Below, in pieces: positions 1-64,000 of a stretch of DNA of 64,000 nt. The translations under genes were made by a program, and so were the position numbers. This DNA is from Octopus vulgaris (taxonomy: Eukaryota). Positions within the stretch are counted from its first letter, which is position 1. Each line of letters opens with the position of its first letter. Under the pieces are notes generated by a model. That model ran no database searches. It was not told the origin of the DNA and was given only the letters and a program-made list of their open reading frames with translations. The stretch covers positions 114,266,001 through 114,330,000 of the forward strand of contig OX597819.1 in the NCBI GenBank assembly GCA_951406725.2. The letters are read 5' to 3'.

Positions 1-3
1 TAA

Positions 4-128
4 GACTATCTGAAGAAGGAATTGTACTCCGAAATATTATCGGAGTATGGATAACTAAATTACAACAGGTATATAGTCCATTTTTCTTTTTATATTATAG
101 TGCATTGTTGTACCATTCAAACCTTTTT

Positions 129-132
<4 letters not shown>
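4..132 (+). mobile_element. 3' end of a (TA)n-flanked Penelope-like/retrozyme-like repeat with a degenerate hammerhead core
   Basis: CTGAAGA-AGGA-ATTGTAC-TCC-GAAAT-ATT-ATC at about 10-41, followed by a T-rich tail ending in (TA)n. Confidence 0.4.
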
Positions 133-163
<31 letters not shown>

Positions 164-423
164 AGAGGTAGAAACTGATCAGTCCGGGATATATCGTTAA
201 TGGTAAATGTTTTTGGTTTTCACTCTCGATGAATTTATCCCTTTTTTGTGTCCCTAGCACTTGGCATCCTTATTTGGGAGCCCTAATTATATTTCTAATG
301 AATAATATTTTTCTATATGAATAATATTTTTCTATATGAATAATATTTTGTCTAATGACTAATTCGTCTTTTGTGCTGGGCCACTGGTAGTAATCTATGT
401 TATTACCCTTTTTTGATTATATT

Positions 424-465
<42 letters not shown>

Positions 466-468
<3 letters not shown>

Positions 469-1668
469 CCCTCGACTATTGTGGCTCTAAACCTCCTGCG
501 ATAGGTGAAAATCTGCAAAGTATAAACAGTACTGTATATATTTTTTCTTATTATTTTTATAAACTTAAGCTTTTATAAACTCTCCCCACACTCCTAGGAG
601 TACCTATGTCTTCTCTTTTTTTGTGGGCGAGGAACATATCGATGGGTAGTTGCTGGCGCTGCCTTTTCTTGTGTGAGAAGGTTTTCATAAACTTCCACGG
701 TGCCGTCGATTGCATTTCTGAACTGCAATTCATGAACCATCTGGGGGTCTCAATCTTCCACCATTCTCTGAAGTTCTGCCATTTTTGCTAGAGTTGAGAG
801 GCATTCTAGTGATAGGCTGACTTCTTCTTCCCTTGGATCCTCTTGTTTTTCTTCTTCATCACTTGCTGACTTCATCATCTCTATCAGATCTTCATCTGTT
901 AACAGATCTGAGTGGACCTCGATCAGGTTATTAACATCTTCGGTAATCATATCAGGTCATGTCAGGGAAGTCACCTCCTTCTAGAAATTTTGCCAGCTTC
1001 ACTGACTTATCTACAGCAGAGTGGTGGATTTTGTCAGGAGAAAATCCTTTATAGTTGTGGACCGCTTCTGACCACAATTTCTTCCAGCTGACATTCAAAG
1101 TTTCATTCTTCATCTCCTTTATGGCCTTCTGAATATTTTGAAGACATGTTGCAATGGTGTACTCATACCAGTACTCCTTCAGCAAGAAGTTATCATCCAA
1201 GTCCATAGCTTTGACCAGGTGTTGCAGGGAGTTTCACATATAGAGCGCCTTAAAAACCTGAATAATGCCTTGATTCATGGGCTGGATCAGCGATATGGTG
1301 TTCAGCAATAAGGATTTGATTTGTACACCCTAATACAACAGGTCAAGCATGTAACCTCCAGTATTGTCCATTCGGAGAAGCACTTTGAATTCCAGTCCTT
1401 TTTTTGATGAGATAAACTTTGACTTCAAAGATGAAACACTGGTGAAACCAATCCGATGTCAGTGGTTTTGTTGTCCATGCCTTCTGGTTGTGCATCCAGT
1501 GCACTGGCAGCGGATTCTTAGTTTTGTTTTTGAGGGCCCTTGGGTTTTGGGACTTATAAAAAAGCCCTGGCTTTATCATAAAGCCTGCAACATTTCCACA
1601 CATTATAATTGTGACGTGATCTTTGTACACCTTAAATCCAGAGGCTCTGGCCTCCTCTTCATAATGAA
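466..1668 (-). mobile_element. Degenerate Tigger/pogo DNA transposon (DDE_1 transposase remnant)
   Basis: Minus-strand frames read GFKVYKDHVTIIMCGNVAG, LPVHWMHNQKAWTTKPLTSDWFHQCFI, IQPMNQGIIQVFKA-like and ETLNVSWKKLW, with frameshifts. A Tigger-like terminal sequence (aatccctcgactatt) sits at 466. Confidence 0.85.
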
Positions 1669-1695
1669 AGTGTATACACACACACATACATACAT

Positions 1696-2669
1696 CTTTG
1701 CTTTGCAGTTAAACCAGGTCAAATTAAAAATATGACTAGATGTCTGAAATTTGATTCCGATTCCCCTGTTGCAATCCTTAAAAGCATACCAAAGTAATGC
1801 AGCAAAATAAACAGAGAAAAGTGTAGGGGCAGGAATATCTCCCTGTTTGACACTGTTGTCCACTGAAAATTCATGAGATAGCTCAGCATCAAAGGACTAC
1901 CTGACCTTTCATGTTTCTGTGTTGTTTTTTAAATATGCTCACAAAATGTGTTGGACAACCAAGTTTACGCAAAACAATCCACAGTGCCTCCCTGTTTACC
2001 ATGTCAAATACATTAGTTAAATCTATAAAGACTTGGTATAGTGGCATTTGTTCCTCTAAGCATTTCTCTTGAACCTGCCTCACAAAAATTATCATGTCCA
2101 TTGTTCCTCACTCAGGTATGAAACTGCACTGTTTTTCAGGAATCACATGTGGACACACATTCTCAACAAGACGATCTAACATGATCCTTGAAAGTTTCTT
2201 ACTGGTATGTGCCAGAAGAATTATCCCTCTAGAATTACCACACACTGCTTTCAGGCCCTTACCTTTGTATACAGGGATCAGAATGCCATTTATCCATTCT
2301 TGTGGCACAGAAGATTCGCTCCAAACTCGACTTATCAGGCAATGAATTTTGGATGAAATTCGTTACCTGAAATACATTACCTGCTTTCAGAATTTCAACT
2401 AGAATACCATCCAATCCAGGAGCTTTACCTGATCTCAGTTTACATAATGCCAGATTTACTTCTTCAATGGAAGGTGTATCATCCATGTGTTGCACTACCT
2501 CTCTTTGCCTAATGTTGTTTATGACATCCATGTTCACTACAGATGGATTGTGGAAAAGATCTGCAAAGTGTTCTCTCCATCTATTCATTGTTCCAGAAGG
2601 ATCTTTAATAACCTCATTTCCATCTTTTGGCTTCAAGGGAACATACAATGATGAAGATTGCGATCCAAA
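1696..2669 (-). mobile_element. RTE-clade LINE ORF2 fragment, inverted 5' part
   Basis: RWREHFADL, SGKAPGLDGI, CGNSRGIILL, MDMIIFVRQVQEKCLE, VKQGDIPAPTLFSVYF; several frameshifts. Confidence 0.9.
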
Positions 2670-2818
2670 TGGCGTTAGGAAGGGCATCCAGCTGTAGAAA
2701 CTCTGCCAGATCAGATTGGAGCCTGTTGCAGCCATCTAGTTCGCCAGTCCTCAGTCAAATCGAACACCACTGCTAGCATGGAAAGCGGATGTTAAACGAT
2801 GATGATAATGATAATGAT
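2670..2818 (+). mobile_element. SINE fragment (Meta-SINE-like core, (GAT)n tail)
   Basis: ggcgttaggaagggcatccagctgtagaaac ... gcatggaaagcggatgttaaacgatgat; the same family recurs many times in the window. Confidence 0.75.
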
Positions 2819-3745
2819 GAGAATTACTTTATGCTGATGATGCTGATTTGTTGGCATACTCAGAGGGGGATATGCAACATTTAATGGACAGATTTTCCAC
2901 TGCATGTGTACATTTCAGACTCACAATTTGTTTGGGGAAAACCAAAGTAATGTTTACTCCCAAACAGGACAAACATATTCTGAACCAAACAATTTTGTGA
3001 ATGGAACAAGGTTAGAAGTTGTTGACACCTTTCTTTACCTTGGAAGCACACTGTCAAGAGATGGTAGTCTTGATGCAGAGATATACTATCAAATAGAGAA
3101 TAGAAGTGTTGCATTTGGAAAGCTTGAAAAGTGAGTATGGGCGGATAGAAGTATTTCCCTGCAAAAATCAGTGTCTATAAAGTGTGTGTATTGTCTGCAC
3201 TTCTTTATTCAAGTGAGACATGGACCACTTACAAGCGTCACATAAAAATGCTGGAGAGTGGGAATGTTTCATACCAGATACAGAGGTTTTGCACATGGCA
3301 TGTTGCAGCTCAATTGAACAACATGTTATCTGGACATGTTATTAGAATGAAAGACAAGTGTTTGGCAAAGCAACTGTTTTATGGTGAGCTCAATTCTGGT
3401 AAGTGACCACAACATAAGTCGAGGAAAAGGTATTAAGACTGTGTGAAGGAAAACCTGGAGAAACTACATATGAACAAAAGTGATCGGAACAAGTGGAGAG
3501 ATGCTATTAGTACTGGTTGTAATGTCTGGGAGGAAAAGATGATTCAGTACTCTGAACTTAAAAGGACCTGCCGCAAAGGGACAATTAGAACTGTAATCAA
3601 CAGTGAAACAAGGGTATTTATTATATGTGATTGTGTTCTGTTGTCAAAAGCAAGATACGTGAACCATATGAAGTCACATGAAAATCATAATGCCCAACCG
3701 CCTTTTACAACTTGTGTCATATGTCAAAAAACTTGTAAGACAATA
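2819..3745 (+). mobile_element. RTE-clade LINE ORF2 3' part
   Basis: ELLYADDADLLA (RT catalytic YADD), FLYLGSTLS, LLYSSETWTTY, KQLFYGEL and C-terminal Cys/His motifs. Confidence 0.9.
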
Positions 3746-4052
3746 CCTTACTCCATATATATATTAGTGAGGGTGCATGGCTAGTGGTTAGGGTGTTGCA
3801 CTCATGATCATGAGATCGTGATTTCAGTTCCTAGACTGGGTGGTGTGTTGAGCAAAATGCTTCATCTCATGTTGCTCTGCAACCACTTCGACACCTGACA
3901 TGAGGTACACCATACACCTGTTCAGACAACAGCAATTTGATGGAGGGAGTGAGCTAATGTGCAACACATACATTTGATCATTGTAAGCAAATCCTTTGTG
4001 CAGGTCATTCTGCAAAAACTGAACACTTGTACATCATCTTCAAAGGGAGAGT

Positions 4053-4081
<29 letters not shown>

Positions 4082-4083
<2 letters not shown>

Positions 4084-4246
4084 CATCATCATCATAATCA
4101 TCGTTTAACGTCCGCTTTCGATGCTGGCATGGGTTGGATGGTTTGACTTGAGGACTGGCAAGTATATCTCTGCACCAGGCTCCAATCTGATCTGGTAGAG
4201 TTTCTACAGCTGGATGTCCTTCCTAATGCCAACCACTCCAAGAGTG
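4082..4246 (-). mobile_element. SINE fragment (Meta-SINE-like family)
   Basis: Reverse complement of the 2670-2818 family. Confidence 0.7.
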
Positions 4247-4282
4247 TATATATGTATAGTTATATATATATATATATATATG

Positions 4283-4371
<89 letters not shown>

Positions 4372-4519
4372 ATACTCTCGCTTGCTTTCTCTTACACGGA
4401 AGTTGCTGTACTCCTCGGTATGATATGATGTATACAGACCAGATACAAAGAGTTTGTGTCTTTGAAACGCTTCCTTCAAAAGCGAAACGAATATGCTGCT
4501 ATATATATATGTGTCTGGT

Positions 4520-4572
<53 letters not shown>

Positions 4573-4583
4573 ATATGGACAAG

Positions 4584-5004
4584 AGGGAAAAACAATGACG
4601 AGGTCGTGACAAATGTCGTACAATGTTATGATACAACAACACATACCTGTAGCATCGTAAAGAATGGTCTTCCTGCAAATGACATGTGCCTCAGTGCCGT
4701 GGTATTGAACTCTCAGATATACGTGGTAGGGCTTGAAGGTGTATTTCGTTACACACCACTAACCGGAAACTGGGACATTCTCCCCGAAATGAGATGCGCC
4801 CGTGACTTTGTTAGCTTGGCTGTGCTGGGTGAGAAAATCTATTTATTTGGGGGCCGGTGCAGGGGGTCAAAAGAGAACCTTTATTCTGATCTGATAGAAG
4901 TGTACAACTCCAAAGACAACTCATGGGATGTTGTTGGCAAGATCCCTGTGCCAATGTATTCATATGGTTGTGTGAAAATATTTCTCAGTCAAACAAATAC
5001 ATAA
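4584..5004 (+). CDS. Terminal coding exon of a kelch-repeat (KLHL-like) protein
   Basis: (G)[16 protein letters not shown]...[14 protein letters not shown]...[28 protein letters not shown]...[18 protein letters not shown] forms about three kelch blades, ending at TAA 5002-5004. The acceptor AG (4582-4583) is weak, so the 5' boundary is uncertain. Confidence 0.85.
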
Positions 5005-5306
5005 AAATCAACACAAATTCTTTATATATTGATATGTGAGTGAGTGTGTGACTGTGAGCATGTGTGTGCTTATATGTTTGTGGTTGTATATATATAAAGA
5101 TTACCAAAATACAAACCATCATGGAATGTATCCAAAACAATGTCTTACCTGCAGTGTGTTTAGGACAATTCTGCACAATGTGATATTTCTTTAATAATGA
5201 TTCAGGGAAAAGTCCACGGCAGTTTTTCACTGCTTTTCTCCCTTCACCTCCACCCCTTTTGTGGCTTCTATTGTATTCTGTTGGGTTTCATTTTATTTCT
5301 TTTTAA

Positions 5307-5674
5307 TGTGGGCACGTAACAAGCACCATCCGATCGTGGCCGTTTTGCCAGCCTCATCTGGCACCTGTGTCGGTGGCACATAAAAACACCATCCGAGCGT
5401 GGCCGTCTGCCAGCCTCGTCTGGCACCTGTGTCGGTGGCACATAAAAAACACCATCCGAGCGTGGCCGTTTGCCAGCCTCGTCTGGCACCTGTGTCGGTG
5501 GCACATAAAATCACCCACTACACTCTCGGAGTGGTTGGCGTTAGGAAGGGCATCCAGCTGTAGAAACACTGCCAGATCTGACTGGTGCAGCTTTCGGGCT
5601 CCCCAGACCCCAGTTGAACCGTCCAACCCATGCTAGCATGGAAAGCGGACGTTAAATGATGATGTTGATGATGA

Positions 5675-5677
<3 letters not shown>
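5307..5677 (+). mobile_element. Meta-SINE-like element with an internal 58-59 bp tandem repeat
   Basis: About 3.5 copies of caccatccgagcgtggccgt..gccagcctcgtctggcacctgtgtcggtggcacataaaa, then the ggcgttaggaagggcatccag core and a (GAT)n tail. Confidence 0.8.
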
Positions 5678-5767
<90 letters not shown>

Positions 5768-6605
5768 TATACACACACGTGTATGTGTTTGTCCCCTACC
5801 ACCACCAGACAATCAGTGTTAGTTTGCCTACATTCCCGCAAATAAGGTACTGGGGGTCAATCTGTTTGATTAAAACACTTCAAAATAGTGCCCCAGCATG
5901 GCCACACTCCAATGACTGAAACAAGCAAAGCATAAACGATGCTGTCATTTAATTTTGTATGTATGTTATTGTCATTGTTGTTGTTTGCTCCAGAGAATCT
6001 CTGATTAAGCAGATCTGTGATCAGAACCAGTTAATTTCTGATCATAGGAAATTATTTGATGCAGTTATTCTTTGTTTAAACTAAAATGGCTTTGATTTGT
6101 ACTCCACACCATCCTTTTACTGTTTATTGCCTTATTTGCAGATAAAAGTAAGAATGTCATCATGTCTCAGTGTTACATCATTGTATTATGACAATATTGC
6201 ATCTGCTCACTTGTACCCACTGTTATGTTAACATTACCTGAATTGCTCCTACTACCACCACTACCACCTTCCCCATTTTGACTTACTTTCTCTATTCAAC
6301 ACATACACTCAGCCACTTTCAAACACCTAATCCCTTCAGGGCACGACCAACATTAGCTCTCTACTCAACCCACTCTTCTCTGACAGAAACCTATGACTCT
6401 CACCCACTTCCATTCCATCATTACTCACAAAGTTACTTATCTAAGCATACATTTTTGTTCTCCTTCATCTATCGATGTTAACAAAGGACAAATCTTGCCA
6501 CTTAAGTTTGCAGTCTACCTGATCATTTACACTTTAGCATGCAGTCTAACCCTATCTCAAAACTCTAACCCCTAACTCATAAACCTAACCTTAACTCTAA
6601 ACCCT

Positions 6606-7082
6606 TATAATAGAAGGCAAGGTTTACGATATCAGGAGAATATCACCTTCTCCCATTATATTTTGTTCTTCGTGTAGTTCAGGCTCCGGCAGGTAAAGAA
6701 AGGAGTCTTTAAATACAAATGCAATTTACTACTGGTTTATTTACAAGTTTCACAGAACAGGTGAAGTGTGTTGCTCTCAGAAACCATCTCGAGCTGTGTG
6801 CGTTTGTGTTGTATTTCCATTGGTGCAGGCACATTGCCTCTGGAGGTACAACATGCAGACAGGCCCAGCCAGTGAAGTGTGCTCAGCAAGCGCTGCTGCA
6901 TAGAAGCAGAGAGAGAGAATCTGTTTCTGTTTTGCCCTTATAAACAGTTTGCCATTGCAAGCGCTCGTTGTGATCTCATGCATGGCAAATGGATGCAGGT
7001 GAGGTCTCGCTCCAATCTCAGAGATGGCAATGGCTGCTGCAAGATCTCATCCAATATGGCACTGACTGCTTGTGCCGCTACA
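6606..7082 (-). mobile_element. Putative solo LTR
   Basis: Minus strand begins TGTAGCG and ends CTATTATA (degenerate ..ACA). It contains TATAAG followed by (CT)n and an AGTAAA/ATTTAAAG signal. Flanks ccct/ctct form an imperfect 4-bp TSD. Confidence 0.45.
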
Positions 7083-7337
7083 CTCTAACCCTAATCCTAA
7101 CATAGGGCAAGTCATTTCACAGCATAGACTACAAATACTATGGTAGACCACATTGTAAAGTAGCAATGGACCAATTGTCCCAAATGTTATTATCTCTTCC
7201 TCTCCTTCACTGCTTGAACCTTTTGACACTGACTCACATGAGATTGCTCCTGGTCCTATGTAGAAACTTTCTTTTTTAAAATAATCTAAAGCAAAATTTT
7301 CCAGCAAAATTTCATGTATATTTATGTTTCAAATACA

Positions 7338-7519
7338 TAGGTGCAGAAGTGGCTGTGTGGTAAGTAGCTTGCTTACCAACCATATAGTTCCAGGTTCAGT
7401 CCCACTACATGGTACCTTGGGCAAGTGTCTTCTACTATAGCCTCGAGCCGACCAAAGCCTTGTGACTTGTGAGTGGATATGGTAGACGGAAACTGAAAGA
7501 AGCCCGTCGTATATATGTA

Positions 7520-7572
<53 letters not shown>

Positions 7573-7795
7573 ATATGTTTGTGTGTATGTGTTTGTCCCC
7601 CCAACATCGCTTGACAACCGATGTTGGTGTGTTTATGTCCCTGTAATTTGGAGATTCGGCAAAAGAGATCGATAGTATAAGTACTAGGCTTACAAAGAAT
7701 AAGTCCTGGGGTCGATTAGCTCGACTAAAGGTGGTGCTCCAGCATGGCCACGGTCAAATGACTGAAACAAGTAAAAGAGAAAAAGAGTAAGAGAG
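7338..7795 (+). mobile_element. tRNA-derived SINE, family A
   Basis: A box (gtggctgtgtggt), B box (ggttcagtccc), accttgggcaagt core, internal (TA)n(TG)n and an aaagagta tail. Confidence 0.85.
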
Positions 7796-8212
7796 ACTTA
7801 ATAATCCTTTCTGCTCCTTCCCCCAAAATTTAATGTACAGGCATGAAATCTTAGAAGAAGGAGCTAGTCACTTATACTAGCCCCTGTGCTTAACTGGTAT
7901 TCAATTTTGGAAGAATGAAAGGCAAAGTCGGTCCCCGTCAGAATTTGAACTCAGAACATAAAGATGGATGAAATGCTGCTAAGCATTTTGCCCAGCACAC
8001 TAACGATTCTGCCAGTTTGCTGCCTTAACACAAGCTTAATAAAGGCAAGGTTACTTTGGTAAATTCTTAATTATTTTCAAAATTAATTTAAGCAAAGGTA
8101 TTGTGTTTCAACAGAAATCATCATCATCATCATCATCATCATTTAATGTCCCTTTTTCAATGCTGTCATGCTTTGGCTTGTTTGACAGAAACTGACAAAC
8201 CAGAGGGCTGCA

Positions 8213-8702
8213 CCCTCCATCAGGCATTTGCCATGTTCTGAACGCCTTACTTCCCTGGGCATGGACACATTGAAACTCTGATGTGGTGGCAGCTGACTTG
8301 GCAGACACCCATAAAATTATTAACCATCTTACAAACAATAACTCTGAGCACCTTTTCAAACTCCACCCGTCTAACACCCGTGGACATATTTACAAAGTCA
8401 GAAAACAGCACAGCTCCCATGACTTTCGGAAACATTTTTTCACGCTGAGAGTTGCTGAAGCATGGAACAAACTGCTGGCATCAGTTGTTAGTTGTCAGAG
8501 CACTGCATCCGTCAAAACTTCCATGCTTCCTGAGATTCGCCAACACTACACCTGATTTTCTCTCCTCCATACACATGCAAGCATGTATCTGACTCATACA
8601 TTGTTCGCTTTCCAGACATTTGTACATTACTGCATATGCTTTATACGCTCTTTTGACAAGTTGTGGTGCACCTGAGCACTGTATACAATAATTTCATTAT
8701 TA
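8213..8702 (+). mobile_element. CR1-clade LINE 3' fragment
   Basis: SNTRGHIYK..FRKHFFTLRVAEAWNKL; nearly identical to 17320-17790. Confidence 0.85.
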
Positions 8703-9393
8703 TAAGTTCCAATATCTGCTTCAATGTAGTTTCTGCAACTGGATGCCTTTCTTAGTGCCAAGCAATTACTCACAAGACAAGACACCTTAATTCCTCAACT
8801 GAATGAGTTATAGTAGTGAAGGGTGTGAAAATGTGAATGAGGGACATGAACAGGTGTCATGCTGAAGAGGTGAATCCATGGCTACCCTAGCTGGAGAGAG
8901 AGAGAGGGGGGGGAGAGGGATGGAGGGAGAGAGTGAAATTACTTTACTTATCATTACTATCTATGTGAAATTATTTCTTCCCCTGTTTTAACACAAATTT
9001 GGGATGGTTGGCACCTAAAGATAACATGTGGGGGCCAATAACCAAAGCATTGCAATTCAATCTAGTTTGTTTCACAAGAACCAAGAATAAACTTGTGGAG
9101 AGTTCTCAATTTACTTCTAATTTCACTATGGAATTGGGCCCACAAATGCCTTATGAACAGCTTAGGATGAGAATCCGACCAATTTTATTGATATCTTACA
9201 TAAAAAAAATTGTAAAGAAATACAAACCCACACACTCAGATATATTTTTCAAAACATGAAAGACAAAATTCAATAAACAAACAGATGGATCTTTTTAGTT
9301 GCTGTCACAGAATTGTAAATTTTAAAATTAAGTGAAAATTTTCAATTTTGGAATACTGATGCAAGTTTCAAAAAGAAATTTAGAAAAATGCTA

Positions 9394-9765
9394 CAGGTGC
9401 AGGATGGCTGTGTGGTAAGTAGCTTGCTTACCAACCACATGGCTCCGGGTTCATTCCCACTGCATGGCACCTTGGGCAGGTGTCTTCTACTATAGCCTCG
9501 GGCCGACCAAAGCCTTGTGAGTGGATTTGGTAGACAGAAACTGTAAGAAGCCTGTTGTATATATATGTATGTGTGTGTATATGTTTGTGTGTCTGTTTGT
9601 CCCCCAACATCATTTGACAACCGATGCTGGTGTGTTTTCATCCCCATAACTTAGCGGTTCAGCAAAAGAGACCAATAGAATAAGTACTAGGCTTCCAAAG
9701 AATAAGTCCTGGGGTCGATTTGCTGCAGTCAAATGACTGAAACAAGTAAAAGAGAACAAAAGAGA
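9394..9765 (+). mobile_element. tRNA-derived SINE, family A
   Basis: Same sequence family as 7338-7795. Confidence 0.85.
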
Positions 9766-10184
9766 GTGGTTAAAAGGTTTGATAATTTTTGGCTATGTCA
9801 AAACTTGTGGTGGTGGTTGAGGTGGGAAAGTGTCACAGTCACACACTTACAGCATCCTTATGACAATGAAACAAATCAGGCTACAGCTTTGCTTGTTACT
9901 ATGGAAACAGCCACTAATGTGAGATTTATGATCATGTGTAAAATGGTGGCTTTCAATTGGCTAGAATTTGCTAACTTTAACAGCCATTTACTTTTCCTTT
10001 ATTAATTTATGGCAAAAATTAACTTCATTTTATAATTGACACACAAAGCTAAACTGGTATACAAAATTTGAAAATAATTGGAAAAAAATTATGGAAAAAG
10101 TATATAATCTGTGATGGCGGGTGAAAAAATTCAACAGATGTTTCTAACTTAACAAAACAATCACTCAGCCATGGAAAGTATTCT

Positions 10185-11545
10185 GGTAAGATAGCTGCAG
10201 AAGAAATACCTAGCCAAAGATAAACCCCTGTACCTGGCTTTCATTGCCAGAGAAAGCCTTTGACAGCCCCCCCCCCCCCCGATCCCTTATCTGGTGGTCA
10301 ATGAGGAAACTAGAGATAGATGAATGGTTAGTGAGAGCCATGCAAGCCATGTACAGGGACTCTGTCAGTAAGGTGAGGGTTAGCAACTGAAGAATTCATT
10401 GTAGAGGTAGGGGTCCACCAAGGTTCAGTCCTCAGCTCCCCCCTATTTATCATAGTCCTCCGGGCAATAACGGAGGAATTCAAGACATGATGCCCCTGGG
10501 AGATCCTCTATGCTGATGACCTTGCTCTAATTGCTGAGTCACTATCAGAACTAGAGGAGAAGTTTCAAGTGTGGAAACAAGGATTAGAATCGAAGGGCTT
10601 TAGAGTCAACCTAGCTAAAACCAAAGTCCTAATAAGTAGGGAGGCAGGAAAACCACAAATCCCTTCAGGTAGATGGCCCTGCTCAATCTGTAGAAAGGCA
10701 TAGGTAGAAACTCTATTAGATGTACCCAGCGTAAGCTATGGACACATAAGAGGTGCAGTAATATCGAAGGAAGGCTAACTGGGAAGATAGTTTTTGTATG
10801 TGGCAGATGCTCAGGAGCAATAAACACTGAAAATGCACAGAGAACAACTTCCGCCACATTCCAGGGAGAAAAACTAGAAGTAGTTGATAGCTTCCGTTAC
10901 CTGGGTGACCAAGCCTGTAGCAGGGGAGGGTGCGCTGAAAGTGTAGCTGCTAGAATAAGAATAGCCTGGGCAAAGTTCAGAGAGCTGGTGACAAAGGGCC
11001 CCTCGCTCAGAGTAAAAGGTAGACTGTATGACGCATGTGTATGAACAGCCATGCTACATGGCAGTGAAACATGGGCTGTGACTGCTGAGGATATGCATAA
11101 GCTCACAAGGAAAGAAACTAGTATGATCTGATGGATGTGTAATGTCAGTGTGCATACTCGACAGAGTGTAAGTACCTTGAGAAAATAGTCGACCTAAGAA
11201 GCATCAGATGTGGTGTGCAAGAGAGACGACTGTGCTGGTACGGTCATGTGGCGAGAATGGATGAGGATAGCTGTGTGAAAAAGTGCCACACCCTAGCGGT
11301 TAAGGGAACCTGTGGAAGAGGTAGACCCAGGAAGACCTGGGATGAAGTGGTGACGCACGACCTTTGAACTTTAGGCCTCACCAAGGAAATGACTAGTGAC
11401 CAAGACTTTTGGAAATATGCTGTGCTTGAGAAGACCCAGCAAACCAAATGAGACCATAACCTGTGGCCAGGGGCGTAACCAGCCCACTTATGCATACCTT
11501 TTCCTTCTTTGGACACTAAACTCTGCATGCAAAGATCTGTTGAGG
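10185..11545 (+). mobile_element. RTE-clade LINE, 5'-truncated and degenerate
   Basis: QEKYLAKDKPLYLAF, GVHQGSVLS, PWEILYADDL, FRYLGD, MLHGSETWA, RGRPRKTWDEVV; stops and frameshifts. Confidence 0.9.
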
Positions 11546-11607
11546 CAAAAATAATATTTATAAATAATATATATATGCATATATATATATATGTTTATAT
11601 ATATATA

Positions 11608-11899
11608 TGGGTACAGGACGTCACCAACAGTAAACAACTTGACATACGAAAATAAATGAGTTCAATATGCAAACAATGAGAGAAACAAATGAAAAACAGT
11701 TCAAGTAACATAAAGAATGACCCTTCATCAGTTGTCAGCTGACTATCTACTCCTCATTTCAAGCATTGAATGACAATATGAGTCTTCGAAGTCAGTTGCC
11801 CCCATAAGTAGCAAAATAAAATTTGGAATCTAAGGAGGGTCAAAGTTAGGGACAAAAACATGACAGTGATGGGGGGACAAACACAGACAAAAATAACAA

Positions 11900-11900
<1 letters not shown>
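11608..11900 (-). mobile_element. (TA)n-flanked non-coding repeat, Penelope-terminal-like
   Basis: Bounded by (TA)n and (CA)n; the minus strand carries CTGATGAAGGG followed by a T-rich tail. Confidence 0.35.
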
Positions 11901-11961
<61 letters not shown>

Positions 11962-12040
11962 GTATACATACATACATACATACACACACACGCACACACA
12001 CACGCACACACATACATACATACATACATACATACATACA

Positions 12041-12075
<35 letters not shown>

Positions 12076-12472
12076 GTATGTATATATATATAAAAGGATC
12101 TTCAGATGTTGGGCCTTACTGAAATGATGACAAAGAACCAAGACTTCTAGTGATTTGCTGTGCTTGAGAAAACATGTCAAGCTAAGTGAACTTGTGACCA
12201 TTCATTAATACTGGCATGTCCTTTATGATAATGCCCCCCCTCCCCCACCGCTCACTCCGTCTCTCAGCTGAGAGGACCTTGACTTTCAGGCTCACATGTG
12301 CTGGTGCCATGTAAAAAGCGCCTGTTTCAGTGTCACATAAAAAGCACGCATGCCAGAGTCATATAGAAATACCTGTGCCAGTGCTCTGTGAAAGTAACCA
12401 TGCTGGTGCCACATATAGAACACTCATGCCAGCATCATGCATGAAGCAGCCATATCTATTTCTTTACTACCC

Positions 12473-12688
12473 ACAAGGGGCTAAGCACAGGGAGGACAAA
12501 CAAGGTCAGACAAACGGATTAAGTTGATTATATCGACCCCAGTGCGTAACTGGTACTTATTTAATCGACCCCCGAAAGGATGAAAGGCAAAGTCGACCTC
12601 GGCGGAATTTGAACTCAGAACGTAACGGTAGACGAAATACAGCAATGCATTTCGCCCGGCGTGCTAACGTTTCTGCCAACTTGCCGCC
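12473..12688 (-). mobile_element. tRNA-derived SINE, family B (Nin/Deu-domain-like)
   Basis: Reverse of ggcggc..ggcagaaacgttagcacgccgggcgaa..gagttcaaattccgccgaggtcgactttgcctttcatcctttcggggtcgat. Confidence 0.85.
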
Positions 12689-13583
12689 CTACCAGTGCCA
12701 CATAGAGAAGCAGCCGTACCAGTGCCACATAGAGAACACCCAGTACACTCTGTTAAGTGGTTGGCATTAGAAAGGGCATCCAGCTGCAGAAACATGCCCA
12801 AACAGACAGTTGGGGCCAGGTGCAGCTTTCTGGCTGGACAGCTCCTGTCAAACCCATGCCAGCATGGAAAACAGATGTTAAAAGATGATGACGGCAATGA
12901 CAGCGATGGTGGTGGTGGTGTGGTGGAGTGAAAGGGGTTGGGAGTGGAACAACTGCTCGATGTACAAGAAATGGACGTTCTTAAGTAGCAACAGTTGTAA
13001 TGTTATCGATAAAAATATTACTTCATATGAAAGAAACATGGGTGTGAGGAGAAGATCAATAAAAGATCAAGGAAGATTAGAAGAAGAAGAAGAAGAAGAA
13101 GAAGAAAAAAAAAGCAAGAACTGTATGCTAAGAACAAATAACGAAATGTCGTGGTTTATCCCATTCTATCTTCCTCCCACATTCTCTTTCATTATTGATT
13201 AAAAAGGTAAAATATCACAATCAAAGGTAACCTGTCGCAATTACAGCACTTATCTTATGTTTACCTTTTATTTTTTAGTAGGTGTACTATGGTTATCTCT
13301 TAGTGCCAAATGAGTCCCTGGTCCAGCTGTGACCAGCAAGCTTTATTCATCTGTTCTGCAAGTCTCTAGCTTCAAGTGTGTGTTTGTGCATTACTTAGTC
13401 ATTGGTCAATCCAAATTAAAGTAGAACTATGATGAAATGCCTGTCGCGGTACCTGATATCCTCACGGTCGTATCCCTACATGCCCTTCATCCATATCCAT
13501 CCGATATATTTCATTCTTAGGTAGTGGTGGTGGTGGCGGCAGATGATAGTGATGATGACGATGATGATGATGATGACAATGAC

Positions 13584-13620
<37 letters not shown>

Positions 13621-13954
13621 TTGTTGTTGTTGTTGTAGTTGTTGTTCAGGACTGTATTATTGAATTTGACTGTTCCATTGTTTAAGACAATGCGATGTGA
13701 TTTGAGGGAGGTTTACCTGCTATTTTTAGCGGAGAAAAAAACCATGTAGAAACACCAGTATTTTGAAATGATAGGTTTAATACATTGCCCCGTTTAAGAC
13801 CACCAGCTGGCCTTTGGGTACCTTTTGCAGAATACTCTCTGTTGCAAGAATTCAAACCAGATATTCAATCTGAATATAACTTCCTTCGTTTCTTTTGCCA
13901 GTCTCAGAGATCTTAAAAATGGTCACAATGGTGCTACACTTCCTCCTTTGGCTA

Positions 13955-14442
13955 TTCTTTTACTCTTTTACTTGTTTCAGTCATTTGACTGTGGCCATGC
14001 TGGAGCACCGCCTTTAGTCAAGCAAATCGACCCCAGGACTTATTCATTGTAAGCCTAGTACTTATTCTATCGGGGTCTTCTGCCGAAATCCTAAGTTATG
14101 TGGATGTAAACACACTAGCATCAGTTGTAAAGGGATGTTGGCGGGACAAATACAGACACACAAACACACACACACATATATATAGATATACATATATACG
14201 ACGGGCTTCTTTCAGTTTCCGTCTACCAAATCCATGACAAACACAGACACACAAACACACACACACACACACACACATATACAACAGGCTTCTTTTCAGT
14301 TTCTGTCTACCAAATCCATTCACAAGGCTTTGGCCAGCCCAAGGTTATAGTAGAAGACACTTGCCCAAGGTGCCACGCAGTGGGACTGAACTGGGAACCA
14401 TGTGGTTCATAAGCAAGCTACTTACCACACAGCCACTCCTAC
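13955..14442 (-). mobile_element. tRNA-derived SINE, family A, with an internal duplication
   Basis: Reverse copy; the ttcagtttc..ctaccaaatcca segment occurs twice. Confidence 0.8.
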
Positions 14443-14704
14443 GCTAGTTGACAAAAAAAATAAAATAAAATAATCCAGAACTAGATTACACAATGTGTAC
14501 TTTCCTTTAAATTTTACTGCTACTTCTAACTGATCAAGTGATTACACAGGGTGGAGGTTCCTTTATAATCATATATTTATGATTATCTTTTAACATGCAT
14601 TTTTTTAAAGGTTGCATGGGTTAGACAAGATTTGTTCAAGCAGATTTTCTACCACCAGATGCCTTTAATATTTCCACATGGCCAAACATGGTTTTAAAAG
14701 GAGA

Positions 14705-15052
14705 CTGGTGGCACGTAAAAAGCACCATCTGATTGTGGCCATTGCCAGCCTCGCCTGGCATGTAAAAAGCACCATCCAATCGTGGCCCTTGCCAGCCTCA
14801 CCTGGCCCCCGTGCCGGTGGCATGTAAAAAGCACCATCCTACCGTAGCCGTTTGCCAGCCCCGTCTGGCATGTTAAAAGCACCCACTACACTCATGGAGT
14901 GGTTGGCGTTAGGAAGGGCATCCAGCCGTAGAAACACTGCCAGATCAGACTGAGCCTGGTGCAGCCTTCTGGCTTCCCAGACCCCTGTTGAACTGTCTAA
15001 CCCATGCTAGCATGGAAAGTGGACGCTAAATGATGATGATGATGATGATGAC
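14705..15052 (+). mobile_element. Meta-SINE-like element with internal tandem repeats
   Basis: Repeated gtaaaaagcaccatc units, then the core and (GAT)n tail. Confidence 0.8.
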
Positions 15053-15154
15053 TGGAAATGAGCAACATCCCTTGCATGGCAGTGATGCTCATTTTACAAT
15101 CATCACATGATAAGAAAACAAGGGTACAGAAATACACATACACACACATAAATA

Positions 15155-15185
<31 letters not shown>

Positions 15186-15193
15186 AGGAATAG

Positions 15194-15402
15194 GCGGCGA
15201 GCTGGCAGACTTGTTAGCACGCCGGGCGAAATGCTTAGCAGTATTTCATCTGCTGTTACGTTCTGAGTGCAAATTCCGCCAAGGTCGACTTTGCCTTTCA
15301 TCCATTCGTGGTCGATAAATTAAGTACCAGTTGCATACTGGGGTCGATCTAATCGACTGGCCTCTTCCCCAAAATATTTCAGGCCTTGTACCTAGAGTAA
15401 AA
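15194..15402 (+). mobile_element. tRNA-derived SINE, family B
   Basis: ggcgagctggcaga head and gcctttcatcc..gtcgataaattaagtaccag domain. Confidence 0.85.
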
Positions 15403-16170
15403 AAAATGTGTGTATATAGGAAGGGCTTTGTCATTAGCCATAGAAACCATACCAAATCAGACTGGAATCTAGTCAAGCCATCCAGCTCATACTAGGATGG
15501 TAAACAATTATCAGCTCCATTTTCAATCCTCTTAGCCTCACCTCCATTCTCTTAGAAACACCAACATAATGCATTAGATGTAGGCCACTATGTTTTTGTA
15601 CTAAAACACCACTGTTCTCTTACTATAAAGTTCTGTAAACTCATCATTCCGGTCAAAGTTATTTGTTACCAGTTTTCACCAGATGTCACTGTGTGTCTCC
15701 CTTGAAAGTACTCTAAGATGTAATTATCTGTGATCCGTCATCTAATCCGCAGTCCTTAGTCTGATTTTATTATCTCCCCACTCTTCCCTCTCATACACAT
15801 TTACACATTTAGGTCTTCTCAGAGAGATTTGTGGTTGGCCAGTTTTCGTTCATACTCTTTACTCCCACTTTTACTGGTCTCTAATCCTTTTTCAGATAAT
15901 CTTTTATATCTTCAATAAGATTTGTAAAACTTCATCTGTACATACATATATACATACATAAATACACAAACACACACACGCACGCACACACACACACACA
16001 CTCACACACGCACACGCACGCACACACACACACACTATATTTTTTGGATTTTAAATACCTTTTCTTTACTACGTTGCTACTTAACAGGTGGCCTGTTAAA
16101 ATAAATTCTAATCAAAAGAGACAACACACACACACACACACACGCACGCACACACGCACACACACACACA

Positions 16171-16203
<33 letters not shown>

Positions 16204-16706
16204 GCATGTGTACATACACATGTGCCTGCCTATCTACTTACATACTTACCTATGTACCTTCCTGCCTACTTACATATATACACACTTTCAATTTGTTCTA
16301 TCTGTAAAGCTTTGTCTGTCTGTCTGTATGTTTGACTAAGTGTCTGGCTGCGTGTTATATACATCTGGCAATTCATCTATCTCTTTATCCACCCAACAGA
16401 TAGATAAAACAGTAGTTCTATCTGTCTGTATATCTCTCTGTGGGTTTATCTATCTGATTATCTATATTTCTACATATAATCTCATTTTGTATATTATATA
16501 TCTTAGAGCAATAAATTACTGGAATAAGTATCTTACATGGAAACAAGTAGGGGCTGGTCTTAAAAAAAGCATCTGGCTTCAGAAAACTGCCTCAAAACAT
16601 TTCATACAACTCATGTCAACATGAAAAATGAGACTGTTTAAATAATATTAATGCATGCAAAATCTTAATTTTGTGAGTGTACTACACATGTGTATATGTG
16701 TATGTA

Positions 16707-16795
<89 letters not shown>

Positions 16796-17129
16796 GCCTA
16801 TCTATCTATCTACACACTCACACACACACACACACATACACACACACACAAAATTCTTTGTGGTTGAGGATGATTGTCAACCAGATTAAATTTAACAGAC
16901 CTGTGTGTGACTATATGGACCAATGGATTGAGTTTACATGTGAAAATATATATTTAAATGGTATTTTTACTGGTCAAACAATATATCTCTACTTGTATTT
17001 AAATCCAATATCGATAGACAAATGGAGTACTTTTAATACACATGAACTCATTCCACTAACTACATGGCAAAGGTTACAGAAAAATTAGAAATATAGAATG
17101 GTTGATGAAGACTAAACAGCAAACAGAAA

Positions 17130-17815
17130 AGCTTGTCAAGAAGGCTGAGGGTGTCTTGGCATCACTCACCAAATCCTTTGTGAGCCGCTCTCCGGCTATC
17201 TATCTATATAGCTATGGTAAGACCTCACCTGGAATTTGCATCACCGGTCTGGAACCCCTATCTTGCCCAGGACATCAATTGTCTGGAAGCTGTTCAGCGA
17301 CGTGCAACCAAAAGAATACCCTCCATCAGGCATTTGCCATATCCTGAACGCCTTACTTCCCTGGGCATGGACACATTGAAACTCCGACGTCTGGCAGCTA
17401 ACTTGGCAGACACCCATAAAATTATCAACCATCGCACAAACAATAACTCTGAGCACCTCTTCAAACTCCACCCATCTAACACCCGTGGACATATTTACAA
17501 AGTAAGAAAACAGCACAGCTCCCATGACTTCAGGAAACATTTTTTCACGCTGAGAGTTGCTGAAGCGTGGAACAAACTGCCGGCATCGGTTGTTAGTTGT
17601 CGGAGCACTGCATCCTTCAAGACTTCCATGCTTCCTGAGATTCGCCAACACTACACTTGATTTTCTCCCCTCCATACACACACAAGCATGTTCACTTTCC
17701 AGACATTTCTACATTATTGCATGTACTTTATATGCACTTTCTGACAAGTTGTGGTGCACCTGAGCACTGTATACAATAATTTCATTATTATTATTATTAT
17801 ATTATTATTATTATT
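17130..17815 (+). mobile_element. CR1-clade LINE 3' end with (ATT)n tail
   Basis: MVRPHLEFASPVWNPYL..LEAVQRRATK..YPERL..TRGH..FFTLRVAEAWNKLP, a typical CR1 ORF2 C-terminus. Confidence 0.9.
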
Positions 17816-18001
17816 ATATTAAAGGTGACTCCAAATGCACAGTAACATACAGATAAATAGGTACATGTTTGGTTCTCTTTATTCAGTTTCTTTTAAGCCC
17901 ACTATGCATTTGTAAGGACTCCTTCTGATGTCTTAACATTCATTGCTCTTGAGGCAATAATAAAGAAATTATCATCATCGTCATTATTGTTATTATTATT
18001 T

Positions 18002-18553
18002 AGTGAGAGAGCAGTGCATGCCATCAAAGTGACACTGGGTTAAAATATACAAAGCCCAGTATACCCATCATGACTACCCATCTTATAAGGGTACACCAGG
18101 CACATGCATCACAACCATGTGTGCATGACATAGTGATCTAATATCAAGATAAACAGTGCATGACCTTGCAGGTGTGATCCAGTTAGAATTTTTTTCAGGT
18201 TGAGTAGCCCATACCACTCAAAAGATCCCTGGATAATCTTTGTTTAAGGATGTTGAATGAAACACCCCTGTTTCCAGAGGTGAATTATTCAAACCCCAAA
18301 GAATTCTTCTCAACACATGGCTATAATGTTCACCCACTACTTCTGCTTGTGATCAGAGATGCACATATCGTCAGCCACTAAGGGACCTGCTCAACTGGTT
18401 ATGGTCAAACAACTGACAAGCAAATTTGTAGTATTGAGCAGAATATTTGCTGCAGCCCATCTTTCATACCAAGACATAACCTATACATAATAGCACTTCC
18501 AACCTGTTAAGATCAAAAGCTATGCGAGCCACTGTCTGGTACTGCATCAGGGC
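18002..18553 (-). mobile_element. Non-coding ~555-bp element inserted in (TTA)n
   Basis: Colinear, full-length homologue of 57543-58098. Strand is assumed. Confidence 0.7.
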
Positions 18554-18589
18554 AGTTGTTGTTGTTGTTGTTGTTGTTATTATTATTAT

Positions 18590-20026
18590 TTTTTCTCTTT
18601 ATCACAGGTTTTATTGGAGATCCTGGAGTCTTGCATGCATAGCAGGCTTACTACCTGCATCCTACAGTACCATACTATTTGTTCTTTTCAGCTATCTAAT
18701 ACCTTCCTGATTATTCTGGCCATGCCAAGGAGGCAAACCTTTTGTAACATTTCTACTGGACACTCTATTCCAATTTCCTTTATATCCCTCTTGATGCCTT
18801 CTGATACTGTCCCCAAGGACCCAACAATAATTGGCACTATCTTCACCTTCATTTTCCATAGCCTGGCTTTTCATACTTAAGAGGGTTGTATCTCTCAATC
18901 TTTTGACATGCAACGTCAACTATATAGCATATGTGGTGCACCTTGTCCACCACCACTAGGTCCAGTCTATTATGCTCTAGGACCTGATCTGTTTGGATTG
19001 GAAAATACCAGAGAATTTGCTAGTCTTCAATTCTGCCATTCCCTGCAGTTTGTGCTCATACCACATTTTTGCCCCTCTCTAACCCCCACTTTTCGCACAG
19101 TTTCCAATGTAGCACTTTCACTACCTGGTCATGTCACCATTACTTGTAGTGGTTTTGGGCAAGTTTAAGGCATTCTTTCGTGATATAGGCAATGGTTTCA
19201 TCCACTCTATTGCAGATGTGGCACAGAGGAGACATTTGCTCATTCCTCAGGTTGACCTTACAGTTCTTGGCCAGAGCTTGGTCCTGCACTGCAGTATAGT
19301 GCTCTCAGCCTCTTTTTTTAAGGTTCCTTTCATCTGCCAATCCCACTATTTTTTCCAGCAACTTCAGTTGTGGCTACATGGAATTGACTGTGTAGTTCCT
19401 TCTTGCGTAATTCTTCTTCATGTCCTTTGTTTTCCCTTTTTTCTCTGCTCTCAATACTCCTTCGTTCCTAACTGTCACTAGCAAGGTTTCCTTACTTTGG
19501 GCTAGGTATCTCATTAAACTCTCAAGTTCAATACATACAGTCTTCCACACTTATCAGTCCCCTTCCTCCATTTACTCCCTTCAAGTCTAAGCGATCAGTG
19601 TCTGCATGGGGATAATGAGTTCCATGCATCATTAAGAGCTTTCTTGACTTCCTGTCTATCTCCTTTAGCTCCTTCCTCCTCTGTCCACTTACGGATCCCA
19701 GTGCCATACCAAACTACTGCGCCTGCATGCAAGTTTATTACTGAAATTATATTTCTGGTATTGAGCTTTGAAGCCAATATTTTTCTCACTCACTGCAGGT
19801 ACTCTCTTTTTGTCTTTTCCTTCATGTTGTGGTGTTTGATTCCATCTGCCTCAAGTATTCCCAGGTATTTATAACTGGATTGAGGTTGAATTGCCTCCAT
19901 CATTTCTCCACTTGGCAACCTTATACCTTCTATCCTGGCAAACTTTCCTCATCTCATCACGATCATAGCACATTTTGAGAGTTCAAACTCCATCTTAATA
20001 CCATTGGAGAAAATCTGCACAGGTTG
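18590..20026 (-). mobile_element. R4/Dong-clade (RLE endonuclease) non-LTR retrotransposon, 5'-truncated
   Basis: Minus strand gives YKYLGILEADGIKH, RKILASKLNTRNII, REGGRGLISVED-like and the C-terminal WKMKVKIVPIIVGSLGTVS..LQKVCLLGMARIIRKVL. (TTA)n on both sides. Confidence 0.8.
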
Positions 20027-20055
20027 TACTATTATTATTATTATTGTCGTCGTCG

Positions 20056-20115
<60 letters not shown>

Positions 20116-20214
20116 TTATTATTGCTGTTATTATTTTCGTTCATTGATTTCTGTTTACCACTTGTAATGATTATTAACGATGTCTAAATTGCTGATTTTT
20201 AAATATCTTTCCAG

Positions 20215-20358
20215 AGGAGGAACTAGAAGGATTCATAAACATCATAGTGACAGCTGCCAACCGAGGTGTCTTTGCTGCAAAGAACATCACTATCTATGAA
20301 CCGAACTGGAGTTTTGGCCAGTCACTGTTTTTTGCAACTACCGTACTTACCACCATAG
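20215..20358 (+). CDS. KCNK1: Two-pore-domain K+ channel, TWIK/KCNK1-like; internal exon (cap helix, pore helix 1)
   Basis: tttccag|AG GAG GAA..ACC ATA G|gtaagt; 144 nt, phase 1-1. Translates EELEGFINIIVTAANRGVFAAKNITIYEPNWSFGQSLFFATTVLTTIG. The symbol marks the subfamily, not proven 1:1 orthology. Confidence 0.93.
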
Positions 20359-20439
20359 GTAAGTGATTTTGATGCATGTCTACCTATTTGGATATGGTTT
20401 TTCAGAGTATCCACAGCACCATTATTATCATCATCAGCA

Positions 20440-20765
20440 TAGCTCAGTGGTTAGAGCATTGAGCTTACGATCGTGAGGTTGTGAGTTCGATTCCTGGACC
20501 GGGCTGCATGTTGTATTCTTGAGCAAGACACTTTATTTCACTTTGCTCCAGTTTACTCAGCTGTAGAAATGAGTTGCGACATCACTGGTGCCAATCTGTA
20601 TCGGCCTTTGCTTTTCCCTTGGATAACATCAGCGATGTGGAGAGAAGAGGCTGGTATGCATGGACAACTGCTGGCCTTCCACAAAGAACCTTGCCCGGAC
20701 TTGTGTCTCAGAGGGTAACTTTCTAGGTGCAATCCCATGGTCATTCATGACCGAAGGGGGTCTCC
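20440..20765 (+). mobile_element. tRNA-derived SINE (third family)
   Basis: tagctcagtggttagagc A box, gagttcgattcc B box, ttgagcaagacactt core. Confidence 0.75.
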
Positions 20766-21177
20766 TCTTCCATTATCATAACTATCATCATCATCGTCAT
20801 CATCACAATTTTTATGTCTGTTGTTTCTTTGCCGGGTTGGGATGACTAAGTGAAGGCAAGCGGACTAGTGGTTAGGGTGTTGCACTCACAGTCCCAAGAT
20901 CATAGTCTTGATTCCTGGACCAGGTGGTATGTTGTGTTCTTGAGCATTTAATGTTTCTCGTGTTCAGCTGTAAATGAGTAACCCTGCAATTGACTGGCAT
21001 CCCATTTAGAAAAAAATGTTGTGATCTTGGTCACTTATACACCGTGCAAACCAGGTAGCCAGCCCTATGAGGCCTAGGACTTGACACAGTAATGTTCAGG
21101 GCTGGGTTGATGATGGGAAGACTGATACAAGGCTCAGTGGTTGTCACTGTTATGTATCATATATAAAATTTATGAAT

Positions 21178-21570
21178 AGGCGTAGGAGTGGCTGTGTAGT
21201 AAGTAGCTTGCTAACCAACCACATGGTTCTGGGTTCAGTCCCACAGCGTGGCACCTTGGGCAAGTGTCTTCTACTATAGCCTCGGGCTGACCAAAGTCTT
21301 GAGAGTAGATTTGGTAAACGGAAACTGAAAGAAGCCCATCATATATATGTATGTGTGTGTGTGTTTGTTGTGTGTCTGTGTTTGTTCCCCCCGACATCAC
21401 TTGACAACCGATGCTGGTGTGTTTATGTCCCAGTAACTAAGCTGTTCAGCAAAAGAGACCGATAGAATAAGTACTAGGCTTACAAAGAATAAGTTCTAGG
21501 GTCGATTTGCTCGACTAAAGGCAGTGCTCCAGCATGGCCACAGTCAAATGACTGAAACAAGTAAAAGAGT
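21178..21570 (+). mobile_element. tRNA-derived SINE, family A
   Basis: Same family as 7338-7795. Confidence 0.85.
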
Positions 21571-22944
21571 ATGTTATCAAGATAGTACCCCATTTTCACT
21601 ATGGCTTGAAATGCCTGGGAGAAATTATGAAAATTTCTGATGCTTTTGACTGCAAAGGAGAGCATTTCTGTTCTCATATGAAAGGAAAGTTTCATATAGG
21701 AATCACTGTGAGATAAGGAATAATACTGAAAGTAGAGCAGCAAATAAAGAGGGTCTCTGTTATCACTGAGTTAATTGCATTGTAAAATGAATGTACAAAT
21801 GTTAACATACAAGAAAAGTTACATGTAAATAATGTATTGCCTTGTGGGCCAATGGCCATCCAGCTGGAGAAGGCAATGACAAACCACCCTAATATCTCTG
21901 TTAAGAAAACACTATGGAAAAGTCAAAACGAAGTAATGCTATGATTTCATCTGACAAGAGAACCTGTGCTTAATTGGGAAGACTTGATGTCTATATATGT
22001 GTATGTGTAACATGTAAAGAAGACATGGCTGAGTGTATATGATATTGAACTATACTAATTCATGGTTCACTGACCAAAGCCTTGTGAGTGCATTTGGTAG
22101 ATGGAAACTGAAAGAAGCCCATCGTATGGTTCACATACATTGTAGATTGTTTCATTTAAGTATTTTCACAGCACATTTAAGACTATGTACCTCAGTTTCC
22201 TCAGCTATCTTGACAATATTCATAGTGCCATGAAAAATAGTTCATCTTGTTATTTGGAAATCTGTAGCAAACAAGCTTACTCTCAAGGGGGATAGTTATT
22301 CAGTATTTCCCTAATGTCACAAACTGGTTCATATAAATATCCTAGTGCTTGACTATATGTATAAATAATAAATGTGCCCTTTTAAAGCCTAGTTTCAATG
22401 GCATATGTGTTCATCAGCTGGATGGGATGCCAGTCCATCACAGCGTTACTCATTTTTGCCAGCTGAGTGGACTGGAACAACATGAAATGAAGTGTTTTGC
22501 TCAAGAACACAACGCGTCACCCGGTCCAAGAGTCGAAACCACAATCTTACGATCATGATGTTGACACTCTAACCACTAAGCCACGCGCCTTCACACTTGA
22601 CTATATGTAATGTACCCATATTTGATGGCATAAAAACGACATATGGGCATATTAGACATACCCCAATTTCAGTAACACGTATTCAGAGAAAAGAGACACT
22701 ACTTTGCATACAGGACCTGGGGTGATATTTTTATGGAATTTTTGAGGGGAAAAATTGTGTCTTATATACCATTAAATATGGAAAATCCATTTTCTTTTAC
22801 TTAGACATGCATACAAATTAAATTAAATAAATTTCAAGTTGACATCAGCAATAAGTATTCCAATTATTTAATCAATTTATTGAATCTTTGTGTTAATGGT
22901 TATTGTTAAGTCAGAGATGTCATCTCAGTCTGATGTGACTTGCT

Positions 22945-23210
22945 ACTGGCACCATGTAAACCAGTACCACCTGCTCCATAGTCAGGCGGTTGGTGACTAA
23001 ACTGGATCCCCCACTTGAATAGCTTGCTACTCTTGTGAATCCAGCAGAACTAAAAACCTGAGCTCCTTGTGTACCAATGGCCATCTAGTTGCGGAAGGTA
23101 ATGGCAAACCATTTCAATATCTCTGTAAAGAAAACACTATGAGAAAGTCAGAACAAAGTGATGCTATGGTTTCATCAGACTAAACCTGTGCTTAATTGGA
23201 AAGACTTTTG
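22945..23210 (+). mobile_element. RTE/BovB-type 5' UTR-derived repeat
   Basis: ggaaggtaatggcaaaccatttcaatatc..aagaaaac resembles the conserved RTE/Bov-A motif; a second copy lies at about 21840-21990. Confidence 0.5.
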
Positions 23211-23787
23211 ATGTATTGTTATCAATCCACTGCAAAAAGCATATGATATGATGATGATGAGTGTTAGTGGTTAAGGATACTTGTATTCTTGACATAGTCT
23301 TCAGGTAGAATGAAACTGACAATGTGTGGGACAAAGCTGGACTTCTTTGGATGATCTTCAGTACCTCTGTCCCCGTACCATTCACAAGGCTTGGATTGGT
23401 ATAAGGCTCTGCTAGAAGATACTTCCCAAGAGTAAGATTGAGCCTGGAATCTATTAATTGCTAACTGAAATTCTTAACCATTTTGTCATCTCTGCAGTAA
23501 GCAAATAGGAGCTTCTACAAAGTTGCTTGATGTGCTAGATAGAGCAGTCAAATCTCCCTAAAATCATTTCCTATCATTTTGAAAAAGGAAGCAAATGCTG
23601 GATTATGATATGTTAGATACACTAAGTCTGAATAAAAGGTAGGAGAGTCATGGTTGGAGCACATTCAATCACAAGTGTGCTATGTCAGGACTGAACTGGA
23701 GCTAATCAATAACAACACACACACACATTTATACATACATACTTAAGATGTGTAAGTTATTTTCTTTTCTTTTTTTTACCTTTTCAG

Positions 23788-24186
23788 GTTATGGTCGAGT
23801 GACTCCGCTGTCAGATGTTGGCAAAGGATTCTGTATAATCTACGCTCTGATTGGCATCCCTTTGACCCTCATCATGTTCACGGCATTAGTTGAACGACTG
23901 ATGATCCCAGTCACAGCGTTGCTGCACTGGATGCTACAGAAACTTGGTCACCTGTATCGTGTCTTTCACATCCGGATGTTGCACCTGATGCTTGTTGGCA
24001 TAATCATCATTACACTGTTCTTCCTCATTCCGTCTGCCATTTTCTCAGTCCTTGAACCAAACTGGAACTACCTGGATGGATTCTATTACTGTTTTATATC
24101 GCTCACAACCATCGGTCTTGGAGATTACATTCCTGGAGACAGTCCTGACCAGAGGTACCGAGCTGTCTACAAAGTGGCCATTACAG
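23788..24186 (+). CDS. KCNK1: TWIK/KCNK1-like K2P channel exon (filter 1, M2, M3, P2)
   Basis: ttttcag|GT TAT GGT..ATT ACA G|gtatat; 399 nt, phase 1-1. GYGRVTPLSDVGKGFCIIYALIGIPLTL..WNYLDGFYYCFISLTTIGLGDYIPG; the GLG second filter is typical of TWIK. Confidence 0.95.
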
Positions 24187-25605
24187 GTATATCACACCTT
24201 AATCCTTTCATTATTATATTCCTAGCAAAATACACCGCCTATGCATTTCATTTCATTTTGAAAAATACTCAAGAATTTGTGTGGATTTATAAGTTGTGAT
24301 TCAGGGGGTATTTTAAAATTTTAATTCTAAAGGAACTTCTGAAACATTTTGTCATAGTATAATAACTATTATAAAAGGCGGTGAGCTGGCAGAAACGTTA
24401 GCACACCGGGCAAAATGCTTAGCAGTATTTCGTCTGTCTTTACGTTCTGAGTTCAAATTCCGCCAAGGTTGACTTTGCCTTTCATCCTTTCGGGATTGAT
24501 AAATTAAGTACCAATTGCAAACTGGTGTCGATCTAATTGACTACTCCCCTAGCCAAAAAAAATTTGGGGCCTTATGCCTAGAGCAGAAAAAAAAATAATA
24601 ATAATAACTATTATAAAGATGGGGGTGGGTGCACAACTGAACAAAAGATTCTTACTCTGATGTAAGAATCAGATCTAAATATAAGCACTTGAAAATGGAG
24701 GGTTTGTCATTACAGAGCCAGGGGTGATCTCAGGCATATTGATATCAAAAGAGTTGAACTAGCTTTTTGTTGTTAGCTATGATATACTTTAACTGTGATA
24801 TTCTTTAACTATGATATACTTTAACTATGAGGACACTGGCTTTATCTGTGTGTTAGAATTGTTAGGATTTTTTGAAGAGATCAAGTACAGACATTCTACA
24901 TTGAGCTAACACAATGAATGGATGTGTAGATATATTAGACATTAATGACTATACAACCATTGAATACTGAAAAACACACACTCAACACTGACACATAGTG
25001 TATAACCATTGAAGGCTGATACACTTCACACTATAACCAGACAATACACAGATAGACGGACACATACTTCCAGACAACAGTATTAGTTTCACACAGACGC
25101 ACGCACGCACGCGCATTTTCATAAGCAGGCAACTCTGATGTATGCGACCTTGATATCTTAAATGCACCTCAACATTCTGAGTTCAAATTCTGCTGGAACT
25201 GAATTTTAGAAAATTCATTCCACAGATGTCATTAAAGTTTCAGCCTTTGGTTTGCACCTTCAAAGATGTATGAAATAATAGATCCTTTACTTGAAAAGCA
25301 GGTATGGGTTAGTGACAGAAAGGACATCTTGCTGTAAAACGATGCTGAGATAATGTATTCGTTTATCTCATGCTATCGTAGAAAAAGAGGAGACTGAGAA
25401 GCACATATGGATGTGTGAGGGGAAATAATCATTGTGGAATTGTAGCGTTAGTTGTTTCCCTTGTTTGCAGCGTAATACGAAAATTAACTTAATGCAGATT
25501 TTCTACCTCTTTTGAAACTTCGAATATATATATTAGGAATAAAGTATAAATAGAGAAGAGAATGAAATAAAATAAATATGAGAATAAATGACATAAAATA
25601 TTTAA

Positions 25606-25838
25606 GACGGCGAGCTGGCAGAAACGTTAGCACGCCGGATGAAATGCTTAGCGGTATTTCGTCTGTCGTTACGTTGTGAGTTCAAATTCCGCCGAGGTTG
25701 ACTTTGCCTTTCATCCTTTCGGGGTCGATAAATTAAGTACCAGTTCCGGACTGGGGTCGATGTAATCGACTTAATACCTATGTCTGTCTTTGTTTGTCCC
25801 CTCTATGTTTAGCCCCTTGTTGGTAATAAAGAAATAGG
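25606..25838 (+). mobile_element. tRNA-derived SINE, family B
   Basis: Near full-length copy; another lies at 24377-24590. Confidence 0.85.
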
Positions 25839-26409
25839 TATAAAATGTTGGTATAAGGGAATACAATAGTGCTTGAAGCCAAATGTATGTTGTGTGTATA
25901 TAACTGTGTACTTTTACGTACACAGTTATATACACAGTGGTGTTTCATTTGCTTCTACTTTTTAAATAAAGCTCTATGCTATGCAAATCTTTCCTTGAAG
26001 GTATTTCCTGTTAATCCAACGTAAGTCTTTGGTGTGCTATCAACATTAGAAATGTAGGCTTGTAGCTCCTTCACATGGCATTTGTCGTTTCGAGAACTGC
26101 AGTCAAAGGATGTATAGTTACAAAATTGTGGATGGTGGTTCCTAACGCTTTTGTTATAGCTAAATATTTGTTAAGTCTATGTTGAGATGGCAACTATAGC
26201 TAACTTTTACAAGCTTTTGTTCAGTGTTTTGATGATGTCAATATCTCATTTGTAATTTCATATCAAAGCTGAAGTGTCATGTGTTATCGTAAATTCTGGT
26301 TAAGTAATTACTAATTTTCTTAACAAATTCTGTTAAAAGGAATTGCCTATCCACCTTCCCTGTGTTGTATAGTTTTTCTTCTAGTTCATTATTAACACAG
26401 ACACATACA

Positions 26410-26625
26410 TAGTCGTCGTCGTCGTCATCGTCATCGTTTAACGTCCGTTTTCCATGCTGGCATGGGTCGGACGGTTTGACTGAGATCTGGAGAGCCAGCG
26501 ACTGCACCAGGCTCCAATCTGGTCTGGCAGGGTTTCTACAGCTGGATGCCCTTCCTAACACCAACCACTCTGAGAGTGTAGTGGGTGCTTTTTACATGCC
26601 ACCAGCACAAGAGCCAGTCAGGCGG
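26410..26625 (-). mobile_element. Meta-SINE-like element
   Basis: Reverse copy with a (TCG/TCA)n tail. Confidence 0.75.
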
Positions 26626-27116
26626 ACCTGTATGTATATAGGAGTGTGTGTGTGTGCTGTATGTGTGTGATTGTGATTTCACTTCATTAGAAGAATTGCA
26701 ATTCTTTGTATCATTCAAATTTTGAATCAGTTTTATCATTAAAATTCTTTTATTCTTCTGATTTATCCACACATACATTCTCTTACTTCTTGTCTTTCTT
26801 TTATACACAACCATTTACTTTTATGCATTTCTCTTTCTCTCTCACACTCCGCCATTCACACTCAAATAAATAACATCCATTTCTTCTATCATACACAAGC
26901 ATACACACACACACTATCTATTTTCCCACACACATATAAACTCATACACTATTAACTTTGTCTCTTTTTTACACATACATATGCATCAGCTTTTTTTTTA
27001 CACACACCCCATCTATTCTTGTTGTTAGACACACATTTTCATTGTTTCTTTCTTTCTCTCTCTCTCTCTCCTGTACTCTTACTCATCCTCTAACTTTCAC
27101 TCCCTTTCATCTTCAG

Positions 27117-27367
27117 GATACCTCATATTTGGCTTGATCATGATGATGCTAACCCTGACAGTGATGTATGAGATTCCGGAACTGAACCTGGGCTTCCATT
27201 TCTACTTGAAGAGTGACCACAACCAAGAGGAGGAGAGGGCTATACTCCGTCCTGCAGACACACCACATGGGCCAAAATACACACAGCAAGTCGATGACGA
27301 CCCGAACTGTCAAATGAGGCCCGAGTTTACAGCTGTCAGTGCTGTTGACCAGTCAAACCTCAACTGA
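27117..27367 (+). CDS. KCNK1: TWIK/KCNK1-like K2P channel, last coding exon (M4 and C-terminus)
   Basis: Long pyrimidine tract, cttcag|GA TAC CTC, in frame with the previous exon: GYLIFGLIMMMLTLTVMYEIPELNLGFHFYLKSD.. TGA at 27365-27367. Confidence 0.93.
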
Positions 27368-28174
27368 TTCTGACGTTACCAACTGATCAACCCTCAACAT
27401 GCAACCATGCAACCACTGCTAACACCAACTGTGCAGCTACTCCTAATACCAACCATACAACCACCACTTACACTAACAGTACACACAGCAATCATAGAGC
27501 CACCCCTAACAAACAACAAGGGAGTCTATATGTGGTCGATTGAGCTGCTAGAAATATCAGACAAATTACTCTCAAACTACACCTTACAATCGTTAAAGCA
27601 AAAATACATTAGATAATTTGTCCAATACAAATCCCCCTACAAGTGTTGGATGGTCATGGTCAGACTGCTTTGATCATATGTCTGCTTGATCAGGGTAGAT
27701 TTGGGGTTAAATTCAGCCATACAGACACCCCTAACACTAACAACAACAATTATACAACCGTCCCTGCCAACAACATACAGCTATCTCTTACACTAACTCT
27801 TTAACCATCCTAACAACAACCGATATTAGCACAACCATGATTCCATCATTTGGTGAAAAACTGATTTAAGAAGGAGATGGTAAATGTATATGTATATATG
27901 TGTTTACTAAATGGTAAAGCAGGTTAGTTACTGCACAATTTTACCATTATGGATTAATCAAATGCTAACATATAGTTGAATGTATACCATTTGAATAATT
28001 CATGAATGTTGAAACTGCAATATGGGGAGCACAACTAACTTATTATATCCTTTGATGCACACATACACACACATGTGCACGTGTACATACACACGAGATG
28101 TAAAAATTGTAGATATAAGGAAATGATAGGCAAAGAAGGGGAAACAAAACGGAAGAAAGAAATATCCTATATAT

Positions 28175-29420
<1,246 letters not shown>

Positions 29421-29699
29421 TCTCTCTGTCTTCAAACCCAAGGTGGCAGTCATGTGGTGTGTAGCTTATATGTATGCATAACTTCTTCATCAATTGTACC
29501 TACATCCAGAACCTACCCACCTTTTATCTACCCAGCTTCCTTAAGTCCCTTCCTACACCTCAATGGATATTCTGCTTTTGTTTTCTCGTTTTCTGGGGTT
29601 TTTTTGTAATTTTTTCTTTTTAGTTTTTGATTATTTTTTTTTAAACATTCCTTTACATTCTAATTACTATTATTATTATTATTATTATTATTTTTGTTA

Positions 29700-29804
29700 A
29701 GATGGTGGAATGGCGAAAACTGATGCCTGACTAACACTGGGTTTGAATTAATTGTTGGTTCCTTTTCCTGCCCCTAAACCTGTGACCTTGAGCCAAAGTT
29801 AGAG

Positions 29805-29857
<53 letters not shown>

Positions 29858-30213
29858 GGTGGCAAGCTGACAGCGTTGTTAGTACACTGTCATATTCAGA
29901 CTTAAAATTTCTCCAAGGCCGACTTTGCCTTTCATCCTTTCAGATTTGATAAAATAAGTACCAGTGACGTACTGGGGTCGATATAATCAACTTCTCCCTC
30001 CTCTCAAAAAACTGCTGGCCCCGTGCCAAAATTTGCAACCATTATTATTAGTAGTAGTATTACTAGTATAATCTTCAACATTCAAGAGTCATGGAATGGC
30101 AGAAATTGTAGAACATTGGACTAAATACTGTTTAGTATTTAGTCTCACCTCTCTGGAATATGAGTTCAAATTCCTCTGGGGGTAATTTTGCTTTCATCCT
30201 TCCAGGGTTAACA

Positions 30214-30246
<33 letters not shown>

Positions 30247-31808
30247 CACATATTAATCATGTACAGAAGTTGAGTCTGTCAACAATATCCATCAATCTGT
30301 GTGACTTTGTGCCAAATTTATAAATCCTTGATATTGTTATTAGTATGGGCAAGGGTAATAATGGTTACGTAGACGACTCACTGCATTGCAATATTTAGTT
30401 TTGTTCTAAGGCGGCAAGCTGGCAGAAAGATTAGCACGCCGGGCGAACTGCTTAGCGGTATTTCGTCTGTCTTTACGTTCTGAGTTCAAATTCCGCCGAG
30501 GTCAACTTTGCCTTTCATCCTTTCAGGGTCGATAAATTAAGTACCAGTTGCATACTGGGGTCAATCTAATCGACTGGCGCCCTCCCCCAAAAATTTGGGT
30601 CTTGTGCCTAGAGTAGAAAAGAATATTTAGTTTTGTTCTACCAGTATCCAGGTTCAATTACTCAGAAATCTAATATTGTCTTTAGTCTCTCGGAAGATCA
30701 ATAATTTAAGTACTAGGCTTAACCTTTTTTACTTAGTCCTTAGCACACAATTACTATTAGCATACCGGGCAAAATGCTTAGCACCATTGCGTCCATCTTT
30801 ATGTTCTGAATTCAAATTCCACCAAGATTGACTTTGCCTTTCATCCATTCAGGGTTGATAAAATAAGTACCATTTGAACACTGGGAGTCACTGTAACTGA
30901 CTTACACCCTTCCTCTGAAATTGCTGGCCTTATGCCAAAATTTGAAACCATCATTATTATTACTACTACTATTATTCATCATCTATTATTATTATTATTA
31001 TTATTATTAAGGCAGTGAGCTGGTAGAATTATAAGCACGCAGGGCAAAATGCTTTGGAGCATTTTTTTCTGACTGTTTACATTCCGAGTTAAAATGCTGC
31101 TGAGGTTAACTTTGTCTTTTGGGGTCAATAAAATAAGTACCAGTAGAATACTGAGGTCAATGTAATCAACTTAATCCCTTCCCTAAAAATTAGTGGCCTT
31201 GTGCCAAAATTAGAAAGATTTATTATTATTATTAAGGCAGTGAAGAGCAAGCTGGCAGAATCATTAGAACGCCGGACACAATGCTTAGTGGTATTTCATC
31301 TGTCTTCACGTTCTGAGTTCAAATTCTGCCAAGGTCGGCTTTGCCTTTCATCCTTCTGGGGTTGATAAATCAAGTACCAGTTGAGTACTACTGGGGTTGA
31401 TATAATCAACTATCCCCTTCCCTCAAAATTTCAGGCCTTGTGCCTATAGTAGAAAGAATTATTAAGTTAGTGAACTGGTTGAATTATTTGCATATTGGAT
31501 AAATTGCTTACAGGCATTTATTCCAACACTTTACATTCTGGGTTCAAATCTTCAGTTTTGCCTTTCATTCCTTCTAGACCATTTACATATTGGGGTTGAT
31601 GCAATCAACTTACCCTCCCTCAAAACTGCTGGCATTGTGCCAAAATGATAAAGTTATTATTATTATTATTATTATTCTAAGTTCAAATTCTGCTGGGGTT
31701 GACTTTGCCTTAAGTACCAGTTGAGTACTGGGGTTGATGTAATTGACTTAACCCCTTGCCCCAAGTTTCAGGCCTTGTACCTATAGTTGAAAGGATTTTT
31801 ATTATTAC

Positions 31809-31851
<43 letters not shown>

Positions 31852-32436
31852 GCTGTTGTGTTATGGGTTGGCTGAATCATTAGAGTACAGAATGACACAC
31901 TATATTTAGCTGAGTGCATTCCTTGACATTCTGAGCTCAAATCATGCTAGAGTTGATATTATTAACTGTTCCCTCCCATAAAATTTGAGACTTTGCATCT
32001 AATTAGGAGGAGGAGGAAGAGTATGGTGGTAGAGTGTCAGAATTGGTAGAGCATCAGACTAAATCTAAATACTCTGTGAGAGTTAGCTGTGTTCCTATAT
32101 ATTTTGTATTTAAATTTTGTCCTCATGTCAACTTTAATTTTCATATATGAATCATTTAAAATAAGCAAGGTCAAGTAACTGGAGTTGGTGAAATTGACTG
32201 AGAACCCCACCTCCTACTTGTAGCCTACATTAGAAATATGGTGGTGATACAATTAGCAGTGCAGCAAACAACATAGGGAAAACTAGAGAGTCTTCATTGT
32301 GAGTTCAAATCTCACCGGTCACTCTTTTACTTTCTACCTCTGATGCAACATATAGCAATATGATGTTGCTATATGTTCAATAAATATATTGTTCCTCTAT
32401 ATACAATTAATCATAGTGTCTAGTCAAAAGAAGAAA

Positions 32437-32486
<50 letters not shown>

Positions 32487-34150
32487 GGTAGTAAGCTGGC
32501 AGAATCATTAGCATGGCAGGCAAAATACTTTGGGGCATTTCATTTGCCTTTACGGTTTGAGTTCAAATTCCGCCAAGGTCAACTTCGCCTCTCATCCTTT
32601 TAGGATTGATTAAATAAGTACCAGTTATGCATTGGGGTCGATGTAATTGACTTAATCCATTTGTCCTTGTCTGTCCCCTCTATGTTTAGACCCCTGTGGG
32701 CAGTAAAGAAATAAATATAATTAACTATATACCCCACCTGCCCACTTCCAAATATCAGGCCTTGTATATATAAGAAATAATAATTATTTTAGTTACAATC
32801 ATCTAGCTTTCAACAACAGTGTAGAAGAAAATCTTAATCAGTGTCAAGTTCATAGCTGAGGGAGATTGTCCAAGAATTACATTGATAAGGCCTTCAGAAA
32901 AAGACTTGAATGTTACTAGCTCTCCTTTTCTCTTTTCTTATAACAACATTGTTATAAAGAAAGAAAACATTATTACCTCTGCTTTAGCGAAGGCAGAGGT
33001 ATTGTTTTCAGTCGTGTTTGTTTGTTTGTCCCTGAACAAGATATCTCAAGAACTGCTGGATGGATTTGGATGAAACTTTCAGGGATGTCTAGCCTCGTGA
33101 CTGGCACAAACTGATTAGATTTTGCGATCAATCCGGTACCAGACAATGATTCTGGATTATTTTTCCTGTTTTTTTTACTTAATATTTGAGAGTGGTTGAG
33201 TTCATTTTTAGTATTCTCGTTTGTGAGAGCAGTCGAGTTCATTTCAGATATTCTCATTTTAAAAATCATCTCTGGTTAATCATTGAAAGGATGCTGGTGT
33301 TGCCTTGGCAGAGGTTTGTGCTCTCTGAATGCTCTTATCATTATAGTCATGGTGGTGAATGACAGAGTTGGTTAAGGGGCAAGCAATATTCAGTTATATA
33401 TTTTTACATTCCAAGTCCAAACCTTATCATGATTGTCTTTGCCCCCTCAATTCCCCATTTTTTCCCTTCTTTTATTTCCTTTTTTTTTTCGTTTTAAGAA
33501 GTAAAAGAGGAGTATCCATGACCCTTTTTCAAGGCTTCTGTGATTGGTAGGAGGAAGGGAATAAGTTATCCTTAAATCAGAGACCTGACTCAAATGCTTA
33601 CAACAAAGTGAACTCTGCTAAAAGTACCCATGGTCCAGGTGGTGAAGATGGCAAACAGCGGTATCATCCTTCTGGGGTGGATAAAATAAATACCTGTCAT
33701 ACTGAAAGTTCATATAATTGACTGCTCCTCATAGGCCATGTGCCTTTGTTTAAAAAAATCATTTTTTGATGTTTATGTTGTGGAGCAAGCACCATAGAGT
33801 AGAAGAAAGTTGCAAGTTCTTGGAAGGGGTTTCAGTTCCCAGTCAGAACTGCTTCATTTCACCTTAAATCACTAAAACTTTTGGAAAGGTATTAATGTTA
33901 AAACATTTCTCTTAAGATTCTTCCTTTGCCCTAAAAATCTCAGGCTTTGTGCCTGCATAAGAAACCATTATTATTATCATTATTTCGTTGTTGCTGCTGT
34001 TGTTGTTGTTGAAGGTGGTGAAAATGGACGAGACACAAAAACGACTGTTTGGTCGAAGTGAATTCAACAGTATTTAGTTTTCTCCCCCACTTTCATTCCA
34101 AGTTCAAATTCTACTAGGGGAGGAGTTGATGAAATAAGAACCAGTAAATA
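29700..34150 (+). mobile_element. Cluster of co-oriented family-B SINEs separated by (TTA)n
   Basis: At least ten gagttcaaatt..tttgcctttcatcc..aagtaccag units (about 29860, 30100, 30410, 30760, 31010, 31250, 31470, 31680, 32490, 33660). Confidence 0.8.
32971..33336 (+). mobile_element. Helentron-associated non-autonomous element (DINE-1/HINE-like)
   Basis: 5' ttattacctctgc..gcagaggt hairpin, (GTTT)n microsatellite, 3' ggcagaggt sub-terminal repeat and a terminal stem-loop. Confidence 0.65.
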
Positions 34151-34640
34151 TTGCTAGAATGTGGGGTAGGTGTCAACTTTGTCTATTGTAGCCCTTTCTT
34201 TTTGCCTACACCTGCAAAAAAAGTTGGCCTTGTATTGAGTTTCAAAAAAGAGAAATATTGGTATGTTGTTGTTGGTGGTGGTTTTCTTGTCAAGATTGTT
34301 TAAATAAAGCCAGTAGCAACAACAACAATAAATATTGAGGGGAAAAAAAAAGTAAGAAAGAAAGATAGCACTAAAAGAGAAGAGAATGAAAAAAAAAAAG
34401 AACCACAAAGAGAACCATGTAAAAGATCTGCTAGAAATAGCAGTCAAATCTCGCCAGTGATTGTCAAAAGCCAGACCAAAAAATAAGCTTTGCAGTCAAA
34501 ACATTTTAACATTATTATTAATATTAAGAAATACAAGACTTTAATTTATTGAATATTTTTTTCATGTATGTGCATGCATATATATATATATAAACGGCGG
34601 TGCATCAGCATGGCTGCAGCTCTGAGCTGAAACTAGAAAA

Positions 34641-34688
<48 letters not shown>

Positions 34689-35139
34689 TTACATACACAC
34701 ACATGTATAGACATAATGTATATACACAGTTGTGTTTATAAATATACATATATACACACATAAAAATAATTGTCTATGAAAATGCATACACATATATACA
34801 CGCATGTATGCATTTTATATATACACATATATATATAATATATATGAGTGTGTATATATATTTATATACGTGTATACACACATACTTGCATGTCTGTTTT
34901 TGTTTTCCTTTTTGTATTTATTGTTTGTCTTTTGTTCCAAATTCTTTTTTTTTTTTTTTAATGTATTTGTGTCAGTTTGTTCTTATTTACCAGATTTACT
35001 GCTGCGAGACGTAACCTCTCCTCCCTGCCCCACTGTTACCTTCTGACATGTCATGTCGAAGAAAAGATATTAATTAAAGAAATAAAATAATGAATATTTT
35101 AAAAAGACCCACAGCATTTTTCTTCTTCTTCCATTGTTT

Positions 35140-35560
35140 TGTTATGGCATTCCATGCAACAATTTCTTTTTCGGCCTTCCCATGTGACAATTTTTATTTT
35201 GGGATTCTTATACGGCAACTTATGTCATAGCACTCCCATGGAAATTTCTATGTTGTCACATCCATGTGGCAATTTCTGTCTTAGCACTTACTCCCATGCA
35301 GCAATTTCTATCTTGTCATTCCCATGTAACAATTTCTGTCTTGTCACTACCATATGGCTTTCTCTATCTTGGCACTTCCATGAGGCAATTTTTATCATGG
35401 CACTCCATGTGACAATTTCTGCTTTGAAACTTGCATGTAGCAATTTCTTTCTTGAAACCACATGTCAAAATTACCTTCTTGAAACTCCCATGTCACAATT
35501 TCTGATGAGGAAACTCCTACATGGAAATTTCTGTCTTGGCTTTCCCATGTGGCAATTTCT
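35140..35560. repeat. Degenerate ~30-bp minisatellite
   Basis: About 13 units of ccatgtgacaatttct..ttggcact. Confidence 0.8.
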
Positions 35561-36352
35561 ATTTTACTCTACATTGTCTCTTCACATGAACAAGAGCCTC
35601 TCTCTATTGTCACTTGATCTGTTAGAAACAACAACCAAATCCTTCCTCCTCAAAATCAACCCTTACTGTTTTGACCCTTTAGTGTTCAGATTAATTGGTT
35701 AAATGTAATGCTTATTTATTTGTGTTTTAAATCAATCATGAATTGTATTGAAGCTTTGAGATCTCAGTGATGTGATTGTTTATTTTTCGAATGTCATTGT
35801 AGAATAGGTGTGAGAGGCTGGATCCAGTCAGTTTGAATGCAAAGCAGGTAGAATTTTGACCAGTTTAAAGTTTATCCCTGATTTGGAGTTAAACAACACA
35901 GGATACCTTGTAATAAAGTACACAGAATGTAGAAACATCACTTGACAGCACAACAGTTTTATGTACAATTAAAAACTAAAGAGAATTACATTATTTACAT
36001 TTGACGGATATTTGTCCTGCTCATGAATTATACAGAAGCCTTACTGATAGCAAAATACAAACCAAAAATCAGGAAATCCATCAGGACTTAATTTCTGTAT
36101 AATTTTTTTTTAACCCAGTGTTGATGACCTTGTCTATTACAACAGTATTCCCATGAACTTAACTTCAGTGTATCATCACTACACTATGATGAGGTAGTGA
36201 ATGTCTTCAATTATCAATGAACTAATGGATTTAGGAATGCTATTATTCCAGACTAAATTTAAAGGACTAGTAAGGAAATAGGAAAAATACTTGTTAAGTT
36301 AAACTTGACCATAGTTTGTTTCTAATATATTTAAATGAAACGCCTTTCCCTG

Positions 36353-36574
36353 CATAGTAACCCCCTTGCCATATCGCAGTTCACCTACCACGGTTTATTA
36401 TTTAAGCTTACATCGATTCCTCTCTGGTGTTGTTTTGCATTTTTAATAAAATTAATATATACAAATTATAAAAAATAATTAAAAAAATACACCACAGTAC
36501 CATTTCTACTTCAAGGATTTCACTTATCATGGGGATTTTGGAATGTACCACTCACAATAGTCGAGGGATTACTG
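36353..36574. mobile_element. Tigger-derived MITE
   Basis: Ends agtaacccc.. and ..gagggattactg|ta; the right end matches the Tigger terminus at 466-520. Confidence 0.6.
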
Positions 36575-37239
36575 TACACACACACACACACGTTTTAGTC
36601 ATTACTGGAGTGTTGCTGTGAAGTGTCCAGTTGGTTAAATCAAACCCAGTATTCCTTTTAATGAATACTGGGTTTGATATTTAGTCTGATCCCCCAGCAC
36701 CATTTCCCCTTTTCTAGTTTCATTCTTTGCCCCACAACACTCTAATTTGCAGCTTTGATACTCAAGTGGGGCTTAAACAGTAGTGTACTTCTGTCCAGTA
36801 CTGTCCTCCCTTTTTATGCCATTATTTTCACCTCTCAGCTTCCAACCCACTTTACTGCACTTCCCTACCATTTTTCTCTATTCTCTGCAGAAGGAGAAGA
36901 ATCAAAAATGCTAGACTTACAACTCCTTGAAGAAAATGAACTTCAAACTCCTTTGGATAAATTCTTGAGGTAGACGCTTCGTCAATTTCTTCTGATTCTG
37001 CACTGTATACAACAGTGGATTAAGCCTTAAAACATTTCTTGACAAGAAAATAATTTGCCAATTCTAGATTTAGGGTAGGCATTAATTAACAAAGCAAGTA
37101 ACTATGTCTTTTCATATTGAAGCTAATGAGAATAAAAAAAAGTTGAAACACCAAACTACATCTGACATTTCATGGATTACTGTTGGCTGTCAGTGCCCAC
37201 CAAATGTACATGTTATCATCCATATCCCATTCTATACAA

Positions 37240-37590
37240 AACACTTCACTCAATCTTTACTCTCTATTCGCTCAGTCGAAGTCGACTCTCGGTCACTCTT
37301 CATGGTGTCAAGCCAGCGGGTTCTTGGTCGGCCTCTTCCTCTCTTGCCACTGACCATTCTGAGCATGATGTCCTCCAGGGATTTTCTCCGCATAATATGA
37401 CCGAAATATACCAATCTATGCTTGGTGATCCTAGCTTCTAGCGACATTTTCAGCCTTATCTGCTTAAGAACTTCTCCATTGGTAAGCCTCGCTGTCCATG
37501 GAATCCGTAAAAGTCTTCTCCAACACCAAAGCTCGAATGCATTAATTCTCTTCTGGTCAGCTTTCTTTAGTGTCCAGGTCTCGCAATCTT
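37240..37590 (-). mobile_element. RTE/BovB-like LINE 3' fragment
   Basis: CETWTLKKADQKRINAFELWCWRRLLRIPWTAR..GKRGRGRPRTRWLD. Confidence 0.9.
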
Positions 37591-38174
37591 TACAGGAGTA
37601 CATATATCTAGAACACATATAGGCCAGTGAAGACCTGAAAAAGTCCTAGTTGAACACCAATTGTATCAATTATGTTTAACTTGAACTTTTACCCTTTGGG
37701 AGTTTCAGGGAGCTGAAGTTCTAGAGTATGTTTAGTGCAGGAGCTTGTAGACTAAAAAGATAGAGAGGTAAGTGCATTAGGCTGAGCTTTTTCAAGGACT
37801 GAAGGTTAGTGAAAGGAGTGGCTTGACAAGGAAACTAAATCCCAACTCTTGAGCAATATACTCATAAATAATGTCATCCTACTAAGTGGTTTTATCCACT
37901 GAACTGGTTACAATAGCTTAAAGTCAGGAAATGTTTCTTGATATATAAAAATCATTTATTTCCAAGCAATTAATCACCTAAACTAGGTGCAGGAGTGGCT
38001 GTGTGGTAAAGAACGATGTTATAGAGAAGCAGAGGGTCGACAGGCACTTTCTGTCTTCTCCCATCTTTATCATCCTGTATTATTATCATTCGCCTCATGA
38101 ATGTCTTGTCCAGCCCGCAAAACTACCCATCTTTGTACTGCTTCTATGGCAAATTTGATAAAATAAAGTAGCTG

Positions 38175-38347
38175 TAGGTGCAGGAGCGGCTGTGTGGTAA
38201 GTAGCTTGCTTACCAACCACATGGTACTGGGTTCAGTCCCACTGTGTGGCATCTTGGGCAGGTGTCTTCTACTATAGCCTCGGGCTGACCAAAGCCTTGT
38301 GAGTGGATTTGGTAGACAGAAACTGAAGGAAGCCCGTCGTATATAAG

Positions 38348-38378
<31 letters not shown>

Positions 38379-38560
38379 ATATGTTTGTGTCTGTGTTTGT
38401 CCCACCAACATCGCTTGACAACTGATGCTGGTGTGCATCCCTGTAACTTAGCGGTTCAGCAAAAGAGACTGATAGAATAAGTCCCGAGGTCGATTTGCTT
38501 GACTAAAGGCGCTGCTCCATCATGACAGCAGTCAAATGACTGAAACAAGTAAAAGAGTAA
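38175..38560 (+). mobile_element. tRNA-derived SINE, family A
   Basis: Same family as 7338-7795. Confidence 0.85.
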
Positions 38561-39254
38561 ACTTTTGAACTAATAGTTTTTAAGTAAAGAAATATTTGAG
38601 TAATATAGTTTGCATTCCTGAAGGCCAACTAAACTAGAGCCTAAAACTGGTGATCAAACTATTTTCTTATATCAAAACATGTATGAACAACCAATGGAAA
38701 ACTCCATCTGAAAAAAGAAAAAAATTTGTTCACTTTGAAAGAAAAGATAATGGAAAATAAGGCTTCATTGTACAAAACATAATTGTATTTGATGCATTTA
38801 ATAGATTTCCAAGTTATGCGATGTAGTGATAGGATAAGAGAATATATAACGGTTTTATAGGAATATAAAATATGTTTATATAATGTAAAATCAAATAGAA
38901 TTTCTGTATTTTCATTTAAAAAGAAATTTAAAAACTACAATTGCATGTTAGTATGTACAGGTTAGTTTTTTTTTTTTAAATATAGGAATAATTCCTTAGA
39001 TACAAATCCACATTTTCTGATATATATACCATCTTTATTGTAATAAATTATGGCTATATATTATCAGGTTTCGCCTATAAAGGGATAAAAACAGAAAAAG
39101 GAAAAGAAAAAAAAACAATGGTTTTTAACACCATGAGTCAAAAAGCATTAGTCTAAGGGAGATAACTGCTATCAACACTAAAAATGTGTTTTTTTTTGCG
39201 ATATATTTAAATCAGCTTATAAAGCATAAAAATTCAGTGTGTGTGGAGAGAGAG

Positions 39255-39304
<50 letters not shown>

Positions 39305-40507
39305 TAAACTATTTTGAAGCATGATTAAACAAAGTACTTTTAAGATTAATTCTGTTGCTGTTTAGCCCCCAAGCCAACCAACCTATTGGTTGAAGCCATG
39401 ACCATCCAATCCTTCACTCATGCACTGAGTATCTAGGACTACACTATCCACTGCATCCTATCCTTTTCATGACAGAGTATATTTCGGAACTATTAGGCTG
39501 CTACTTCTAGCAGACCAAATAACCACAAAAAACTCTTTTGCTGGTCTGTTGTGATTACTGGAGGATACACTTCCTCTGATTGACAAGAAGTGGTCAGATA
39601 AAAAAAGCTCTGTTCTCTCAGTCTTGTCCACTACTGCCATGAAACAAGAAAACTGTTTGGCTTTTCTTCCCAGAAAAGGTAGCAGGACTCAACTAAGTCA
39701 TATTCATCCTGTGTGGCAACAGTTGTATAGAATAACTCCACAATTTAACAATGCTCAGAAACTGAACTAGCATAACTTTTAATCCTTGTAAGAAATTGGC
39801 ATCCCATTCAGGATAGAATCATGTACTTTCAGTCACTTAAACACCACAGAATCTAGGATAAACCCTGGCCAAAGAGACCTACAAACCCATAGCAGGCAGT
39901 GATTAAGTCATTGGCTCACATTAGAATCTAGATTTAATTCTCAGACAGAGAAGGCAGTTCATTTCACATCACATTGTTCCAGTACTCTTGGCTGAAAGAA
40001 TACCAAACCCTACAACAGACTGACATTTCATTTTTCTCTACTTAAACTTTGAAAATAAGGATAAGCTCTAGATTTACGATCCTGCAGACAGGTTCAGGGA
40101 AGACCCTTTTTTTAAAATTTAATAAACACTAGCTCAAGTCCTCTGGAAAAGACTGCTCAGTTGATCTTCATTCATGCCCAGAATGTACTTCAGAAATTTG
40201 ACACATGACTGTCACTAACCCTCTAGAGAATGCAAGAGTTAATATTGAATTAGCTGCTTCATTAGAACACTGGGCAAAATACGTAGTGGCATTTTAGTCT
40301 GTCTTTACATCCTGGGTTCAAATGCCTCCAAGATCAACTTCATCTTTCATCCTTTCGGAGTTGATGAAATAAGTACCAGTTGATCAATGGGGATGATTTG
40401 ATTTAGTCCCTATCCTGGAATTGCTAACCTTGTGCCAAAATTTGAAGCCAATGTTGAATTAGCTGCATTAGGTAACTGGTAGAAAGTAGTGAGCACTTGA
40501 AAATCTA

Positions 40508-41354
40508 CAAGGTAGTATCAAAAAGTTACTGGACTAGTTCTATGGTGTGTCAACAGATGGGAGCACACAGTTGCAAGTGCAGTGTGAACTAGCAGTGACC
40601 ATCACAAAGTAGTGTGCTGTGTTTACTTCGTAAGTTGTGATATTTGTGCTTTTGTGATCATGTGTATACTGTAGTTCACAATTTTTGTCATGGACAGGAA
40701 CAAAGAGCCAACATGAAATTTTGTGTTAAACCTGGGAAGTCTGCTACAGAGACGTTGAACATGCTTCGGCAAGCTTACAGTGATGAGGCAGTGTTTCGAG
40801 TGGCATGGGTGCTTCAAAAGCAGACAACAGAGCCACAGCTCAATCAAGAGTATACTCATTGTTTTCTTCAACATGCATAGTATTGTGTATCAAGAATTCA
40901 TCTCCCAGGGTCAGATTGTCATGCAAGAGTTCTACTACGACATTTTGAAGTGGTTTGGGGGATGGGGGGGCATTCGGAGCTTGAAAAATTGGATTTCTTC
41001 AAGACAATAATGCAACCCGTCACCACACCCATTAAATAATATGGTGTTGCATTCACATCTGCACTATTCATCAGATTTAGTGCCAGCAGACTTCCATCTC
41101 CTAATCAAGATGAAAATGCAGCTCAAAGGTCACAGTTTTAATGCCATTGTGGAGATCAAGAATGAATTGCAGAAAGTCCTTGACTCACTTACAGAAAATG
41201 ACTTCCAGGCCAGATTCCAAAAGTAGCAGGAATGCAGGGATTGGTGTGTTGCTACACAATTTGACTATTTCAAAGGAGATGACGTTAAAACTTAGGTAAA
41301 TAAGTTATTTTTTATTAAACATAACTGGTCTGGGAACTTTTTGATACCACTTCC
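40508..41354 (+). mobile_element. Internally deleted mariner DNA transposon
   Basis: TA|caaggtagtatcaaaaagtt.. and ..aactttttgataccacttcc|TA TIRs. Transposase remnants EQRANMKFCVKPGKSATETLNML and YSSDLVPADFHL (YSPDLAPSD motif). Confidence 0.9.
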
Positions 41355-43329
41355 TAGATGCACACCTTTGGTCTATGCATGACCCATGAGTACATTGCTG
41401 GGTAAAAGAGAAAATGTAGAAGATTGACATGACAAAAGGCAACTAAGCTTGGTTTGATTTGCAAAAAGTGCAGCTTCAATGCATCCATTAGCCAAGGTAT
41501 CACATGTCTTTCACATAAACAGTTGGCATCTTATGAGTCATCTAAGCACAATAACTTATCTCATTAATAAGAATCAAGAGCAGGCATTCCAATTGGGTTA
41601 AATGAAGCATGAACCAAGGTACAGTAGTTAGGCAGTAATAGATTGTTTGTTCCTTCTCGAGCAATCCCTGGCTCATTAGGGCCAGTTTCCCGGTTTCCTT
41701 GGCGCATAGGTTCCCCACCTGGACAGGATGCCAGTCTGTCGCAGGTGACTGCAAAATGCAAGAGGAAAGAGTGAGAGAAAGTTGGGGTGAAAGAGTCAGC
41801 AGAAGTTCGCCATTACCTTCGGCCAGAGCTTAGGTGTTTCGCTCATAAATACACACATCACTCGGTCTGAGATTAAAACCTGTGATCCCTTGACTGCTGC
41901 TCTAACCACTAGGCCATGTGCCTCCACCAGTAACAGATTACAGAGGCAATATAAGCATTAAAGTTTTTTGGGGTTTTTTTTAACAGCACAGTTTAACGAA
42001 GGAATTGACTCCATGACCTTTGAAGGCCCTCCTAAGATCAGCGAAATTAATGCAGCTAACGTTTTTCTCCAACAGCTGAAAATTTTATGTAAAACATAGG
42101 AAGTGATAGACGTTCAGAAAATTATAGATAAGGAAGATCCGAGTGAGATGGTTAGTGTAGAACCTGGATACAATAAGGGTGCCAAGAGTAGAAATGAGGG
42201 GGCCATGAAAAAAATACAAGCCTACTCAAAGGAGCAGACACCATTTGTAGAAGTGATAGAAAAGACAGAATGAGGTGACAGCAAGCATGTGGACCAGAGT
42301 TTGGAATGTTTTGGTGAGCAACTTCATGACAATCAGTGGATTGCTTTCTTTTGCAAGTGGACTAGGATGTTTGTGTAGTATCAGAACTGCCCTAAATATA
42401 GAGCACACCAGAGGATGATAGTGTGGGTCAGAGAGAGCTCCATCAGCATATGCAGTGATGATGCAATCTGACAAGAAAGCAGCCAGTTTTGTTAGATTTG
42501 CATACAGGAGATGGTCAAATGTTTGGCAACTGACGATGGCAACATTATTTTTAACAAATTTCTCTACAGCAAGGCCCACTAGGACCTTGGTTGATTTGGC
42601 TTTATGGAAAAATGTACTTGTCATAGTGTTGGAGAAAGAGGTTGTTAAAGAATATTTTCCTCATCTTTGAGATGTTAGAAAGGAGAGCAAGTCAGAGAGG
42701 TTACTCTTCTTTGGAATGAGACAAATTTTAGTGGATTTTCAAAGATTAAGACAGATCTTTGTAAAGAAAGATATAGTTTGGCAAGGATAGAGGCTAGCTC
42801 TGGGGGGGACATTGAAGAAATGGGATGGATATTGTCATGATTGATCTTGATGGCTTGAAACAACAGGGGTACTTTTGCACTTGGCAAATGCCTGATGAGC
42901 CTAGTAGAATGAAGAAGAATAGTTTCAAAGATCAACCCAGTATGTACAGTATGGAATTGGATGTAAGACAACAAATAAGGGGACTTTCTTTATATGTTAA
43001 TGTTTCTGTTTGAAATTTCAGGAATAGCTTTTACACAGCTCATTTCTGGTTGAAATTGGCCACTTTCCTCATAACTACATACCTGTTCCCATTCACTTGG
43101 AGATATGAACCAAAGAAGACTTCAAACACCTTAACAGCACTTTCAGTCTTGTAACAGACAGTGACCAGCATGGACTTGTCTCTCAAAATTGCAAGCTTAT
43201 TGACTTGTCATGGTAAACACATCTTCTGTTACCATCTCATATTCTCCTGGTATGGTTATGATCACTTTGGTTTCTAAGATTTTGGACATGACATTAACAT
43301 AGTACATGGACGCAATATAACACTTGTAC

Positions 43330-43482
43330 TCACGGAGTGGTTGGCATTAGGAAGGGCATCCAGCCGTAGAAACATTGCGAGATCAGACTGGTGCAGCCTT
43401 CTGGCTTCCCAGACCCCAGTTGAACCATCCAACCTATGCTAGCATGGAAAGCCGAAGCTAAACGATGATGATGATGATGATG
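43330..43482 (+). mobile_element. Meta-SINE-like element
   Basis: ggcattaggaagggcatccagccgtagaaac core with a (GAT)n tail. Confidence 0.75.
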
Positions 43483-44572
43483 TAACTCAGTTGAAGAAGA
43501 ATGTCCCTTAACATACCTAATAGACAGAAGGTACAGAAGTGATGTGAAGGGCACCCTTTTCAGACTGAGTATGTCATTAGAGAATGTTTTCTTATATGGC
43601 CTCTGAGTTTGATCACCAAGCAGATACTGCTGTACATCGATGTGATCCAACCTCTAGAACAATGACAAACTAGTTTCACCTAGGGCAGTCAACAGGTAGG
43701 AAAGTAAAAAAAATTTGTTTAAGAAGATATGCCCAGTTAATAATTAACATGTTATTTGATAATTAAAAAGCTATAGTTACACAGAGTGAAATATAGTGTT
43801 ACATTCATGTCTCATTCAAAGGCATAAGTAATATAGTGATTTGTGATATCTGACCATTAAAATCTGATCTGAGACCCAATTCTCTATGACCTAGAATAAA
43901 TAAATGACAGATCAACTAGGTAAAGGTTTTTAAAATTTTTCACAGAGAATCAAGTAAATTTAATTGGAGTGACACCAACTATTACAGGTATTTCTTTTAC
44001 CATATTAAATTAAAGGTTAAACCAGAAGCAACACATGACTAAGTGCGTTCATGTATATATGGGTACATACATGTGTGTGTGTGTGTTAAGATTAGTTACA
44101 AAACTAGCCTTTAGAATTCTCCAACAAAGTCTAAAGAAGAAATAGGACTAATTACATACCGGTCATTATGTTAATATATCCACTCTATACATAGTATAGT
44201 TTTGAATTGTACTCATTCTTTAATAGCAACATCCAATTCTGTCTGTGTGTATGTAAAAACTCTATACACACATATACATGCATAAATTCATAATGATGAT
44301 AAAAATAGAAATAAAACAAATAAGGTATAAATTTTGGTGAAAAGGTGTATAGTTAATTAAATCAATGCTGGAACTTGACTGGTATTTTGATATATTTATC
44401 CCTAGAAAGAAAGGCAAAGCTGACCTCGGCTGGATTTGAACCCAGAATATAAAGGAATATAAATACTGCAAGTCATTTTATCCCATCATTATCAATTTTA
44501 ATAAACCAGAATCTCAAATCCTCATATCCTGTCCATCCATTTCAGCCAAATTCTTTTCAGAAAGTATGTGAG

Positions 44573-45214
44573 CTATAAATGTTTTGGCATAGTTATGTGA
44601 TAACCTTTTACACTAATGTTTGCCTGATACCATATTTGAGAGTCGTCATCATCGTCCAAAAGGTTTAAGGCATGAAGATCACTCAGGACACTGTCATCTT
44701 TCTTGGATGGCATGAGTGGTTCAAACCCAGACAAATCATGACTGTAGTTGTGTTTAGGATGGAAAGAGACTTCATCATCATCATCTGGGTCACTATCTTG
44801 TAATAAGTTCAAGTAATAATGTTGTCCACGTTTTGAAGGTTTGTAGACAGGTTTGGCAGAGAAGCCAGTCAACTTAAGCTGGCGTGGGCCAAGCAGTAAC
44901 ACATGCATGTTGGTGCACGGGAGTCTTGAACCACTAAAGAATGGGTCCTTTGCGAAAATCTGTAAGAAAAGAAATCGCTTGCAGTCTTTGGCAGACAGGG
45001 GCTTTTGTGGATGTTGACTAGAGTCTGCAGGAGGAAAAGTGATGTGGAACACCTCTTTGGGGCTGAGAGCTGAGGAACCAAGGATAATGGCACACTCTTG
45101 GATTTGGGGGTTAGTTTGGAAATTAGCCACAATACTTCCAAATAACTTTTCACAGCTAGAATAAAGTAAGAAAGCCTGTCTGTCATTCTTGTTTGAACTC
45201 TTGGGGTTGGCATT
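44573..45214 (-). CDS. MAD2L1BP: MAD2L1-binding protein p31comet, exon 2
   Basis: tttcag|AAT GCC, phase 0, open to TAG. IILGSSALSPKEVF, FSAKPVYKPSKRG and IWYQANISVKGY correspond to the p31comet motifs LLGGNALSPKEF, FRPKLNYRVPSRG and IWFQAPVTFKGF. Confidence 0.92.
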   Translation of the reverse strand, partial: NANPKSSNKNDRQAFLLYSSCEKLFGSIVANFQTNPQIQECAIILGSSALSPKEVFHITFPPADSSQHPQKPLSAKDCKRFLFLQIFAKDPFFSGSRLPCTNMHVLLLGPRQLKLTGFSAKPVYKPSKRGQHYYLNLLQDSDPDDDDEVSFHPKHNYSHDLSGFEPLMPSKKDDSVLSDLHALNLLDDDDDSQIWYQANISVKGYHITMPKHL

Positions 45215-47406
45215 CTGAAAAAAGAAAATAAATAAATAAAGCTATAATATACGAATTTAAAATGGAAACAAAACTAAAAATATGGAAATGAAAAATTAAG
45301 TAAAAATTATATAAATAAAAATGAAGTATATAAAATAATGATGGAGGTGAGGCTGTTTTAGGCCAAAACTAATTTAGGAAGTGAATTAAATAATTACATT
45401 CAATTTTAGAACTTCATTTTAAAGAGCTAATTGATATAATACTAAAAATGAAAATATTTGATGACCTTCTACACCCATTTCAACAAGGAATATTATGTAA
45501 AAGGTGTTTTAGTGCATTTAATATAAATGTTTATTGAATTTTTGATGGCTTGGTAGAGTCAGAAAAACATTTAAAAATGACTTTTATTTAGTTGTAGGTT
45601 TGTTTCCAGCTCAAATCCTGCTGGGATCAACTTTGGTTTTCAACCTTCTGGAGTTGATAAAATAAATTGATTGGACCTTTGCTACAATATTTATGGCCTT
45701 GTGTCATCCTCATCAATGGTTTAATATCTACTTTTCCATGCTTGTATGGGTCAAACAGAATTCATTGAGGTAGATTCTCTATGGCCAGATGCCCTTCTTG
45801 TCGTCAACCCTGACATGTTTCAAGCAAGTTAATATTTTCCCATGGCTGGACATGTTTTTATGGAAGACTAGAAATGAAAGATACTGTTTGATGGTGACTT
45901 TCATTTATCACAATGATGTGATATCAAGACAAGGAAAGACACACAAAAGACAGGCTTCTTTCAGTGTGTCGATCAAATCAACTTTTTTTTTTCTGCCATG
46001 CCGATGGCACGTAAAAAGCACGATTTGAGCATGGTCAATGCCAGTGCTGCCTTTATCCTTCTTTCCTTTCTAGTCAGCACTGTGCATTCCTTACTCTTTC
46101 ACTGGTGACAGACAACCTTTTTCTACACTATCAGCTACTAACCAGCGAGCCATCCTTCTTGTCACTATCACTAGAATTGCTACTATCTCTTTATCTGTCG
46201 GGCAAACGAATAAACATATGTAAATAATATTTCTTCTTTCTTAGTGTTGATTCTTCGATGTTTACTGGTTACTCTGACACGAGAACCTTGCAGCGTTACA
46301 TCTACACGCTACATTTAGTAGTGGGCTACATCATATCGAATTGATATGGCACATCACATCCAGCCCGCAACAATGGTGTTACATTTCTTTCGAAAGGACC
46401 GGACCAATAGTTATTGCGAGGGAGATTGCTGTCGTGTTTTCTAGAGGAAGCAGCAAAGTCTTTTTGGGTAGTGTTGCAGACGTATCTTAGTGTTTGGGAA
46501 TGATAATGCTATGTGATTAAAGCTATGAACATACTGTCTTTGGATATCCAAGAACTTGAGCTCCAAAACAGAAAATCTTCTAAACACGAAGTCTGTTGAT
46601 TCCTATGTACATGCAAGGATTTTATTTGTTTTTTAAATGTTAAAGGAAACCAAGTTCTAGGAGTTGGGGTTACGATTATGGGGACGAAATTAAAATCTTA
46701 TTTTAAAATGTACTGATTTAAAGGAGGGGTTTAGCTCTCCCTTTAAAAAGTTGAATATCTTTAAGACCGGACAATTCGTTGTCTTCCTAATGTCCGTCTT
46801 TTGTAAGAGCTTTCCAATCGTAATCCTCCCGTCTTTTTATTTTATTTTATCTATTTTCGTTTGTAGTCAGCAAACTCCCTATTTTGAAAATTTTGTACCT
46901 TAGACTACATTGTATCCTTCCTGGTATTTCTTTCTAGCAGATCGAACGACCACGTACAGACTCCTACGTTAACAATTAGTAATTTCAAAAAATAATATAA
47001 AGTAAATTATTTTTCGGTTAGTGTTATATAAAACCGTAGATTGGGGTTTCCTATTCAGTCGAGGGTGTCTATTTTGTTTGCCGGCACAAATTTAAATATT
47101 CAGTTTAAATGTAAAAATAACCAATCATGATATTTATTTTTTGATGTATTTTTAAGAATGTTTATATTGGCCTCAAGTACAAAAAAAAAAGAAAAGAAAC
47201 ACGAAAATTTTTAAATACTTCAACAGAGGGAAAAGTCACGTTGTTATTTTAAGAAATAAGCATATTTCAACACTATAAAATATGTATATTACTAAAAATT
47301 AATATTAAATTTTATAAGGAAAAACAAACGAAAACAGGGATAAAAAATTTCCAATATTCCAAACAGAAATCCAACAATAATTACATATATATATATATAT
47401 ACTTAC

Positions 47407-47589
47407 TTTACCACGAACATTGATATGTTTCTTGAGTTGGTCAAACATCTCAGGCATTTGGCTTTTCTCATATAAAATATATTTGATGAGTTCGTTGAGC
47501 AAATAAGCCCTAATTTCTGTGTCTATAATGCCTTTAAAAGGTATATCACAGACGACAGAATTTGGATGTACAGCTGATCTACAAGCCAT
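47407..47589 (-). CDS. MAD2L1BP: MAD2L1-binding protein p31comet, exon 1
   Basis: ATG at 47589, 61 codons, AAA|gtaagt donor. LLNELIKYILYEKSQMPEMFDQL matches the p31comet HORMA helix. Joined product is 274 aa. Confidence 0.9.
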
Positions 47590-47654
47590 GATTTTAAGTT
47601 TGCCGGGGTTTTACTTCGTTTGTAATTTTTAACCGTAGTAAGAAGGGGAAGTTA

Positions 47655-47690
47655 TTCTGACGTCACACCTAGACGATCGCTGATTGGTCA
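47655..47690 (-). promoter_or_regulatory. MAD2L1BP proximal promoter: CRE and CCAAT box
   Basis: Perfect TGACGTCA at 47658-47665 and ATTGG (CCAAT on minus) at 47683-47687, 70-100 bp upstream of the ATG. Confidence 0.55.
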
Positions 47691-49448
47691 ACTACGTTGT
47701 TGTGGGGAAACTATTCATCCACTCCAAGAACAGCTGAGTTTGGAAACCGTTGGTTAAACGAAACACAAATAATTAAATAAAAGGGTATATCGAAGCCTCC
47801 ATATAGTCATTCGATCTGCTAGAAATAACAGTCAAATCTATCTAACCCTAAATTTTAGCCTTTCGTTCTTTTTTTCTTAATTGTTAAATTAATTTAATTG
47901 TTACGCGTGTGTCTAAAATTATTCGTTTTGTTTTTGTTTTGAGATACACGTGTATTGTTTAAACTATTTTCCATTGCTTAAGAAAAAAAAAACCAAAGTA
48001 GTGAAAATAATTTAAACAATTAACAAACAAAACAATTCTATAATTTTATACACACGCTTTCCGTACGTAAACGTAACAGTGACAGGATGTTTCAGTTTTA
48101 GACGCAGCAAATGATTTTAGCTCAATAGAGGCCATTGATTGGTTAAAATTCGAAAAATTAAACTACGTTAAACTTACAAATTACAATTTTCTCAAGAAAG
48201 TCAAGAGAAAAAAATGTTTTATTTTGACACATTCTACCAGTATACGAAGTTTAAAAGTGTTTAGTTAACTAGAAATTGTGTTGAAAACTGCCGTTCAAAA
48301 GGAAAAGATCTCCTTTCAGAATGGTTCACATTCGAGGAACTCAAATGAACTAATTTGTGTAAAAAAAATCATATACACTGTTTTAAAAAATAATTAATTT
48401 TTTTAGTTAAAAAATTATTTACTTTCTTTAAAAATTCTTTTATTTTATTCTGTAAAAAATTATTTTATTTTGTTCGCAAACATGTATCGCGCACGTGTGA
48501 TACAAGTATATATCGCACATGCGCAAATCAACTCATTTGCATACGCGCAAGTCGTTGTAGAATCGACTGCTTACGATTAGCTAGTGCGGACGCGTGACTG
48601 CGCGTGCGCGCACCGGGACCAGTATTCGCTAGTAGTACCAAGGAAAGGATTTATTTGATAACGTAATCCTAAGTAAAAATGCAAGTTCTAAAATCTGAAA
48701 CTAATCCTAAGTACATTATATCTATAGAAAAAAAGAAAAAAAAGGATAGGATGGGTTCGTCAGGAACCTCTTTTATCAGGTTCATTGCCAAACTGGGATC
48801 TTTTCGCTTTGACAGGCAGATTTTTAAAATAATTTCTTTGTAACTAAACACTTTTAAATGTCGTATTCTGGTAGAATGTGTTTATAAAACATCTTTTTCT
48901 CTTGGCTTTCTTGAGAAAATTCTGTAGTTTGTAAACTATTTGTTGTTTAATTTCTTGCATTTCGGCAATTTCAACCAATCAATGACGTCTATTGAGGTGA
49001 ATACATTTTCTGCCGTAGGTTGTCAGCAACAATTATTTGCGGTGTCATATGCATTTGTCACTGTTATTTATGAGTTACAAAGAAATTATTTTAAAAATCT
49101 GCCGGTCAAAGTGAAAATATCCTATGTATGTATGTGTGTATATATATATATGTACATATATATTATATGTGTGTATGTGTGTGTGTGGTTAGGGCAACGG
49201 ACTCGAGGTCGGAGGATCGCGGTTTCGTTTTGTGTTTATTGAGCGAAAACATCTAAAGTTCCACGATGCTCCGGCAGGGATGGGGTGTCCCCTGTTGTAC
49301 TCTTTTGCCCCAACTTTCTCTCACTCTGTCTTCCTGATTCTTGAGTAAATGCTGCAATGGACTGGCGTCCCGTCCAGCTAGGAGGAACACATATGCCACA
49401 GAAACCGGGCCCATGAGCCTGGTTAGGCTTGAACAGGGCGCATAAATA

Positions 49449-49755
49449 TCTTTATATATAAAATTGAAGTTATGTGTGTGAGACTCTGTCTCCTCCGATT
49501 TAGATTCCTAACTACTCCCACATTTTGCGGTGCAGTTTAACCAAAAGCGGGTATCTTATAGTCGTCATTCATATCGAGCCCTTCTGGGTATTAGCGCGCG
49601 TTTACGATGAGTCTACGATTTAAAAAAAAAATTACCATAATTTTTCTGCATTTTTAATGATTTTTGCTCGGGTTATATAAGGGAAGTAACTCTCGAAAAA
49701 TGCTTATATAGTTATTTCCCTTACAAACCCGAGCAACGCTGGGCGATACTGCTAG
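49449..49755 (+). mobile_element. Non-autonomous Helitron
   Basis: A|TC start, subterminal hairpin cccgagcaacgctggg, CTAG|T end, no TSD. Confidence 0.8.
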
Positions 49756-51144
49756 TATATATATATAAAGGAATACAAAAAATGGGACAAGAACGCAAAA
49801 CATCCAGCTAGATGATACAAAAAAGGGACAAGAAAAAACACGGACGGGTCAGTCAAAGTTTTCTTTCCTCAGTCAAGTTTCCGATTACCTTTGTAATTTC
49901 GACTGGTTATACTCAAGATTGCTCCAATCTGGCCAGCCCCAAAGAAAAAACTAAGCTAAGAGCACTAGATTCCTTGGAAGAAAGCAGCGAATGTATATGA
50001 AAACAAGGACGGAAAAAAAAACAGAGAATTTTACACAAAAACAAATAACAGGACATAACAACAGGTGTCTTTCGACATCTATATATGTATGTATATATAT
50101 ATATGTGTGTGTGTGGAGGGGCAATGGCCCAGTGGTTATATATTTTTTAAAAATACAAAATCCTAAAGACCTGTCAATGAACTATTTTTTCCAGCTTGTG
50201 GTGTTTGAGATGTTTGGAAGGTCTGGACTGCTAACTGCGAAGTTCTTGTCATCATAGGCAGCTCCACTTACTGAGGTGTCAGGTGATACCTGTGAGGGTG
50301 CTTGGCTGCTCCTATACCACGAGCAAGCTGGCTTGCCTCAGTAGGTTCCGTTGTACCTTGTGGTGTGCGACCAATTGATTCACATGATGTTGCATTGAAC
50401 TTTTAAAAAATTTTCTTTTTCTTTTGCAAAATATTCCTTTTCACTGAATTATTGGAAATTGTAACAAACAGAATTTATTTTGATAAAAAAAAAAGTAATA
50501 TAAAATAACAGCATTATAACATAATCTGATCATTATTTCTGAAAATTATCACCATTCTGTTTGTGCATGTAAAAACATATGATAAATTTGCCGCTTCAGT
50601 TCTTCAGAAAACAGACTCATATGCATCAATATACATTCCCTAGACATAGGAAAGATCAGAAATGCCAAAAATTGATAAATAAATAAATATCTAGGTCAAA
50701 CGAAAGAGGATCAGGGGAAATGGCACGTGATATGAAATTAACGGAACATGATTAAATTTTAAAATTAAAAAAAATCAAACATTAAATATTATCTATAGCC
50801 TCTTCACAATCTGCTGAAGTGTCCTCTTCGTGATACATATACTCACCAAGAGAAAAAAATTATTGAAATTAAACACTATTCATTTTATCCCATTTTAGAC
50901 ATCATGTTTTAAAAATTGAAAATTATCAAATTAGACATTAGTGTGTGAAAAAATCGATTTGGAATCCAACAGAGAAGAGAATATTGATTGCTAAACACCA
51001 AAAATTATCCAGATATTTTATTAGCAACCTCAGCCATAATTGGGTCAATGTTGAAGAAAAATTTCTTTGAAAAAGAAGACCTGCTACGCTGAATATGTTT
51101 CAAACTTCAACTGCAAGAACGATTTACTCCTATTATATATTTCT

Positions 51145-51367
51145 TTACTACCCACAAGGGGCTAAACATAGAGGGGACAAACAAGGACAGACAAGCGGAT
51201 TGAGTCGATTACATCGACCCCAGTGCGTAACTGGTACTTAATTTATCGACCCCGAAGGATGAAAGGCAAAGTCGACCTCGGCAGAATTTGAACTCAGAAC
51301 GTAGCGGCAAAGGAAACACGGCTACGGATTTCGCCCGGCGTGCTAACGTTTCTGCCAGCTTGCCGCC
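51145..51367 (-). mobile_element. tRNA-derived SINE, family B
   Basis: Reverse full-length copy abutting the Penelope fragment. Confidence 0.85.
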
Positions 51368-51392
51368 TAAATATACTCCTAAATATAATGTA

Positions 51393-52105
51393 ACCTTTTT
51401 CTTGATGTCTTCTCTGAAGTCGTGTTCGAAGACTTTCCCTATTTCATCATATAGTTTGTTCTCCAGGAAACCCATCACCAGGTTGGCATATGAAGGTGCG
51501 AATTTTGTCCCCATAGCCGTGCCTTTTATCTGTCGGTATGTCTTGTTGTTGAATGAGAATGTATTTTCTTCGAGTATTAGTTGGATGGCTTGGGTGATAA
51601 AGTTTGTCTTGAAGCGTTCGTCTATAAGTTCTCTGTATTTTTCTATTGATTGTTTTATAGCTTCTAGACCTAGTGTGTGTGGTATGTTTGTGTTTAGATT
51701 TGTGACATCAAAGCTTGCAAGTATGGTGTTTTTCGGGACTGTATTTGGAATGTGTGTGAGGAAGTCTATGTCATCCCTTATGTAGCTTGGTATCTGTGGG
51801 CATAAAGGTTTGAGGAGTATATCTATGAAGTGGCTTAGTTGTTGTGTTGGTGCCTGGGGTCCTGCCACTATTGGTCTCATTGTGAGGTCTGCAGGCCTTT
51901 GTATTCTTATATAGTGGTTCCTCTGTTCCTTTATGGCTCTCTGTATTTCAGAGCTTTTATGAATTTTAGGTAACCCATAAAAATTGCTTTCTTTGGTTCG
52001 TGAGTTGCATAGATAGTCTTTCTCCTTATCTGTAAAGGAGTCCTGGTATTCATTGACTAAAGTTCTAATTTCTTTTATTGTTGCTTTCTCCGGTGGTGTT
52101 GGTTC
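51393..52105 (-). mobile_element. Penelope-like element reverse transcriptase fragment
   Basis: FYGLPKIHK, MRPIVAG, SYIRDD, ILASFDVTNLNTNIP and QIKGTAMGTKFAPSYANLVMG are PLE RT motifs; truncated before the catalytic DD motif. Confidence 0.92.
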
Positions 52106-52889
52106 CTCTTTACATTGAAGAGACTTGGTCGTTGACAGGAGCCTCATAAGTTAACGCAGTAAACCATTTCATACGAGGCAACTAAATTCTGACCCCACGT
52201 TGTTGGCTTGTCACCAGTAACCGATTTTCCTGTTGAAGCCTACAGTAAAATTACCTTGTTGGGGAGGGGTTAAGCCAATTTTTTAAAACTTTTTTTTTTA
52301 ATTTTCATGCTGCAGTTTGCCGTAGCTATTCAAAGTAAACACAAGTGAATTGTCGCCTGTAGTGGTCTACTTTGAAAAAAAAATGTTTTTCAATACTTTT
52401 AATTGTTTTGTAACGGAAAAAAAAACGCAATTGTCTTTAAAATAATATACACCGTATATCGTTGAAAAATATTTCCTAAACTTCAGTAGGGGCTCGCTAT
52501 TAACTTAGTTTTTGCAGTGTTGCGCCAATCAGCTCATTTGCATACGCAAGTCGCTGTAGGATCGACTACCTACGACTGGCTAGCTCGTCTGCGCGTGTGC
52601 GCAAACCGGGTCCAGTCTACGCGACTAGTACCTAAAAGTATAATATTAAGGGGCATTCATTTGCCAATATTAGAACAAGAATATCTTTTTCCTAACTCTT
52701 AAAATCACTGGATATAATAATCCCAGATTGCAAAATAAATTTCCAGTTTTTGGCGCCGAAATGAGTTTCATTTTTGTGTGGAGAGAGAGAGAGAGAGAAA
52801 GTGAGTGAGACAAGGAGAGAGAGAGAAAGAAAGAAAGAGAGAGTGAGTGGGTGACGAGGTTTACCCAAATTTTGAATGATGATATATGA

Positions 52890-53278
52890 TCTTTATATAT
52901 AAAAGTAAGGTTGTGTGTCTGTCTCCTACGATTTAGATTCCTAACTACTCCCACATTTTGCGGTGCAGTTTAACCAAAACCGGGTATCTTATAGTCGTGA
53001 TTCATATCGAGCCCTTCTGGGTATTAGCGCGCGTCTACGATGAGCCTACGATTTAAAAAAATTTACCATCAATTTTTCCCATTTTTAATGCATTTTTGGC
53101 ATATATAAGGGAAGTAACTCTCTAAAAATTTATTAAATCTCAGAACATAAAAAGCTACAGTAACACGCCCCTTTTGTGGTTAGCCATATTGAGATGGCTA
53201 TTATACTTTACATCTCTAAAAATGCTTATATAGTTATTTCCCTTTACAAACCCGAGCAACGCCGGGCGATACTGCTAG
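52890..53278 (+). mobile_element. Non-autonomous Helitron (same family as 49449)
   Basis: A|TC .. cccgagcaacgccggg hairpin .. CTAG|T; carries about 80 bp missing from the first copy. Confidence 0.8.
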
Positions 53279-53794
53279 TTATATATATAATTCTATATTG
53301 TTACACCATTCTTTCTCTCTCTCTCTCTCTCATTATATATCATCATCATTCAAAGTTTGGGTAAACCTCGCACCCACTCACTCACTCTCTCTTTGTCTCA
53401 CTCATGCTTTCTCACTTCTCCCTCCCTCTCTCTTTGTCTCACTCTCTCTCTCACTCCACCCTCCCTCTCCTCCTTTCTCTCCACACAAAAATAAAACTCA
53501 TTATTATTGTTATTTTTGTTTATTTTATTTTACTTTATTATTTTAACTTACTTCCCCTACATGTTAGTTTCCTAACATTTGGTCTCTCTGATGAAGCCTT
53601 GGGGCTCAACCATTGTCCAATGTTTGGTCAACCTTTGTGATGTCCCTCTATATCACTGGCGTGATGTGGAAAACTTAGAAGATTGGGCAAGCCCATAGCT
53701 GTAACAGTTTAGTATTTGTACACTCATTTATTATTATTCGTTTTTTTTTTATTTATCTATTTATTTACTTCCTTCGTAATAAGTTAATAAATAT

Positions 53795-54770
<976 letters not shown>

Positions 54771-55120
54771 AAGAAGAAGAAGAATTCATTTACTTATTTA
54801 TTTGATTATTTCATTCGTTTACTTGGATCACTTATACATATGACTGCAATCAATTAATAAATAAATATAATTGAATGTTTACAGGCTGATGTTTATTGAT
54901 TGTTTATCCTCTCCATTTTCTTATTTGCCTTATAAATCCTGGGTAAATTTCTGTTTAACCCCCACGTACACCTAATATTCAACTGCGATATTGCCCCTGC
55001 ATTAGTAAGCACTTGGATATAAATACGTAGGTATACATCCAGTAGTATACTGAATATTTACTATCCCTTAGATGGTTGCTTAACCTCTAACTGATACAAA
55101 CATGTATGTATGTATGTATG

Positions 55121-55206
<86 letters not shown>

Positions 55207-55214
<8 letters not shown>

Positions 55215-56112
55215 CAACAATTGAGGGTAAAATTAATTAATTAATCAATTTCACCAAGTATTCAGTATGCAAAGGGACCATTTAAGGCGAATTCAAATTA
55301 TTACATTATATAAAAGGGCTTAGTAAAATAAATTACTTTGCCGCATACTGAACTCATTAGAAATAGCAGCTAAAAAAACTTTTTTAAAACTATTTCCAAT
55401 ACTTAAAGAAAATCTCTCTCATATAGTGTTTGCTCAATTCAACTCACGAAAGTATGGGGGTAGAGACATTAAAAAATCAAATGCAAAGGTTATTTGAGAA
55501 CGTACGTTTCAAGATTAGTCAAACTCGACACTTCTATCATCAGCTCAGAACTCTCTGGTTTGGATTTGAAAACACTGAAAGTGGGAGCATACCCTTTCGG
55601 CTTCCCATCGCTTCTGAAGATCCACTCGAAACTAACAGTGCCAGCAAATTCAAATATGCAAGCGAAGAATTTCTGCTCTCCCCTTTCCACCAGCGTGGGT
55701 TAAAATCAGCAAACACCATGCTTTTTTTCGGTAAAATCCGAGGCATTAAATAGAGAGAGATGAATTATAATTTCAACAATTGAGGGTAAAATTAATTAAT
55801 TAATCAATTTCACCAAGTATTCAGTATGCAAAGGGACCATTTAAGGCGAATTCAAATTATTACATTATATAAAAGGGCTTAGTAAAATAAATTACTTTGC
55901 CGCATACTGAACTCATTAGAAATAGCAGCTAAAAAAACTTTTTTAAAACTATTTCCAATACTTAAAGAAAATCTCTCTCATATAGTGTTTGCTCAATTCA
56001 ACTCACGAAAGTATGGGGGTAGAGACATTAAAAAATCAAATGCAAAGGTTATTTGAGAACGTACGTTTCAAGATTAGTCAAACTCGACACTTCTATTAGT
56101 CAAACTCGACAC

Positions 56113-56117
<5 letters not shown>
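55207..56117 (-). mobile_element. Partial tandem (1.6 units, 559-bp period) hammerhead-bearing element, retrozyme/Penelope pLTR-like
   Basis: 55207-55536 is repeated at 55766-56095; (TA)n on both sides; contains a hammerhead core. Confidence 0.75.
55495..55547 (-). ncRNA. Minimal type-I hammerhead ribozyme (predicted)
   Basis: UGAG-CUGAUGA-[UAGAAGUGUCGAGUUUGACUAAUCUU]-GAAAC-GUAC-GUU-CUCA: intact core, stem I UGAG/CUCA, palindromic loop III. Confidence 0.7.
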
Positions 56118-56195
<78 letters not shown>

Positions 56196-56271
56196 TGTAT
56201 GTATGTATATCGCCATGATAGATCGTTAGCCACTACACACATTTTTTTCTCTCCTTGTTTTTTCTGTGTCC

Positions 56272-56307
56272 CTTTCTGTAGAAGAGCGTAGGCTCGAAAC
56301 GTAAAAG
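56272..56307 (+). ncRNA. Variant minimal hammerhead-like motif in a (TA)n-flanked element (56210-56400)
   Basis: CUUU-CUGUAGA-A-GAGC-GUAG-GCUC-GAAAC-GU-A-AAAG; the core has A6U. Confidence 0.45.
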
Positions 56308-56397
56308 ACTTTTTCTATTCCTGAGCGTTATACTAATACATCTGTTTGTTTTGTACACCACCTGTCTTCGTCTTTTGTTTTTTTTTTCGTAAACTCT

Positions 56398-56468
<71 letters not shown>

Positions 56469-56534
56469 ATTGACTAATTTGTCTACACGCTAGGCCACTA
56501 GTAGTATAAATTTCGAAAATCTTTATTACCCTGA

Positions 56535-57508
56535 TAAAGCCCTGCAAAGGTTCATCAACTGTTTTGAGCAAGCATGTAGCGACTTTGGCTTAGTTATCAG
56601 CCTCAAGAAGACCAACATCATGGATCAAGCTACATCGGACATCCCAAACATACATATTGGAGACCACAGACTACAGGAGGTGGAACAGTTTACCTATCTT
56701 GCTCTACCGTCACCTACAACCTATCCCCTGATGCCGAGCTCAACATACGCATTGGCAAGGCTGCTGCTGTGATGGCCAAACTCTCCAAACGGGCATGGGA
56801 CAACAACAAGCTGACCAAGACCACAAAAATGAAGATTTACCAGGCATGTGTACTTAGCATGGAAGTGAGACTTGGACGCCGTACACACGCCAAGAGCGTC
56901 GCCTAAATATCTTTCACCTGCGCTGCCTCCGGAAAATCCCTGGCATCAAATGGCAGAATCATGTCACCAACAAAGATGTCCTCAAGCAAGCAGGAATACC
57001 AAGCATGATTGCACGCCTCACACAAAGACGTATGAGATGGCTTGGACATGTTAGCCGTATGGAAGATGGCAGAATCCCCAAGGACATACTCTACGGAGAG
57101 CTTGCTAGAGGCACTAGGTCTGTGGGAAGACCGTTCTTACGATACAAGGATGTTTGCAAAAGGGACATGAAGGCCTGTGGCATCAATATTAACAACTGGG
57201 AAGCAGTTGCCAGCAACCATGCAGATTGGCGACGTACCGTAAAAGAGGGAACACAAAGGAGTGACAGAGGGAGAGAGGAGAAATGAAAAGACAAGAAAAG
57301 ACGTCAACAAGAAACTATGACATTACAACCAGCCAGGCAAAGTCTTCGCTACATTTGCGGCACCTGCCAAAGGGAGTGTTTGTCCAAGATAGGACTACAC
57401 ATCCACAACAGGAAATGTATTAGGACATGAAATGTAAAAGCCGGACTAGATTATTTTATGCGCAACTCCATTATCTCCCGAGACAAAAAGGATGCCAACA
57501 ACAACAAC
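56535..57508 (+). mobile_element. RTE-clade LINE 3' part with (CAA)n tail
   Basis: FGLVISLKKTNIM, FTYL, RRMRWLGHVSRMEDGRIPKDILYGEL..GRPFLRYKDVCKRD. Confidence 0.9.
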
Positions 57509-57542
<34 letters not shown>

Positions 57543-58096
57543 GAGTGAGCGAGCAGAGCATGCCATCAAAGTGACACTGGGGTAAAATATACGAAGCCCA
57601 GTATACCCATCATGACTACCTGTCTGATAAGGGTACACCAGGCACATGCATCACAACCATATGTGCGCGACATGGTGATCTCATATCAAGATAAACAGCA
57701 CATAACCTTGCAGGTGGAGCCCAGTTAGAATTTTCTTCAGATCGAGTAACCCATCCCGCTCAAAAGGTCCCTGAATAAGGGTTGTTTAAGGACGTTGAAC
57801 GAAACACCCATGTTTCCAGAGGTGAATTATTCAAACCCCAAAGAATCCTACTCAACACATGGCTATGATGCTCCCCCACTACTTCTGCTCGTGATCAGAG
57901 ATGCACATATCGTCAGCCACTAAGGGACATGCTCAACTGGTTATGGTCAAACAACTGACAAGCAAATCTGTGGTATTGAGCAGAATATTTGCTGTAGCCC
58001 ATCTTTTATACCAAGACAAAACAATGTACATGATAACACTTCCAATCAGTTAAGATCAGAAGCCATGAGAGCCACTGCCTGGTACTGCATCAGGGC

Positions 58097-58098
<2 letters not shown>
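57543..58098 (-). mobile_element. Non-coding ~555-bp element inserted in (TTA)n
   Basis: (TTA)n on both sides; homologue at 18002-18553. Strand is assumed. Confidence 0.7.
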
Positions 58099-58151
<53 letters not shown>

Positions 58152-58512
58152 GTGGTAAGTAGCTTGCTTACCAACCACATAGTTCTGGGTTCAGTTCCAC
58201 TGCGTGACACCTTGGGCAAGTGTCTTCTACTATAGCCTCGGGCCGACCAAAGCCTTGTGAGTGGATTTGGTAGACGGAAACTGAAAGAAGCTCGTCGTAT
58301 ATATGTATATATATATATATGTGTGTGTGTCTGTGTTTGCCCCCCCCCCCACCAACATCGCTTGACAACCGATGCTGGTGTGTTTACATCCCCATTACTT
58401 AGCGATTCGGCAAAAGAGACCGATAGACTAAGCTTCCAAAGAATAAGTCGATTTGCTCGAGTAAAGGCGGTGCTCCAGCTTGGCCGCAGTCAAACGACTG
58501 AAACAAGTACAA

Positions 58513-58515
<3 letters not shown>
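58152..58515 (+). mobile_element. tRNA-derived SINE, family A (5'-truncated)
   Basis: Same family as 7338-7795. Confidence 0.8.
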
Positions 58516-58561
<46 letters not shown>

Positions 58562-58573
58562 AGGTAAAAGCAA

Positions 58574-58687
58574 AACCAAGGCAGAACGAGTATCTCAAGT
58601 AATTTAGAATAATTTAATTAAGGTAAGGTAAATCTCACCTTAGTTAAATTATTCTAAATCACTTGAGATGCTCGTTCTGCTTTGGTT
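58574..58687. repeat. 51-bp inverted repeat with a 12-nt loop
   Basis: Arms 58574-58624 and 58637-58687 differ at four positions. Confidence 0.9.
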
Positions 58688-58834
58688 GCTTTTTTTCTCT
58701 AATACAATATATACCTGCTATAACGGAACCCTAATGCAGATCCCTAGATCCAGCCTCACCTGTGAGCTTGGAACCTAGAGGACGACCAACTACAACACTG
58801 AGTCAGCGTACCTATTCTCATTATCTACCTATTG

Positions 58835-58908
<74 letters not shown>

Positions 58909-58912
58909 TTAT

Positions 58913-58971
<59 letters not shown>

Positions 58972-58981
58972 GTGCAAAACG

Positions 58982-59025
<44 letters not shown>

Positions 59026-60462
59026 GTGCAAAACGCCCCTCATCTAATGGACGGCGCTCAGTTGTCAAACATTCAAACCAAATTTTCTCAAAACAACTTG
59101 TCCGATCATCCCATAGGCCTCCCCTTTGAGAAACACGGATTTAACCTAAATTTGAGACACCAGCAAAAGAAGAAATAAAGATAGACTTTTTTCCAAAGAA
59201 AAACGATTTTATTCACACAAATATGCAACCGAAGAGTTTAAAGTACCAGTAATGATAAGGCTGTTGACTGGGAGAACACAAACATCAGTGTTTTCTTTTC
59301 ATTAAAAAATAATTAAGTATGCCTTTATTTCAATAAAATTTTTGGTTTTGTTAAACGAAGTTAAAGCATAAAAAAAAACTTCTTGAGAAACCAAATAGTC
59401 TTTCCTTCCTTCATGTCAAGTTTGAAGAAAATATCTCTTTTGCATCTTACTTTTTCGGTCTCTTAAATATACTGCATTTTGTGGCATTATTTCAAGCCAA
59501 CCGGCTTTTTTTGCGCAAACTGCACGGGCATTTTTCTCGCGTACGATTAGTATCGATAGCATTCTCGCATGGAATTGATTTTTGTAATTTTTTCAAGACT
59601 TATACACGCCCTGATACCGTCGGTATCTACATATCAAATTTTAGCGCAATCGGATGGAGGATTTTATTATATAAAATCCGTTCTATCTGTCTGTGTGTGT
59701 CCGCTAGGATCTCGGGCATCCTCCATCCGATTGTATATATATATATATATGCATGTATATATATTCATATTTAACCGCATACATACTTCGTTACGTGTAC
59801 TTATGCATAAATGACTAACCACATAAACAAATCAGAGAGGAGGCTTGTACTTGGACGCTCGAACTACTATAAATAGCAGCTAAATCTCCTAACTAGCAAC
59901 GTACCGCCTAGATGATATAGTTCAGGGTGCATTGTTTCTGGGAAACGAGATGGGATAGTCACAGCTAGAATGCTTTCGATCATAAGTCTACTCGATCAGG
60001 GCGTTATTTGGCCTTAGTAACGACATATGTGCACCTGAGCACTGTCTACAATAATTTCATTGTTATTATATCACATAGAGAGAAGTAAGCCAAAATTTTG
60101 TTGTTAGAGTTATTTGCCCATTGCATTTGCCATAACATAGAGAGAGAGGAAATGAGAAATATCATTTCCTCTCTCTATGTTAACAGTTATTCTCTCTAAC
60201 ACTCATCTTCTTCCTTTTCTCTAGTTTTATCCTTTTCTTTCTCTTGTTTTCTCACTCACTCTGTCTTCCTTTCCCCCTTCTCTCTCTCCCCACTGTCTCC
60301 GCCCCCACTTTAACCTCCACTGTATCTTCCTAGTCACCGTTTTAATTTGTTTATTTATTTCTAATTATTATGCTGTTATTTCGCAGTGTTAAAAATTCCG
60401 ATACTTGGCGTGAGTATATAATGTAAGAGGTGCGCCAGTTGAGTGTATTGGCGAAGTTAACG

Positions 60463-60996
60463 ATGGCCAGTACGACGGGGCCTTCTGGTTCCGTCGTTTC
60501 TCGGTCTCCTGCCAAGTCAGGCAATAAGACGATTCCACCGAGTCCTAAATATTCCGAATCAAGGAACCGACAGACAAACAAGAGTTCACCGAAGAAATCA
60601 AAGGAAGCTGCTTCTTCTTCTCATCGGAATTCCGATAACTTTTCTAGAAATGTAAATACCAACTCGAGTTCGAACCGCAATGATGTCACGAAAGAGCAAC
60701 GAATGCAAAATAAGAAAGGCAAAAAGACTGGCGATTCAAAAATAAAAATGAAATTTTTCAACTGCATGAAGTGTATGAAATCCTGGTTGTTTTGGTTGAG
60801 CATCATTGTTGCTGTAGTTGCTATTTTGTACAAGAAATCAATTGAGAAATTGAACTACGAAAATGCCAAGCAAGAACTTCTGGGCAGCGTAGGCGAGGCG
60901 GGACTGACGTTGTTCGACCAATATGACTTTGATGAAGACGGTTATTTGTCTTTAAATGAATTTATTCCGATTACCCATAGATTAATTGACGTCAGG
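60463..60996 (+). CDS. SELENON: Selenoprotein N, first coding exon
   Basis: ATG 60463, 178 codons, AGG|gtaagt donor. TM segment WLFWLSIIVAVVAILY, then LLGSVGEAGLTLFDQYDFDEDGYLSLNEFIPITHRL, which matches the SELENON EF-hand region ([32 protein letters not shown]). Confidence 0.88.
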
Positions 60997-62423
60997 GTAA
61001 GTAGAATATTATACCCTCCCTATACATCACGTACACTTAATTGAGCTCTCAGTACACACACATACACACACACTTTGTCTCATTCAAACACACAAAGAAT
61101 AAGGCTAGGCACGATACAACTTTAACGACGAATCTAAGTAAGACATTTAGATATTTAATCAACTGCCGGTAATAATGATGTCTTCTCAAATATCCAAGGT
61201 TGATAAAAGTTGCACTTATCTCTAAATTCAGTAGCATCATTAAACGTGATACTAATCTCTTAATCATCAGGTTGTGGGTTATATATAAAAAGCCTTAGCA
61301 TCAAACAAAATGTTTTGCGGTACTTTTTCTGGATCTTTATAGTGTGAGTTCAAATCACGTCTAGCCCAACTTTTCTTTTTTTTTTTTTAGGGTCGATAAA
61401 ATAAATATCGATCAAATACTGGAGACAATATAATTGGCTACCATCCTCCTATAATTTCTAGTTTGTGCCTATATTAGAAAGATTTTTTTAGCCTTGTAGT
61501 TTACGTGTGTGTGTGTGTGTGTATGACGGTAATATTGTTGATAATGAAGAGTAATTAACTGAAACTTATTTCAAATTTGATCTGAGGATTAAAACAACAG
61601 AAATATGAATGTTAACTCTGAAACTGTTGTGAGATTAAGGAGCATAGATATGTGTTCAAATCTTAATACAGATTACGTTTGTCGTTGTTTATTCTGAGCT
61701 CAGCACTACTCCAGTTGACTTAGAGTCAAAGATATTTCAGCTATGAATATACCATCTAGTTTTCAGGCATAGCTCATCTTGGAATACTCTCTTTAATGTA
61801 TTGTTACTTTTTTTTTAAGATAGTGGAGTCTGAAGAAAATTTGGCTGCTAGTTCTAGCAGTTCCAGTGACCATGTATAGCCTTCTTTGCTGCTTTACTAG
61901 CGATGATTACTGTGTGTGGCTAGCAGTAAAAAAAATCCTTAGTTCCCCCTATCCAATGTGTGTGTGTGTGTATTTTTAGATGATCACTTGAAGGATCTTG
62001 CCTTGCAAATTATTTGGTGACCTTGTTGGCGCTACCTAAAAAGCAGTCTGTAAAGTGGTTTAAGTCGGGAAGAGTATCTAGCTGTAGAAACTATGCCAAA
62101 GCAAGCAAGTAGAGTTTGGTGCAGTCTTCTGGTTTTCCAGCTCCTGTCAAACCACCCAACACATACCGGCATGGAAAACAGATGTTAATAGTGATGGTAA
62201 TGATGAAAATGTGATTTGGTATTATTTCTATGATAATAATGCTGATTAAAATTTCATTCATGTGGGAGATGCAAAATTAAATGGGGTAGATTTCATACCT
62301 TTCTCATGAATTTGATGAGTGAGCAGTAAAGAATTGGGAATAGAAATTATTCTATAGACTTTAGATAGAAACTTACCCTTACTCAATAAGGATATCACCT
62401 AATAAGGATACAAAATATATAGA

Positions 62424-62825
62424 GTTGTTGGCATCATTTCGTCTTGGGAGACAATGGAGTTGCGCATAAATTAATCAAGTCTGGTTTTTACATTTCATGT
62501 CCTCTCCAGTTTCCTCTCCAGTTTTGCGCAGGCCTGGGCTAGATGTAAGAAAATCCTAGGTAGCCCAATCATCAGGATTCCTTCCTCGACCTTGCTGACG
62601 TAGTCCAAAGGAGTGCAGAGCATTACATTTGGCACTAGCTTGGTTGCAGGAGCTGCCAGAAGAGTGTTGAGTCGAACACTAAACTGCCTACGGGGCTCCA
62701 CTCAGGATTTCTTTGAAGGTTGTCTCCTTCTGTAACCCTGGATAGGGGCCCATACTGGGTGCTGCCAGCCTAAGCCAGCTGAGCCTGGGACTCACATCAG
62801 ACAGGGTCATCACTCCCTGAAGTAG
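62424..62825 (-). mobile_element. Short non-autonomous RTE derivative (5' UTR-like part fused to the RTE 3' end)
   Basis: 62424-62500 is the reverse of the 57422-57505 RTE tail; the upstream part is GC-rich and non-coding. Confidence 0.55.
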
Positions 62826-64000
62826 TGAAGAAAATCGCTACCCACTACCTACATATAGAGTAAGGGTGTAGTCAATAAATAACTTGTGCTTATAGTATGA
62901 AGGTAGATGGACTAATGGTTACAGTGTTGCGCCTACAAGATCATGGTTTCAGTTCCTGGACTGAGCACTGCATTGTGTTCTCAACCAAAATTTCATGTTG
63001 CTTCAGTCCAGCTAGAAATTAGTAACCCTGTGATAGACAGGTGTTGGAAATGTTATGACCACAGAAATGAGTAACTGGCCCTATGAGTCCTAGGTCTTGC
63101 CATAGTACTTACTCCTAGAGAGATGAACAGAAAGTTGAGTTTTGTGGGACTTGAACACAGCATGGTAAAGAGTCTTAAGTAAATGCTCTTTGGCATTTTC
63201 CCCAGTGCTTTACTGATCTACCATTCACCATTATAGGTTTGTCATTAAAGCAGTAATATTTTCTAAATTAGATACAATGCTACAAATATATTTTTATGAG
63301 TGACAGAAGCAGGTTGGTTGATTGAATTGCCTCCAGTAACTATTTTATAGACTCCAGAAGGATGAAAGCCCAAAACATCCTTGATGGGATAAAGGAATGT
63401 AACTATCTAAATACCACTGGAGATTTTGTTTAGCAGCTCTACTGATTCTGCTGTCAACCTTTGCCAACATTGCAACAATAGTATGTTTTCTAAAATAGTC
63501 ACAAGATTAAGTATTTCAACGGAATCATGGCTGATTAAATTCGTTTTGTTGGTTTATTCAGAGGAGATGAACATGTAGCAGCCATGAATATTTTGTGGCA
63601 CTCATCCACTTCCAAGACTTCTGGAGGGAGAGGTGAAGAACTATAACTCTAAGATTATCCTTTGACTTGCTGGAGCCCTGAACCAAATATTTGCAATCTG
63701 GTGGAATTTGATAAAGATAACCAAAATCAATGTAGTGGTGTTAAACTGGTTGAAGGATTAAATCTATTGAGTTATACTTATTTTGTGAGGCCTATGAAAA
63801 CTAGGCAAAATTAATTTCTGTGATTTAAATTCAAACTTTAGTCCTTTAGTACTTAAACCAGTTATATCCATCCCAAATATTCTATCTGTTTTATGTTCAA
63901 ACTGGTCATGTCAAGCTTCTCACACTTACTCTACAATGTCACTGTAAAAATAAACAACCACATCATCAAAATCTTGACGCTACAAGATGATGCATGATTA

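Follow-up and report, generated by a model that had tools for sequence, protein, structure and literature searches.

Metazoan retrozymes have been argued to derive from the pseudo-LTRs of Penelope-like elements (PLEs) (bioRxiv 10.64898/2026.07.22.740005), and the mobility of animal retrozymes has so far been inferred from their co-occurrence with such elements. In Xenopus, one of nine tested retrozyme dimers cleaved, as reported in the same survey. PLE insertions are marked by partial tandems, an inverted 5' copy, a one-sided tail of 30–40 bp and (TA)n targets (PMC8557442; PMC3846280). The purified PLE protein of the anole, a predicted dimer, is described as cutting and extending both strands from two internal start sites, one at either edge of the tail, and as not needing hammerhead cleavage (PMC11167929). 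Here, we describe the full Penelope insertion footprint on a protein-free RNA, and offer exact coordinates for its two start sites and for a covarying candidate binding fold.

The window analysed is a stretch of 64,000 nucleotides of Octopus vulgaris (GenBank assembly GCA_951406725.2, contig OX597819.1, positions 114,266,001–114,330,000, forward strand). We read the locus listed in Table 1, with a probability of about 0.85, as one copy, truncated at its 5' end, of a tandem repeat that codes for no protein. On this reading the repeat carries a conserved hammerhead motif, is scattered over (TA)n sites with two fixed 3' ends and is likely a non-LTR retrozyme that relies for its copying in trans on a Penelope-like RT-endonuclease, probably of the Neptune type. 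Monomer positions (q) equal 55771 minus the window coordinate, the monomer being 55212–55770 read on the minus strand. The direct repeat of about 330 bp at a distance of 559 bp, set in (TA)n, from which the original prediction started, is exact over 331 bp (55207–55537 = 55766–56096, offset 559), and (TA)n adjoins the copy at both ends. The local 22-bp duplication was likewise confirmed at the right end, where a 24-nt stretch occurs for the third time (56095–56118), 22 bp past its second copy; a short jump-back of the RT before joining (TA)n would be a likely source. The upstream unit begins at q234 and hence lacks CUGAUGA, so that this truncated repeat does hold only half a hammerhead, as had been stated. 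The window copy, one full unit plus q234–559, is an ordinary truncated member of its family. As a 1.6-unit, 5'-truncated tandem without the inverted arm carried by most family copies it is also atypical, and with neither an upstream core nor that arm it is probably a dead-end product.

Table 1. Features of the locus in window coordinates; q, monomer position
Feature	Coordinates	Strand	Remarks
Whole insertion, 1.6 tandem units, 5'-truncated, 3' end at left	55207..56118	-	
Complete 559-nt monomer	55212..55770	-	full-length matches at 95–99% identity on many contigs, in head-to-tail arrays
Upstream partial unit, q234–559, identical to downstream unit	55771..56096	-	
22-bp repeat of q234–255 at 5' end	56097..56118	-	
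Full type I hammerhead motif	55495..55547	-	predicted cut 55499/55498, after GUU
Half hammerhead of upstream unit, substrate side only, without CUGAUGA	56054..56096	-	equivalent cut site 56058/56057
Covarying 3' RNA module, candidate RT-binding element	55226..55352	-	second copy 55785–55911
Inner start site, UAUA-rich, q459–466	55305..55312	-	adjoins inverted-arm ends (q463–480) of other copies
Outer start site, q559 to q4 of next unit	55207..55212	-	microhomology to TA target
Left target microsatellite, (ATGT)n then (TA)n	55103..55210	no strand	
Right target microsatellite, (TA)n then (TATG)n	56116..56208	no strand	
RT region, family A	51209..52150	-	one of the loci of the three young Neptune-like families (A, B and E), with L174, L178 and L293

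Other repeats lie nearby. A second short repeat in the same microsatellite (56209–56402, plus strand) contains a hammerhead-like core, CUGUAGA, with a 4-bp helix II, and copies resembling it are present in L042 (about 230–416) and L297, also ending in (TA)n. Positions 54140–54383 and 54499–54742 form a near-exact 244-bp duplication with 359-bp spacing and (AAT)n tails, and plus-strand frames at 56494–57286 resemble what we take to be the C-terminus of a LINE RT.

The locus belongs to a dispersed family. A search with the monomer gave at least 190 matches with 40 of 1,457 candidates scored, many of them in head-to-tail arrays, and young copies are 95–99% identical. Exact patterns, whose counts are lower bounds, matched at least 777 3' junctions with TA and at least 598 intact ribozyme cores genome-wide (reversed-pattern controls, 0 in both cases). 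The longest array fetched comprises 15 full units, and cores recur at unit spacing in the arrays, in line with the proposed non-autonomous, hammerhead-bearing tandem family with complete multimers elsewhere. The direct repeat is thus a dispersed family member and not an artefact, and we regard the young retrozyme family as real. ORFs of at least 70 aa inside the unit are limited to 108, 76 and 74 aa, copies differ by indels, and the ORF list of the unit contains no RT plus GIY-YIG frame; judged from its sequence, the 559-nt unit is protein-free. Copies starting at q221 were considered as a distinct parent subfamily and rejected, since the q221 pattern has one match only and these copies are an indel variant of the same family.

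The single full hammerhead predicted on the minus strand at 55547–55495 parses as type I, with a CUGANGA/GAAA/NUH core and three helices, open at helix I, and its predicted cut coincides with the one first proposed. It consists of helix I (UGAG/CUCA), the core CUGAUGA, a U.U at the base of helix II followed by AGA/UCU and GUC/GAC, then GAAA, a palindromic helix III and the triplet GUU. When at least 4, 3 and 2 bp were demanded in helices I, II and III, the strict-core motif was found in 0 of 500 shuffled monomers on either strand; the bare CUGANGA..GAAA pattern has 11 matches in the window vs 4.7 expected. A CUGAAGA..GAAA match at 55614–55631 (plus strand) was rejected, as it is without a helix II on inspection and most copies differ there from the window at two bases. 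Considered in isolation, the window copy makes a weak case. An Rfam scan of 53000–58000 gave no hammerhead match at E ≤ 10, for which the combination of a long helix II and a short helix I may be the reason. The 81-nt ribozyme region folds no better than its shuffles (z 0.44), its minimum free energy structure is not a hammerhead, and the motif is absent from one of the 13 regions parsed for structure (L258).

The base of helix II, usually a G-C pair, is U.U in the 559-nt family and A.A, C.A, A-U or G.U in its relatives, with G-C in the 592-nt sister. The caveat originally attached to this closing pair is real in that the motif does carry U.U, and its weight is eased by the axolotl hammerhead HHR_Amex2, for which a U.U mismatch at the same place is described together with 22% cleavage as a monomer and much better cleavage as a dimer (PMC7229834). 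The monomeric hammerhead fold is predicted at -1.4 kcal/mol and the duplex of the 10-nt palindrome at -11.6; such a weak monomer fold with a strong palindrome duplex would fit cleavage as a dimer, which has been described for the hammerheads of PLEs (PMC4209133) and of amphibians (PMC7229834). In some older subfamilies helix III is a 3-bp stem that is not palindromic, and these could act as monomers.

Conservation of CUGAUGA/GAAAC in other copies, also foreseen, was borne out. Among about 135–142 young copies variation stays within 2.2% at every core position, but other stretches of the unit are equally invariant, a pattern that could be explained by youth. Older subfamilies are more informative: in copies of 77–100% identity the core is kept, with few exceptions, down to 77%, position 7 varying between U, A and C. 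Across 20 haplotypes, 99.6% of 240 cells are paired, double changes occur in 3 of 12 pairs and the covariation score was reached by 0 of 500 shuffles (9 of 500 for an earlier set of 25 haplotypes), values of conservation and covariation that are inflated because the haplotypes are related and their selection used a pattern that includes the core. Across the sister families, covariation is seen in helices I and II, for which the original prediction had proposed such a test. Helix I is replaced altogether in the sister families (6 bp in both), and their triplet is GUC or GUA, both of which also occur in older subfamilies.

The anatomy of the insertions was taken from the first 90 of the 777 junction matches in genome order. 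An inverted arm is present at the 5' side in 60 of them and, leaving aside four cut off by the locus edge, ends at q463–480 in all 56 complete cases, 29 times at q469 and never at q559, about 90 nt short of the main end. The far, left-hand flank is TA-rich in 80 of the 85 insertions with a visible flank, and UAUA-type microhomologies lie at both end positions. Among the 35 best-scoring insertions, which were picked independently of the junction pattern, almost every two-armed case pairs a long end with a short one in the same way. The marks of Penelope-like insertions, i.e. a partial tandem with an inverted 5' copy, a tail at one end and a microsatellite target, are thus all found, with a tail of about 90 nt in the 559-nt family in place of 30–40 bp. 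In the window copy the inner start site is not used as an end. Further upstream, 5' ends cluster at q315–335 (26 of 149; window 55436–55456), likely an RT pause site, and to a lesser extent near q346 and q423. Primary arms have a median length of 278 nt. In one chimeric insertion (L042:911–1395), q307 is joined directly to part of a different repeat in inverted orientation, which suggests shared machinery or a template switch; that other repeat has a hammerhead of its own (helix I CCAC/GUGG, triplet GUA) and is also present in L097.

The tail lies in a predicted RNA fold. The structure predicted from an alignment of fifteen 3' ends consists of a long helix (q419–428 with q501–510), two hairpins (q429–456 and q516–545) and a small stem. 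In that same alignment, from which the structure itself was predicted, 97.6% of cells are paired and double changes occur in 5 of 31 pairs, including AU:7/GC:7 and CG:8/UA:7. The inner start site would sit in the loop of the long helix and the outer one just past the last hairpin, and we consider the fold a candidate RT-binding signal. A motif common to the 559-nt family and its sisters has 7,243 exact matches. Divergent matches beside some copies led to a tandem family of 592–593 nt, a family of about 566 nt and subfamilies with a period of 545–566 nt; sister retrozymes at L220, L258 and L339 have units of about 592, 566 and 545 nt. Copies of the 592-nt sister, which has a 70-nt domain II and the triplet GUC, are 98–100% identical, and the short-end matches of the sisters stop about 100 nt before the long end.

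On the retrozyme reading, intact arrays would be transcribed in the minus-strand sense, and the RT would recognise the 3' module by its fold. It would nick each strand of the (TA)n target, and priming would rely on UAUA microhomology, with one DNA end at q559–563 and the other at q459–466. Both cDNAs would be made from one RNA molecule, or from the RNA of one locus, and joined head to head. The hammerhead would work best as a dimer formed through the 10-nt palindrome, and its cleavage could free a linear or circular RNA of 559 nt. The template used by the RT is continuous through the cut site. By analogy, we infer that the two-strand, two-start chemistry described for the anole PLE protein (PMC11167929) applies here, with a 90-nt tail. 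The proposal that a Penelope RT mobilises the family stands as far as the insertion features go (inverted arms, one-sided tail, (TA)n), and falls where the nearby RT fragment was meant to point to the partner.

That fragment (51393–52105) belongs to a young family, A, with an intact RT plus GIY-YIG frame of 775 aa. Two further young families were found in the same genome: B, which is 57% identical to A, and E, with 784 aa. All three are very young, have intact RT plus GIY-YIG frames of 775–784 aa and are potential partners; their nuclease is preceded by a zinc-finger linker, which points to Neptune as this type is described in PMC8557442. They insert in (TA)n, with two ends about 26–38 nt apart vs about 90 in the retrozyme. 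DNA similarity to the monomer was absent from the 43 loci of the search with the window RT (mostly two young families) and from the family E loci, and among 20 motif-variant loci there was no autonomous element with the 3' module. Family A loci thus share no DNA similarity with the monomer and their 3' ends lie about 30 nt apart, not 90, and the idea that the fragment marks the partner was not supported. None of the families A, B and E carries the 3' module joined to an intact ORF, and each was therefore rejected as the established partner, as was a decayed ORF at L208 with its relatives, for the same reason; the module-bearing copy beside the decayed PLE ORF at L208 is better read as a neighbouring truncated sister retrozyme. 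A weak lead is that family E ends in a U-rich ACCCU run, like the last hairpin of the retrozymes. The protein searches scored 150 of 9,510 and 150 of 17,030 candidates, a small share, and a fourth RT family may therefore exist. Two of the three families carry variant hammerhead cores: the non-canonical cores CCGAAGA (family B, L174:5140–5195) and UUGAAAA (family E, 3' region of L293) were seen with intact helices. Families A and B also have an extra overlapping upstream frame of 454–557 aa that has no Pfam match and is unusual for PLEs.

The arrays inform the question of whether the template is a circle or a multimer, and their evidence is mixed and does not favour the circle usually assumed. 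Among the 35 best-scoring insertions, a sample biased to young and long ones, substitutions separate pairs from one arm by 0.80% (289 pairs) and pairs from opposite arms by 0.64% (105 pairs), against 3.33% for pairs from different insertions (7,607 pairs), in line with one haplotype per insertion. The cut site is crossed by 44 of the 90 primary arms, and no pile-up of 5' ends is seen there, 3 of 149 lying at q268–278, about what a uniform spread would give. Cleaved linear monomers, which would pile up 5' ends at the cut site, are therefore rejected as the usual template, and the template runs through this site.

A template consisting strictly of one monomeric circle is a possible but somewhat doubtful alternative; here the hammerhead would free the 559-nt RNA, a host ligase would close it and two RT subunits would roll from the two start sites. 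Such a circle would explain why arrays are homogeneous though the 35 insertions fall in 16 haplotype groups, why arrays can be 15 full units long despite the short median primary arm, and why there is no break at the cut site. The unit-length RNA is also compact, folding far better than its shuffles (z -6.85) with the ribozyme sequestered and not formed in the predicted structure. Moreover, among the 55 arm pairs that are complete and simple (5 of the 60 were set aside), the arm from the inner start has the longer reach 22 times and the shorter reach 10 times (p 0.05 for 22 vs 10), with 23 ties, as if one RT trailed the other. The circle is harder to reconcile with the variants in 10 long arrays, where 23 minority variants are common to several units vs 78 singletons, and with the sharing of a variant on both arms by the units flanking the centre in four of eight two-armed arrays, in three of which it spans at least two adjacent units of an arm. 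These centre-mirrored variants argue against a simple monomer circle, which could yield them only if units were converted or duplicated afterwards. They could stem from a mixed multimeric RNA whose reading stops at a common end, from fold-back copying, from subsequent conversion or from an error in polishing. A master array, which would be revealed by ordered variants common to different arrays, was considered and rejected, as such sharing amounts to three single-site recurrences among the 10 arrays. In one array (L035) the variants follow an ABAB pattern, pointing to a two-unit block duplicated after insertion. Overall, an uncut multimer, or a multimer with later duplication and conversion at the DNA level, is slightly ahead of a pure monomer circle.

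More speculative, and improbable as it stands, is the idea of a self-standing lineage of RNA parasites that would not be a trimmed pseudo-LTR, comprising at least three sister families with units of 545–593 nt, more than 7,000 motif copies and its own covarying 3' fold. This fold would mimic, by shape and not by sequence, the two-start signal of Neptune-type proteins and pack the 90–100-nt tail such that both target strands are primed by a dimeric RT working on a single multimeric RNA, with the ribozyme shifted between monomer-competent and dimer-only forms.

A single priming event for both arms seems quite unlikely. In such a fold-back scheme, the 3' end of the cDNA from the outer site would self-prime and be copied back to the inner UAUA site, as self-priming has been proposed for Penelope inversions in rotifers (PMC3846280). 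The two arms do stop at the same monomer position, within 10 nt, in 24 of 60 pairs (shuffle mean 3.9, maximum 13 in 10,000), several of these shared stops lie at 4-nt palindromes, and the mirroring of variants about the array centre would follow as well. Against this, in those 22 of 55 cases the inverted arm holds sequence beyond the reach of the primary arm, up to thousands of bases in large arrays. Six primary arms also extend no farther than 125 nt and end around the inner start site, as would be the case in twin priming, and the PLE protein extends both strands in vitro (PMC11167929). Finally, a satellite or inactive relic amplified at the DNA level, with the hammerhead as a non-functional remnant of a PLE pseudo-LTR, is highly improbable: duplications as in L035, the equal invariance of other unit parts in young copies and the poor in vitro cleavage described for minimal PLE hammerheads (PMC4209133) speak for it, whereas dispersed, 5'-truncated, TA-targeted insertions with fixed 3' ends mark retrotransposition and, across families that align only in part, helices I, II and III change but stay paired around a retained core.

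Returning to the retrozyme reading, the family files as a metazoan non-LTR retrozyme on genomic criteria, a known class, and is a variant within it by its long folded tail and the lack of a homologous parent among the elements compared. A description of the 559-nt family was not found among the literature listed on retrozymes, octopus or cephalopod Penelope elements and Neptune twin priming, and supplements or repeat databases may catalogue it. Like the metazoan non-LTR retrozymes described in PMC7229834 and bioRxiv 10.64898/2026.07.22.740005, it consists of non-coding tandem units, each with a type I hammerhead, is dispersed as monomers to multimers, is low in G+C and co-occurs with PLEs; its 559-nt unit falls within the 51–972 bp range of the latter, 2026 survey. 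With axolotl HHR_Amex2 (PMC7229834) it shares, besides the U.U, a short helix III. It stands apart from retrozymes as described in these sources by having insertions with two arms, a pair of fixed 3' ends, a (TA)n target and a conserved 3' fold. Also, no homologous PLE pseudo-LTR was seen here, whereas 24 of 57 Xenopus families match known elements, nearly all of them PLEs, and the predicted sequestration of the ribozyme is unusual for metazoan retrozymes according to the same survey. Plant LTR retrozymes, in contrast, have type III hammerheads in their LTRs and 4-bp target duplications, unlike the type I topology and multi-unit arrays of the octopus family.

The minimal hammerheads of PLEs (PMC4209133) resemble the present motif in their 4-bp helix I, extended helix II and palindromic helix III suited to dimers. 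They are described with a G-C pair where helix II begins and with one additional 5' base, in contrast to the symmetric U.U, A.A or C.A mismatch, the conserved 3x3 internal loop in helix II and, in some older subfamilies, the non-palindromic helix III found here. Endonuclease-bearing PLEs such as Neptune, Poseidon and Naiad (PMC8557442, PMC11167929, PMC3846280) have in common with the family the (TA)n target, partial tandems, a 5'-truncated copy in inverted orientation, a tail confined to one end and a hammerhead that lies upstream of the 3' end, and differ from it in that the 559-nt unit has no RT or endonuclease gene. The tail measures about 90 nt, and about 100 in two sister families, vs the 30–40 nt described for PLEs and 26–38 nt in families A, B and E. 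What is new here is this tail of about three times the usual length, placed inside a covarying fold that is common to the sister families.
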